DNA from: Nageia nagi
Taxonomy: Eukaryota; Plantae; Pinophyta
Reading direction: 5' to 3'
Length of the DNA stretch: 64,000 nt
NCBI GenBank assembly: GCA_050084985.1
Contig: JBITNC010000001.1
Location: forward strand, 27,838,001 to 27,902,000
The notes beneath the pieces are model-generated. The model was not told the DNA's origin. It made no database searches and worked only from the letters and a program-made list of their open reading frames with translations. The position numbers were made by a program, and so were the translations under genes. The stretch's first letter is position 1. Every line of letters starts with the position of its first letter. Shown here piece after piece: positions 1 to 64,000 of the stretch.

Positions 1-1812
1 TCTATGAGAATGCTCTACTAGCATTTCTCCATGATCTTCACAAGTATTCTCTACTTATCTCTTTACTAACTATATTCCTATAACCACTACTCTATTTCAT
101 CTATAGTAGAATTCTACAGCTAAATTCTTTAATATAATTTCCAGCCCATGGTTGTCTTATATAGAATTAAAGGCTATAGAGAGATGGATAATAATCCATG
201 CATCCTTTTGTCTGTAGGATGAACTAAATATTAACACATCTACATTACACATCCATGCAAAAACATGAAAACTTATTGGTAATTAAGTAAAAATTATAAT
301 TGCAAATTAAAATATTAAATGGAGTAAAAAATTATCATTCATGGCTAAAAATGAAATAATTGAGGAAAACTTTCAAAAGTTCAAGCATAAGAATATATTT
401 CAACTCATACAAAGCCTAACATAATGCATTTTTGATAAAACCCGATCCTAGCAGTAACGTTAGGAACCTAGCCGTGTCGCTTGATTCAAGAATGTATTTT
501 CCAACAATTTTAAAAACCCATTTACTTTTTTTTTGGTATTTTATGATAAAAATGTGTTTATTTCCTACCCGTGCATGCTAAATGTGGTCCCTACATTTTT
601 TATCCTAATTATTTCGATAATTTTCAAAAACTTACAAAAAACATGAAAAATTAATTTTCAAAAATGTCCTACTTAACACATAAAGAGGGAATATGAAGAA
701 TTTTTTAGTATTTGGTGCCCGTTGGATGAAGAATGAATAATAAGAGCCTTATAATCATGTTAAGAAATAATTTGTTGATCCATATTCATAATGATCACAC
801 CCCATAAGATGATAGCTTATCCGCAACTCTTCACCACCTCAAATTGACACCTCGAACCTTAAGGACCAGAGTTCAAGTTGGCAAAATGCAAATGTGTAAA
901 TGAAATGTAGTTCCACCTATTTATAAATTAGATGGAATCTCTTTTCTTAAAATTCACCATTATTTATTCTAAATCGATCCTCTTTTCATTATTAATTGGA
1001 TACGCATCCATCTTAAGTTTGCTTTCCATCCCCTTCTGGTATCCTAAATAGCACGACACCGTTGAGATTCTAGCATCATCGCTGGGTTAAATGAGCCTTC
1101 TTCTAAAAATGGTTTATCCTTGAACTTGAAAAAATCCTACATGAAATAAAATTAGGCATGTAAGTGCATAATTAAATTTAACTTATCAAAAATCCCTCTT
1201 GGGCAAGTTGTTAAGAATAAATAGGAAATTATCATCAAATTTTCCAAAATATGATTGTTTTCCATCAAACACATAACATTTTCACTTCCTGAGTGCAGTA
1301 CAAATATATAGAAGTTATCTCTTTCAAAAATTTAATGATCTATTCTAGCATTACCGCTACATTCCTAGCAACTTAGTTGGGTTAATAAGGTAAAATAGTA
1401 TTTAATTCAACATTTGTGATCCGCATATATGGTAATATCAAGAAAAATATGTTCTATTTCTTTAACTACATTACATTTTTTTTGTTATTTTCTTGATATC
1501 TTAATATCATGTTTTCAGAAAATATTATGTATCATGCTATTATGAATAAATTTATGTGCACATTACCAATATTGTGATTAAATATGTTTTCATATCATAA
1601 CTTGTCATTCTTTGCTAAAAGGTGTACTATGTATCAAAAAACACTTTGCAAAAATATTTATCTATTACTTATCATAAATAATACTTATCCAGTAATTTTG
1701 CAAAAAATTATTATCAAAATGATGTTTTTCATATCAAATCATATCGAATGTAAAAAAAAAAAAAAATTGTATCATGATTTTGCTCTTATCATTGACTTCC
1801 TCTCTAAGAGAG

Positions 1813-2000
1813 GGCACTCTTATCACTTGATGCCTTTGTAAAGAAGGGGCATTCTTATCATTTGATGCCTTTGTAAGGAAGGGTCTTCTTATCATTTGAT
1901 GTACTTGTAAGAAAGTGTCATTCTTATCATTTGATGCCTTTGTAAGGAAGGGTTAATCTTATCATTTGACATCTTTGTAAGGAAGGGCCATTCATATCAA
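1813..2000. repeat. ~35-bp tandem repeat, about 5 copies
   Basis: Unit cttatcatttgatgcctttgtaaggaagggNcatt repeated with minor variation. Confidence 0.85.
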
Positions 2001-3299
2001 AAATTCCATGGCAGCAAGGTGGCAAGGGAATCCAAGTTGATCGCTTAAATTGGTAATCTATCTTCATACTCTTTGTGGATAAGCCACCAAGGATAGGTTT
2101 GATATCTTATCATATACATACTTTACATGTTATGATGTTTAATGTCTATATTTGACATATATTATGTAAAATTATTTCTTGTCCAAGTTCCTTTGTCCTT
2201 GCCTTGGATTACTCCTATGATGAGAGGTCCATCATGTCACAACCAAGCTAAAGAGGGGCATAATATAGGCAAAAAACTAGGGCATTCAAAGCTACCATTG
2301 TGAAATAACTTTTTAGGGACTATTTTCTTACTTATGTTATTGTACTTTGAGTTATGTTTTTATTATCCTTTTTCCTAAAAGCATCAAATCATATTCAAAT
2401 TTCAGCATTTTTTAACACCTAAAAAGGAATTTTAATTTATTTAAAATACCCTTTTAGGTACTTAAAATGATTTATTTAAATAAATAATTTTATCATTATG
2501 CACTCTCATCTACCTTTATGTTTTATGATAATAGGTTGATCTGACATCATAATAAACCAAAGGTGGAGCCTTAGCACTAGACCTATTATCTATAAAGGTG
2601 GAGGGGTTTTCCATAATATATTATGTTATGATCTTGAATCCTTGATAGGTTGCAATTACTTGTGCCATTCTTGACTAATGTTTCTTAACACCACCTATCA
2701 TATCTAGATTTTGTTATACATTAAACTTTGAATTCCTATGATCCTTTACATCCATCTGTGTGTGATATTCTGAGCTTTGAAGGAATGATGATGACATTGA
2801 GCAAAAGGATGAGGTAATCTGCAATGATAACTTGGCATCATTATTGGGATCTTAGCTTTGACATTAGGTTGAAGTTGGATTGGTGGTTCTATTCTTCGAA
2901 GAAGCTTATCATTCATCTGCTTTCAATTGAATATCACCTTCAATCATCGTGACAAGTAAGATACAAGTTTGTATCTTATGTAAATATAGTTTGATAGGTC
3001 AAGGTCAATTAGACATTATCATCATTTATTGATCATTTATTATATTTAGGTTAATTAATTAAATTGAATATACTGAAATAACCTAATAATTATTATTCAG
3101 TTATAACAATTGATTGAACTCTGCAAATAATGATTAGCATACAATCAAACAAAATGTAAATTACAAATTCTAAAACTATAATATACATTCAAATATTTGA
3201 ACTTATGTACACACCACACACAACATCATATATACACATAAATCATATGATTCACAATATGATCCCATCAATGAAGAACAAAGCATTCAAGATCATACC

Positions 3300-6200
3300 A
3301 CAGCATGAGCAAGATATACCATAGAAAAGTTCAAGATAATGTAAAAAGTTATAATAAAAATAATTACATCCATAATTTCATACATATAACAAATCAATTA
3401 CAAAAATTATCATATATATTCTTCATCGTCAAGACTACAATAATTTTTCTAGATACATTTATTCAAATTTAACTTTATCATCTACAACATCAGATGAAAT
3501 ATATTGACTACAATGTAAGAAAATATAAGTCCCTATATCAGTAAAGTGCATGTAAATGCATTGCAAAGTAATCACTAGCCAATCATGCAAGATATTTTTC
3601 TTAATCAAGTGTAGTCCAATTCACATTACATTTAAAAAATATCACCATCTAAAATGACCTATAATTCAAATTGAAGAATTTCTTAAAATTTTATAATTAT
3701 ATTTTAATTTTTTCTTGTATCAAGTTTTTTTGTATCCTCTTGAATTTGCATGACCTTTCTTGGTCAAAATCTAAGACTTCTTCACTCCATCATAGTCAAA
3801 TCTCCTTCTTTTCTCATATGCCCACATTGTAAGGAAAGAAAATGCTTGCACATATTTATACGAAAAATGTTATTAGTGCAATATATTTATATTTGCTTCA
3901 AAATAAAGACTTATAAAAATATTAATAAAAATAATGACCTCAAACATGCATTCAATAGTCATATTTAATACATTTTGGTCATCTTAATCTATTTTTCCTC
4001 ATGCAACTCATTGTTTCATTTCAATTTCGCTCTTCATCCATGACCTTGGATATTTTTATGGCCAATTTTCCTCTCTTTGATTTCTAGATGTACCCCTTTG
4101 ATTCTATATGTGAAACAAGATATGTTCTTATTAAATTTACCTTCTTTTAGTTTGATATAGCTCAATCCATTTATCACAACATACATAATGCATCATGACA
4201 AATCAATTTGTAGATTCATGAAGGTCATAATCAATAAATTTATAATGCCATGATACATAGATATTATCTAGTAAGCATTAATAAAATTAAATTCAAAATG
4301 CATGTACATATTATAATTATATATAAATTACTAATATCTAAAACATAATTAGTACTTTTAAGAGAATATGGTGTTCCACCTATATCTAAGACCTCTCTTC
4401 TAATTTCTCATTATATTTGTATGCATTCCATATTTTTAGGGTAGAAGCATTGATTTGGGAAAGATACTCACCCATAGATCCTTTTACTTATGAATATTGT
4501 CTAACAAATCCTTTCAGTACTTTTAAAAAGCTCTAAAAAAATGTTTCTAGTACTCATAAACACCTGCCATTTCAATATCATCTACTAAGTGGATTCATAG
4601 GTTCACTTGTATGTCCATAAAAGCAACAAACAATTTTTTTTTTCTAATTTGTAGACAATTTCAATAATTTCTTTACACCATTGATCTATCGTAGCCACAT
4701 GTATCTCCTTTGAAGATAATCACATATCCATCAAAATATAATATCATCAAAATACAACATGTCGAATACATAAAATATTAGAACATAACAATAAACACAT
4801 GTTATATTATTTTTTCATAGAGCGATATTGTAAAAAGATATACTTTAAAAATAATGATAGTCAATCGATTGCATGTCTCATATCAATAGGTAGACTCCCA
4901 CATCCATGAATTGTAATTGGAAAAATATGTTACACAAAATATTTGTGAAAATGATATTAATATATTTATTTTGATAGAAAATCTATATTAATAATATGAG
5001 ATTAATACCTTCATAAAGTTGTGGTAATCATGAGTTTTGAATCTTATGATTTTACCATCAGCACTGAATGCACTTCTTATAGATGATCCATAATATGTTG
5101 GTGTTCTAATATTTTGAATAACTTTGTGTTACTTTTCTACTTCATCTTTTTTCAAGCCATGTGGTCATAGGTACTTTGTTTCTTCCATCTTGATAGTAAG
5201 TTATCTATAACGATCTCATTTTATGTATATCCTTTAAGTCATTTCTCAAACCATCCATATCTAATTCTTTGCTTGTTGTATATCAATACAAATAAGATGT
5301 AATATTCTTTACAATGTATATACGATCCACTAAATGTGTCACTAACAATTCCTTCAAATATTACAGTGTATAAAATATTGATAATATGTTTATGCTTGAA
5401 ACCATTTAACTAGTTAATCATTTAATTAGTAAACTTATGATTTTGCAACTTTACAAACCTGCATATTTTCAAATTAATAAATATATTATAAATATATTGT
5501 ATTGTCTAATATTTCATCTATAGGTAAATCATTTTCACCAAGAATAATCTCATAATATAACCCTAAAGTAGTACCTTTATCATGGGCTCTTTTCTTAACA
5601 TTTTTCATACTTTGGTGGTACTTTATGAACCAATCCATAGGAGTTATGTATATAGAATGGGATTTTTATCTACTCAACTATAGGCATCCTTTTTTAGAAA
5701 AAGTATGATCCATTGGTAAATATTTCCTATGACCAATATACTCTATCTTATGCATTTGACATGAATGTTTTGATGGAAGATTTTTTGCACATTGTGGACA
5801 AGCATGATAACCTTTTATACGAATACATGTGATAAGTTTCATTAGAGAAAGCATATAATTCATATGCTTGTAAAAAATAAAAAATACACATGTAAAAACT
5901 ATTGTATACATGCATACCTACATAAATAGAAAGTCTTAGATAATCATGTATAGTCCAACTTAATATGCCATAACATTTGAATGACCTTTGATTGATAGGT
6001 CTATTTATATCATACATATGAATACCTTCCCACAAGAACATCAACTCATTAATTACTAGTTAAGGCAGACATCCATGTGTTTAACCTGTTTCTTTCTAGG
6101 GATTTTAACAACCAACATCAAAGGCTCTTTTCTTATAAACATCTATGGAGGTATGTTATAATTGATTATAAAAATAGGCCAACATGAGTAATTAGATGTT

Positions 6201-7150
6201 TGGTTCAAAAATGGATTGACACCATCGATTGTTAAACCCAATTTGACACTCCTAAGTTCATCTTTAAATTTCTTGGGCCACTTTTCCTCTATACATTTCA
6301 TTACTTTACTATCTATAGATATGCATAATACGCTTTTTTCAGTTCTATTTCTTTCATGCTAGTATATTAAGTCTGCAAGTGACTTACACCAAAATATTCA
6401 CATCAACCTAAGAATTATTGGCATATGATGAACAATCTTTTAAGGAATTTTTTTCATTTCTCATAGTATTTTTTTCATTGCATTTTGGAAATTCAATCTT
6501 TGTATCATATTCTTCTCCTCTATATAATATGAAATTATTAATACAAACATGGTATAAATTATACTCCACCCCTACATCTTTAAAAATATCATGTATCTTT
6601 TTCCATGAATCTAGGATGATATTGTTACTTGGAAACAACTTTTCATTTAATAAACTATAATACAAATGAAAAATAAATTATGTAGTTAATTTGATAGAAA
6701 TTAAAATATCAAAAAATAAAAAAATAAAAAAAATCATACCTCATAAGAGCAATAAAACTTGTATTTGATAATCCAAATTTGGCTTGTATGTTCATCATAA
6801 GTAGGTTTGTCTATAATAAAGTTCTATTTTTTCCTTCATTCCTTATTAAATCATCATGTCATTCATCACTCTCTTTCATCATCATCATCATGAATATACA
6901 GGGACTCAAGTAAACCATCAATTCAATTTTCTTCATGATCATTATCATCATCATCATCATCATCAATATTATTCTCTCTTAATTCACCATTATCACTTCT
7001 TGAATCCCACATAGGTATTTGAATAAGAGTTGTTAGATTTGGTATAGACATAAATTGTGCATATTGTTCAAGGTTCCATGCTCTTTGTAGTATCTTCTTA
7101 TCTCTCCTACTTACATTATTTTGATGCAATGTTGGTGTAATAGTAATCAT
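3300..7150 (-). pseudogene. Decayed CACTA/En-Spm transposase (Transposase_21/Tnp2 plus DUF4218-like region), intron-containing
   Basis: Minus-strand peptides YHVCINNFILYRGEE, VKLGLTIDGVNPF (~6220-6260), LWEGIHMYD...ILSWTIHDY, KGYHACPQC...YIGHRKYLPMDH and KVLKGFVRQ...KGSMGE (~4470-4530). Many stops. Boundaries approximate. Confidence 0.85.
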
Positions 7151-7570
7151 GTTTGAGTGCTTATGATGACTATTTGTTGCATTTTAATCATGTGTCTATT
7201 AAATAAATTGTTACAAACCATTAATTCAAAATTTTGATACATCCATTAATACACATGATTCATACATATAATTTGATACATCCATACATACAATTTGATA
7301 TATTTGTACATAAACATTATCTATACATACAAATTGATACATTCATTCGTACACACCAATAATAAATTAATTTTTGTTTTATTTTTCAGCTTTGATCCTT
7401 AATGAATTATTACATTATGATCATATCCTAACTCCAAATGTTGTGCCTTATGTCTTGGAGTAAGTCTTATGTAATTGTAGTGAATTAATATCTCATCACT
7501 AATATTAAGAATTTTAATAGGAATAATAACCACATATTTACTCATTTATCTATCCATGAAGTCTTCTTTA

Positions 7571-8070
7571 TGTTGGAATGTATAATGCATTGTTGTAAAG
7601 GTTTTGTAATAATATTCTATCTAAATTTACTAATAATTAAGGGTATCATTTGATACCTTAAGTATTTAAGTGAATATAATAATGTAACTTGTCCTGCACT
7701 CCATGTCATGAGCATGCCCCTTAGGTAAAAGGGAGTTGCATGTCATGCCTTTGTACATTGGGTAAAAAGGTGATCAAAGAGGGATTTTAGCCTATAAATT
7801 GAAGGATTCCTCTTTGTGATCACACAACCAATTTGTGGAGTAAAGTTATGCTAGAGGATAGTGTTTAGGAGATGAGTTTAGAAAGATTGTAAGAGTTCAT
7901 ATTATGAATGAAATGAGATCTAGTTAGTGGATGTACTCCTAGTTAGAGGAACCACTTATATTTTGAGTTATCTTTATGAGATTGCTTTGTGAGTTTGTTA
8001 GATGTGAATTATGATCTTTCATGTGATCTTGGGAATATAGAGTTATTTATGTTATAGTTCAACTCTCTCA
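7571..8070 (+). mobile_element. Solo LTR (500 bp), copia-type
   Basis: TGTTGG...TCTCA ends, exact 5-bp TSD CTTTA (7566-7570 and 8071-8075), TATA box cctataaat, homologous to 31205-31702. Confidence 0.9.
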
Positions 8071-9100
8071 CTTTATTATTATTACATTAGTAAAATTTAT
8101 AATTTGGTTCTCATTCTTTGCCTACATAATTATTTATGTATCCTATTATGTTTCCTTGTATTTTTTGTCAACCATCAATGTATAAGAGTTTTGAACACTT
8201 CGAATGTGAAATATCAAAAACATTTGCACATATTCCATATGTTGACATACTGTAGATATATGATGTTAGTTATTTATAAACCTTTGCTATGTAAACTAGC
8301 CCATAAAATGGCGTTAATGGCTTTATCTCGAAACTTGGAGTAACAACCACAATACTATGTATAATTAAACTATATTTAGAGTAATTTGTAGATGGTTTAA
8401 TCATCTATCGATGATCATAATAAGGAAATATCTCATAAGCCTTTGAAAAAGGCCTTTCAACTCACCATGCATCATATGTTCCACGATCATATGTATGTTG
8501 ATATTTAAGTTATAGTTTTTTATGACATGTTCATCAAACCCAAATCATGAACATCTTCCTTTGTTAGATCAACTAGCTCCTCATGTGTAGTAGAACATGC
8601 ATCCACTGATAATTGATGAAGTCACCTTTGAAGTCTTGTTCTTATAAATATTATTCTAACTTCATCTGATGGACCTACACATTGTTTTGTCTTCATCTAC
8701 TGGATCTACACATTGATTTTATTTAGTTTTATTTATTTTTTAATTCAATATATAAGAATTCAAAAATTAATTCAAATTTTGATACTAATTGTCTCATGGC
8801 CATCATCATCTTTTGATGATGAGTATGAATCATTAATACTTTGTACATTTTATTCCTACAACATTAGCCATAAAATGGAGTTAAATATTACAAATAATAT
8901 CATGAAAGTAAGAATTTAAATGATATTACATTTCTATACCATACATAATAACATTTAGTTTACCTTATCCTCATTGGATGAAACATCACTCCTCCTCACA
9001 GGACCTACAGGAAATATCTTAGGATCTGAATTATATGTCATATCACTCCTCAACCTCCAAGGAACTCGTGTAGGCAAATCTTATGAATCAAATGACACAT

Positions 9101-9589
9101 TGTTAGAATTTGTAATGAAATATTGTGAATATCTAAACTCCTTGTAAATTCAATTAATCACTTAAGGGTATGTAGATACCTTAAGAGATTAATAGAATTC
9201 TTTAATATGTAGACTTTGACTTTACCAAAGGAGTTAGTTGGTAGGTTGAAGTTTGGTGGTACATTTAATGTAACCCTAACCTTACCCTTGGGTTAAAGGA
9301 AGGTTAGGGAGGTGCTCTCAACCTATAAATAGAGGGCCTCTCCTCATGTAAATATATCTAAGTTTTGAGTAAGATTACTCTACTTGGTTGTGTAGGAGAG
9401 AGCTAGAGAATAGTTGTAAGAGAGACATAGATTTGAGAATAAGAGAACTAGTTGTGGATGTACTCCCAAGGAGGGAGGAACCACATTATATTGATGTGTT
9501 ATCTTGAGTGATTGTGTTATCTTGTGTACACTTGAGTTTCCTAGTCTAAGGTCCTAGAGGATTTGTTTAGATCTAGTTCAAATCCTTCA
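9101..9589 (+). repeat. 5' LTR of copia element
   Basis: tgttagaatt...aatccttca; I count 2 mismatches against the 3' LTR; TATA cctataaat near 9322. Confidence 0.97.
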
Positions 9590-9591
9590 TT

Positions 9592-9605
9592 TGGTATCAG
9601 AGCCA
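9592..9605 (+). promoter_or_regulatory. Primer binding site, initiator tRNA-Met
   Basis: TGGTATCAGAGCCA 2 nt after the 5' LTR. Confidence 0.95.
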
Positions 9606-10248
9606 CGTTGAGGAAGCTCTTTTGGTGTGGAAGCTACATCTTGGAAGTGCTTCATCCTTCTCAACTTTGGAGATCTTCATTCTTCATTGTGAGGTAAAAG
9701 GTTTGCAAAGGTATAACCTTCTATCCTTCTTTAACTAAGTTCATTATGATACTAATCTTTTGTATGATTATGTTAGCTCAATGGCTTAGCAATACCATAA
9801 TATATTTTTGCTATTCTCTTCTTACTAACAATATTTTATGTTAGTAATCTATTTTTAATGTACAAAGAAAATGTTTATTTTTTCTTTTGAGCAAAAATAT
9901 ATTATGATAGCATCTTATTGAAAAGTTTTTACAATAGTCTTTTGTGAAAAATATCAGAAAAGGAGGAAGGTGCAATTTTTTTAATATTTTATTGTTGAAA
10001 TAAAGAGGAGGACAATTTTCTTTAAGGGCACAATAATATATTTAAATGATACCATATATATATATATATATATATATTTTTTATTTTTATTTAAAATATA
10101 GTCAAAAATATATACATATATATATATTTTTATTTTAAATTTGTTTTTCAATACTCAAAACTGTTTAAAATAAAAATCAAATAAATATAAAATGTTTATA
10201 TTTAAATCGAGAGGGGTAAGGGCAATTTAATTGTCATTAAATTCAAAA

Positions 10249-10731
10249 CTAATACAAATTTATTTCAACGAGGGGGGTCCACGCGCCTGCAGCGCTGCTG
10301 GTGGCGGCGGCATTGGCGATGGCTCCATCGCTGCGGTGTCCGGAAGTGGATTCGCCACCTGCACAACGCCCCGAGTCCACTCCCTGCAAGCTGGGACAAT
10401 CCTCCTCTGGAGGCGGCGGGGTGTATGAAGAGAAAGGTAGAGCGGCTTGAGCGTCGCATGGGAGAGAGGGAGAGACATCGGGTAGAGGTGGAAAGATGTG
10501 AAGTTGGGGTGGTGGGTGTAATAAGGGAAGCGAGGTTTGAGGGTTTTAAAGATGGAGGTGATGGGGCTTGATAAAACCCGCATTAACGTCTTGATAGAGA
10601 TCATCGTGAGGAATTTCTTCTTCTTCTTCGGCTGTTGGTCCACCACAGAAGGCACCATTAGCATGGGCATTGGCATTGATATTGGCATGGTCTTCCTCTC
10701 CGTAGTCCAACTGCTCCTCGGACTGATCCAT
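10249..10731 (-). pseudogene. Antisense ORF inside copia leader resembling the N-terminus of CFIm68/CFIm59 (CPSF6/7); one internal stop
   Basis: MDQSEEQLDYGEED...AEEEEEIPHDDLYQDVNAGF resembles plant CFIm68/59 N-termini as I recall them (EEQLDYGDEE...DDLYNDVNVGEGF). After TAA at 10546-10548 the same frame stays open for 98 Pro/Ala/Gly/Ser-rich codons. Segment is GC- and CpG-rich. Confidence 0.65.
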
Positions 10732-11622
10732 TGGAAGGTCACACCGCATTATGCAGACTACGTTTCGTGGCCTGCAATGATCGTAGAGTCTGCACCAAAC
10801 GAATACGTTGACAGGACCTGATTCATAGCCTGCACTGCTCGTATCCCGCCTGCCACGAAAACATGCACCACCATCTCCCTCGCCAACCACAGACCCGACT
10901 TCCCTGGACTGTACATGCCCGCAGGATAAACACAAAATGGCTACATCTATAAGGCTTCACGACATGCCTTTTTTTTTTCTTGTTGTTTTTGACTTTTCTA
11001 CCCTACCGCCTCCGCCCGCGCTTCTGCCGCCCCGCTGGTCTGCGCTGGCTCACCCCTACCCACACGCTTACCGCCTCCTCGCCGACTTTGGCCCCTAGGA
11101 GCCTTTGGTCACTCACCTGCCTCATTTTTTTTGTTTCACACATCACTTTGAGGTGTTTATTTTTTTCTCTCTCTTCCCTCTTAAACCATTTTTTTTCCTC
11201 TCCTTACCATTAAAATAACAACAAGCATTAATTTCAGTCAAACCTAGTTGGATAAAACTTTTTTTCCAAAAAGGAGGCTAATTTACTGTTTAATTACTTG
11301 CATATTTTCAATGCACCATTGGCAACGTATACTCTCATTGGTGAGAAGAAAAAGGGGGAGTCATCTTTTACAACTACCATGCATTTAATTGCTTCTTGAC
11401 TTAGGTCTCTTTATTTTTAGTGCTTCCAAGTCAATTGCTCCATTAAATGCCCTTAGGAGTACTTAGACTCTTTCTCATATTTTCCTCCACCTTGCATGTT
11501 TAATTTCAATATGCACTCTCTAAGCATGGTTACACGGGATAACACTTTCAGTAAAAAGGGGGGGCCTTGGTATAATTTTTTTACTTACATTTTATCTAGA
11601 TGTTGCATATGATGCATAAAAC

Positions 11623-11845
11623 ATGCTTAGGACTTAAATTTTTAATGCATGATGCATGCTTACTTAAAATTTTAAGTCATGATGTTATAAGTATGCTTAG
11701 GACTTAAATTTTTAATGCATGATGCATGCTTACTTAAATTTTAAGTCATGATAGAATGCATGTTATAAGTATGCTTAGGACTTAAATTTTTAATGCATGA
11801 TGCATGCTTACTTAAATTTTTAAGTCATGATACAATGCATGTTAT
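11623..11845. repeat. 70-78 bp tandem repeat x3 in copia leader, each unit with an inverted repeat
   Basis: Units start at 11623, 11693 and 11771; gacttaaatttttaa pairs with ttaaaattttaagtc. Confidence 0.9.
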
Positions 11846-12649
11846 GAATTAAATACTAAGTAGGACTTAGTTCTTTGTTTAATTCATTAAGTGCTTGAAT
11901 AAAGTGAGAAAAATATGAACAATGTAAAAGTCCTTTAGGGGTTAGAACAAAACCCATTGGACTCAATTTTTTTGGCCTCTTAAGGTTTCAAGTTCGTGTG
12001 GATGGAGTATTTTTCACCTTACTTTATATTTTTTGCACATTTGCTTATACTTGCAATACGCAAAAATTTGGAAAGTAACCCCTAAAATGAATACATCCGC
12101 ACGTATTTTCCACAACATGACTTGTTTGGGGAGCCATGAGGTGAGGACAGGGCAGACTGGAGCCCTTTTAGTCCGAAGAACCAAGTGGTGGTAAGTCCGT
12201 CTTAATTGCCCCTAAGACCTCTGTTGGATTGGATATAACTCTATTAGGTGGACAGACATGTGTGTAGTGATACCACATGTCCGCACGTCCATTCAGGGAT
12301 TATCCTGATAACCTAGGAGGAAAACTGAAACCCTTAATCAAGATAATTAAAATGGCCGGTCCAAGATACGTCGGATCCTTGGAAAATAGTAGGTACTTCT
12401 CCTTGTGAGAGTATATCACTGACCAAGGTGAACTGGTTGAGGACTGGTAGTACCTGGGCTCCACCTTGCGGGCATCCAGGTGAAGGCCTAATTCTATACA
12501 AGAAAACAACCCCAACTTTATCCTTCTATGGATCGTGGTTAATGAGTTTACACATGTGGGACATGTTTGCTTATTAGGTGTTTTATATGTATAGATGAAA
12601 ATTGTAAAAGTTTACATTCTTATTGCATATTCATTTGTTTTTTGTAGCA

Positions 12650-15600
12650 ATGGTTGAAACCTTCGTTCCCAAGCACATACTCGATGGTTCCAACTTTGGA
12701 ATATGGGAACCACGTATGAAAGCTGAGTTACAAGCAAGAAAGCTGTGGCAGACAGTTAGTGAAGATGCGGTTGCTCCTACCGATGAGAAGGCTCTTGAAG
12801 TATACAACTCAAAGAATGAGTTAGCAACTTCTATGATTTACCGTGCAGTTTCAGATGATGTCCTTCTCATGATTTCTTCATCAACTTCAGCAAAGGAAGC
12901 TTGGGATAGGTTAAAGAAAATCTACCTTGGGTCCAAATTTTCAAGAAGGTTTACCATTCTACAAAAGTTGTTGCAGTATCGACAAAGTGAAGATGAAAGT
13001 GCCTCCATCTACTTAAACAAAATCATTGACCTCAGGACACAACTGGTTGGTTGTGGATGCAACTGGATCAATGATGAGTTCATGGTCTTCATCATTCTAC
13101 AAAGCCTTACTACAAAGTTCAGCAACTTTGTCATAGTTATGGAAACAAGGCTCGATGATGAAGAAGATGTCATCTCACTTGATAACCTTTCAAGACTTCT
13201 TCTAAAGCATGAGGAAACTTTGAACAAGAAAATGTTGAACCTTTCTCCAAAGGACCATAGCATTACTCTAGGAGTAATCAAAACTCCTTTCAAGAAAAAG
13301 TTCAAACATTACAAATTCAAAGACAACAAGTCCTCATCTACCTTCAGGAAGTATGACAAAAAGGGCAACAACAACAACAAAAACAATCATGGCAACTACA
13401 GGCACAGAAATGATAAAGCAGGATCCAGCAATCCAACACCTCAGGAAAAGTTTGATGGGAATTGTAACTTCTGTGACATCTTTGGGCACAAAGAGTATGA
13501 TTGTCGCAAAAAGAAATTTGCTCAAAAAGGAAAAGGAAATGCAAATGTGAGAAATTTCAATAATAAAAAGAAGAACAAGCATGCTGCTTCTGTTGCCTAC
13601 TATTCAATGACTCAAACTATTTCAAATGATTGGATTGTTGATACAGGATGCACTAATCACATGTGTTATGAAAAAGATAAGTTTGAAAATTTTCATAAGT
13701 ACAAAAAGGATGCAGTTGTGATAGGTGATAATACAGTCCTTGATGTTCACGGAATAGGAAGTGTGAAGATTCATGGAAAGACTCTTGACAATGTCTTTTA
13801 TGTGCCTAAACTAAGGATGAATCTCATCTCCGTGATTCAAATTACAAGGAAAGGATGCTCATTTGAGTTTACCTCACACTCTTGGTGTGTTAAGAAAGGA
13901 CTTGCCACTTTGATGAAAGGATCAGTAAAGAATGACCTTTATATTGTGGATCAAGTACCTTCAAAGATTTGTCTTGCTACAAATGTTTGTTCAAAAGGTA
14001 ATCTTTAGCATCAACGATTAGGACACCTTAACCACAAGAGTATTCAAGATATGAAAACTCAAGAACTTGTGGAAGGTTTACCTAATATTTCACCCACAGT
14101 TGGTCTTTGTGAAAGGTGCATTCTAGGAAAGATGCATAGGCAAAAGTTTGAAAAAGATAAGGCAACTCGGGCTACTTGTCCTCTTCAACTTGTGCATTCA
14201 GATTTGATGGGTCCTTTTCAGACTAAGTCACTAGGTGGAGCTTCTTATGTTCTGACCTTCATTGATGACTTCAGTAGGATGGCATTTGGTTATCTACTTG
14301 AGCACAAGGATCAAACTTTTGACAGGTTTCAAGACTTCAAGGCACTTGTTGAAAATCAAACTGATTTTAAGATCAAAATGTTGAGATCTGACAATGGGGG
14401 TGAATATAATAGCAATGAGTTTAACGACTTTTGTGTTAAACACGGGATTAAGCGACAATTCACAATCCCTTACACCCCTCAGCAAAATGGAGTTGCTGAA
14501 AGGAAGAATCGCACCATTATGGAAATGGCAAGATGCATGTTGGGTAACCTTCCTAGTTTCTTATGGGGCGAAGCTGTACACACTGCTATTCACACCCTAA
14601 ATAGGTGTCCTACTAAGGCAGTTGAAGGTAAAACTCCATATGAAGCATGGACAGGAAAGAAACCTAACCTCTCACACTTCAGGGTCTTCGGTTGTGATGC
14701 ATTTGCCTTCATTACCTCAGAGAAAAGAAAGAAGCTAGATAAACGATCAGAAAAATGCATCTTTATGGGGTCTGATAATCAGCATAGAGGTTACAGGCTC
14801 TACTCTTCATCCCATAAAATAGTCTTTGTGTCTAGGGATGTTAAGTTCAATGAACTTTCTGAGGATACCACCTCTCATGCTGAAGTATCTGATACAGATG
14901 ATTCTTCGCCTGCACCTAACTGGTTGGATGAGCATGTAGAGAAGTCACCACAAGAGCAAAATTCTCCAGCACAGAGAATTACAAGAAGTATGACCTTGAA
15001 TAAATCCTTATTTGCCAAAATTGATAATATGCATGAGCCATCCACCTTCAAAGAAGCTTCCAAGCAAGAGTGTTGGATGGAAGCTATGAAAGTTGAGTAT
15101 GAGGCTCTCATGAAAAATGAAACTTGGGATTTGGTTCCTTATCCCAATGAGAAAAATGTGATTGGCAATAAATGGATATACAAGGTCAAGTACAATTCTG
15201 ATGGAAAAATTGAAAAATACAAGGCAAGATTAGTGGCCAAAGGATTCGCTCAGAAATATGGTATTGATTATGAGGAAACCTTTGCTCCTGTAGCCAAGAT
15301 GCCTACTGTCAGAATAATTCTTGCTCTTTCTGCTAGCTCAAGGATGGAAAGCTTTTCAACTTGATGTCAAAAGTGCATTTCTCAATGGTGACTTAGATGT
15401 TGAAATCTACATGAATCAACCAGAAGGATTTATTCTCAGCAGGAAAAGAGTCTCTTGTGTGTAAGCTAAAGAAATCTTTGTATGGACTTAAGCAAGCACC
15501 TAGAGCATGGTACAAGAAAATTTCAGGATTCTTTGCAGATATTGGTTTTTCCAAGTGCTTCTTAGATTCAGATCTATATGTACTCAATCAAGGACAAGAC

Positions 15601-16582
15601 GTGGTCATAATACTCCTTTATGTGGATGATCTTCTCATAACAGGCAATAATATTACAATCATCCAAGAGTGCATCTCCAAACTCAAGGCAACATTTGAAA
15701 TGACTGATCTAGGTCTATTGCATTACTATCTTGGGATGCAAGTATACCAACATAAAGATTGTACTTATCTTAGTCAATCTAAGTATATATCAGACATCTT
15801 GCAAAAGTTTGGAATGGAGGAGTGTAAATATGCTGCAATACCTGTTTCTCCTGGAATCGTTGTCTCACTGAGCTCAGATTCTCAATTGGCTGATGCTACA
15901 GCTTATAGAAATTGATTGGTAGTCTTCTGTATCTGACTATCTCTCGTCCTGATATTGCCTTTGCAGTAAATCTGATGGCATGATTCATGCAAAAACCATA
16001 TGTTGAACACCTCAATGCTGTTAAGCAAATCTTGAGGTATGTCGCAGGGACAAAGGATCTTGCTCTTAAGTATTCCAAAGTGCCCTCGATTGTTCTCTCA
16101 GGGTTCTCAGATTCTGATTATGGGGGAGATAGAGATGATAGAAAATCAACCTCTGCATATGTGTTTAGCATTGGTTCAGGTGCTATCTCTTGGGCTTCCA
16201 AGAAGCAACCTACTGTGATTCTTTCTACCACCGAAGCGAATATCGAGCCATGTTTGTTGCCGCCCAAGAAGCTATTTGGCTAAGACATCTTCTGAATGAA
16301 ATTGGGTATCAGCAAAATGGCCCATCTCTTATTTCGTCAGATAATCAATCGGCTATCTCTTTGGCTAAGAATCCTGTGTTCCATCAGCGAACCAAACATG
16401 TAGAAATCCAAGCTCATTTTATCAGGGAGAAGGTTCTAGATGACATCATACACTTGCAGTATTGTCCATCTACTGACAACTCCACTGATTTATTCACCAA
16501 GCCCCTTCCTGAAGCTCAGTTCTGCAAGCTTAGGGATTCTCTAGGGTTGGTGAAGTTGCCCTCAAGGGGGAGTGAAGTTTAA
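12650..16582 (+). pseudogene. Copia gag-pol polyprotein with 2 premature stops and ~4 frameshifts
   Basis: Gag start LDGSNFGIWEPRMKA, Zn knuckle CNFCDIFGHKEYDC, protease WIVDTGCTNHM, L*HQRLGH, integrase LVHSDLMGP/LRSDNGGEY/QQNGVAER, RT KARLVAKGF/LLYVDD, RNase H DNQSAI/TKHVEI. Lesions at 14006, ~15335, ~15435, ~15910, 15981 and ~16238. Confidence 0.95.
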
Positions 16583-16641
16583 ACTTTTGTTAGTGATGAC
16601 AACTTCACCTCTAAGAGGCCTTTTTTGATTGTACATTCTAG

Positions 16642-16922
16642 ACCTCCGTGGTAAGTTTGCTCTGTGTGACAAACTTGTTGTACAATTATTGTTATAGAGT
16701 GTTGATTATTTTATACCTCAGTGGTAAGTTTGCTCTGCGTGACAAACTTGTTGTACATTTTATACCTCCGTGGTGAGTTTGCTCTGCGTGAGAAACTTAT
16801 TGTACAAATTTTGAGCATGTAATTTAATATACCTCCGTGGTAAGTTCGCTCTGCGTGACGAACTTGTTGTACATTCTATACCTCCGTGGTGAGTTTGCTC
16901 TGCGTGAGAAACTCGTTGTACA
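16642..16922 (+). repeat. Array of five 43-nt stem-loop units in copia 3' UTR
   Basis: acctccgtggtaagtttgctctgcgtgacaaacttgttgtaca at 16642, 16715, 16764, 16831 and 16880; spacers of 30, 6, 24 and 6 nt. Confidence 0.92.
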
Positions 16923-17403
16923 ATTTTTATGCTCTATTTTTAAAATCAACACATGTCTATATACAACAGGTGACTATGAGTAATGGCTTGGCATCTCCGT
17001 GATGGCTTATAGTGCACCATTGATCAGTTATTTATAACATGGCATTATTTAATTCTCTTATTTGAATATATGATGCATCTAACTGATTTTGTTCATGAGT
17101 TGCTTGTAGCATGCAGGATCTTCTTCAGAAAATGCAGGTTACTCACCTTGTGAAAGCAAACTCATGGAGACTCACATGTCAGCTTAAAGTTGATCGACTA
17201 CTATGTACAATGAAACCAGTTGTGGTTAATGATTGTATTGTAAACCATTTTTTGTCAAATGGTAATGTAGTGAGTCTCATACTAGTTCTCAAAAAGATTC
17301 TCAAAATATGTAAAAGTTCTCATCTCCACTTGTATCTCTATGGAGGAGAACTCTCTCTTACTCTCTCTCTTCTCTCTTCTACACTCTATCCCAATATTGC
17401 ATT

Positions 17404-17412
17404 AAGGGGGAG
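17404..17412 (+). promoter_or_regulatory. Polypurine tract
   Basis: AAGGGGGAG immediately before the TG of the 3' LTR. Confidence 0.9.
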
Positions 17413-17901
17413 TGTTAGAATTTGTAATGAAATATTATGAATATCTAAACTCCTTGTAAATTCAATTAATCACTTAAGGGTATGTAGATCCCTTAAGAGA
17501 TTAATAGAATTCTTTAATATGTAGACTTTGACTTTACCAAAGGAGTTAGTTGGTAGGTTGAAGTTTGGTGGTACATTTAATGTAACCCTAACCTTACCCT
17601 TGGGTTAAAGGAAGGTTAGGGAGGTGCTCTCAACCTATAAATAGAGGGCCTCTCCTCATGTAAATATATCTAAGTTTTGAGTAAGATTACTCTACTTGGT
17701 TGTGTAGGAGAGAGCTAGAGAATAGTTGTAAGAGAGACATAGATTTGAGAATAAGAGAACTAGTTGTGGATGTACTCCCAAGGAGGGAGGAACCACATTA
17801 TATTGATGTGTTATCTTGAGTGATTGTGTTATCTTGTGTACACTTGAGTTTCCTAGTCTAAGGTCCTAGAGGATTTGTTTAGATCTAGTTCAAATCCTTC
17901 A
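17413..17901 (+). repeat. 3' LTR of copia element
   Basis: Near-identical to 9101-9589 and followed by TSD CACAT. Confidence 0.97.
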
Positions 17902-18504
17902 CACATCACTCCTAATAACCCTTTAGTGTTGAGGTAATGACATTTAAACATTTGAATATGATGACATATCAATCCAATCCTCTAACACTAAAATAGTAGC
18001 ATATGAACATCTAAATATGATGACATATCAATCCTCCCATACCTTGACATAATGAATACTATACCAATAGTATCAAATAATAAAATTACAAGATCCTAAA
18101 CTATGAATATAAATGATCATATTATTCAAAATAAAGTCAAAACTAGAAAAATCCCTAATTTCATTATTATAAAAAAATACAAAGGCCCCAAAATATTTCC
18201 AATGGCTTTTTAAACATTCAATGTTTACAAAAAACTTAAAGGTTCTAATTTAGAATTTATGGAAAATGGTTCAAATAGGAAAAATGTAATTAGCTTTTTG
18301 TGATTTAATGGGAATGCCTGTAATTATTCCTTTAAATGCATAACTTTTTTTGAAAGCTCACTATACCTATGGGAGGAAAATTCAAATGCTTTTCATCATT
18401 ATTGAAGTACATGCATAATATTTAGGAAGGCTATAGAGGGCATTGTTCCCTCAAACATAATAGCTTCCAGTCCTTCCAACACCTCCACTTCGATTAGAAT
18501 TAAT

Positions 18505-19410
18505 GGTACACCCACATTTTGGGCTATTTGTTCCTATTGCAAAAAGATGCAAGAGTGTCATGTGTCCCAAGAAAGATAGACCATATAAAATTTAGAAAGC
18601 ATGCTACAAACAAGGCTCAAAAGGAGACTAAAACGATGAATACAAAGTCTAGAAAGAGGAAGAAGCTAGATTTTTTTCCTTTCAAGGAGGACACTTCTGT
18701 AAAAATTGTTGATCCACTTTCTAAGTTTCTATAGATGTGATGGAAGTAGATTTTTATAATTTTGACCAAGATAGAATGGAGAATTGCTTAAAGGAAAACT
18801 AAATCTAGGTTGTATATGATGAAGATGATGGAATGCCTCCTTATTATGCTATTATTAATAAAGTTGTATCATTGCATCCCTTCAATGTGCAAATGAGCTA
18901 GTTAGACATAAAATACCATCATGGTAAGAATTTAATCAAGTGGGTAAAAGTTGGATTCTGGAGGGCTTTTGGAGGATTCGAGGTTGGAAGGGAAATGAGC
19001 ATCAAATTTCTCAATGTATCTTCTTATGTTATGAATGGGGAGAAAGTTGAAGTTGGTCTTATGGAAATATTTCTTAAGAAAGGTTATTTTTGGGCTCTTT
19101 AAAGAGAATGGCAATCTAATTGGGATGTAAATACCCTAAAGGAAGTTAGACATAAGTGCAAGATTGTAGAGGTCATTACTAATTTTAAAGAAGCATGTGG
19201 AGGGACTATGGTTCCTCTTATTGAGCTTAATAGTTTCAATATTGTGTACAAAAAAAAAAATAGATAGGAGCTCATGTAGTCAGATGGATCATAAAGATAA
19301 ATTTTCTTGGGCTCTCCCTTCAAATTCCTACTTGGAGACTGTTATGTAATGATACTAGATAATTTTCTAAATATTGCTAGGATTTGGACCCCACAACAAC
19401 TCCAACAATG
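18505..19410 (+). pseudogene. DnaJ-associated DUF3444-domain gene fragment (pseudogene)
   Basis: TPTFWAICSYCK; DFYNFDQDRMENCLKEN*I*VVYDEDDGMPPYYAIINKVVSLHPFNVQMS*LD; later FWAL*REW, KIVEVITNF and DLDPTTTP, matching DUF3444 motifs (QIWAIYDEDDGMPR.Y; WELDPA). Confidence 0.85.
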
Positions 19411-19754
19411 AATTAACCCACATACAAAGTCAAAATAATGGTGAACTAAGTGCTCTCCATGTTTAAAATTAATGTATGAAATTTTTATGTTTGGATTCTA
19501 TTTTTGTGGCTATACACCAAATCCTCAAAAATATGTAAAGTGAGAATCCTTGCAATAATACAATAGTAGAAGGTGATAACAAGCAACAAATTTTGTGCAC
19601 CATGGATAGATCTATAGCTTTATCTCATCAATATTTTGATGCACGTAAGATAATGCTCTTTATTCCCCCATACTCTATTATGTTTTAATCCAGCCTTAGG
19701 AGATTGATAACTTTCATGGACCCACCCCCTCATAAATGTTAAATTGATGCAAAA

Positions 19755-20345
19755 ACCCTTAACCCCTATTCCCTAACCCTATTCATAACTCTATTAGTAC
19801 ATATTATTATATTTATATTAATATTTTATTATCTTATTTTATTTATATTAGTATATATTCATATTTTATTATCTTATTTTATTATATTATCTAACCCCTA
19901 ATCCCTTACCCTTACCATTAATCTTAACACTAACCACAAACCCCTAACCATAACACTAACCATTAACCCTTAAGTACCCTTACCCTTACCCCTAATCTTC
20001 ATAGTAACTACTAACCCCTAATCCCTTACCCTTGCCGTTAAGCTTAACACTAACCACTAACCCTTAAGTACCCTAATCCTTACCCCTAACCTTAACCTTG
20101 ATCACTAACACTTAAGTACCCTAACCCTTACCCCAAACTCTAACACATGACCCCTATCCCTAACCTTAACCTTAACCACTACTAACCTTAACCTTAACAC
20201 TAAGCCTATTAAGGTATTATTTAATATTAATACCTAATTTTAATATAATTTATTTATATTATATTATTAATATTTAATTTTATTTTATTAATACCTAACC
20301 CCTAACTCTAACCACTAACCCTAACCTTAACACTATCCCTATTAA
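19755..20345. repeat. Degenerate telomere-like (CCCTAA/CCTTAA/CACTAA) low-complexity tract
   Basis: Dense aaccctaa/aaccttaa/aacactaa variants interleaved with AT-only blocks. Confidence 0.75.
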
Positions 20346-22049
20346 GGTATTATTTATATTAATACCTAATTTTAATATTATTTATTTATTTTATATTATT
20401 TAATTTTTTTTGAAATACTCAAAATCCTATGTAATTTAGACACAAAAAAGGAATTTTGCATCGAAATCGACTAGCAACTCAAAATAAAAAAATGTAAACA
20501 CTTGTCATTTTCATCATAGATATTTATAGGTTAGAGGGAGTTTAAAACTCTGTTTCAAGAGGGAGAGAACCAATTAAGTGTTCTTCTACCTCATTTAACT
20601 TCAATTTAGCTAATTTAACTCAATTTCTTGGTGGTATTTTTTTATTTTTTAGCATGTTTTCAATTTTTACTCATAGGATTTTCCATTTTCTTGTAGGATA
20701 GAGGGTTTCTACCTCACTTCTTCTTCATTATTTCACATTTGCATAGAGGTAAGTACATTGCTACTTGTATTATTCAATTTCTCATGATTTTGCACTTAAT
20801 TTGCTAAGTTTTTTCAATTTTGTGGGGTTTTCAAATATTGAAGTTAAAAAATCTAAAAAGGTTTGAAAATTAGGGAAGCAACCATGTTTTAAAATGAATT
20901 TACAAACATTCACCCATGAAATTAACACCATGCACATCTAAAAGGATTTGAAAATGAATTTACAAGGGTTTTAAAACAAATTTGTAACCATACACCCATG
21001 AAATTGCAATAGGACATCCCTATGAAATTCCCAAAAATTAGTAAATGAATTTCCAACTATGCACCCATGAAATGGATGCAATAAAAAAAATTAAAAAAAA
21101 GGTACCCTATATTTTTTATCACGACTATGAAACCTCACTTGCTTTTTTTTTCTCCAAACCTTGCTTCTTTTACTCATAATTCAGTTTGTAACTATGCAAG
21201 TATTGCACTAAAAAGAAATTATAACTTAACTAGAATATTATAAATTGGTATTTTTAGTGAAAGATGATAAAAAATGAAAGTAATAGGATAATAAATTGCA
21301 AATAATAAATACTTATTGGTAAATAGTAAATGAAAATATAATGGATATGATAAACTGTACTTAGTGTAGTTAATGAAAATATAATGGATATGGTAAATTA
21401 TACTTAGTGTAGTAAGAGTGTAATATTAAAAAAAAAAAAATTGTAATATATGCATACACTCTTATGTTCAAGTAAAAAATTAATAATAGGTGTGTTTACC
21501 ATGGTTGTGAAGTTGGGCTTACATGGGTTAGTGCTCCCTAGATTAATACACAATTTTAACAAATTGATCAAATTTTAACAAAATACAAAGATATATGAGT
21601 GTGTATTTAAAGATGATATCAATAACATAGATTTTTAGTATAGACATATTAAATTCTACAATGTAGAAGTGAGGACTATATACTCAACTAAACTAGTATC
21701 ATATAGTATATGTATATTTCCAACTTCTAGGTTAGAATATTTACAAATATAATCCTTTAAGAAATATGATGTTTCATCTTGTTAAAAAGTAATACATTAG
21801 TTTTACATTTGTAGGTTTTCCCCATGAAGAGGCTTATAATATTTATTATTATGTATTAGAAGTTACTGTTTATTTTTCTTATTTTCTTTCAATTTAATTC
21901 ATTGCAATCATGATGATTGATTATTTTCATATATGTATTATTATTTTCTTGATTAGATATTATTTGAAACTACAAAAATTCTATAGTTAGATAGGTATTT
22001 TATTGCCTAGATACATTTTGTAAGGTCTATATCTTTAGTATCTAATGGA

Positions 22050-22700
22050 TTAAGACGTTATTCTATGGATAGTCTTCTTAGCCAACTCTTGCATTGATTT
22101 TTCATTTTCAATGGTAATGGATTCAACCAAATCTTCAAATTCCCATGTATATCCTTTACCTTTCAAAGCTCCCCTACAAAGTTATGGAAATACATAATCT
22201 CTAAGATTGAAAATAAACTTTCTTATTGGGTATGCATGAAGAAACTCTCATTATATAAAAACTTTCAAATATCCTCCATAGTCCTAATTTCCACTCATGT
22301 ATACTACTCTTTTTAGTTATTGTCATCTTAGCCTTGCTATGAAAACTGGAAAATTTTAGGGGATTTCATGTGGCTCAACTCTCCCACCTTTTAATTCCAT
22401 ATAGTAGCTTGGAAATTTTGTTCTATTCCTAAAAATTTAGGAGTCCTTAGGCTTATCGATTATCATTGACAAGGGATGCTAATTTATGTCAAATAGATTA
22501 ATTATACTTTAAAAGATGAAGAGGTATGGAAGATTTTGGTTTGACATTACACGATATCTTATTCTCCTCATGGATTAAGTGTATATAGGTGAGTGATGAA
22601 CTTGCCCATCCTCTTAGTGGCTCCTATCCCCATTGATACCTTTGTTATGCAAAGCATATAGAAAGCCTAAGAGGCTATCAAAATATGTAAAATAGAATGG
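22050..22700 (+). mobile_element. Old L1-type LINE fragment (post-RT region)
   Basis: VAWKFCSIPKNLGVLRLID near 22405-22460 resembles the L1 motif VAW..VC.PK..GGLG. Confidence 0.55.
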
Positions 22701-23823
22701 GTTTTTTTTATTAATTCATGTTGTCTTTAGTGGTCCTTAGTCATCACTATTAAGGGATCCTTATTAGTGAAGAATTCATAATTTTATGCCTAACTTTTTT
22801 AAATGATGCATATACATAGTTTTTTATTTTTATGCCTATTTTTTTAGATTTTCACAATAAAAAATAAGTATGTTATTTTTGTATGCATATTAAGTAGTTC
22901 ATACATTGTTGTGGATATATTATAACAAATTATAGTAAAAGGCATATTAGATAGTGTATTTTTATTCTATAATATTAACTTCAATAATCTTTTGTTTACT
23001 TTCTTATAGTGATCACCATCAACCAATATGGGGCATTAAAAGAAGGGTGATAAAGATCATGATAAGAGAAAGAAAGAAAAAAGGAGTGGAAATAAAGATC
23101 AAGATGACATTACAAAAAAATAAAACAAGCTTGTAAGTATCCATATGTATTATGTAATACCAACATAAGATCTAATAATACTATATATATTTCATTAAAT
23201 AGGACATGTAATCACTTATTTATTTAATTTTTAGAACATGAAAAGGAGTTAAAGGGCATTGTACAAATGTGGAAACATATGTTCACCATTAATGAATTGA
23301 TGAGAACATTTGTTGGTGGGGAGGCTAGAGGACTTGTTGGTGTTAGCACATCATAGAGGCAGGGTGTTGCTTCTGGTAATTATTTGTAATTACTTAATTT
23401 ATTAAAAAGCAAGAAAAATTATTTTAATTTTTATTTTGAAGTATATTATGATGTGATCCATGCTTATATGTAGAGTCGATAAATCAACAGTATAGGTTGA
23501 CGATGACTAAAGGATCCAAAAATATTTAAATTTTTATGATGTTAGATGGAAAGGTCCTTAAAGATGAAAAATGGTAATTGTTTATTTTTAAAAAATATAA
23601 ATTTACATTTTGATTAGAAATATATTAATTTACTAACATGCTTTTGGTTATTTTTTAGGTTCACTTTTTTACAAGGCACTAAAGAATGCTACAATACTAG
23701 AATTTGAAAAAAACACTTGACAAGCCAGGGAAAAAGCAAGATGATTTTGGTATGCATGTTTTTATTATTATTTATGTAATATTTTGATATGTATGTGTTG
23801 TTCTCATACAACACACCCTACAA

Positions 23824-26800
23824 TGTAGCATTTTAGGGACCCTATTTTTGCAAAGGTAATGAAGGACATTACCTGAGAATGACTAGACCAAGGCCAAGAT
23901 GAGGATTCAAAGTGGCTAAATGATCAAGCAATGCACAAAAATGCCCCCAAAGTCATGAAAACATTTAAACGCATTCAATGGCTAGTTTAGGGCTCGATTT
24001 CAATGACATATTGTAGGATGGAGTTTTGGGTCACAATAATAACTAGAAAGGGAGTTTTTCAAGAAATGGCCCAAAAAGGTGGAAAAGGCATGTTTTTTTG
24101 TATAATTTGAGCTCAAGTGTGGCTAATGTGACAAAAATAAGCATTTTATCAAGTTTGAGTCCAGGAGTAGTGGATATAACTAATATGACAAAAATATGCA
24201 TTTTTGTCAAGTTTGAACCTGGAAGGTTTAGAAGTGGAAAGTATGACGAAAAAGAGGATTTTCATCAATTTTGAGCTTGAAAATGGTCAATATAGTAAAA
24301 ATGTGTGTTTTTGCACCATTTGAGCTCGAAAAGCTAAAAAATGATCAAAAATACAAAGTTGAGCCCAAAATGATCGAAAATGCTCGAAAATATCAGGAAT
24401 GATTATTTTTTTCACACTATGAGCCTGAAAATATCATAAATGATTGGAAATGAGCACTTTCAGCATGAAAATGAATGAAAAATATTAATTTTGAGCTCAA
24501 AAGAATAGAAATTTCATTTTGCATAGTTTGAGCTCAAAAATCATTGAAAATGCAAAATTTGATTTCAAAAGTGCCGAAAAGGGTGTTTTGATCGAGTTTG
24601 AGTTCAAAAATGCTAGGAGTGGTTGAAAATGTACAAATTGAGTCTAAAATGGTTAGAAATGCAAGTTTGAGCACCCCTAGCCCTAATCATATTTTTCCAA
24701 GCTATTGATGATCCAAATGAGTGGGAAATAGTGTCTATTTTTCAAAGATAAATGCAAATGGTGTTAAAAATCAAGTCTAAGAGGATTATTGGAGAGATAA
24801 GATGAATTCTATCATAATTAGGACTTGAAATTTTTTATTTTTGCAAAGTCTAAGGCACTCTAATCCTAGGCACACTTTTTCAAGCATATTAGAAATCCAT
24901 AGAAGTGATTTTTGGTGCTTAGATTTGGGGAAAAAGTGGAAATCCATTGAAAATCAAAGTTAAATGGATGAAAATGATGATTTTAAGGCACTTTAGATCT
25001 TAATTTTTTTGAAATTGAGTAAGTTTAGACCTCTCAAAGGTTAGGCATAGTTTTCCAAATGTTTCCAAATCCAATGGGTTGATTTTTGTTGCCTAGATTG
25101 ACAAGATAGTAAGTTTTTTGCTCAAAAATCAAGTTTAGAGGCTTGGTATAAGGGAAAGAACATTTCAAGCGTATTTAATACTCAAAATTTTTTATTTTGA
25201 GCACTTTTAAGCCTCTAAAGGGTAGGCACATGTTTTCAAGGTTTTGGAAATCCATATGATTAGAAATGAATGCCTAGGAAATTAGCATTTTAAGGGGTAT
25301 ATTACAAGGAAATTATCAATTTTTCAATTTTTTAGGAATCCATTGAGTTGAAAACTAGCACCTAACTTGGAGAGAAAAATGTAAATTTGACCAAAAAATA
25401 ATTTTGAGGCCTTCACTGGATGGAAATGATGACTGTAAGCACATTTAAGTATTAACAATGAATTTGAGCATCTTAAAGGAACCTAGAAGGTAAGTGTAGA
25501 TTTTCATGTCATTGGAAATCCAATAGAGTGAAATCTAGCACTTAACATGAAAAAAATTCACAAATTTTGATCAAAATTTGATTTTTTCACTTCATTGCAT
25601 GGAAAAGGGCATTTTAAGAACATTTAGACTTGAAATTTTTTTATTTTAGGTAAGTAAAGTACCACAAAAGGAAAGGAATAAATTTTCAAGGCATTGCAAA
25701 TCCATAGAGATGAAATCTAATGTCCAACTTGGGAAGGAATATAAAATTTTACTTAAAAATTGAAAATTTTGGCATGTATGCATGAAGGGAGGCATTCTAA
25801 GCACATTTAGGTTGGAAATCTTTGATTTTGACCATTATAATTGCCTAAAAAAGGTTAGCACATGTTTTCAAGCCATTAAAGAATCCAAAGAAGTGAAACC
25901 TAGCACCTAAATCCAAGGAGAAAGCTCAAAAACTCACCAAAAGTCAAATTTTTGCACTTGATTAGGTGAAGGAAGAGGAAACAAGCTCATTTAAACTTTG
26001 AAAATTTCCATTTTGAGCAAAGGAAGTGCCTCAAAAGATTAGGTGTAGGTTTATAAGCCATTAGAAGGTTTTCAAGCTCAAAATCCTTAAGGGGCATGCA
26101 AAATGCACTATTAGTACTTTTTAGGGCAAATTGACCCTAAGGAGCATGCAAAACGTAAAAAAATCTATAAATACTAGCCTAAACCTCTCATTTTCTCCAT
26201 AACACTCTCCTTGGTCATCCATGCATCCATTTTTGAGCAAAATCCTCACAAACTTGCTCAAAAACTCAAAACTTGATCATAAGATCCTAAAAAACTCCAA
26301 ACCCTTTCAAAAAATTTCAAAAACCTTATAATCTCATCCTCCATCCATACATTAGGTCAAATCCACTTTTTTAAAATTTTCCAAATTTCATATGCCCCTG
26401 TCTTTTGGCTATTTTCAACCATTTTAAACATGTCAAAAAACTTACAAAGTTAGTAAAAATGCTTTTTAGAGGCATCAAAACTCTTAAATTTTGGATGATT
26501 CAAAGTTTGAAGTGAACATCAAAGTGATAGAAATTACATAGTAGAACAACCTCCATCATTCACTTCCCCTAAAAAAAGTCTGATGATCCTCTTTGCATCA
26601 CCATATTTCCAAGCTTCAAAGCTGCCTAAAAACTTGTCAAAAATAAATACATGGGCTAAAAATATAGAGAGTTAATTCGAATATTGAAAATTCAATATTT
26701 TTATCTGATACTTGTCCACAAGTCTCTTAGATTTATTTTCTTACATGTCATGTACTCATTTCCTAATTCTGACGAACTTCAAAAATTTCAAAAATCCACA

Positions 26801-29800
26801 TAGCCTCTCAAAAACCCAAAAATATGCCAAAAAAATGAATATCTCATTTTTTCCTCCAAAATTGCTCCAAATATACTTAGTATCACTTCTTATAGCTTTT
26901 ATGTTTCATAGGTTATAAAAAATGAGTATTGATAAGAAGAAAAGGAGCTCCAGATGGAGAGACTCATAAAAGATAGCATGATCACCCTTGAGAAAAGGGA
27001 AGGTTGCCTTCCTTGCAACCGTGCTAGTAGATGGCCTTGGTCAAATTAGAGATACAAACTAGGCACATGCTAACCCTATCAAGATATTAGAAAATATGGC
27101 TAAGATTCTACATGAATAGTTTCTCAATGATAGCTCACTCACTCTAGGATCATTGAAGCCTTTATGATCCCATATACTACTCCATTCCTAGAGTTGCCTT
27201 GAGGTATCCAGATATTGCAATACAAAGGAGAGAACCCTCCTCGATACAAAAGGTACAAAGATACTAAACTTCACAATGGAGGGAATAGAGAATGCCTTTG
27301 CATGGAGCAATGAGGGTATCATGTTCACCATGACATACTCCATCAAATTCTTCAATACCATGACAAAGTTAGGGAATCTAATTAGAGATTGGTCGGTTGA
27401 TGAGTGCAAATCCTTCAAGGAAAAGGCCTTAAGCCAACCAAAGAGGATGAAATTCCATCTGACTATCTCTACCATCATCAACATGTTATGCAAGATAACA
27501 GGACAACAAAATGACTAAAGGTTCAAGAAGGATTTCATTAGCTTCATACATCATATCAGCAGAGATAAAGGAATATGATGGAGTAAGGTGATTTGCCAAA
27601 GGCTAGGTGCAATTTTCCAAATATTTTCAAATCCAATGGTATACCAAAATAATTGACATGAGCTCTTACTTGGTATACCTTCTCATACATGGCAAAAAAT
27701 AGAAGATCCACCATAGTAGATACCAAGTATCTATTTGACTGAGAAATGCAAGTATGACAGAGCTACCCTAGATTCTAGGTGGCAAATTGATAGGATGAAT
27801 TACAAATAATTAATGATGGATTTGAGTGCTAGATATAAAAAGAAATAAAAGGGACCGACTAAATGACTAGAATCTCAAAGGCGATAATCCAAATTCTTTG
27901 AGGACATACATATTTATATCTCAAAGAGATAGATACCACATATATTAGGGTTTATGGCATCTTACAGACTCCCTCATTACGTAAGTGATCAGTTCATCCT
28001 GATGGAACTTTTTAGACACATATCATATCTTCATGAGAAATTTTGGTGTAAGAAAGATGGAACCACTTGTAACTTACCCATCTGCATAGGGGAGTACGAA
28101 TGCACTTCTTGGAGATAAGTTAAAATAATGAAAACGAAGTTAGCTTACTATAACTTCATAATAAAATAAGAAATATGACCTCGAGGGTGTAATTAATACA
28201 TTCTTCAGGAAAACCTGGCAAATTGATTATACCCATAAGTCCCTATGAAAGCTTGAAAGGCATAAAAATGTCAATGATACATAACAAATCAAGGAAATAA
28301 ACATGGACTTAGCAGCAAAAGAGTAGCTTTTACAAACAAAGATAAAGAAGAAGAAGAAGAAAGGTCTACAAGAGGAGAATGTTGAAGCCAAGATACATCC
28401 TTCAATAATCCTTATGAAGAATCCACCTATTCCATATGTACTTCCATCAATCTCACCTTTCATGGGATTAACACAAGGGTAGTTTAGTCAATATGCTACT
28501 TTTATTATTAAACCAGGATAGACTATTGACCAAATAGTACAAGGATTATAGCAAGAGATAAAAAGCATAAAAGAGACCAATGGCATTTCACACCCATACA
28601 AACATGTAAAGAATATGGTGGAAGCTCCCCCTAAAGGTCCATCCCAATATGGACAATTTTATCATTATGGCCCAGGTTCTTTTGCTTCTCTTTCTAGTGA
28701 TAGTGAGGATGAATATGGAATTGACAAAGGAGACCTCTTGAGAGAGCCCTTAGAATAGGGTGAGATAATAGAGATACCTTACATTTTAGATGATGGATTA
28801 GAGTCATCAGTCAAGGAAATACTGGTCATAAATCATCCTATGATGGAAGTATCGATACAAGTAGCAAGATCTACTTCTATACAAGCTTCTACACCTCATT
28901 AATAAAACAAGACACCTCCACGTCAGAGAAAACCTCCACCAATTGCTATAAGAAGGACTCCAACATCCAAGGGAACAACTTCCTCATCGAGAGGGGATGG
29001 AGGAAATGAGGAGGGTGGAGGTGAAAATGAATATCAAAGGAAAAAGAGGAAAGAGGATGAACAATGAGGGAATCCTAAGAGATAAGTGGCTACAGTAGCT
29101 GATTTTGAACCATGTTATAATTTTGACATGAAGGTGCTCTTAAAATAATTTAAGAGCATATCACCCATCTCATGATCAGTCAACCTGGCAAGTAGATCAC
29201 CAAAAGTCAGTTGACTTAATTGTAGGAGGCGAATATGTAATATTTTAATAATTTTTTTTTTTTTTTAGAATTAAGGAAACACCTAGGAACCCTATAAATT
29301 CTATGAATGGACCCTATGGAGTCACTTTTATATAGAATGGAAATTTGGTGAAAAGTTTAATTTTTTTGTAAAGGAAGTAAATTTTGAAAAAATTTCTGTA
29401 ACTCTTTTGCATGCTAATACAAAGTGGTGACTTAATTTCTCAAGTGATTCATCCTTGGTGGATTGGTGAAAGGATTATATTTTATGGCTCTCTTTCATAG
29501 TTTGAATTTTTTTATTTCTTTCCTTGAAAAATTTTGAGTTTTAGGAAAAAATAGTTTTTTCAAATATTTCAAATTACATTGAGTTTGCTACCTTTTTCCT
29601 TTTGCATATTTTAACAAATGTATTATGAAACTATTTATTTTCTACATCTAATTTTAAGTTTTCATTCAAACCTAGTTACAAAGTGCATGTTCTATGCTAA
29701 GTTCTTTTGATTGCATTGGTCCTATTCGTAAAGTATTGACAATCAACCTTGCCTTATGCTCTAGATTCAAAGATAATTGGACAATCATAATTTACTTTGA

Positions 29801-30176
29801 ACTAGATTGAGTGAATGTGAACTTCATGATTGATTGGAAAATATCTTATTTTAGATAATGCTTTATTATGATCTAACCAGTATTGGATCATTCTCATTTT
29901 ATTTGCTTATTCTATCTTTCCTACTTTCTTTTTTTATAAAACCAAAATAAATTTCAATCATAAAAAAAACACCGTGTCCCTAAAAAAAACATGAGCAAAC
30001 AACCTCTACTTCTATCAAACCAGTTGAGTTCATTATCTAAAACCATATAAAATTATGCTACTTCAATAGGAACACAAACAAACCTTGGGGTTTCAGTCCT
30101 TTCAAAAGGAGCTAAGTTATTCTATCTCACCTAAATGTTTGGTGCTTTCCTCATCTCAATGATGTGCAGGCCATCA
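23824..30176 (+). mobile_element. Large decayed LTR-retrotransposon-derived block with internal repeats and a degenerate accessory ORF (~26950-29070)
   Basis: Starts TGTAG; long degenerate tandem ttgagcNcaaaa repeats; TATA ctataaata near 26165; ORF remnants TTYIRVYG and YRLPHYVSDQFILMELFR; ends ...ccatCA. TSD not confirmed and no gag/pol recognised. Confidence 0.45.
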
Positions 30177-31204
30177 TAGACCAGTAGGAAAGGTTTCCAT
30201 CCCAACATTATGTTTTATTTTTTTCATTAAATATTTCAAGATATTAAAACTAATTTGTTCTAATTTATGTATTTTGCAACAGAAATAATAATAATAATAA
30301 ATTTGGAATTGGTGAAGGGTGGAGTGAGAAGAAAGTGCTCCAATAGGTAGGGTCGAATCTTGAAAGGGATAGAGATCATGTGAGATGAAAAGTGATGAAA
30401 CTTCCCCTTGACCAATAAAACTTAGCAATGAAACCAGCTAACATTCATAAGAATGTATGGAATATTTTCTTTGATATTTAATATTTGAACTTGATTACTT
30501 AATATTTTTTAATATAATACTAATAAATTATTTCATAAGAAGGTATGGAATATGCTACTTAAGAAAGCAATCGAGGCAGATAAGAGGAAATTGGAAGGCA
30601 AGAAAATACTATAAGAAAAATTGGTGAAGTCCCGAGTTGTTAAACTGGGATGCAATATTATTATACATCGGGCTAGAAGCGGATGGGGGAATATATGTGG
30701 ATGCCCAATTCATAAGTATATTTAGTGATTTTTAATGATATTTAAATTTTGAAAATGAATAGATATTTTTTTTAATATAATACTAATTACTTTTTTTATG
30801 TTTAAGAGATTTCAATTTGTTCCCTAATGATAATGAACGATAATTTGACATCATATTTGGTTACTAGGCCTTGAAAGATAGACTAGATACTGGTGTAAGT
30901 AATTATAATTATTTTAATTAATAAAGGCATATGAATTTGTTGTAGGTGATGCATATTTTTGGTAAGTTTGATTATTTACTAATATTTATTTTCTTATTAT
31001 TTGCAAGCAGGTGCATCGCAGGGTCAAACAAAGCAGCATGACCTACAGGTGATTAAGCATTGTAAGCCATCAAGAGAAGCAAACGATGTGGTTCACTACA
31101 AGCATTTGTTTGGATCATCAGATGATGGTGATGATGATGAGTCAAGTAGCGAGTCACCTATCAAGTCAAATAGTGGGTCAAGTAGTGGCTTAGGTCATGA
31201 GTCA

Positions 31205-31702
31205 TGTTGGAATGTATAGTGCATTATTGTAAAGGTTTTGTAATAATATTCTATGTAAGTTCACTAATACTTAAGGGTAAAATTTGATACCTTAAGTATT
31301 TAAGTGAATATGATAATGTAACTTGTCCTACACTCCATGTCATGAGCATGCCCTTTTGGTAAAAGGATGTGCATGTCAAGCTTTTGTACATTGGGTAAAA
31401 GGGTGATCCAAAGAGGGATTTTGGCCTATAAATAAAAGGCTCTCTCTTTGGAGCAAACACCAATTTACGAAGCAAAGTTATGCTATAGGATAGTGGTTAG
31501 GAGATGAGATTAGGAGAATTGTAAGAGGTTCATATTTGTGAATGAAGTAATATCAAGTTAGTGGATGTACTCCTAGTTGGAGGAACCACTTTATCTCGAG
31601 TCACTTAGTGAGATTGTCTTCTTGAGTTATCTTGATGTTAGTTTGAGCTTCTATGAGATCTTGGTAGTTTAGGATTATTTACGTTATACTTCAAATCCTT
31701 CA
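31205..31702 (+). mobile_element. Solo LTR (498 bp), same family as 7571-8070
   Basis: TGTTGG...CCTTCA with TSD AGTCA/AGTTA (one transition). Confidence 0.9.
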
Positions 31703-31959
31703 AGTTAGGTAGTGAGTCATCTAGCGAGGATGTTGACGTCGAGTCCTAGTACTCATGATGTGAATACCATTGTATCATTTTGATGTATATATAAAAATAT
31801 AATGATAATTATTATTAAATATTTATTAAAATATAGTAGAATTATATATTAATAACACAAATAAACTTATATTAATAATTATTAAATATTTTCATTATTT
31901 AATTATTAAAATTAAATAAAATTATACTAATCATTTTAACATTTTTTTATTTATCAAAA

Positions 31960-32233
31960 AATCGACATAATAAAAGATCCCAAACAATGCAATTATAAAT
32001 GCAAAAAGAGACGCAATTTGATAGGAAAAATCGATGCAAAAAAGGACACCAACTAGAAGACACTTTTAGACACAAATACAAGAGTAAATAGATGCAAAAT
32101 TCAACACCAATTAGGATGCAAAAATTGTTGGGTTAGTTGCATTAAAATTTGCATCATTTTTTAGTGTTGAAGTTAAAAAATACTTTAGGTTTCAATGCAC
32201 AAAAGGATGTAAATACAATGATTTTTAGTAGTG
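31960..32233 (-). mobile_element. CACTA element terminus (TIR plus subterminal repeats)
   Basis: atttttagtagtg (32221-32233) is the reverse complement of CACTACTAAAAAT; preceded by repeated gacgcaa/gatgcaa/gacacca motifs. Confidence 0.7.
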
Positions 32234-35200
32234 TTTACATAATATTACACAACAAACCTAATTATATACACACATCAATAATATTTAATAAAACAAATAT
32301 AACATTAAGCTTTGTCCCTACTCATAACTGCTTAACCAATATTTATCTTTTGTGATCTCATGATAATCACCAATAACTCCTCGTATAGTGATTTCGTCAT
32401 TATGCAAAGCTCACCATAACCATAAGATTATCCTTCAATGTTTACAACAAAGCACTAATTTTACTTAGTGCCATATGAAAATCATTGAGATTCACTTTAC
32501 GTACCACTGTATCAAAGATGATGCCTTTCAATTTTTATGCAACATGAGCCATGTGGAATATTTCCACCTCCTTATGCAGTATTTCATCAATTATAATGTC
32601 TAACCTTCAATAAACCACTCCATATAATATAAGGCACTTTAATATATTTCATCCTTGACCTTTATCATTTTAAGATTAGATGCCAACATTATTAAATTTC
32701 CACTAATTTAATTATCACAATGTAATATTAACATTCTTAGCCATTCATGCTAAGATAACCTATCCACGACTTGTCTTCCTTATTTTCTGTGATCATATTA
32801 AAAAAAAAGATAATATTGGAATGAGAATCACATCTCCACACCCACCAACATTCTCATCAAGGTAACCATATTTTAGTTTATCATATTCTATAGAATCCTT
32901 TTCTCTATTAAAGCTTCAACACATAATTCTTCAAAAGTGTTATTAGATGAGATGTATATTTTAAATATTCATAACAAACTATGAAGAAAAGCATCTTTAA
33001 TAGACCCATATTTATATGGTTATTGGATTTGTAACATTTAGTTTTTACATTTTGAAATATAATCACTCAATTTATGACTTTTATTTTATTTATCATGTAT
33101 AAATGCTCAAGTACATTACTTTTTATAATATTATACCTCAAAATGGTTCAAGAAAATGATATTAAGAGTATTATTGTAGACATAAAAAATTAATTGTATA
33201 TTTAATTAAAATCAATTATTTATGTTTCCAATAAATGATATTGTAATTGATGTAACATGCAAATATCAAGAGAGGACAATGCAATGAGCAAATATCAAGA
33301 AATATGTTGATCTCAGGAGGAATTCAATAACGTATAAAAGAAAATTATTGCAAGATATTTGATAAGACAAACAAGTATAAGGCGAGATCCACAATACAAA
33401 GATGTCTCTTGATACCACCTTCATACTTGGATCTTATTATGTCCTGAGCTCGAGTTCACAATTCACCCTCTTGTGCATGAGGGTTGAGCAAGGACACATC
33501 CATGTTCATTATGGTAGAAACTAAGTACCTAGATCCATAGGAAAAGAACCATTGATAATTCATTTTTCTCCAAGTAGGCTGCTAACAACCCATTTTTGAA
33601 GCAAACGGGTCGCTAGCGATCCTCCCTACATTAAATTTTATGAAACTATAGTTTAGTTTGTAAATGCTCAATTCTGATCTAAAAGGGGTCGTGTGACCAC
33701 TCGTTTCACATCTACTTGGTGAGATCTATCCATTGATGTAACTTTCTTAGTATTTAGAGATAAAATTTGATAGATAATATTTAAATGAAAAATATTGATG
33801 AGATATTTTATTTTTTTATATAATATTTAAATGAAACATACTGATGAGATATTTTATTTTTTTATATATTTATATGATTCACCATTCAAATAAGTATCTC
33901 CAATTATAGTCACAAAAATGATTTCATGGTAAGTAAAATTAATCATTACTATATCCCTCTAACTTCTAAAAATAATTTTGTTAACAATTTTTATTGTGGT
34001 AAAATATTATACATATCATCCAAAAAAATATTATATAATTAACTTGATCCTCTTTTTTAATGAAAATTTTGAAATTTAATATTATCATACTCACTTGGAT
34101 AGGATGGTTGAGAATGTTGTGTCCTAATATTATGAGGTTAATTTTATCTAAAGTAAGAAGAGTAATAATTCCTATTTACATATTTTGGTTTTGCTATTTT
34201 ATGTACATCATGCAAATGTGTGTTCTCTAGGATGTATGATTGAAGTGTACGAGATACGCAATTGGGTAAGTGGGTGAGTAAGTTTGGAAAAATGAGATTT
34301 GAGATTGACATATGGAAGCTTTAGGTTATGAAAAAAAAGGTTTTCGACAACTTAAAAAAATGTATTATATGACATAAATGGTAGAGAATATTACTAGAAA
34401 ATTATAATATGATTTTGTGCAAATTGTATATACATTCGGTTACGTGTTATTTTTTGTATTTTAGAGTGTTGATTTGTCAAAGGGACTATTTCTATACTTG
34501 TACAAGAAGTGCAAGTGATAGAAATAACTATCCTTAAGGCCTATTTTAATGTTTTTATGGTTGTAGAAGTAGGCTAATTTTATCAAAGAGAAGGATAATG
34601 AAGTAGTTGTTCCTATACTAATGACAACAAGTACGTGATTTGTAGGTAGGAAAAAGGTGATGATTAGTATAAATAAGTTATTTAACATTACAATATCTTA
34701 AACTAATAGAATGATATTTTGATTACCCGTTTAAGAAGAATTAGAATTTTTGTGTAATTCTTCTTCTATTAAAATATTGAGAGTAAATTTATATTTTCAT
34801 ATTTCTATTTATCATAATTTTATGTGTCTCTTCTTTTAATAAACATTCAAAATTTATAAAACTAAATTTCTCATTAAACCAAAAGATACAAAATATAGGT
34901 TTTTCAAGAAAATTAAGTACTTACCAATTAAAATGCATAAAACAAAATTTTTAAAATATATTTATAGACACAACCTAAAAAAGATACTTCATGTCTCCAA
35001 GTTCCCATAAAACTATACTAACCATTAATTAATTAATTTATGAGACAGACTTTCTCTGGAGATATTTAATAATTTATTTACCTGTCAGCCTTCTATAACT
35101 TTATTTAACTAATCTATTTACCCATAGTTTCATTTAACGTTCCTCACCAGAAGAATATCAAATTCATACTCAAGATTTAAGCAGCAGATCTACTCACATC

Positions 35201-35446
35201 CTGAAAATTATCTCCTGCCACCATTTCATTCCTAGACTGAAAACGTACTTCACGTCAAAAGACGGCGGGAGATCTTCGACACAAATCTCCGTCGAAGTTG
35301 CAGGTCTGTTTTTAAAACCCTAACAGAAAACAAATTTTCACATACAGAAATAGAAAGAAAATTTTTGTTTGAAGTTGATGTTGTTGTAGATTTTTGTTGT
35401 GTATTCTTTGATTTTTATGTTTAATTTCTGAAGATTGGCGGAAAAA

Positions 35447-37481
35447 ATGGAGGTCACCGGTTCGAATCTTTGCAAACCTTCGAAGCTTTTGTTTTCGCAT
35501 AGAAGGGGGCCTGGTTTGGTTTATTCTTTAAATTTGGCAAGTAGAAAATTGGCAATGGCTAGGAACAACTGTGACATTTTTACCGCAAACTGTAGAACAC
35601 GTTTATATTTGCAGAGAATTTATGTTGGAAGATTTTCGGGGAATTTTGGGGTGAAATTTAGCAGGAGGAAATGTTTGGCAAGGTGTGAGCCTGATGGGAG
35701 TGATTCTGTTGCTTATGTTAATAGAGTGGAAAATAGTAATAATGACGAGGGGGAAGGGGAAAGTAGCACTGGAAATTCTTTAGGCAAGGGTAAGAGTGAA
35801 AACTCTGGTAAAGATGTTGATGAATTTGCAGAAAATATTCATACAGCGTCGATATTGAAAGAAAATGTTCATACAGCGTCGAAATTAACAAATAGCGATG
35901 TTGCCAGAGGTGCTTCTGAGGTTGACTCGGCTAGTCAAAATGTTAGTCGATTGACAGAGAATGGTAGTGAAGCGATGGGATTTGTAGGAATAGAGGGTTC
36001 AGGAGCTTCCGTGGCTGATAAGGGAGTTGAGAAGTGTGATGGATTTAGTAAGGGTGAGGGATATTCTCTGGATGATTTGAGGGGGTTGCTGGAAGTAGCT
36101 TTAAGGAATTTGGAGGATGGGAGGACGAACAGTACAATGTTTGAGGAAAGGGCGCAAAAGATATCCGAGACAGCAATTGCGCTGAGGGATGAGGCAGTGG
36201 AAGCAAGGAAGAAGGCCGATGAAGCCATGGCGATGGTTCAGCAGCTGATCGGTGAGGAAACGAGAGCTTTGGAGGCTCTTGACAAGGCAAAGGCTGCTGT
36301 GGATGTTGCAGAAACAGAGACTAAAGTTGCTTTAGAGGCATTACAGAAAACACAAGATAAGATCAGAGAGAAAGAGGAATCGACAGTTGGTAGTAGTTCC
36401 GTAGGGGATACGGAGGGATTAAAGAGTGCAGATGTGGAAAGAGTGATGGATACTGCTGAAGAATTATCTGACGCTCATAGACAGGAGAGATCGAATTTTG
36501 GAGCAATTGTGGAAAATAAGGATGGGGACGAGGTGAAAACATCTGAAGAATGGAAATCTCCAAAGTCAAAGGAAGAAATTGCGTTGGATCTGGCACAAGA
36601 TGAGCTAAGGATGTGCGAAGCTGTACTTGCCCATTGCAAAGCAGATTTACACGGCATACAACAGTCAAAGAAAGAGTTGCAAGCAGAGGCTGATCAACTG
36701 AATAAGATAGCGGAGAAAGCTGCGAAAAGGACTGTTCAGGCGGACGAGGATGTTGCAAATGTGATGGCTCTGGCAGAAGAGGCAGTTGCAATGGAGCTTG
36801 AGGCTGCTCAGCGTGTAAGTGATACTGAACTGGCTCTTCAGAAAGCTGAAAAATGTGCTGCAGATGCAGGTCAGAATATTCCACTTAAAAGTGCTGCAAA
36901 GTCTAGTGAAGACCTTGTACCAGATTTAGACGCTTCTATAGAGAAGGGTAACATACTCACTGAAGAGTCTGCAATTAAGGATGCCTCTGTCGGAGGTAAT
37001 GGAAAGGGTGTTGATGTTGATGGAAATTATAGAAACGAAAAGGAGATGACTGCTTTATTGGAAGAGAGTGCATCTGTACAAGAAGAAGTACATTCTCAGG
37101 TAAAACCTTCCCAAGTTGGTGGCCTCGTGGAGCATCTTGAAAGTGATGATAAGCATGTGCATCATGAGAACACTTTGACAGAGACAGAGACGAAAAAGGA
37201 TGTCGAACATGAGAGAGTCAAGTATGTATCAATAGAAGCAGAACAGGATAAGGCAAATGCTGCATTTCAACAAAAAAGATAGATAATTCTAAGGATACTT
37301 CTTCCGGTAGTGTTCCAAAGGCATCCACAAAGAAGTCCTCACGTTTCTTCTCTGCATCTTTCTTTTCTTTTGACAATGATGGAGATGAGTTCACTCCAGG
37401 CGCTGTATTTTCTGGATTCATTTCTTCGCTTCGAAACCAATTGCCAAAGGTGGTTATGGGAGTGCTACTGCTTGGTGCTGG
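35447..37481 (+). CDS. KEA2: KEA coding exon 1 (apparent 1-bp deletion near 37262-37277)
   Basis: ATG at 35447; ORF hits TAG at 37280 but conserved [13 protein letters not shown]...VLLLGAG continues in another frame; donor GT at 37482. Confidence 0.88.
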
Positions 37482-40400
37482 GTAGAATTTCTTTACAAGA
37501 ACACCATGTTTTTTACAGTCTGTTTTTGTCTTCAGAATTTCTTTTAATTGGAGAGCATCGCCTTAATTATGCAAAAGATTATAGCTCTTTTCTTTGCCGT
37601 TTCCTTCTCTAATATGTTGCTTTACTTATGGTATGACACCCACATCCATGAACCACTCTAAGTCATATGTCTGCAGTGTTTTGAAGCCATTTTTCCTCCA
37701 AGGTAGCCTTAAATAATGATTTATTAACTTTCTCCCTCTTTACATAGCATAAGAGGGGTAATAGTTTCTAAAAAGACTTATTAGTGGTCGATATTACCTT
37801 GAGCAAAGATTTATATCTGTAAATCACTTTGTTTGACAATTAGTGAAGTCTCTTAGGTTTTTGACATTCCTTTAAATTGCTGAGAGATATAATGTAATAA
37901 CTTGCTACATGTTGAGATGCAAATAAGTAATAACCTTTGTGATAGTGATGTAATATATTGACCATAAATATCATTGTGGAATTCTCCTTTAGGTGTTTAC
38001 AGTCAGAGTGCTTTTGTACGCAAGGATTGATGCTCAAGAATGAGTACTTAATTTTGTGAGCAAAATCATCATTTAGATTGATATTGTATAACAGTACAGC
38101 CCCAACAAAACTTTATCCACAAAAATGTTTTTGCAGACAAGCAATTTTATTTCTAGGCCTCCATAAACTTAATTCATGTTAATCTCTGTCTATTTCCTGT
38201 ACTGAAGTGTAATGTCCAAAAATATTTCCAACCTTGTAAACATTTCAAATTCATGTTTTGTTGTGTTTGTGGGCCTTTAAGGGGTGGGTTAGTGTGTTTT
38301 GAGAAGTTTTATTGTTAGTATAAGTGTTTAGGGAGTTGGTTGTGTTTAGAATAGTTTTGGGACAAGAAAAAAGTATTAAATAATGTCATTGACTTGGTAC
38401 ACATTTTTAGCTTGATGGTTGGGATGATAAGGCAGTATTAAATGTCTCTAGTATTTGTAACTGCCATTTTGGCATAAGTAACTGTTATGAGGTCAAAGTC
38501 TAAGGTACTATATAATGCTTGTAACTGCCATAGGAGAGGATTTGTAATTGTTATAAGGCAGACTTTTGTAATTGTCAAGAGGCTTAAATTAAGATTTCCA
38601 AGACTATTTAAGATGAAGAGTTGGTCATTTGGAAGGGGTGAATTTGGAATTTGGAAGAGCTTTGCTCTTTTGGACTTTTGCATTATGCTGGAGTTTCTTG
38701 GGGTTCCCATTGGAGATCAATTCAATGGACGCTTGAAGGATCAAATCCTAGAGCTATCTACCCATTGGATATGACCAATCCACATCAGGGTTGGTGATTT
38801 GGGCTTGATTTGAGGAGCATCATTGAAGCTGAAGTGTAGATCTGCCTATTAGAGGGCAAGTTAGAAGTTTACGAGTAGAGATCCAGCCTTTGGAGGCGAT
38901 TGGAGTAAGATATCAGCCTTGAGAGAACTATTTTGTAGGTTTTAAGGGCCAGAACTGTCAAGGGAGCCATGTTCATACTTAGCTTTGGTGAAGACAATCT
39001 AGTATTGGCACAATTTTGGGCATATCAGCCTTTGTTCAGCAAGATAGAGGTATGTTTTGTTCAGATAATCCAGTATACAGCTGTTTGTCCAGTTCTTGTG
39101 GGGTTTGATTTGAGATTTGAAGGTGTTATAGCTGTTTGAACAACTCTTCGAGGTGTGTTTAGTGATTTGTAGTTCTCTTGCTTACATACAATTGTAATGC
39201 ATTGTCTTTGTTACCTACAATCTGCTGTAGTTGTAAGTTTTCTTTTTTGAAAAGACAAAAAATATAAAAGAAACCAGATTTTGCCCTGTGGAATTAGTAT
39301 TGTTTTGTGTGCATTTGTATTTGGTGTGTTTTCGAACAAGCTCTCCCAATCCTCATAAACTTAATGGAGGCCAATCTCTGTGCATTGCCTACTTTCAATA
39401 GTGATCCCAACACTTTGTGATGTCATAAGCAAGAAGACAACAATTCTATTCTTTTTCTTTAGTACTTCTAGGTTGACTTGCATATGAATCTATATTATTG
39501 ACGTTTTGAATCCAATCTGTGGGACCCATCTTTAGAATTATTATATGAAGAAAATAAAGTGGAACCTTCTTCCCTAAGTAGAGATGAATATTACCCAATT
39601 TTACAAGAACAATGTCCATTATCTATCATTATAAAATACCAAATAAATTTATATGGTTAGATTCTACATAAAAATATCTTTCCAACAGTGTATAGAACAT
39701 GAAAATCGAGTTAAAATGCAAAAGTTACGCTTATCTTTGTGTCATATTATTTTTCCTTATATGTTCATGAATTAGGTCTATAATAGGTAACCAAGCCCTA
39801 CTAATTTCAAGACCTTGGTTTCTATTGATATTATTGGGGTAGAGTTTAATTTCAATAGATTCTTTAATTCTTCGTGCTTGGAATTTATCACATCTAGCCA
39901 AGACTTCAACCTTATCCATGAGTATATGGTGTTTAGTCTTATCCAAATGTTCATAAAGGGCTGATTTGATTATTCTATTATATTGTAAATCTGCATGATG
40001 TTCTTTAACTCTTGCATGTATTGACCTCCTTGTTTTACCAATGTAACAAGTTCCACACTCACATATTATCTTATATACACCTTTATGTTGTAAGGGTTCT
40101 AAGTGGTTCTTCATAGATTTGAACATGTTCTCTAATTTATTGAGAGGAATAAAAATTGTTTTAATATGTGCTTTCATTCAATTAATATTTTAGCTAGGCT
40201 TTCTCTATGTAAGAATTAGTATTATTATGGTCTTGTCTCACATTAGTATTTTCTCTTTCCATCTAATTCCATGCATAATCTCTTTAATGCGGTAACCATT
40301 TCTCATTAGTGCTTTATTTAAATGCATTTTCTCCTTATGTATATGGTCATTATCTGAAATTCTAAGGGCTCTAGTCATAAGAGTATTTAGAACCTCCATC

Positions 40401-43400
40401 TTTTGAGAATAATGATGATTAGATGAGGCATGTAAGTTTTTGCCCATACATGTCTTTTTTCTATATACCTTATGCCCCAACTCCGACGAAGGTACATTGT
40501 TTATCATGTTCGTTTGATACCATATTTCTGATATATGTTTCAATACTACATCATAGACGGATAGTGCTTTGTTTTATCAGTTGTGCATTATTTTTAGTCT
40601 ACACATTCGGTGGTGTTTTTGTACGTTGCTCCATTCTTTGTGATCCACTTATCGCCAACAAATCTTCTTCAATGCCCCCTATATATCAAATTTAAGTTAG
40701 TTAATGACAATTTCAAATAATCATGCTGACCAAGAATATGTGTAAATTGTAATATAGATATATAAGTCTTTTAGCGTCCTTTTAAATCCCTTGATTTTTA
40801 GGACCCATCAAAGATTGTCCGGAAGTAAACATATATCAATTAAGTATTTGAATGATTGTTTCTCATATAATTAAGTTGCATAATAAAACCACCAAGCTTG
40901 TTCGAGTTATACTATGTTCTCTCTTGTGTCTTGAAAATAGGGAACTTAAAAACAAAGAACAACGACATATGAATATAGATTTAGATCCTTCAAATTTAAA
41001 TAAAACCTACAACCTTGACAGAACAAGCTATCCATTCTTGAGCATAAACAAATGTTTGTCATCATACTCCTCAAAGTTCCAAAGCAAGCAAATTGAAGGG
41101 TACGTGAAATTACTGGTATCATATCAAGGAAAACTCAAAAACCATTAAACATGTTGAGTCACAAGCATTGTATGTTTATGGTCAACATTCATGTAAGTTC
41201 TTCAAGGGACATGGTGGAAGCCATATCCACTTGTTTAGGCTTAGATTTTATATAAGTACCTTAGCATCGTCACCTTTTCCAATACATATGTAGTCTTCCA
41301 CTCCCACACATTGCATATTTTTGGAAACATCATATTTTGTTAGCATGGGTTTTGGCATTTTCGCAACCTCCTTCCAAAATGGGTTGGGAAGGGTAGGGTT
41401 GTCGAGTTCCCTCACAATTATGTTCGTTTGTCTTTGCTAAAGAAAGAAAGAAAGAAAGAAAGAAAGAAAATATATTAATGTTCGTTGGTGACCAAAAACG
41501 GTCAATGGAACTAGAGAGTACAAGCATGATCTAAAAGCAAGTAGGGCCCTCAAAAGGGCTGCCCTCTAGACTTAGCTTAAGCCCTTCGATTAAGCTCCTT
41601 CAAACCCTTCCTGCAGGTCATATGTTACAACTCCTCACTTTATCTTTTGTAAGCTATTTATAGAGGAGAATTAGATCTAGAGCTAACTTTTCTGTGTGTT
41701 TTTCTATTAAATGTATTTTTATCATACTAATTGTAGCTTTTTTAGTTGCTCTCATCATCTAACTTCTGATATTGCTTATTAACTTACAAACACATTATGA
41801 TAATTTGTTTGATTTTGTTTCAGGGCAGTATATGTTAATAATAGAATGGAAAGAAGTGTACTGACAATTCAGGCAGCAGGTGTTGTAAGTGGCATTGAAG
41901 AGGTGACAATGACTGCAAGGCCTCTTGTAAGGGAGATGAGAAAAATTTCTAATCGCGTGAAGATCCTTATAAAAAAATTACCAAATCAGGAGGTACATTT
42001 ATCATGGTTACTTATTATTTAATTTCTACAAGATTGTATGAAGTTTCTTTGTCTTTTATGTATATGCCCAATTTGAGATGTAAAATCCATACATGATAGG
42101 AATTATAATGCAATTGTGATTGCTCCTAAATTACTTAGGCATGCAAGTGATTTTGTGACTACATTTTCATGTCTGCTTGTAATTTCATTTGATGAAACAA
42201 AACTAGTCAGGGGATCTTGCCATGCAATTCTATGTGTTTTTAGACAAGAAAGAGTTATGTTGAGACGTGGACTATTGTGTCGATCTCCTTGTGACCCAAT
42301 CAAGTTCTTATTCTGACAGGTAGATGAAGAGGAGGCCTCCCTCTTTGATATGCTGTGGCTTCTTTTAGCAAGTGTGGTATTTGTACCACTATTTCAGAAG
42401 ATCCCAGGCGGTATGTATGGCAAAACCAATCTCTTTGATGTAGTCATGGAAATTCTTGAGAATTCACACGATCCAGTCTAGTTTCACTTTGAAAACAAAT
42501 ATAGTGAAAGGAACTTCATTTTATCTCTTTTGTGCATCATGGCCCCTGAAACTTGGTGGTGAATCTGCTACAGTCATTTATAAAACTACTAATTACATTG
42601 TTTCATATAGAAACAACAGGTTTGACATATGATATATTTTGTGTGGATGTGGATTTTAGCATCCATTTTTTATTAATATTTTCTTTTTGTTGACTTAGAA
42701 TTCTGAGATTTTATCAAAAGTTTATTCACGTTGAGTTGTTTTTGAAGTAGTATGAGGAGATGTACGAAATGAATACAGGATTGGAATTGATGGCATGCTG
42801 ATATTTGTTTCGGGTCTATGTTATCGAAGAGCTTGTCCAGTGTTTAGTTAAGATAATAGTAAAGAGACATAGCAGTGATGATTCTCTTTCCATATATCAT
42901 GAAGTTCTTATGCATCATTCAAGTTTTTGTCAGATTTTATGGACTTGCTTTTGAACTAATATGAGATGTATACAATTGTTTTTTGAATCAGGAGCGCAGT
43001 AAGAGCTTTTTCAAGAGTGTTAAAGAGTATATTCTCTTCTTAGTCTATAGATATTAAAGAGTTATCGAAAGTTGCTGCTTTTACCATAATTAAGAAACAT
43101 GCAGTGGATTGGTCCTTTCTCAATTTGGAGAATATACACACAAAATGACTCTAGGATACCTGCTCAAAGATTAAACAGAGGAATGTGAACTTTGTTGAAG
43201 GGTGTGCATATAAGCAGCATTAAAAGAAGCAGGAGCAAGTGATTGCAATCTAAGTTACTAGGTTCGAATTCGAGTTTGAGTTCAAGAAATTCGACAATAG
43301 ATTTGACAAGATCCAAAAGTTTGACATGAAATTCGGTATTAAATTCGATATAGTAAAAACATGCAAAAATATTATAAAATAATAAATATTAGATATTAAA

Positions 43401-46400
43401 TAAAATACTAATAAAAGATAAATAACCAATTTAAAAAAATATAAATAAATCTTCAATTTTAAAAGAATTAAATAACCAATTTAAATAAACAACACTAGAG
43501 ATTAAATAAAATTAATATTTTGTTTAATATTAATTAATTTTACTGATTTTTACTATAAAGAACATTAAATATTAAATAAAATATTAATAAAAAATATATA
43601 AGCAATAGCCAATTTAAAAAAAATATAAACAAAATTTCAATAATAAAAAAATTGAATAACCAATTTAATAAACAACATTATATAATAAATAAAATTAATA
43701 TTTTGTTTAATATTAATTAATTTTACTATAAACAACATTAACTATTAAATAAAATATTAATAAAAAAGAAATTACCAATTTAAAAATAAATAAAGAAATC
43801 TTCAATGATAAAAAACTTAAAACTATTTCTATGACTCAAATAAATTCTACAATTACAAACGTATGCTTCCGATTACAATTAAATAAAATAATAAAATTCA
43901 AATTGAACCTGCTCTTAATTCATTTAGGGATTAGTTTGTGGGCAACAAGAAGTAGCAGTCATCCTATTGGCATTCCATGGAGAGCCTTTGCGATTGTGAT
44001 AGAGATGGGGAGGCGCACCACCAGTATTATCTGGCTCTTGATTGTCAACAAGTCAAGAGTTGCAATCATGATCAGTTAGGCGGAAGTTGTAGTTGCGGCC
44101 AATCAGTCGGGAGTTCCAATCAGTGGATGTTTCAGTCGTGGGAGAAGCAATTGAATCCCTTGATGCAACATTTCACATTTGTGAACCCTAAAAATGAATT
44201 TTAACTAGTCTTTTCTGCATTTAAATGTCTATTTTTTTCCAGCCAAATTTCTTGGTGAATATCAATGATTTTAATTGATAAGGGTTAGAAATCGCCGAAT
44301 TTCGAACCACACGGAAGAAATCCAGCAAATTTCGTAACTAAGATTACAAAAGATGATGGTGTAGAATGAAAGGCTTGATGAGAAAAGTTAGATGCATCTT
44401 CATCAAATGCAATTGTGGAGGGTAAGAGGATTATGCAATCCCATCCAAAAAGTCATATGTTAGATCAAAGTTTTAAGAAGAGATTCACAAGGAATGGAGT
44501 CGAGCAAAAGGGGGTGGTCAAAGTCAAGCTTTAGAAGGAGGAGTAAAATTGTAAACCATACTTTGTTGTGGAGAGTTGACATGGAACCTCCAGGTTATGA
44601 AGAAGCAACAAAGATTAAGGTTTGGTAAAGGCCATGGAAAAAAAATTGAATTTCATTAAGAAGAACAACACTTGGGAGTTGTGACAGCTTCCAAAGTATA
44701 AAGAGGTTATAGGCTAGAAACGGGTATACAAGTCCGAGTACAAAAGTGATGGGATTATTGATTGTATAAGGCGAGATTGGCGGTAAATAGCCATGCTTAA
44801 AATTTTCGGGTTGATTACAATGAGACATATGCAGCTGTTGCTTGGCAGGATACAATCTTTATGTTCTCGGAATCAACAATTAAGATGTTGTGGAAGGTTC
44901 ATCAATTAGATGTAAAAAATACTTTTTTAATTGGCACATTAAAGAAGATGTGAGACAGCCACAAGGATTTGAAGCTGAATGCTAGGAGGGGTTTGTTTAC
45001 AAGTTGAAGAAAGCTTTGTATGGGCTTAAGTACGCTCTTTGAACTTGGTATGTAAGAATTGAAAAATATTTAGTTGAGAATGATTTTGTGAGAAGCTAGA
45101 ATGAGCCTCCCATGTACATCAATTAAGATGGTAAAGACATGCTGATTTTTGGTATTTATGTTGATGATTTGATCTTCATAGGTAGTATTTCTTTAAGGAT
45201 GAAAGAGGAGTTCAAATTGGCTACGTTGAAAAAATTTGAGATGATAGATCTTGGATACATACATTAGTCCCCCAATAGAGAGGTGCATCTATCATTTGAT
45301 ATAATCTTCATTTGTCAAGCGAAGTATATCAAAGATACACTAAAGAAGCCGAAACTTGTTGGCTACAATGATTCAAATTATGATGGATCAAGGAATGATT
45401 GAAGATTGGCATCAAGGGATTTTTTTTTCTTTGGTGGATGGACTCATCACATTGAGTTCAAAGAAGCAATACATTATAGATTTATCAACTATTGAGGTTG
45501 AGTATATGGCAATGATTGCAACAACCACATATCTACTATAGCTTAGAAGGATTCTAGGAGATTTGTAAAAAAAGCAAGGTAGGTCAATAGCTATCTTCTG
45601 TGATAGGTGTGCAATGCAATTGATAAAGAATCTAGCATCTATCTTTTAAGTGTAATGTCATTATTTCATCCATGATTTGGTTTGTGTGTAAAATTTGGAG
45701 CTTTGAGTGTTGTAACTTTGAAGAACAATATTGACAAAGTCATTGCGAAGAAACAATTTGTTAGTTATGGGAAATGGTGCAAATCTTATCAGTTAAACTC
45801 AGGGGGATGTTTGTTGGATAAATTTGACCAAGAGGGAAGAAAGAAGGAAACATTGGTAGCAAGGGTTGGGATTAGTGTTGTTAGTGGTGACAATGATGAG
45901 AGTGGTGACAAGACTCATGTATAACAATGAACTTGACATGATGAAGATGACTAGGAGTGACAAGCATAAATACAATATCAAGTCTATTCTTGATGAGGAT
46001 GATGGAGGATACAGTGATGATGAACATTTGTTTGATGATTGATGACCGAAGATCTAACCATAACAACTAGTGTTGGATTTTGAGAATGATGACCATAGGT
46101 ACCATCACAATGATGGCAATGTTCTAGCAACTATCATGTTTTCTTATTATGTAATGTCTTATATTTTTCTTTTAGCATATGAAATTGAATAGGTGCCTTT
46201 TGTGTTTTTGCAAAACATAGTATGTAGTCTTATGAATGGGATTCAAATATCCATGGGTTCATGTATTTGGTAGAGGTGTATGAGCATTGATGATGTACTT
46301 ATGAGTGTTTTAGATTCTTAAGTAAGTGTTGATGTAACTCTAGGAGTGTGTATGCAAGTATAAGAAAAAGCTTTGTGTGAAATTGTAACAATACTATGTA

Positions 46401-49400
46401 TATAAATTTTACTTGGGGAAACGATGTGTTCTTTGGGTGACGTATAATTGTTTTGTAAATCTCATTTGGTGTATTCTTGGTCTATATTCATTTATGTTTT
46501 ATATTGTATTAATCTCTGAATATGACCACCTTTAATTTCATGGTTTTGCTTTTTCTGTTTCTACAATATTATAGGAGAATATAATGGGAATGTATGAGAG
46601 GATTATCAGCAGTATAAAATATATAATATTGTACTATATAAGGCAATTTGTGTTATATTATTACATTGTGGATGACACATATTATTTAATATTGTGTATG
46701 ATATAATGCATTGTCAACATGTGGGTCATATTCCATGGTGGTTTAGTTGAGGCCATAGGTTTTTGTAACATGAGCTTTATTGCCCATGGCATTATTGTTA
46801 GTTGACCTATAAATAACAGGGACATGTCATTATTATTAGTGGACCTATAAATAACAGGGATATGTCATTATTATTAGTGGACCTATAAATAACAGGGATA
46901 AGTCATTGTAAAATTACCGTAGAAATTCTTATGAAGAATATGTTTTTGTGAAGCATTCTACTTGGAGATTGGGAAGTTTCCCCTTGAAGTTGCTATTGGA
47001 GTGTTTCCTCATTTATTGAATATTTAATGGTGTAGTAATACCATAAGGCATTCTCAAATATCTAATGCACGATTTTCTTCTGTTGGAAGATCTTGTGAAG
47101 AATATTATTTGTGGCTTCAAGCTATTGTTTTTTGCAGGGCAAAGGTGGTTCACTAGTTTAGCATTCAAGATGTAACATTGTTTTATGCATATTCAAAATG
47201 GAAGTTATGGCAACTTTCCATCTCTAATGTCTATAAATATCCTAAATTATTTATTTATTAATTACTAATATACACCTATCTTAGATACTTAACTTTATTA
47301 ACGTAATGCAATACTATTCTAAACCTAATTTCTAACACATCATATTAAAAAATTAGGAGCTAGATAAAAAGCAATAATGTTTGTAGAAGAGAACAGCATG
47401 TGTTCTGCACACATAGCAGAACAATGGCACCACTAGACTAAATTATCATCACTCTTCTGAAGTCTTCACACTCCATCATAGAAGCTCTCTTGAGCAAACT
47501 GCAAACAGTGAACAAGCCACCATAGAGTCTCTCTTGAGCAAACTTCAACAAGTTGCTGTACACAATTCCAATACTGCAATGGCAATGATTTCTTAAATAA
47601 TAAGAAGTGATTTTCTCCTCTTGAACATGACATTCTATTGTTTCACCAACTATCATTTTCTTCTAGCCAAATAGTGTTGTGGAAATTGAAGACGTACTTA
47701 ACAATTCCTACCAACAACACACCAAATAGGAAAACTGAAGGCAGTTTCGACCAACAAAGCATTATGCATGGACAATGATGTGGTTTCAACTTTCACATGA
47801 ACCTTCAAAATGGATCTGTCGACTGAGCATTAGCAAACCAGGTGAAAGAGATAATGGTCCTTACATCACCTTAACAATGGGTGCACAATCTTATTGTTGC
47901 ATCAACAACAAAAGTTGTGATTCTCTGCCCCTTCAATCGAAAAATAATGGACTTTCTTTAATTGTGCTGACCACTCAATTTAGGTTCATGATCATGTACA
48001 TATGTGATGTTTTGGAAGATGGCACCTCATATATGGCTGCCTCAAAAACATACCTTCATGGTACTCGCATGAGGGTTTTGAAATATGGCCCTCTCAATTG
48101 GGTGCCCCAAAAACAAATCTTCATGATTTGTGAAACTTCTCTCTTTGTTTTACATACTCTGAATGGTCTATTTGTAGTATATGTGACATTTTTACTTCGT
48201 ACAAAAGCTTGCAAAGCCCCTTTAGACAACAAAATATATGGCAATTAAACATAAAACTATTGTAAGGGAGCTAAAATGAGACAAAAAGGAATAAATGATA
48301 CATTTTGCCTAAAACTAACCCATAACAACAGGGTTACACAAGGAACAGTCGAGGGATGTTGTTGGCATACCCTGGCTGTCTCGAAGATGGTTAGTTGTCC
48401 TTGGCAGTTTTCTAGGTGTATTGGGATGTCTTCTGGTATCAACCAACTGTATCAGGGACAGCTAGGGCACGTTCCCCTCTTAAACATGGCAACCCTCTTA
48501 AAAATGGCAAGGGAAACGTACCCTATGTAGTTCCCTATTTCTGTAAACACCAAGGGATGGGGATGACCCTCTGAGGAGGGCGGATGTGTCCCTATGTAAT
48601 CCTGGAATCTAGGAACAGTTGACAGGTATTTTGATATCCAAAAATGGAAGGATCAAAATTATCAAAACAGTGGGATAGTATAAAACTAAGAATTTTTGGT
48701 GTTTTCATGGCTTTCATAGGGTACACAGCCTTCTCAAGCTTATTCCCTACTACTATTTTTTTAAACTGTGTCCTTTCTGTTATATGTTGATTGTGTTAAA
48801 ACGTCTAGTTCAATGTCTCTATTTCTGTCTAATATACATTTAAAGTAATCAAGCTTGTGTGTGGTAACTGGATTCAAATCACTCTTGGATCACCATCACA
48901 TTTTGTTTATGTGTGTACTGCTACCACCATTTTTTATCCATGCATCTACTATTGTGGTATCCTCTAGCATAATTAATGCATCTTTACTTTTCTGATTTTA
49001 ACTGTCCTTTTCGGATTATACATGGTTTTCTATCAAGTTATGCTCATTTTAGAGTTCATTAACCTATTTTGGTTGTGCAAGGATATTAAAATAATTTTAT
49101 TCTTATATCATGATCCACCATAAGAGCAAAAATGGAGTTGAGGTGGCTTGGGTTGTCTGCCCATATAATTTAGATATTAAGGTATCCAGTTAGATTCATT
49201 TCCTTTTAATTACTGCTATTTTATTCAGACTTTTAAGCAACAAGATGAAGGTTGAATGCATCTTTAATACCAAATGGATACTACACCACTGCAACAAAAT
49301 GTGAAAGAAGTACCATACAAAGAAACAGGATTTGGTTATAACCTGCATATCTGAAGTTGTGCTGCGTTTATATTTGCAGCTCTATAAGTGGGCTATATGA

Positions 49401-52400
49401 TTTTTCCGATAGAGATGTGATATACAAATTCATTTGTGTTGATATTGGTAAGATGATTCATACATAGACCAGTATTCTTATATATAATAAGCAGGTTCTT
49501 GCTTCCTAAGCTACATGTGGTATCTAGGGAAGAGGACCCAGCTGTTGAGTGGGCTCCAATAGTTGTGAGAGTGACTGTCATATATTTGTTCATTCATAGA
49601 ACATATTTGGTCTAGAAGTTGTGCATTAAATTATTAATTGTTGTGCATTAAATTATCAACTTCTATGTATTTTTGTGTTAATAAGTAAAGTATAAGTAAT
49701 CATTTTAAATTTATTTTAAATATATCATCGATAGGGGAGAGGACCCAATAGTGGTGCATCCTAACTTTATGCCTCTTAAAACTTGACTTAATAAAGTCGA
49801 ATCGCGCTAAATTTTTTATAGTTTCTTCCTTCCTCGCCTAGGAGTCTAGTTATAACTAAGGTTTCGAGTTGTCATTGTCAAATTTGATAGGTTAATTGAA
49901 TATGTGACTCGACAATCAACTACTAGTGCAATTGTAATTGACAACGGGGGGTTGTAATTGACACCCATGGGTATGACTTTAGAAAAGTGTTGTTTTGGAT
50001 AGTTTCTACGATAACGTGTAATTAACTTAACGAATTTGGTCATGACGACTCGAAACCTTAGTTATAAGCATACAACTAGAAAAAGAAGAAACTATAAAAA
50101 ATTTAGAGCGATTTGACTTTATTAAGTCGGGTTTTAAGAGGCGTAAAGTTAGGATGGACAACTATTGGGTCCTCTCCCTTGTATTCACTGAATTTAAAAT
50201 TCTATTATTGTGACCTGACACTTCACTTTTTAATTATACATGGGAAAACTAAAGCTGAGATTAAGGGCTTAAGTACAAAGATAGCCTTAACCATAATGCT
50301 TATAATATATTTTGTTTAGGAACAGAACATTCCCTCTCCTTTGAAAGATTTATCTAAATCTAGGAAAAACTCCATAGTTAAGCATGTTTAAGTTGTAGTT
50401 GTAGGATATATAACCTCTTTGAAATGTTCTGGTATTGGACCAATGGAAAATGCTTCACAAGAAAATTGGTGGAAGAGAATTTTTTTTTTGTTCTTTGGCT
50501 CTTTGAATTTGTTCCCATGCTTCCACTTGTAGGCAGTATTGAGGCTTTCTAACAGGTCTTCTTTGTCATCCTTACTTTCGTGTTGTTTATTTAGCTTCTT
50601 CATTCCTCTATCTTGCATCTGCGAAACCAAGCTTTCTAGTTGATACCTCATTACACATCAATGTAAAGAACTCATCCTTGTTAGAATCATTATACCACAC
50701 CAAGTGCGGTGACTCTTCAAGCTTTGTTTCATGCGTAATGAGGTCCAAAGCATTTTATGATAGATAGAAACTTGCTTTATAACGTCTATGCTGTCCTTTC
50801 TTGTCATTTTTATATCTGTATTTCTCCTTTGCGATGTTGCTGTAGTTCTTTTTTGAAACCATAGCGTCACAACCAAATATGAACATTATGCAAATAATGT
50901 AACTTAAAATCAAAAAGTAAGACATGTAGCATCTACACACCCAAAGTTGTTTCCTATTACACCCTCAACTCCATAGGTGGGAGTAATTTGATAAATACAT
51001 TCATTTGTATTGGTATTAGAAGGATGATTCTTAAATAGATGAAAGATCTTATTTACAATAAGAAGTTGCTTGCTCCATATATGACATACAATGTCTAAAT
51101 ATATTGGGCATAATATATTGTCATTTTGGTCATGCCGCTTTCTATCAATATAAGAGTAAAGCAGTACTGATATTATTGGCTTAAGGATCAGTGTAGACCA
51201 AAAAATGTTGTGTTAAGGAACATGATGTTTTTAGGAAACTGTTTTTCCACGTAGGAAACAATTTTAGGAGCTTGTTTTTCTTGCTGAGGTATCATCCATT
51301 TAAGCAGGTTTTTTTTTTTGATATAAGGTAAAAACAAGGATTTTGGAAGGACCCTAGACCTTTTACAATCTTATCATTTTCTATGAACACATCACAAAGC
51401 AATCAAGGCATATGTATCTAGAAGGGCCTCCATGAGAACCCTTTACAAAATACCTATAAAATACTATATAAGAATTAAAACAAAACACACTGATCTCAGA
51501 GACTGTCTAGAGAGTGAAAAACACACATTGCTAGAGAGAATCCTAGAGATGATCTAGGGGATAGTCTTGCCCTTACCCTTAGAGCTTCTTGGAGCTGTGT
51601 TATTCAAGATCTTCACCTTCGCCTTGGAGCATCTCGGAGTTGGGGAATTTCCAACCTTCATCTTCCCTTTTTGGTCATCTATCCATTCATTGTTGGCCTG
51701 CTCCGCATAAAATAGGGCTACCCTGATGGAGCGAATCCAATGTGTAGGAGCTCTCTATAATCTTCTCTACTCTTGGGCATCTCCTGTGGAGGGGTTCCCA
51801 TGACCCTTAACACCTTTAGACTTGATGATTCTCCAATGGCCAAAGATTTCTTCTTTTTCTACTGGGGGAGTGGGTTTGAATCCTTGGAGAGCTCCTCCAC
51901 CTTAAGTATATTCCCTCGGGCTCCTTCCTCTGGCTTCTTCCAATTCAACCTAGATGCAATGCTGCTACAACTAGCTAACACTCCTTGAGTGATCATTTGG
52001 TTGCTCTCCTCCGCCTAAATGGGCTTCTCTTCTGTTGGGAAAAGGTCTTTATCATCTCTTCCATTCGAGTCAACCGCCTCTCCTGACATCTCCCCATTGT
52101 CATTCGAGTCAGCGTAATCAATACCTAGGCTTGGTCGTTCCATAGTCGCATGGTTGAATAGTGCACGTAATAGTCCTTAATGGTGCGAACCTCCCAACTT
52201 CCGCTCCTTTCACCTCCAAAATGGATTTATGCAAAGGGTGATACAGGTAAATTGGTATAGTGATTTATTTGCCATGTCTGAAGACATTCAAGAGGGTAAA
52301 ATAAAGGCTGCACAAAATGGATGCATGGTTGTCCAAAGTGAGATATTGCATTATTATTGTTATCAAGCCCTCTCATTTTGAAGGGAGAGAGTCCTTGTTT

Positions 52401-55400
52401 ATACCCCTTGCATTTTTTGCAAGTTATCATTGTTACCTTTAAAAAGCTAAAGCTGAATTGCCAAAGAAAGAAAATATATTAATGTCCTTGGGTGACCAAA
52501 AGCGGTCGATGGGACTATTAAGTACAATCCATCTCATAATGTCAACAAAGCCCAAACTGAGCCGCATCTAAAGAAAAAATTGAAAACATAAAAACTAACA
52601 ACCATATAAAGGTCCACACCCTAAGAGGGGGGAGATACAAAATCTAGTATAACGAAAGGGAGGTCATCCTAGGGCTCTTGAGGGGAGAGGATGGTAGTAC
52701 TCTATGCTCCAAGAAGGAATCATGTTGGTCCCTATGGGGTGCATTTGTGGTAGTGCTGGTGGTTGGAAAGAAGGATGTCATTTGTCGTACCCTCAATGGG
52801 GTCTGGGTACTTTGGGTACATCTCTTGGTCTGATGTGGTGGTTGTAGAGGCTCATCTCCGTGTCTCCTACAAGCCCCTTTAGGAGAAGGAGCAAGAAAGA
52901 AGGATTTGACACATAGAACCATAGTCGGTAGCTAAGCATAGGTAAGAAGGCGTATACGAAGAAGGAAGGTCTCTTGAAAATAAAGAGGCAAGCAACCCTG
53001 GTTAGGATACTGGAGGAATGTAGCTAACGAGCTATGATTGTCACAGAAGAGGCAATAGTATCGGCCTTGGATATCATAGTAGATTGAGCACTAAAAGACA
53101 AAATGATCCTCAAACTTAGTCTAAAGGAAGAAAAGGCGGAAAACTTTTAGATCTCTGTCCATGTGGTGATTTGTCTCTACTCTTAGCAGGTGGGAGCAGA
53201 CTCAAAACTGTCCAAGGGACGTCCTCAAACCCCCAAAGGTAGATGTAAGTTGATGTATCTAGGCGGGAGGATAAGTTCCTTGTCTAACTGAAGATAGTGT
53301 CGAGCATAGGAATCCAGCTTGGGTGACAATGGCTGAGTGGGAGACACCCAAGTGGGCAGATAAACGTTGAAGGCGACAAAGATATAGGAATATGTACGCA
53401 AGGGCTCATAGCATGCCATTCCTGAATTTGTTCTATTAAGGAAGCATGTGATTCTTTGCCAGTGAGCAGCTCACTCCAGATGGAAGAGAGCTTAGATTGT
53501 AATGCTTCAATGGGCGGGGTTGAAGAGGTGAAATGAAGAGATTTGTCTTTCTATTTTTATAACTGCATACGAAGATTATCAATCATTGTTTGTTGATTAG
53601 AAGAAAGCTTGAGGAGGGATGCAACATGGGCAGGCAAATCCTGATTTTGTTTTTCCAATTTGCTTAGTCTGGCTGAAAGTAGGGAGGGGAAACCAGTTCC
53701 CAAAATTCATTCCTAGTCTTTTCCAACTGAATAATCGAGTTTCTCAATGTACTATAGCATAGTATTTTTGTTTTGTTGAATCTGGGTGTCTTTATGATGG
53801 ATTTAGGAGTCCTTATGAGTGAGACTGGATCTAACTGTATTATCTGCATAAATGTAGATTGTTATTCTGAAACATGATGTTCTATCGCCTTTTGATTTGG
53901 CAATTGTTGTTCAGATATCTATTCTGTAGTTGAGGCAAACATGGTCAGAATGAGTTGTTGAAGTTGATGATCCTGTTCTGGTGTTATTCTATCATTGACT
54001 GGGTGATTTGCCTTTGCATTGTTTGTGGTTTGACTGTTGCACTGGATTGGAATTGGAGGAACTGTCATCATCTGACCCATCAATTTCTATTTCTTCCTTG
54101 TCATCATCCATTGCAATGTAGAATATGATATCTAGAATTCAGCCAGCATCAGAAACAAAGGGTGCTCAATTCTCTGCAGTTGTTGGAAAAGGGCTGTCAT
54201 GCTCTTCCACATAGAGTCAGAGTGATATGGAATGCTGACGGAAGGACTGCAGGAGGTTACGTGCAGATTACTTGAGGCGGAGTTTGCAAACAAGATCCAC
54301 TTAAAACCAAGGGATCGATTGCAAGGATGCAAGAAAATTGAAACGAAGAGATGCAAAGGAAAGATTGATCCCCAGAAGATTTCTCATTGTGGAAAATTAG
54401 AGAACAAATCTAGACAGATTCGGAGTGAAAACCCTAAGGATGCTATCTCAGGAAAATGCGATAATGTCTTAGGAAAATCGTGGACAAATCTGAAGAAACT
54501 TCGCAAAGAATTGGTCTCGAACAGATTGGGAGGAAAATTTGCAGAAATATTCGGAGTAAAGTTCACGGAAAATTCATGGATAGAATCATAGGAAATTTGT
54601 GGGCAAAGCACAAAACGGGGAAAAATTGCAGATAAAGCACAAAATAGTAAAATTCGCTATAAATTTGCAGATAGATTCAGAGAAAAATCGGGGAAAATTC
54701 GCAAATAGATCTTAGAAAATTCATGAACAGAACCGGAGGAAATTCACGATCACAATGAGTGAAGAATTGTTGTAAAAGCACTAACATGCGACCCACACGA
54801 AATCGGATGTGGAAGAAATTGTACATGCGGAATCATCAAATGGAAGAGTGCTTCTCTTTGAGCAATTTCTCGCCTTTCAAAGGGTAGCTCGCAACCTTGG
54901 CAATCAATTTTGGATTGATGGTAAAGGAAATTCCATCTGTTTCCACAACTCCTTCATCCCATGAACAAGCCAAGGTCAAGGCAAGCTTTTCATCCACTTG
55001 TTGGAACAAACTCAGGAAGGGCATCCAACTTGCTTTCTTCAGTATACTATTTGTGCCTTCATCAACATGAAGCACTGTAGGTTCATTGCAGTAAGAGATG
55101 TCCGCCATTTCTCTTTGCTTCAACGTGCGCAGTAAGTGGGCATGACAATCAAATGGCTTGCACCAAACATATTTAACAACAATGGAGGAGTTCTCTGGAT
55201 TGTCCGTAAAATCGTGGCGTCTGTGAGGAAATCCCTTCCCGCATGCATGAATTGCATCTCCACTCCTCGTAATCAAGGAAAATAGTGTCATAAGTCTTGT
55301 CACCAATTAAAATGTTTTCCCGTTTGCATCCAATGCAAACTCATCACGTGACAACATTGAATAAATATGCCTCGTCGTTGCAAGGCTAGACAACCTATCC

Positions 55401-58400
55401 ATGCAGTCGCATGCAAAGATATCTCGAACCAGCCACCATATCATTGCATGATTCCTTGATACATCATTATTTCCAAGACTATGCCAACTCAGCTTCAAAC
55501 AACGATTATTAAACCGCCAAACCATAAGGCCCATCTTTGGTAATTGAATCACCCTTCGCCACCCCCAAAACTTCTTTTGGGAAAAGGTCCTTCCACATAG
55601 CCAAATCCTCCCTTTGTGTAGGCAAATTTGGTAAGACATCTGCCACCTTCTTACCTTCTCTAAACACATGTTGAATTTTAAACTCCTCCAAAAGCCCCAA
55701 TATTCTCTTGGATTCTAATATCATTTATAGACCAACTTGGAGATTGGGTACCTTTCACAAGATTCACCACATTCAGAGAATCATCTTCAACAATTAGCTT
55801 AGAAATATTCAAATTCTCTAAGAGGGAGAGGCCTCGAAATAGCGCTCTAGCCTCCTCAAAGTGACTACATTGTATTCCTAAAGGCTTTGCAACAACTTAA
55901 TAAAATCTCACTGTCCTCGTTCCTAATCACACCTCCTGCTCCAGCAACTCCCGAGTTACCCTTTGAGGCCTCGTCAAAATTTAATTTATTCCACCCCGAA
56001 GGGCTTGGAGGGGGTAGGTTCTATTGTATCGAGGCTCTAGGATTTAAAGCTTTTTCCTTCCCAACTACTTTAGAGAGTCCAAAATTGTTGGCATTTTCTT
56101 CCTCCATAGCTGTTTCCTATTCATCTTTCTCAGAGTAAGCTGCTAGATTTTCCATGATGGCCAATTTCAACCGGCCACTTACTGTCTCCACATTCCTCTT
56201 CTTGTTTCTAAAAGCTCTATTGTTTCTCTCTCTCCAAATATGCCAACAGAAATGAGGTAAACTCAGTCTCCAAAGCTTTTTCAGCCTCTTCGAAGCAAAG
56301 GGTGGGTACCATTACAGGCATAGCTCCAAAATGGATCTTGGTAGAGCCCATGAAATATTGAAGGAAGATAGGATTGTTTGAAACACTTCCTGTGAAAAGG
56401 AGTAGCCCAGAAACAAATGGTTCACATCTTCCCAGTCTCTCTCACAAAGATATCATCCTTTAGGGATTGGAAGTCCTTTTTTGTGGAGGTTTGCAATAGT
56501 AAGAATCTTGTTCTGTACCACCAGCCAGAAGGAAAGTTAATTTTAGGAATAAGGAATTTAAACCATAGCTGGGATTCTGGAAACCATTGGATGATTTCAG
56601 TAGTTAGGAGAGAATAGGCAAATTTAACGGTGAACAAGCTACTCTTTTCCCATCCCCTAGATCCGAGTACCCTCCTTATCTTCTCTCCCAAGGAATATAG
56701 TTCTCATGGCCAAACAGATACCTTTCCAAGCTTGAGCCAGGTTATCATCTAAGTTTGGGATATCTAGATGCTTTCACTCCAATAGCCCATTCAAGGATCT
56801 AATAAAAACAGCCACCTTAGAACCAAAAGAATTAGAAACAACATCCATTTTAGTGGATTGGTCCCAATAACATCTTTAGGATTGTATTTCATCTCCATAG
56901 ATATAGATCAATGAGACATTGCAGGGTGGGCAGAGGGAGGATCCACTCTCACCCCCTTGTTACACTAGGTGTCTAGGTAGGTGAAAGAATGCCCAGTACT
57001 GGAAGCATAGCCCTGTTCTTCAAGCCATTGGAATTTCTATAGATCTTCTTCCTCCTTTCCTTTAGTCACTAAGGTTGCTTCTCAGCATCTATCTAAGAAG
57101 ATGATCAATAAGGTAGTTGAAGAAGATTAGCATTGCTTCATTTTTGCTAGTTGCTGCCAGCTCATATACTTGTTCTTTAATTCTTTTATTGCTTCTTTGT
57201 TTTAGCTTAAGCTTTATTTCGTGATTTAAAGTTTGGGATATTTCTTATTTATTCAAATAACCTCTTTTTGCATCCCATTGACCTATTTAGTTCACTCGTG
57301 AACAATAATAAAACTTGTTCTTTATTTTGTCAGGTTTATCAATTTTGAATGGTATGGAAGCCGGGCCCACTTATTCCTAGCCACATTATCTCCGAGCATC
57401 ACTATATCTTGTAAGGGTTGTTTTGGGGTGGTTATGAAGACTAGTTTTCTTCCTTTACCAAGAATCCACTTTTTATTAGCATTGATGCTTTTATGCTATT
57501 TTTGGTGATGCGTGTTGCTCAATTACCAATGATACACGAGGATGCGTCCCCTCCTTGGGGATGAGTTTTTGCATCCCTAGAGTTTTCGAAATGCGGGGAC
57601 AGAAAAGGGTATGTTTCCTTGCTGTCCCCTTTTTGAGGGAAATATGTTCGTCCCCGGTACCTTTAGATGCTTCGGGGAGCTGTCCCTTATTCAACATACC
57701 AAAAGGGAACTTTGAGGAAAATGGAACTTTGAGGAATAGATGACCATCCCCGGGGATGATCAAGCCGTCTCCTGAACAGTCAGACACCCCCTTTTTGTAA
57801 AAACATCAAAACATTATATATTAAATGTATATTACAATTTAAAAAAAAAATTTAAAATACAATTAAATAAATAGTAAACAATTATGTAATGATATAAATT
57901 ATAAATACAATTAAAATATAATTAAAAAACATGAATACAGAATAAATGAAAATACAATTAAAATTAAAAAAAAAACCATGAATAAACATTGAAAATACAA
58001 TTAAAATACAATTTTTTTATAAAGCATACAGTAACAAGTTAAAAATAAAAACTTAAACCTAAGTTATAAGTAACAAGTTAAAAATTCATTGCTTTTAAGT
58101 TTTAACCGACTCTATGTTGGGTGGGTGTCTTGACTCTGCTGGGCATCTCGACTTGAACTCTTCTGTTGGATGTTTTGATTCTCCTGTGCTGGGCATCTTT
58201 GTTGTGTGCTTTGCTGGAGCCTGGGCGTCTTTGTGCTGTGCTGGGCCTTTTTTCTGTGCTGTTGGGCTTGTTTGCTGGGCATTTGCTGGGTATAACTATG
58301 CACTATGCTCATCAGTCATTTTCTATTTCATTCATCCCAAGAATAGGGCATGTTAGATAGTGATTCATCCCTGGAATAATGCAATATCAGTTCCTCATGC

Positions 58401-61400
58401 TATTAAAGTATTTAGTTTTACTGTTTAGCATTTACACTTGCAGCCCTCATCCACTAGACGTGCATGGCTGTTTGCAAGACTGCAAGTAGAATAAATACAT
58501 ATTGTGATTGTTATATTACAAAGGTTATGCTGTTAGGGTTGGTTCCCATTCCCAAGTGCTTTATCAGATTAAAGAGTTTAAGGCTTTAAGCCTTAAGGGC
58601 ATCCTTGCTGTAGTCATGAATTGCAAATCCTCCAATCATTGCAGTCCATTAAACTGTGTCTGCATCATGCATCTTGGCAAATCTACGCTTCCACATTTTG
58701 CATGAATGTCTACCAGAGTGCAACATCTCACATAAATCTGCTTTTAAAGAGTCTTTGATGTATGTATAACTATAAACTTTAAAGTTAAAAATTAAAAAAA
58801 TAAAATCAAAATGACCAGTCTTTGTAACAGTGAACAGTCCAAATTTTAATTGATAATCATAATTCTTTTGTCATTCTACATGCAGATTTTGATTTTGGTT
58901 TTGCAAATTGCTAAATTAAAATTGTAAACATGAGCAACAGATGATAGAGGATGAGGATCAGGAGGATTTTCTTGGATTGTCGATAGATGCTATTCAGTTG
59001 GATGATGTCGAGGAGGACAGCTTGTCAGATAGATCAGTAGATAATGAGCCACTGGACTTTAAGTCATTATGCTTAGAGCCATAGTTTTACTTTAGTTTTC
59101 ATTTGGACTTTCACTTCACATATGTCATTATGATCATTTTGACTTCATATATTGATATGACATTATGTATTTGATTCTAATTTCAACTTAATGACATTAT
59201 ATAATTATGGCTTCTTGATTATGCTCATTCATATTTAATTTTATTATTTTAATTTCAGTTTCAAATTTGAAGTTTCAGTACTCTCAATTCTCAGATTCTG
59301 TATTCAGTATTTGATATTTTAGTTTAATTTCATATTTTATTTCAAATTTTCAATGTTTCATGAATGAATTGAGAATTCATTGAATTGATAATATGAATGT
59401 AGAAACTTAGAAACTATCTTTATTTCTCAAAAATTTGAAATTCTGGGAATTTTACTAGTTATATAGTTTCCATTTCCGAGCCGCCCCCTAACATCAGATC
59501 CCTGTACTGTACCATCCCTGGATATGCATTTCCCAGCCCCCTGTACATTCTGTCCTTGACCCATGTGTAACCTTGTCAATTACATATTTTTGTATTATGT
59601 TCTTGCTTAAGTATGTTTATCATGTTGTTTTAGTTTTATGCTGCGTTTGAGCTTATACAATGACTTGTATCCAGACATTCTTTTTCGAGGCCTATCGATA
59701 TACTTTGGTTGAGGACATTGTAACTTCAAAAATATTTGTGGGCAGAAGTTGTATCACTTTCCAAGAAAGTGCCCAAAAAGAACATAGTTATGAGGAGAAA
59801 ACAAAGAAATCCCAAAAATTATTAGCAAAAGATTCAGCAATCAAAGGTGCAAGAATTGAGTACTTGACATTAATGGCATATTAGTTATCCGATTACCTCA
59901 TGTAGTGTATGTGGACACTTTGCACAACATAAAAACAATCAGCCAAGGAATTTTGATTTGCACATATGTGTAGATCTTGATGTTGAGAATAAAAGTGGTC
60001 CTAATCTTGTAGCAGAAAAGAGAGACATAAGGAAAGATAGAAAAAAATCAGAATGAGACATTTGAGTGTAGTTTTTGAATTTCAGGTTCTAGATGATCCA
60101 GAATTTCCTGTCTTGAGTTCAGATCCTGGCATCTATGTTGGCAGATTCTTAGCTAGAAGCATATTTCAGTTTCAGATTTAAACTTGTTATCCAAGATTTC
60201 AGATTCTGATATTGAGTGCAGATGTTTCAGGCTATAATAAGAGATTCTTTCAAAGAGCATAACAGAGTGCGATTTTTAGATTATCTAAATTTCAGCAGAG
60301 AGGGTTATAGTATATTCTCATATTTTGGTCTGCAACATAATTGTTTTTGTTTTGATGGTTTTCTGTTTTTTGAAACTGAATTCGGTGAATCTGATCAAGA
60401 GTGATACTGTAATTGATGCAGATATGTTGCCTTGTCAGAAAACTGTTAATTTGTGGCAATTTTTACAAAGACCATACTGTATGGTCTGTAACCATTTTTT
60501 TAGCATTCTGATTCTTTTGAGCATGTTGTTTATGTTAGGAAGTCCTGTACTGGGGTACTTAGCTGCTGGTATCCTCATTGGGCCATATGGTCTATCAATA
60601 ATTCGTCATGTACATGGGACAAAGGCAGTCGCAGAGTTTGGAGTTGTCTTCCTGCTCTTTAATATTGGGCTTGAGGTAAATGGTTGCTTCTAGTTATCTA
60701 TTGAACAACTTTTAATGACCATCTTCTTGGTGTAAAAACGGAAAGAAAACTGATGTTATAGAGTTGATGTTGATGGCTTGTCATCTCATCCTGGTTGTTA
60801 CAGTTCAAAATATCACTTCCTTACGTTTTGAATTTTCCAGTGAAAAGCAACATAAATCACTCTTGAATGTCTATGCAAAAACTATGTTGGACTTCTTAAA
60901 CAGATTGTTAAATGTTACGAGGATCTTGATAAATCATTTCTTCTGTTGGTTTCAGCTTTCTGTTGAGCGATTAAGCTCTATGAAGAAGTATGTTTTTGGG
61001 CTTGGGTCTGCTCAGGTACAGTTATATGCTTTTTTGTCCGATTCAAATATTGCTCTATGGAGGTATTTTAAAGGTTAGACAAATCATTATTTGTTTTCGT
61101 TTTTGAACTCTTATGAAGATTTATTTGTATGTCTGCAACTTGCAGGTTTTAGCAACAGCAATTGTTGTAGGATTGGTTGCACACTTAATAGCTGGGCAGC
61201 CAGGTCCAGCTGCTATTGTTATAGGCAATGGACTGGCCCTTTCATCAACAGCAGTTGTTCTACAGGTTTTTATTCCACTTCAAAAATTCAATATATATAT
61301 ATATTGAATTTTTTCTCATGTTTGTTCTTTTCAATGTTTAAATACTATTTACCACTAATTTTCTAGAAACTATTTAATTGTTGGGATCATGAGGTTGAAT

Positions 61401-63150
61401 GCAACTTGCACTGAAGGAGCTCCTTCTATGCAACCTAAAACTGTGACAACTGAGTGATAGATACTTCCTCCTCCAAACACGCATAAAGTAATGTGCTCTT
61501 TGTATCCATCTAATAGGAGCTTTAAGCCCCAAATTTGAAGCAACGGTTAGGACTATTTGACTGTTCTGATTATTGATCATTGGATCAAAGAGCCCTGTTG
61601 CCTCTTGTTCAGCATAAGCTTATTTTGGTTTTGATCAAGTTTGCTGTGCCATATTTTGTATACCTATTTACATGTAATGGGATTATTCCTGGATGCCATT
61701 CAGTGAGAAACTAGGTCTCATTTCTCACTAGAGTATACAAAATATGGATTATTCCTGCATTGCCTTGACATTTGTGTTTCCTTTGTGTCTTATTGTACAG
61801 ATCAGGCTTTGAATTATGTTGGCCATCAATGTAATATTGCTAAACGCAGAATTATCTTTAAAGTTCAAGTTTTCATGTACCATTTTACATTGTCATCCAG
61901 GACTTCTATTTTGGTGCACCTTCCTTTGTAGGTAAACTGTTCCTTTTGCCATGCCACACCAATTTAATTGGTGCAGCTTCATTAGCTTACAGTCAACGTT
62001 GGCAAAACCAAGGTTATTGTCTTCAACACTGTTAGAGAAGCTCTTTTCAAGCTCTTATTCTTTTACAGGGCTTAGCCAGTTGAGATTTCATATCCTACAT
62101 ATATTTGGCATTCGATTTACAGGTCCTTTTCTCAATCTTAAGCCTATTGCACAGTCACAGTTTTGTAAGGGATGCACTTCCTTCATTACCTTTTTAAGGA
62201 TGATGCTTTTATATATGCTTTCAGGGCATCCCTTCAAAGATTTGGCTGTTTCCCAACATCAGCACACCTACTTTCCTGTATGATTCATAGTTATAGGATT
62301 AGAGTTTAGGGATTATGGATTGAGCATGTATTAAATTGGCTTAGATTCTTCTTTAGGATGCAATTCAATGCGAAAGGATAGTTCTAGGATGTGTTGTTGA
62401 AGCTGAATTATCTGCTTAATCCCTTCATCATGAATGAATGTTAATGGTCAATTTTCATTTTCACACACTAAGATTCATGGAAGATTTTGCCTCAGATATT
62501 GAGATCTGTATTTGGCCCTTTTCTCTCATACAGAGTTACTTCCATGAGTTTGGGTGGGTGTAAGCATGGTTGGTATTCAGATGTGAGTTCTCTTCTTCAG
62601 TCTATAGGCATTTCGATAGATTGATTCCCTTGAATTTTTTACTGAATTGCACCCTTAGCTTTCTACCTCACAAGGAAATTATTAACTATTCTGCAGGCAT
62701 GTCCACCAATGATTGATCTAAATTGCTTGGGTTTCTCTGTCCTATCCTCTCAGTCCTTAATTGGCTTTCTATGCCCAGCATTATTTGTTTCTTGTGGATG
62801 TCATTGTTACTCAACCTGACTATTCCTAACGATATTGCCTCATGGCCCTAGGATCCCCATCGGCCAAGGTTGTTTTTCTCATAGTAGTTATGATTGGAAA
62901 TGTGCCACTATAGTTCTAGGAATGAGAGGATATGCTAAGAGGTGGACACTGAATTATGTTTCTGATTGCAGGTTTTACAGGCTAAATAACCCTACTAATG
63001 GCTAAAGAACTAGTAGGGTTTTACAGGCATTGGTAAAATAGTTATTTATGAAAGAGAGTAATTTGTTTTTTCTGATTGCAGGTTCTACAGGAACGAGGAG
63101 AAAGCACTTCTCGTCATGGGCGTGCAACATTCTCTGTTTTGCTTTTTCAG
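35447..63150 (+). CDS. KEA2: Plastid K+ efflux antiporter, KEA1/KEA2 clade (CPA2/KefC family); partial, 3' exons lie beyond the window
   Basis: Spliced product has a transit-peptide-like N-terminus, coiled coil ([23 protein letters not shown]; [28 protein letters not shown]), [42 protein letters not shown] and [20 protein letters not shown]. All introns are GT-AG and phase-compatible. KEA1 versus KEA2 cannot be resolved. Confidence 0.93.
38207..39424 (+). mobile_element. Probable solo LTR in KEA intron 1
   Basis: TGTAATGTCC start, LTR-like composition and CA-ending candidates at 39412 and 39424; TSD not confirmed. Confidence 0.35.
39490..40560 (-). mobile_element. 5'-truncated Penelope-like element (Dryad type): RT C-terminus plus GIY-YIG endonuclease
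   Basis: GHKVYRKKT...LHASSNHH...[11 protein letters not shown]...NGY (40238-40543) followed by [28 protein letters not shown]...SALYEH...KESIEI...NINRNQG (39731-40177). Confidence 0.92.
39495..39540 (-). ncRNA. Degenerate minimal hammerhead ribozyme motif at PLE 3' end
   Basis: Minus strand reads ctaaagatgggtcccacagattggattcaaaacgtc, i.e. CUGAAGA / stem II / GAAAC with G-to-A changes in both core boxes. Confidence 0.5.
41435..41640 (-). mobile_element. 3' end of non-LTR retroelement with (TTTC)n tail
   Basis: (aaag)n + aaaatatattaatgt..ggtgaccaaaa.cggtc is shared with the copy at 52460 and, inverted, with 63900-63947. Confidence 0.6.
41824..41992 (+). CDS. KEA2: KEA coding exon 2
   Basis: ttttgtttcag|[12 protein letters not shown]...[33 protein letters not shown]|gtacat. 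Confidence 0.9.
42320..42410 (+). CDS. KEA2: KEA coding exon 3
   Basis: ctgacag|[31 protein letters not shown]|gtatgt. Confidence 0.95.
43250..44342. mobile_element. Non-autonomous hAT-like DNA transposon
   Basis: TIRs ctaagttac / gtaactaag, imperfect 8-bp TSD attgcaat / attacaaa, AT-rich internal duplication. Confidence 0.65.
44800..46565 (+). mobile_element. Decayed copia RT/RNase H remnant with PPT and 3' LTR
   Basis: [36 protein letters not shown]; agggggatgtt followed by TGTTGG near 45811. Confidence 0.8.
46792..46907. repeat. 38-bp tandem repeat x3 containing CCTATAAAT
   Basis: cctataaataacaggg at 46806, 46844 and 46882. Confidence 0.9.
48329..48604. mobile_element. Short hAT-like fragment related to 57527-59575
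   Basis: cagggttacac start resembles the TIR caaggttacac; gtcccc/gttccc subterminal motifs; TSD not matched. Confidence 0.4.
49733..50180. mobile_element. Foldback/palindromic MITE
   Basis: gggagaggacccaatagt...cctaacttta.gcctcttaaaac..gacttaataaagtc is mirrored at the right end; arms pair over roughly 170 bp or more. A related terminus lies at ~49526. Confidence 0.9.
51309..56880 (-). mobile_element. 5'-truncated L1 LINE with zf-RVT region, RNase H, extra 3' ORF and poly(A) tail; interrupted by a nested element
   Basis: Minus strand [12 protein letters not shown] (~56220-56250), [40 protein letters not shown]; poly(T) at 51309-51319 on the plus strand. Confidence 0.85.
52460..54830 (-). 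mobile_element. Nested, internally deleted non-LTR element with 5' tandem repeats and (TTTC)n tail
   Basis: gaaaattcgc-type repeats at 54400-54830, degenerate ORF at ~53600-54300, tail homologous to the 41435 copy; it splits the host LINE's extra ORF. Confidence 0.55.
57527..59575. mobile_element. Non-autonomous hAT element (Pack-type)
   Basis: Exact 8-bp TSD TCAATTAC (57519-57526 and 59576-59583), TIRs caatgatacac / gtgtaaccttg, gtcccc subterminal repeats. Confidence 0.88.
58350..58760 (-). pseudogene. Captured PLS-class PPR gene fragment
   Basis: Minus-strand pieces [60 protein letters not shown] and [14 protein letters not shown]. Confidence 0.8.
60539..60675 (+). CDS. KEA2: KEA coding exon 4
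   Basis: tgttag|[46 protein letters not shown]|gtaaat. Confidence 0.95.
60956..61015 (+). CDS. KEA2: KEA coding exon 5
   Basis: tttcag|[20 protein letters not shown]|gtacag. Confidence 0.95.
61146..61265 (+). CDS. KEA2: KEA coding exon 6
   Basis: ttgcag|[40 protein letters not shown]|gttttt. Confidence 0.95.
63082..63150 (+). CDS. KEA2: KEA coding exon 7
   Basis: gattgcag|[23 protein letters not shown]|gttact. Confidence 0.95.
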
Positions 63151-63449
63151 GTTACTTTTTTAAAAAACTTGTGTTCCTTTCAGTCTGAGAAAGAAAGACA
63201 AACTTTAATGATGTTCAGGTGTGATCAAAGTTGTCTAATGGGATCTGAGAAATAAAAGCAAATGGTTACTAATCATTGTTTAAGCCAAAAAAGGATGCTC
63301 TAAAACGCAAGAGAACAAGATTATAATAACTAAGCTAGAACATGTTACAAATTATGTTTTGATTAGCATGCTAGAGGCATTAATATAAATAATAAAAATG
63401 CTGCCAGTTGAGTCTAAACAACACTGAGATGTTTGGTTGTAGAAGGCCT

Positions 63450-63947
63450 GCAGTGATCAAAAATCATCCCAAAGAGTCAATACATCATCTAATGATGCTC
63501 ACAGGAGAGTGGCTAAGGCTGAGTGGGCCTGGCTGGACTACCCTGGTAGTATATGAAGAGCAGCCTCTTTGGTGAGACCCAAAGGATCTTTCAGCCTTGG
63601 ATGTTAGGAGAGATTCTAGGGAGACCCAGCTTTGTCTTCCCAGTTTTGAGCTGTCATTGTTGGAGCCTTGGAGGTGATCAGATCTATCATCGACCTCTTC
63701 TCAGTTGTGGATGACGACACTACCCTTTCCACCGTTTCGGACTTGTGACATTACCTGACATGCTCTTTCGACGTTGTAAAATATTCACTGGCCTTTCTTT
63801 TAATGATAGACTCTAGTTTGCATAGCTTTTCATGTCAGTCCCAAGGTTTTTCAAATCTTAGTGCTTTTTCTTTTGAACTGCATTGTACCTTTGAGATTTC
63901 TTGTCACCCGGGGACATTAATTATATTTTCTTTCTTTCTTTCTTTCT
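63450..63947 (+). mobile_element. 3' end of (TTTC)n-tailed non-LTR element; left boundary approximate
   Basis: gtcacccggggacattaattatattttc(tttc)n is the reverse-complement homologue of the 41435 and 52460 tails. Confidence 0.55.
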
Positions 63948-64000
63948 GGGCTCTTCTAACTTCCAAGGCTGGTGAAATCATAGAAGGTAAGAAGTTATGT

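Follow-up and report, generated by a model that had tools for sequence, protein, structure and literature searches.

About 450 bp of host coding sequence was identified in antisense orientation within the leader of a Ty1/copia retrotransposon. The sequence reads as the 5′ coding end of a gene of the CFIm68 type, a polyadenylation factor. We interpret it as a passive, decaying host-gene fragment that was captured in the variable part of the leader and is tolerated there in a probable intron, and we give this interpretation a probability of roughly three in four. The antisense reading frame does not function as a gene of the element and, being a fragment, is no functional member of the CFIm68 family. 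All positions refer to the window, that is, the whole stretch of 64,000 nucleotides that was analyzed (Nageia nagi, contig JBITNC010000001.1, positions 27,838,001 to 27,902,000 of the forward strand).

The element lies on the plus strand at 9101-17901. Its two LTRs are 489 bp each (5′ LTR, 9101-9589, with TG...CA ends; 3′ LTR, 17413-17901) and are 99.6% identical, a difference of 0.4%. The element is flanked by the target-site duplication CACAT, which was read directly at 9096-9100 on the left and 17902-17906 on the right. A primer-binding site of the initiator tRNA-Met type, TGGTATCAGAGC, is located at 9592-9603 on the plus strand and was also present in the sister locus L006, and the purine tract AAGGGGGAG stands just before the 3′ LTR. 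The coding region (12650-16582, plus strand) was delineated from the list of open reading frames, the Pfam matches and the reading frames. It has the order gag-protease-integrase-RT-RNase H, with the Pfam domains Retrotran_gag_2, Pol_BBD, rve, SH3_retrovirus and RVT_2 following one another in the copia order. This gene order, the tRNA-Met primer-binding site and the 5-bp target-site duplication are those of a Ty1/copia element. The frame in the window is broken by one in-frame stop, at 14006-14008, and by frame changes at three or more places (near 15364/15457, 15915/15987 and 16190-16283). Because the LTRs, target-site duplication, primer-binding site and polypurine tract are present but the coding frame is interrupted, the element is a young yet non-autonomous copy. 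An array of tandem repeats of about 49 nt, with units 86-93% alike, lies past the end of pol, ahead of the 3′ LTR (16625-16928). A separate stretch 1.1 kb upstream of the element (7862-7984) matched part of the LTR (9389-9514) at 76% and is probably the remnant of a related LTR.

The gag ATG is located at 12650, and the leader is about 3 kb long with a GC-rich island in its middle. The GC content was 0.49-0.56 over 10200-11100 vs 0.16-0.39 in the flanking leader; over 10250-11100 it was 0.545, with a CpG observed/expected ratio of 0.79. The corresponding CpG ratios were 0.0 in the 5′ LTR, 0.23 in gag-pol and 0.22-0.31 in the remaining window. The base composition agreed with the original prediction, made from the letters alone, of a GC- and CpG-rich island inside an AT-rich copia leader. 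On the minus strand of the island, an open reading frame starts from an ATG at 10731 and reads MDQSEEQLDYGEED...EEEEEIPHDDLYQDVNAGF. The predicted frame of about 160 codons with one TAA was recovered as 161 codons including the final stop, with a single internal TAA at codon 62 (10546-10548), and the same frame stays open down to 10252. An EEQLDY motif is encoded at 10702-10719, and DLYQDVNAG, the CFIm68 N-terminal signature, at 10576-10602, both on the minus strand. The other landmarks named in the prediction are likewise present in the sequence: a TATA-like ttatagat on the minus strand (10952-10945), a GC-rich block upstream of the frame (10733-11140; GC 0.54, CpG observed/expected 0.90) and, downstream of it, an AT-rich, (TA)n-like low-complexity tract (10040-10250), from where onward the sub-family leader has a depth of about zero. 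Six-frame reading of the GC-rich block gave no recognizable coding sequence, and comparison of the whole leader with Rfam gave nothing near threshold. Around the island, neither terminal inverted repeats nor target duplications were found beyond AT-rich palindromes, and an exact look-up of six open reading frames of the window found none of them on record. Further along the leader (11612-11845), an AT-rich unit of 70-78 nt occurs in three tandem copies.

Contigs of four sequencing runs were compared with 9101-14000. X1 is an air metagenome, and X2, X3 and X4 come from one related or identical plant; X1 and X2 were treated as DNA-like and X3 and X4 as RNA-like, these run kinds being guesses. 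Within the compared region, the X3 and X4 contigs lay over 10249-10740 only. One type of contig showed 10 differences and no gaps over 10488-10732 (245 nt), an identity of about 96%, and a second type, probably a paralogue, showed 26 differences and 18 gap letters. The contigs extended 92 and 76 nt past 10732 into sequence unlike the window, and another contig had a loose end of 255 nt below about 10284, allowing for a small indel near 10300. Since the transcript-like contigs leave the window sequence at both ends, the host-gene homology is confined to 10284-10732 on the minus strand. The captured fragment is about 450 bp long, begins 1 nt before the ATG, runs colinear with the mRNA to about codon 150 and ends before the RRM. 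The donor sequence exists apart from the element and continues beyond the fragment.

Capture of a fragment had been offered in the original prediction as the alternative to a functional module, and it was this alternative that the independent transcript-like contigs upheld, being about 96% identical over 10284-10732 and diverging at both borders. At 10548, where the element has TAA, every contig gave a sense codon, which agrees with the proposed origin of the stop from a Gln codon (CAA). The idea that the TATA-like site and the GC-rich block represent the 5′ region of the parent gene had to be abandoned, as the transcripts part from the window sequence 1 nt before the ATG. The GC-rich block was also considered as the donor promoter or a 5′ UTR carrying a UTR intron. 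This candidate was rejected: no AG acceptor is present at 10732/10733, and the nearest acceptor-like site, at 10773, would leave 40 alignable nt, which did not align.

The open reading frame was used for protein searches as two pieces kept apart at the internal stop, the first of which is 61 aa long. Neither piece contained a Pfam domain. With the first piece, phmmer against 1.84 billion representatives returned one unrelated low-complexity repeat protein, which was rejected on inspection; the PDB sequences gave no match at E up to 10, the ESM Atlas gave no usable match, and a scan of JGI metagenomes gave no match. A homologue search with the same piece (residues 69-129 of a 129-aa open reading frame) yielded no candidate among lengths of 71-226 aa, a range outside which full-length CFIm68 falls. 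With so short and disordered a query, and with an uncertain share of plant sequences in the libraries, these blank searches carry little weight.

The open reading frame was compared by eye with the plant CFIm68 sequences in the supplement of PMC3538716. All sequences of this supplement have an acidic N-terminus with DDLY-[N/S/G]-DVN-[V/L]-G (PMC3538716). In two grass proteins, Sb06g019410 and Bradi5g12840, the motif takes the form DDLYGDVN(V/L)GF(I/L)P and is followed directly by a Pro-rich stretch, and a Pro-rich linker after the N-terminal motif is found in Sb07g028800 as well (PMC3538716). A moss protein in the CFIm68 set has EEDLDYE about 26 residues upstream of EEDLYGDVNVG (PMC3538716). 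The frame in the window shows an acidic run, then DDLYQDVNAGFIKP, then a Pro-rich stretch, as in the two grass proteins; both the signature DDLY-x-DVN-x-G and the Pro-rich linker are present. Over DDLY-x-DVN-x-GF(I/L), 10 of 13 positions agreed by eye with Sb06g019410 and Bradi5g12840, at an equal distance from the N-terminus. The window EEQLDY lies about 33 residues upstream of the DLY motif, which parallels the moss arrangement. When the window was translated in all six frames, the core pattern DLY.DVN.G turned up a single time; it turned up in none of 300 block shuffles.

The frame thus resembles the plant CFIm68/CPSF6-7 proteins (At1g13190, At5g55670, Sb06g019410, Bradi5g12840 and Pp1s138_94V6; PMC3538716) in its acidic N-terminus, DDLY-x-DVN-x-G(F) and Pro-rich linker, and GF(I/L)P directly after the motif is the form of the divergent grass CFIm68 clade. 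Unlike these proteins, it comprises only about 150 N-terminal codons with a premature stop. The CPSF6/7-type RRM, which binds CFIm25, is absent from the frame, as had been anticipated, the transcript homology ending at about codon 150 before any RRM; the C-terminal charged (RE/RD/RS-like) domain is absent too, the fragment ending at about 10284. The proposed likeness to the plant CFIm68 N-terminus was therefore supported by DDLY-x-DVN-x-GF, the acidic run and the Pro-rich stretch, but not by a significant search match. The string containing "LDYG" that the original prediction gave for plant CFIm68 was found in none of the CFIm68 sequences of the PMC3538716 supplement, which have only looser forms such as EEDLDYE (moss) and EENDYGG (At1g13190).

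On this motif evidence, compared by eye, the donor was very probably a gene of the CFIm68 family. A donor from outside the family, with the motif a coincidence in an acidic, disordered N-terminus, would accord with the lack of a significant match in Pfam, PDB, the 1.84 billion representatives and the Atlas, with an RRM that is not visible and with a comparison made by eye. We consider such a donor improbable, as the 10 of 13 agreeing motif positions stand at the same N-terminal distance as in Sb06g019410 and Bradi5g12840 and lead into a similar Pro-rich stretch, a further motif upstream (EE-x-LDY) is common to the moss protein, and the core pattern did not arise in the window shuffles.

The ten differences between the element and the closer contig type were classified. 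All contigs read the non-window letter at each of the ten sites. Three differences were synonymous, six non-synonymous and one nonsense; eight were C>T or G>A in the direction from transcript to element, with five in CG, two in CHG and one in CHH context. As read from these small numbers, and with the direction taken without an outgroup, the pattern is the one left by deamination of methylated DNA, and it shows no trace of purifying selection. With ten differences only, dN/dS is indistinguishable from that of a fast-evolving disordered N-terminus, and part of the difference of about 4% could be species divergence, the source plant of the runs being maybe a sister species. The letters of the element itself at the ten sites appeared in no contig of the four runs; contigs drop rare variants, so this is weak evidence of silence, and contigs show presence, not absence, strand or level. 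The CpG observed/expected ratio of the island (0.73-0.90 vs 0.0-0.3 around it) fits a recent arrival.

In the DNA-like runs, the summed depth differed greatly along the element. It reached 5x10^4 to 1.4x10^5 over the LTR and gag, 10^3 to 10^4 over the outer leader (9593-10084 and 11397-12052), 10 to 100 over 10741-11396 and 0 over 10085-10740, which holds the CFIm piece; the DNA runs are shallow, and a depth of 0 means "not multi-copy" rather than "unique to one copy." The copia family is hugely repeated, the long leader is present in a minority of copies, the GC-rich block and its right flank are low-copy, and the CFIm piece is below detection. Low-depth contigs from X1 and X2 covered parts of 10741-11396 (10872-11358 among those listed) at about 96-98% identity and did not contain the CFIm piece. 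Such contigs within 10733-11396 suggest that the leader cargo was assembled stepwise. The copia family was at very high depth in the air metagenome X1; the sampled air was presumably rich in pollen or spores of the source plant or a near relative.

A metagenome scan with gag yielded 23 plant-derived loci of 53-80% protein identity and two distant ones. In seven sister leaders, each with at least 1.8 kb of upstream sequence, neither the CFIm piece nor the GC-rich block was found at the DNA or protein level. As to whether the fragment is passed on by retrotransposition, with identical junctions in several copies, the two shallow DNA runs gave a depth of 0 and the sister loci lacked the piece.

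The leaders of related elements share an architecture. On the left, the primer-binding site and about 170 nt are conserved, with a donor-like GAG/GTAAAAG at the end, in both the window and L006. In the window the donor-like signal lies about 100 nt past the primer-binding site (9691-9699), and the acceptor-like TTTTGTAG precedes the gag ATG by 2 nt (12640-12652); both signals are conserved in most related elements. Eight of 11 related elements have TGTAG 2-4 nt ahead of the gag ATG. By these consensus signals, a putative leader intron (GAG/GTAAAAG ... TTTTGTAG/CAATGG; 9694-12647, plus strand) would enclose the whole island, and the leader of about 3 kb is probably in its entirety an intron with a variable middle. 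No spliced contig across the leader was seen in the four runs.

On the right, 11909-12530 (plus strand) is 82-90% identical in nucleotides to its relatives and was also present in L001 (1060-1651), L002 (5192-5783), L006 (5206-5823) and others. It is better conserved than gag, the gag proteins of those elements being 60-73% identical, and had the highest DNA depth of the entire element (about 1.4x10^5), above the LTRs. Comparison of this part with Rfam found nothing; it may be a packaging or dimerization signal, or a module common to several copia families. Between the two conserved parts, all five distinct leaders with sufficient upstream sequence have an AT-rich tract, a GC/CpG-rich island and about 1 kb of AT-rich sequence. 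The sister islands (L002 3801-4200, L006 3000-3900, L003/L016 1-400, L007 1-400 and L017 4000-4400) occupy the same relative leader position as the island in the window and are mutually unrelated except for the near-identical pair L003/L016. Some are internally repetitive, and their open reading frames had no match in Pfam.

In the history that we propose, one copia lineage acquired about 450 bp from the start of the coding region of a CFIm68-type gene, and the piece settled, antisense to the element, in the variable central portion of the long leader. If the leader is an intron, the cargo would be carried in the full-length genomic RNA and not in the spliced gag-pol message, and captured cargo would be cheap for the element because it is spliced out of that message. 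Inside a methylated element, the fragment would then lose C and G by deamination and gain the premature stop. Candidate modes of capture are template switching, filler-DNA repair and stepwise accretion beside an older GC-rich block. With a co-packaged mRNA and template switching, the sense orientation would be the more natural outcome; the abrupt junctions beside the (TA)n tract and the older low-copy GC-rich block could also fit filler-DNA repair or stepwise accretion. Any antisense bias could simply mean that cargo in sense orientation was lost where it introduced splice or poly(A) signals.

The fragment might have an effect without coding for a protein. The full-length sense RNA would carry about 450 nt antisense to the host CFIm68-type mRNA, or siRNAs directed against the silenced element might reach the donor gene, and either could amount to an epigenetic or RNAi effect on a 3′-end-processing factor. 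The antisense orientation, the identity of about 96%, in which stretches of 69 and up to about 160 nt are free of listed differences and leave ample room for 21-24-nt matches, and the representation of the copia family in the RNA-like runs would all suit cross-talk of this kind. siRNAs between captured fragments and donor genes are known in maize from Sirevirus, Helitron and Pack-MULE captures (10.1101/777037). We nevertheless regard it as unlikely in either form: the element version of the piece was in no contig, the surrounding leader had zero or near-zero depth in the RNA-like runs, and the piece is at most low-copy. Cross-talk would in any case be a by-product of silencing and not a designed module.

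The piece could also be foreign to the retrotransposed unit and a latecomer to this single copy, brought in after integration when a break was repaired with filler DNA or within another small mobile element nested in the leader. Its depth of 0 in the DNA-like runs while the neighboring 10741-11396 is detectable, and its abrupt junctions at 10732/10733 and near 10284 beside the fragile (TA)n tract, are what late entry would leave behind. It is somewhat less probable still than cross-talk, since no terminal inverted repeats or target duplication flank the piece and the sister elements all have a GC island at this place, the slot being a feature of the family. In addition, the piece differs by about 4% from the expressed gene vs 0.4% between the LTRs, which suggests, if the runs are conspecific, that it is older than the insertion.

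A broader interpretation makes the slot itself the main subject. A copia lineage may have a fixed slot in its leader intron, between the conserved PBS-proximal part and the strongly conserved 600-nt part upstream of gag, into which CpG-rich foreign DNA, host exons in antisense among it, enters again and again; the CFIm68 piece would then be just one of many such cargoes. We hold this only as a long shot. If true, the full-length RNA would be antisense to host mRNAs, in the window to that of a core 3′-end-processing factor, with silencing camouflage or interference with host RNA processing as possible consequences.

Some plant LTR retrotransposons carry additional or antisense open reading frames that are conserved across the copies of a family. 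The frame in the window is similar to these in running opposite to gag-pol in a noncoding part of the element; unlike them, it is interrupted, has a cellular donor and has no relative in the seven sister leaders. The proposal that the element encodes a mimic or dominant-negative form of CFIm, an acidic peptide of 61 residues (or 160 by read-through) that titrates CFIm25/FIP1, with an antisense transcript starting at the TATA-like site, can draw on such antisense frames, on the two retained N-terminal motifs and on the TATA-like site with its CpG-rich block, and yet is very improbable in both its parts, given the stop at codon 62, the neutral-looking and mainly non-synonymous changes of the deamination type, an upstream block that is not the promoter or UTR of the donor, the lack of detection of the piece in DNA runs rich in the family, its absence from the sister leaders, and the lack of element-type letters in any contig. 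By the refuting conditions set in the original prediction itself, the mimic is thereby largely refuted. A working mimic of a polyadenylation factor would be striking; the evidence points to a decaying fragment of a kind catalogued by the hundreds in maize, rice and sorghum.

Passive capture has ample precedent in plants. Maize Bs1 is an LTR element with a captured gene fragment (PMC13317346), and 425 intact LTR elements of maize carry gene fragments that trace back to at least 189 captures (PMC2774510). Captured gene fragments are held by 3% of maize Sireviruses, which are copia elements (10.1101/777037); LTR elements of sorghum contain more than 1,300 transduced sequences, and rice has many LTR-derived genes (PMC13317346). 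The piece in the window lies between both LTRs of an element with the target-site duplication CACAT and, like those captures (Bs1; PMC2774510; 10.1101/777037), is a partial, non-functional piece of a cellular gene. As in those captures, the donor gene persists and is expressed elsewhere, and the fragment is prone to methylation and could be a source of cross-talk siRNAs.

The fragment is one more case of the known capture of gene fragments and offers a clean worked example that shows the junctions of the capture, the transcript of the donor and decay of the methylation type. The shared architecture of the copia leaders, with a conserved left part, a variable GC island, a conserved right part and splice-like borders, raises the question of how and why cargo accumulates there. 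The case differs from the known ones in the part captured and in the leader site. Its intron-like leader site, where relatives hold unrelated GC islands, and its undetected propagation set it apart from other plant LTR captures. The captures of maize Sireviruses are mostly of 3′ exons (10.1101/777037), whereas the piece in the window is the extreme 5′ coding end of its gene, beginning one base before the ATG.
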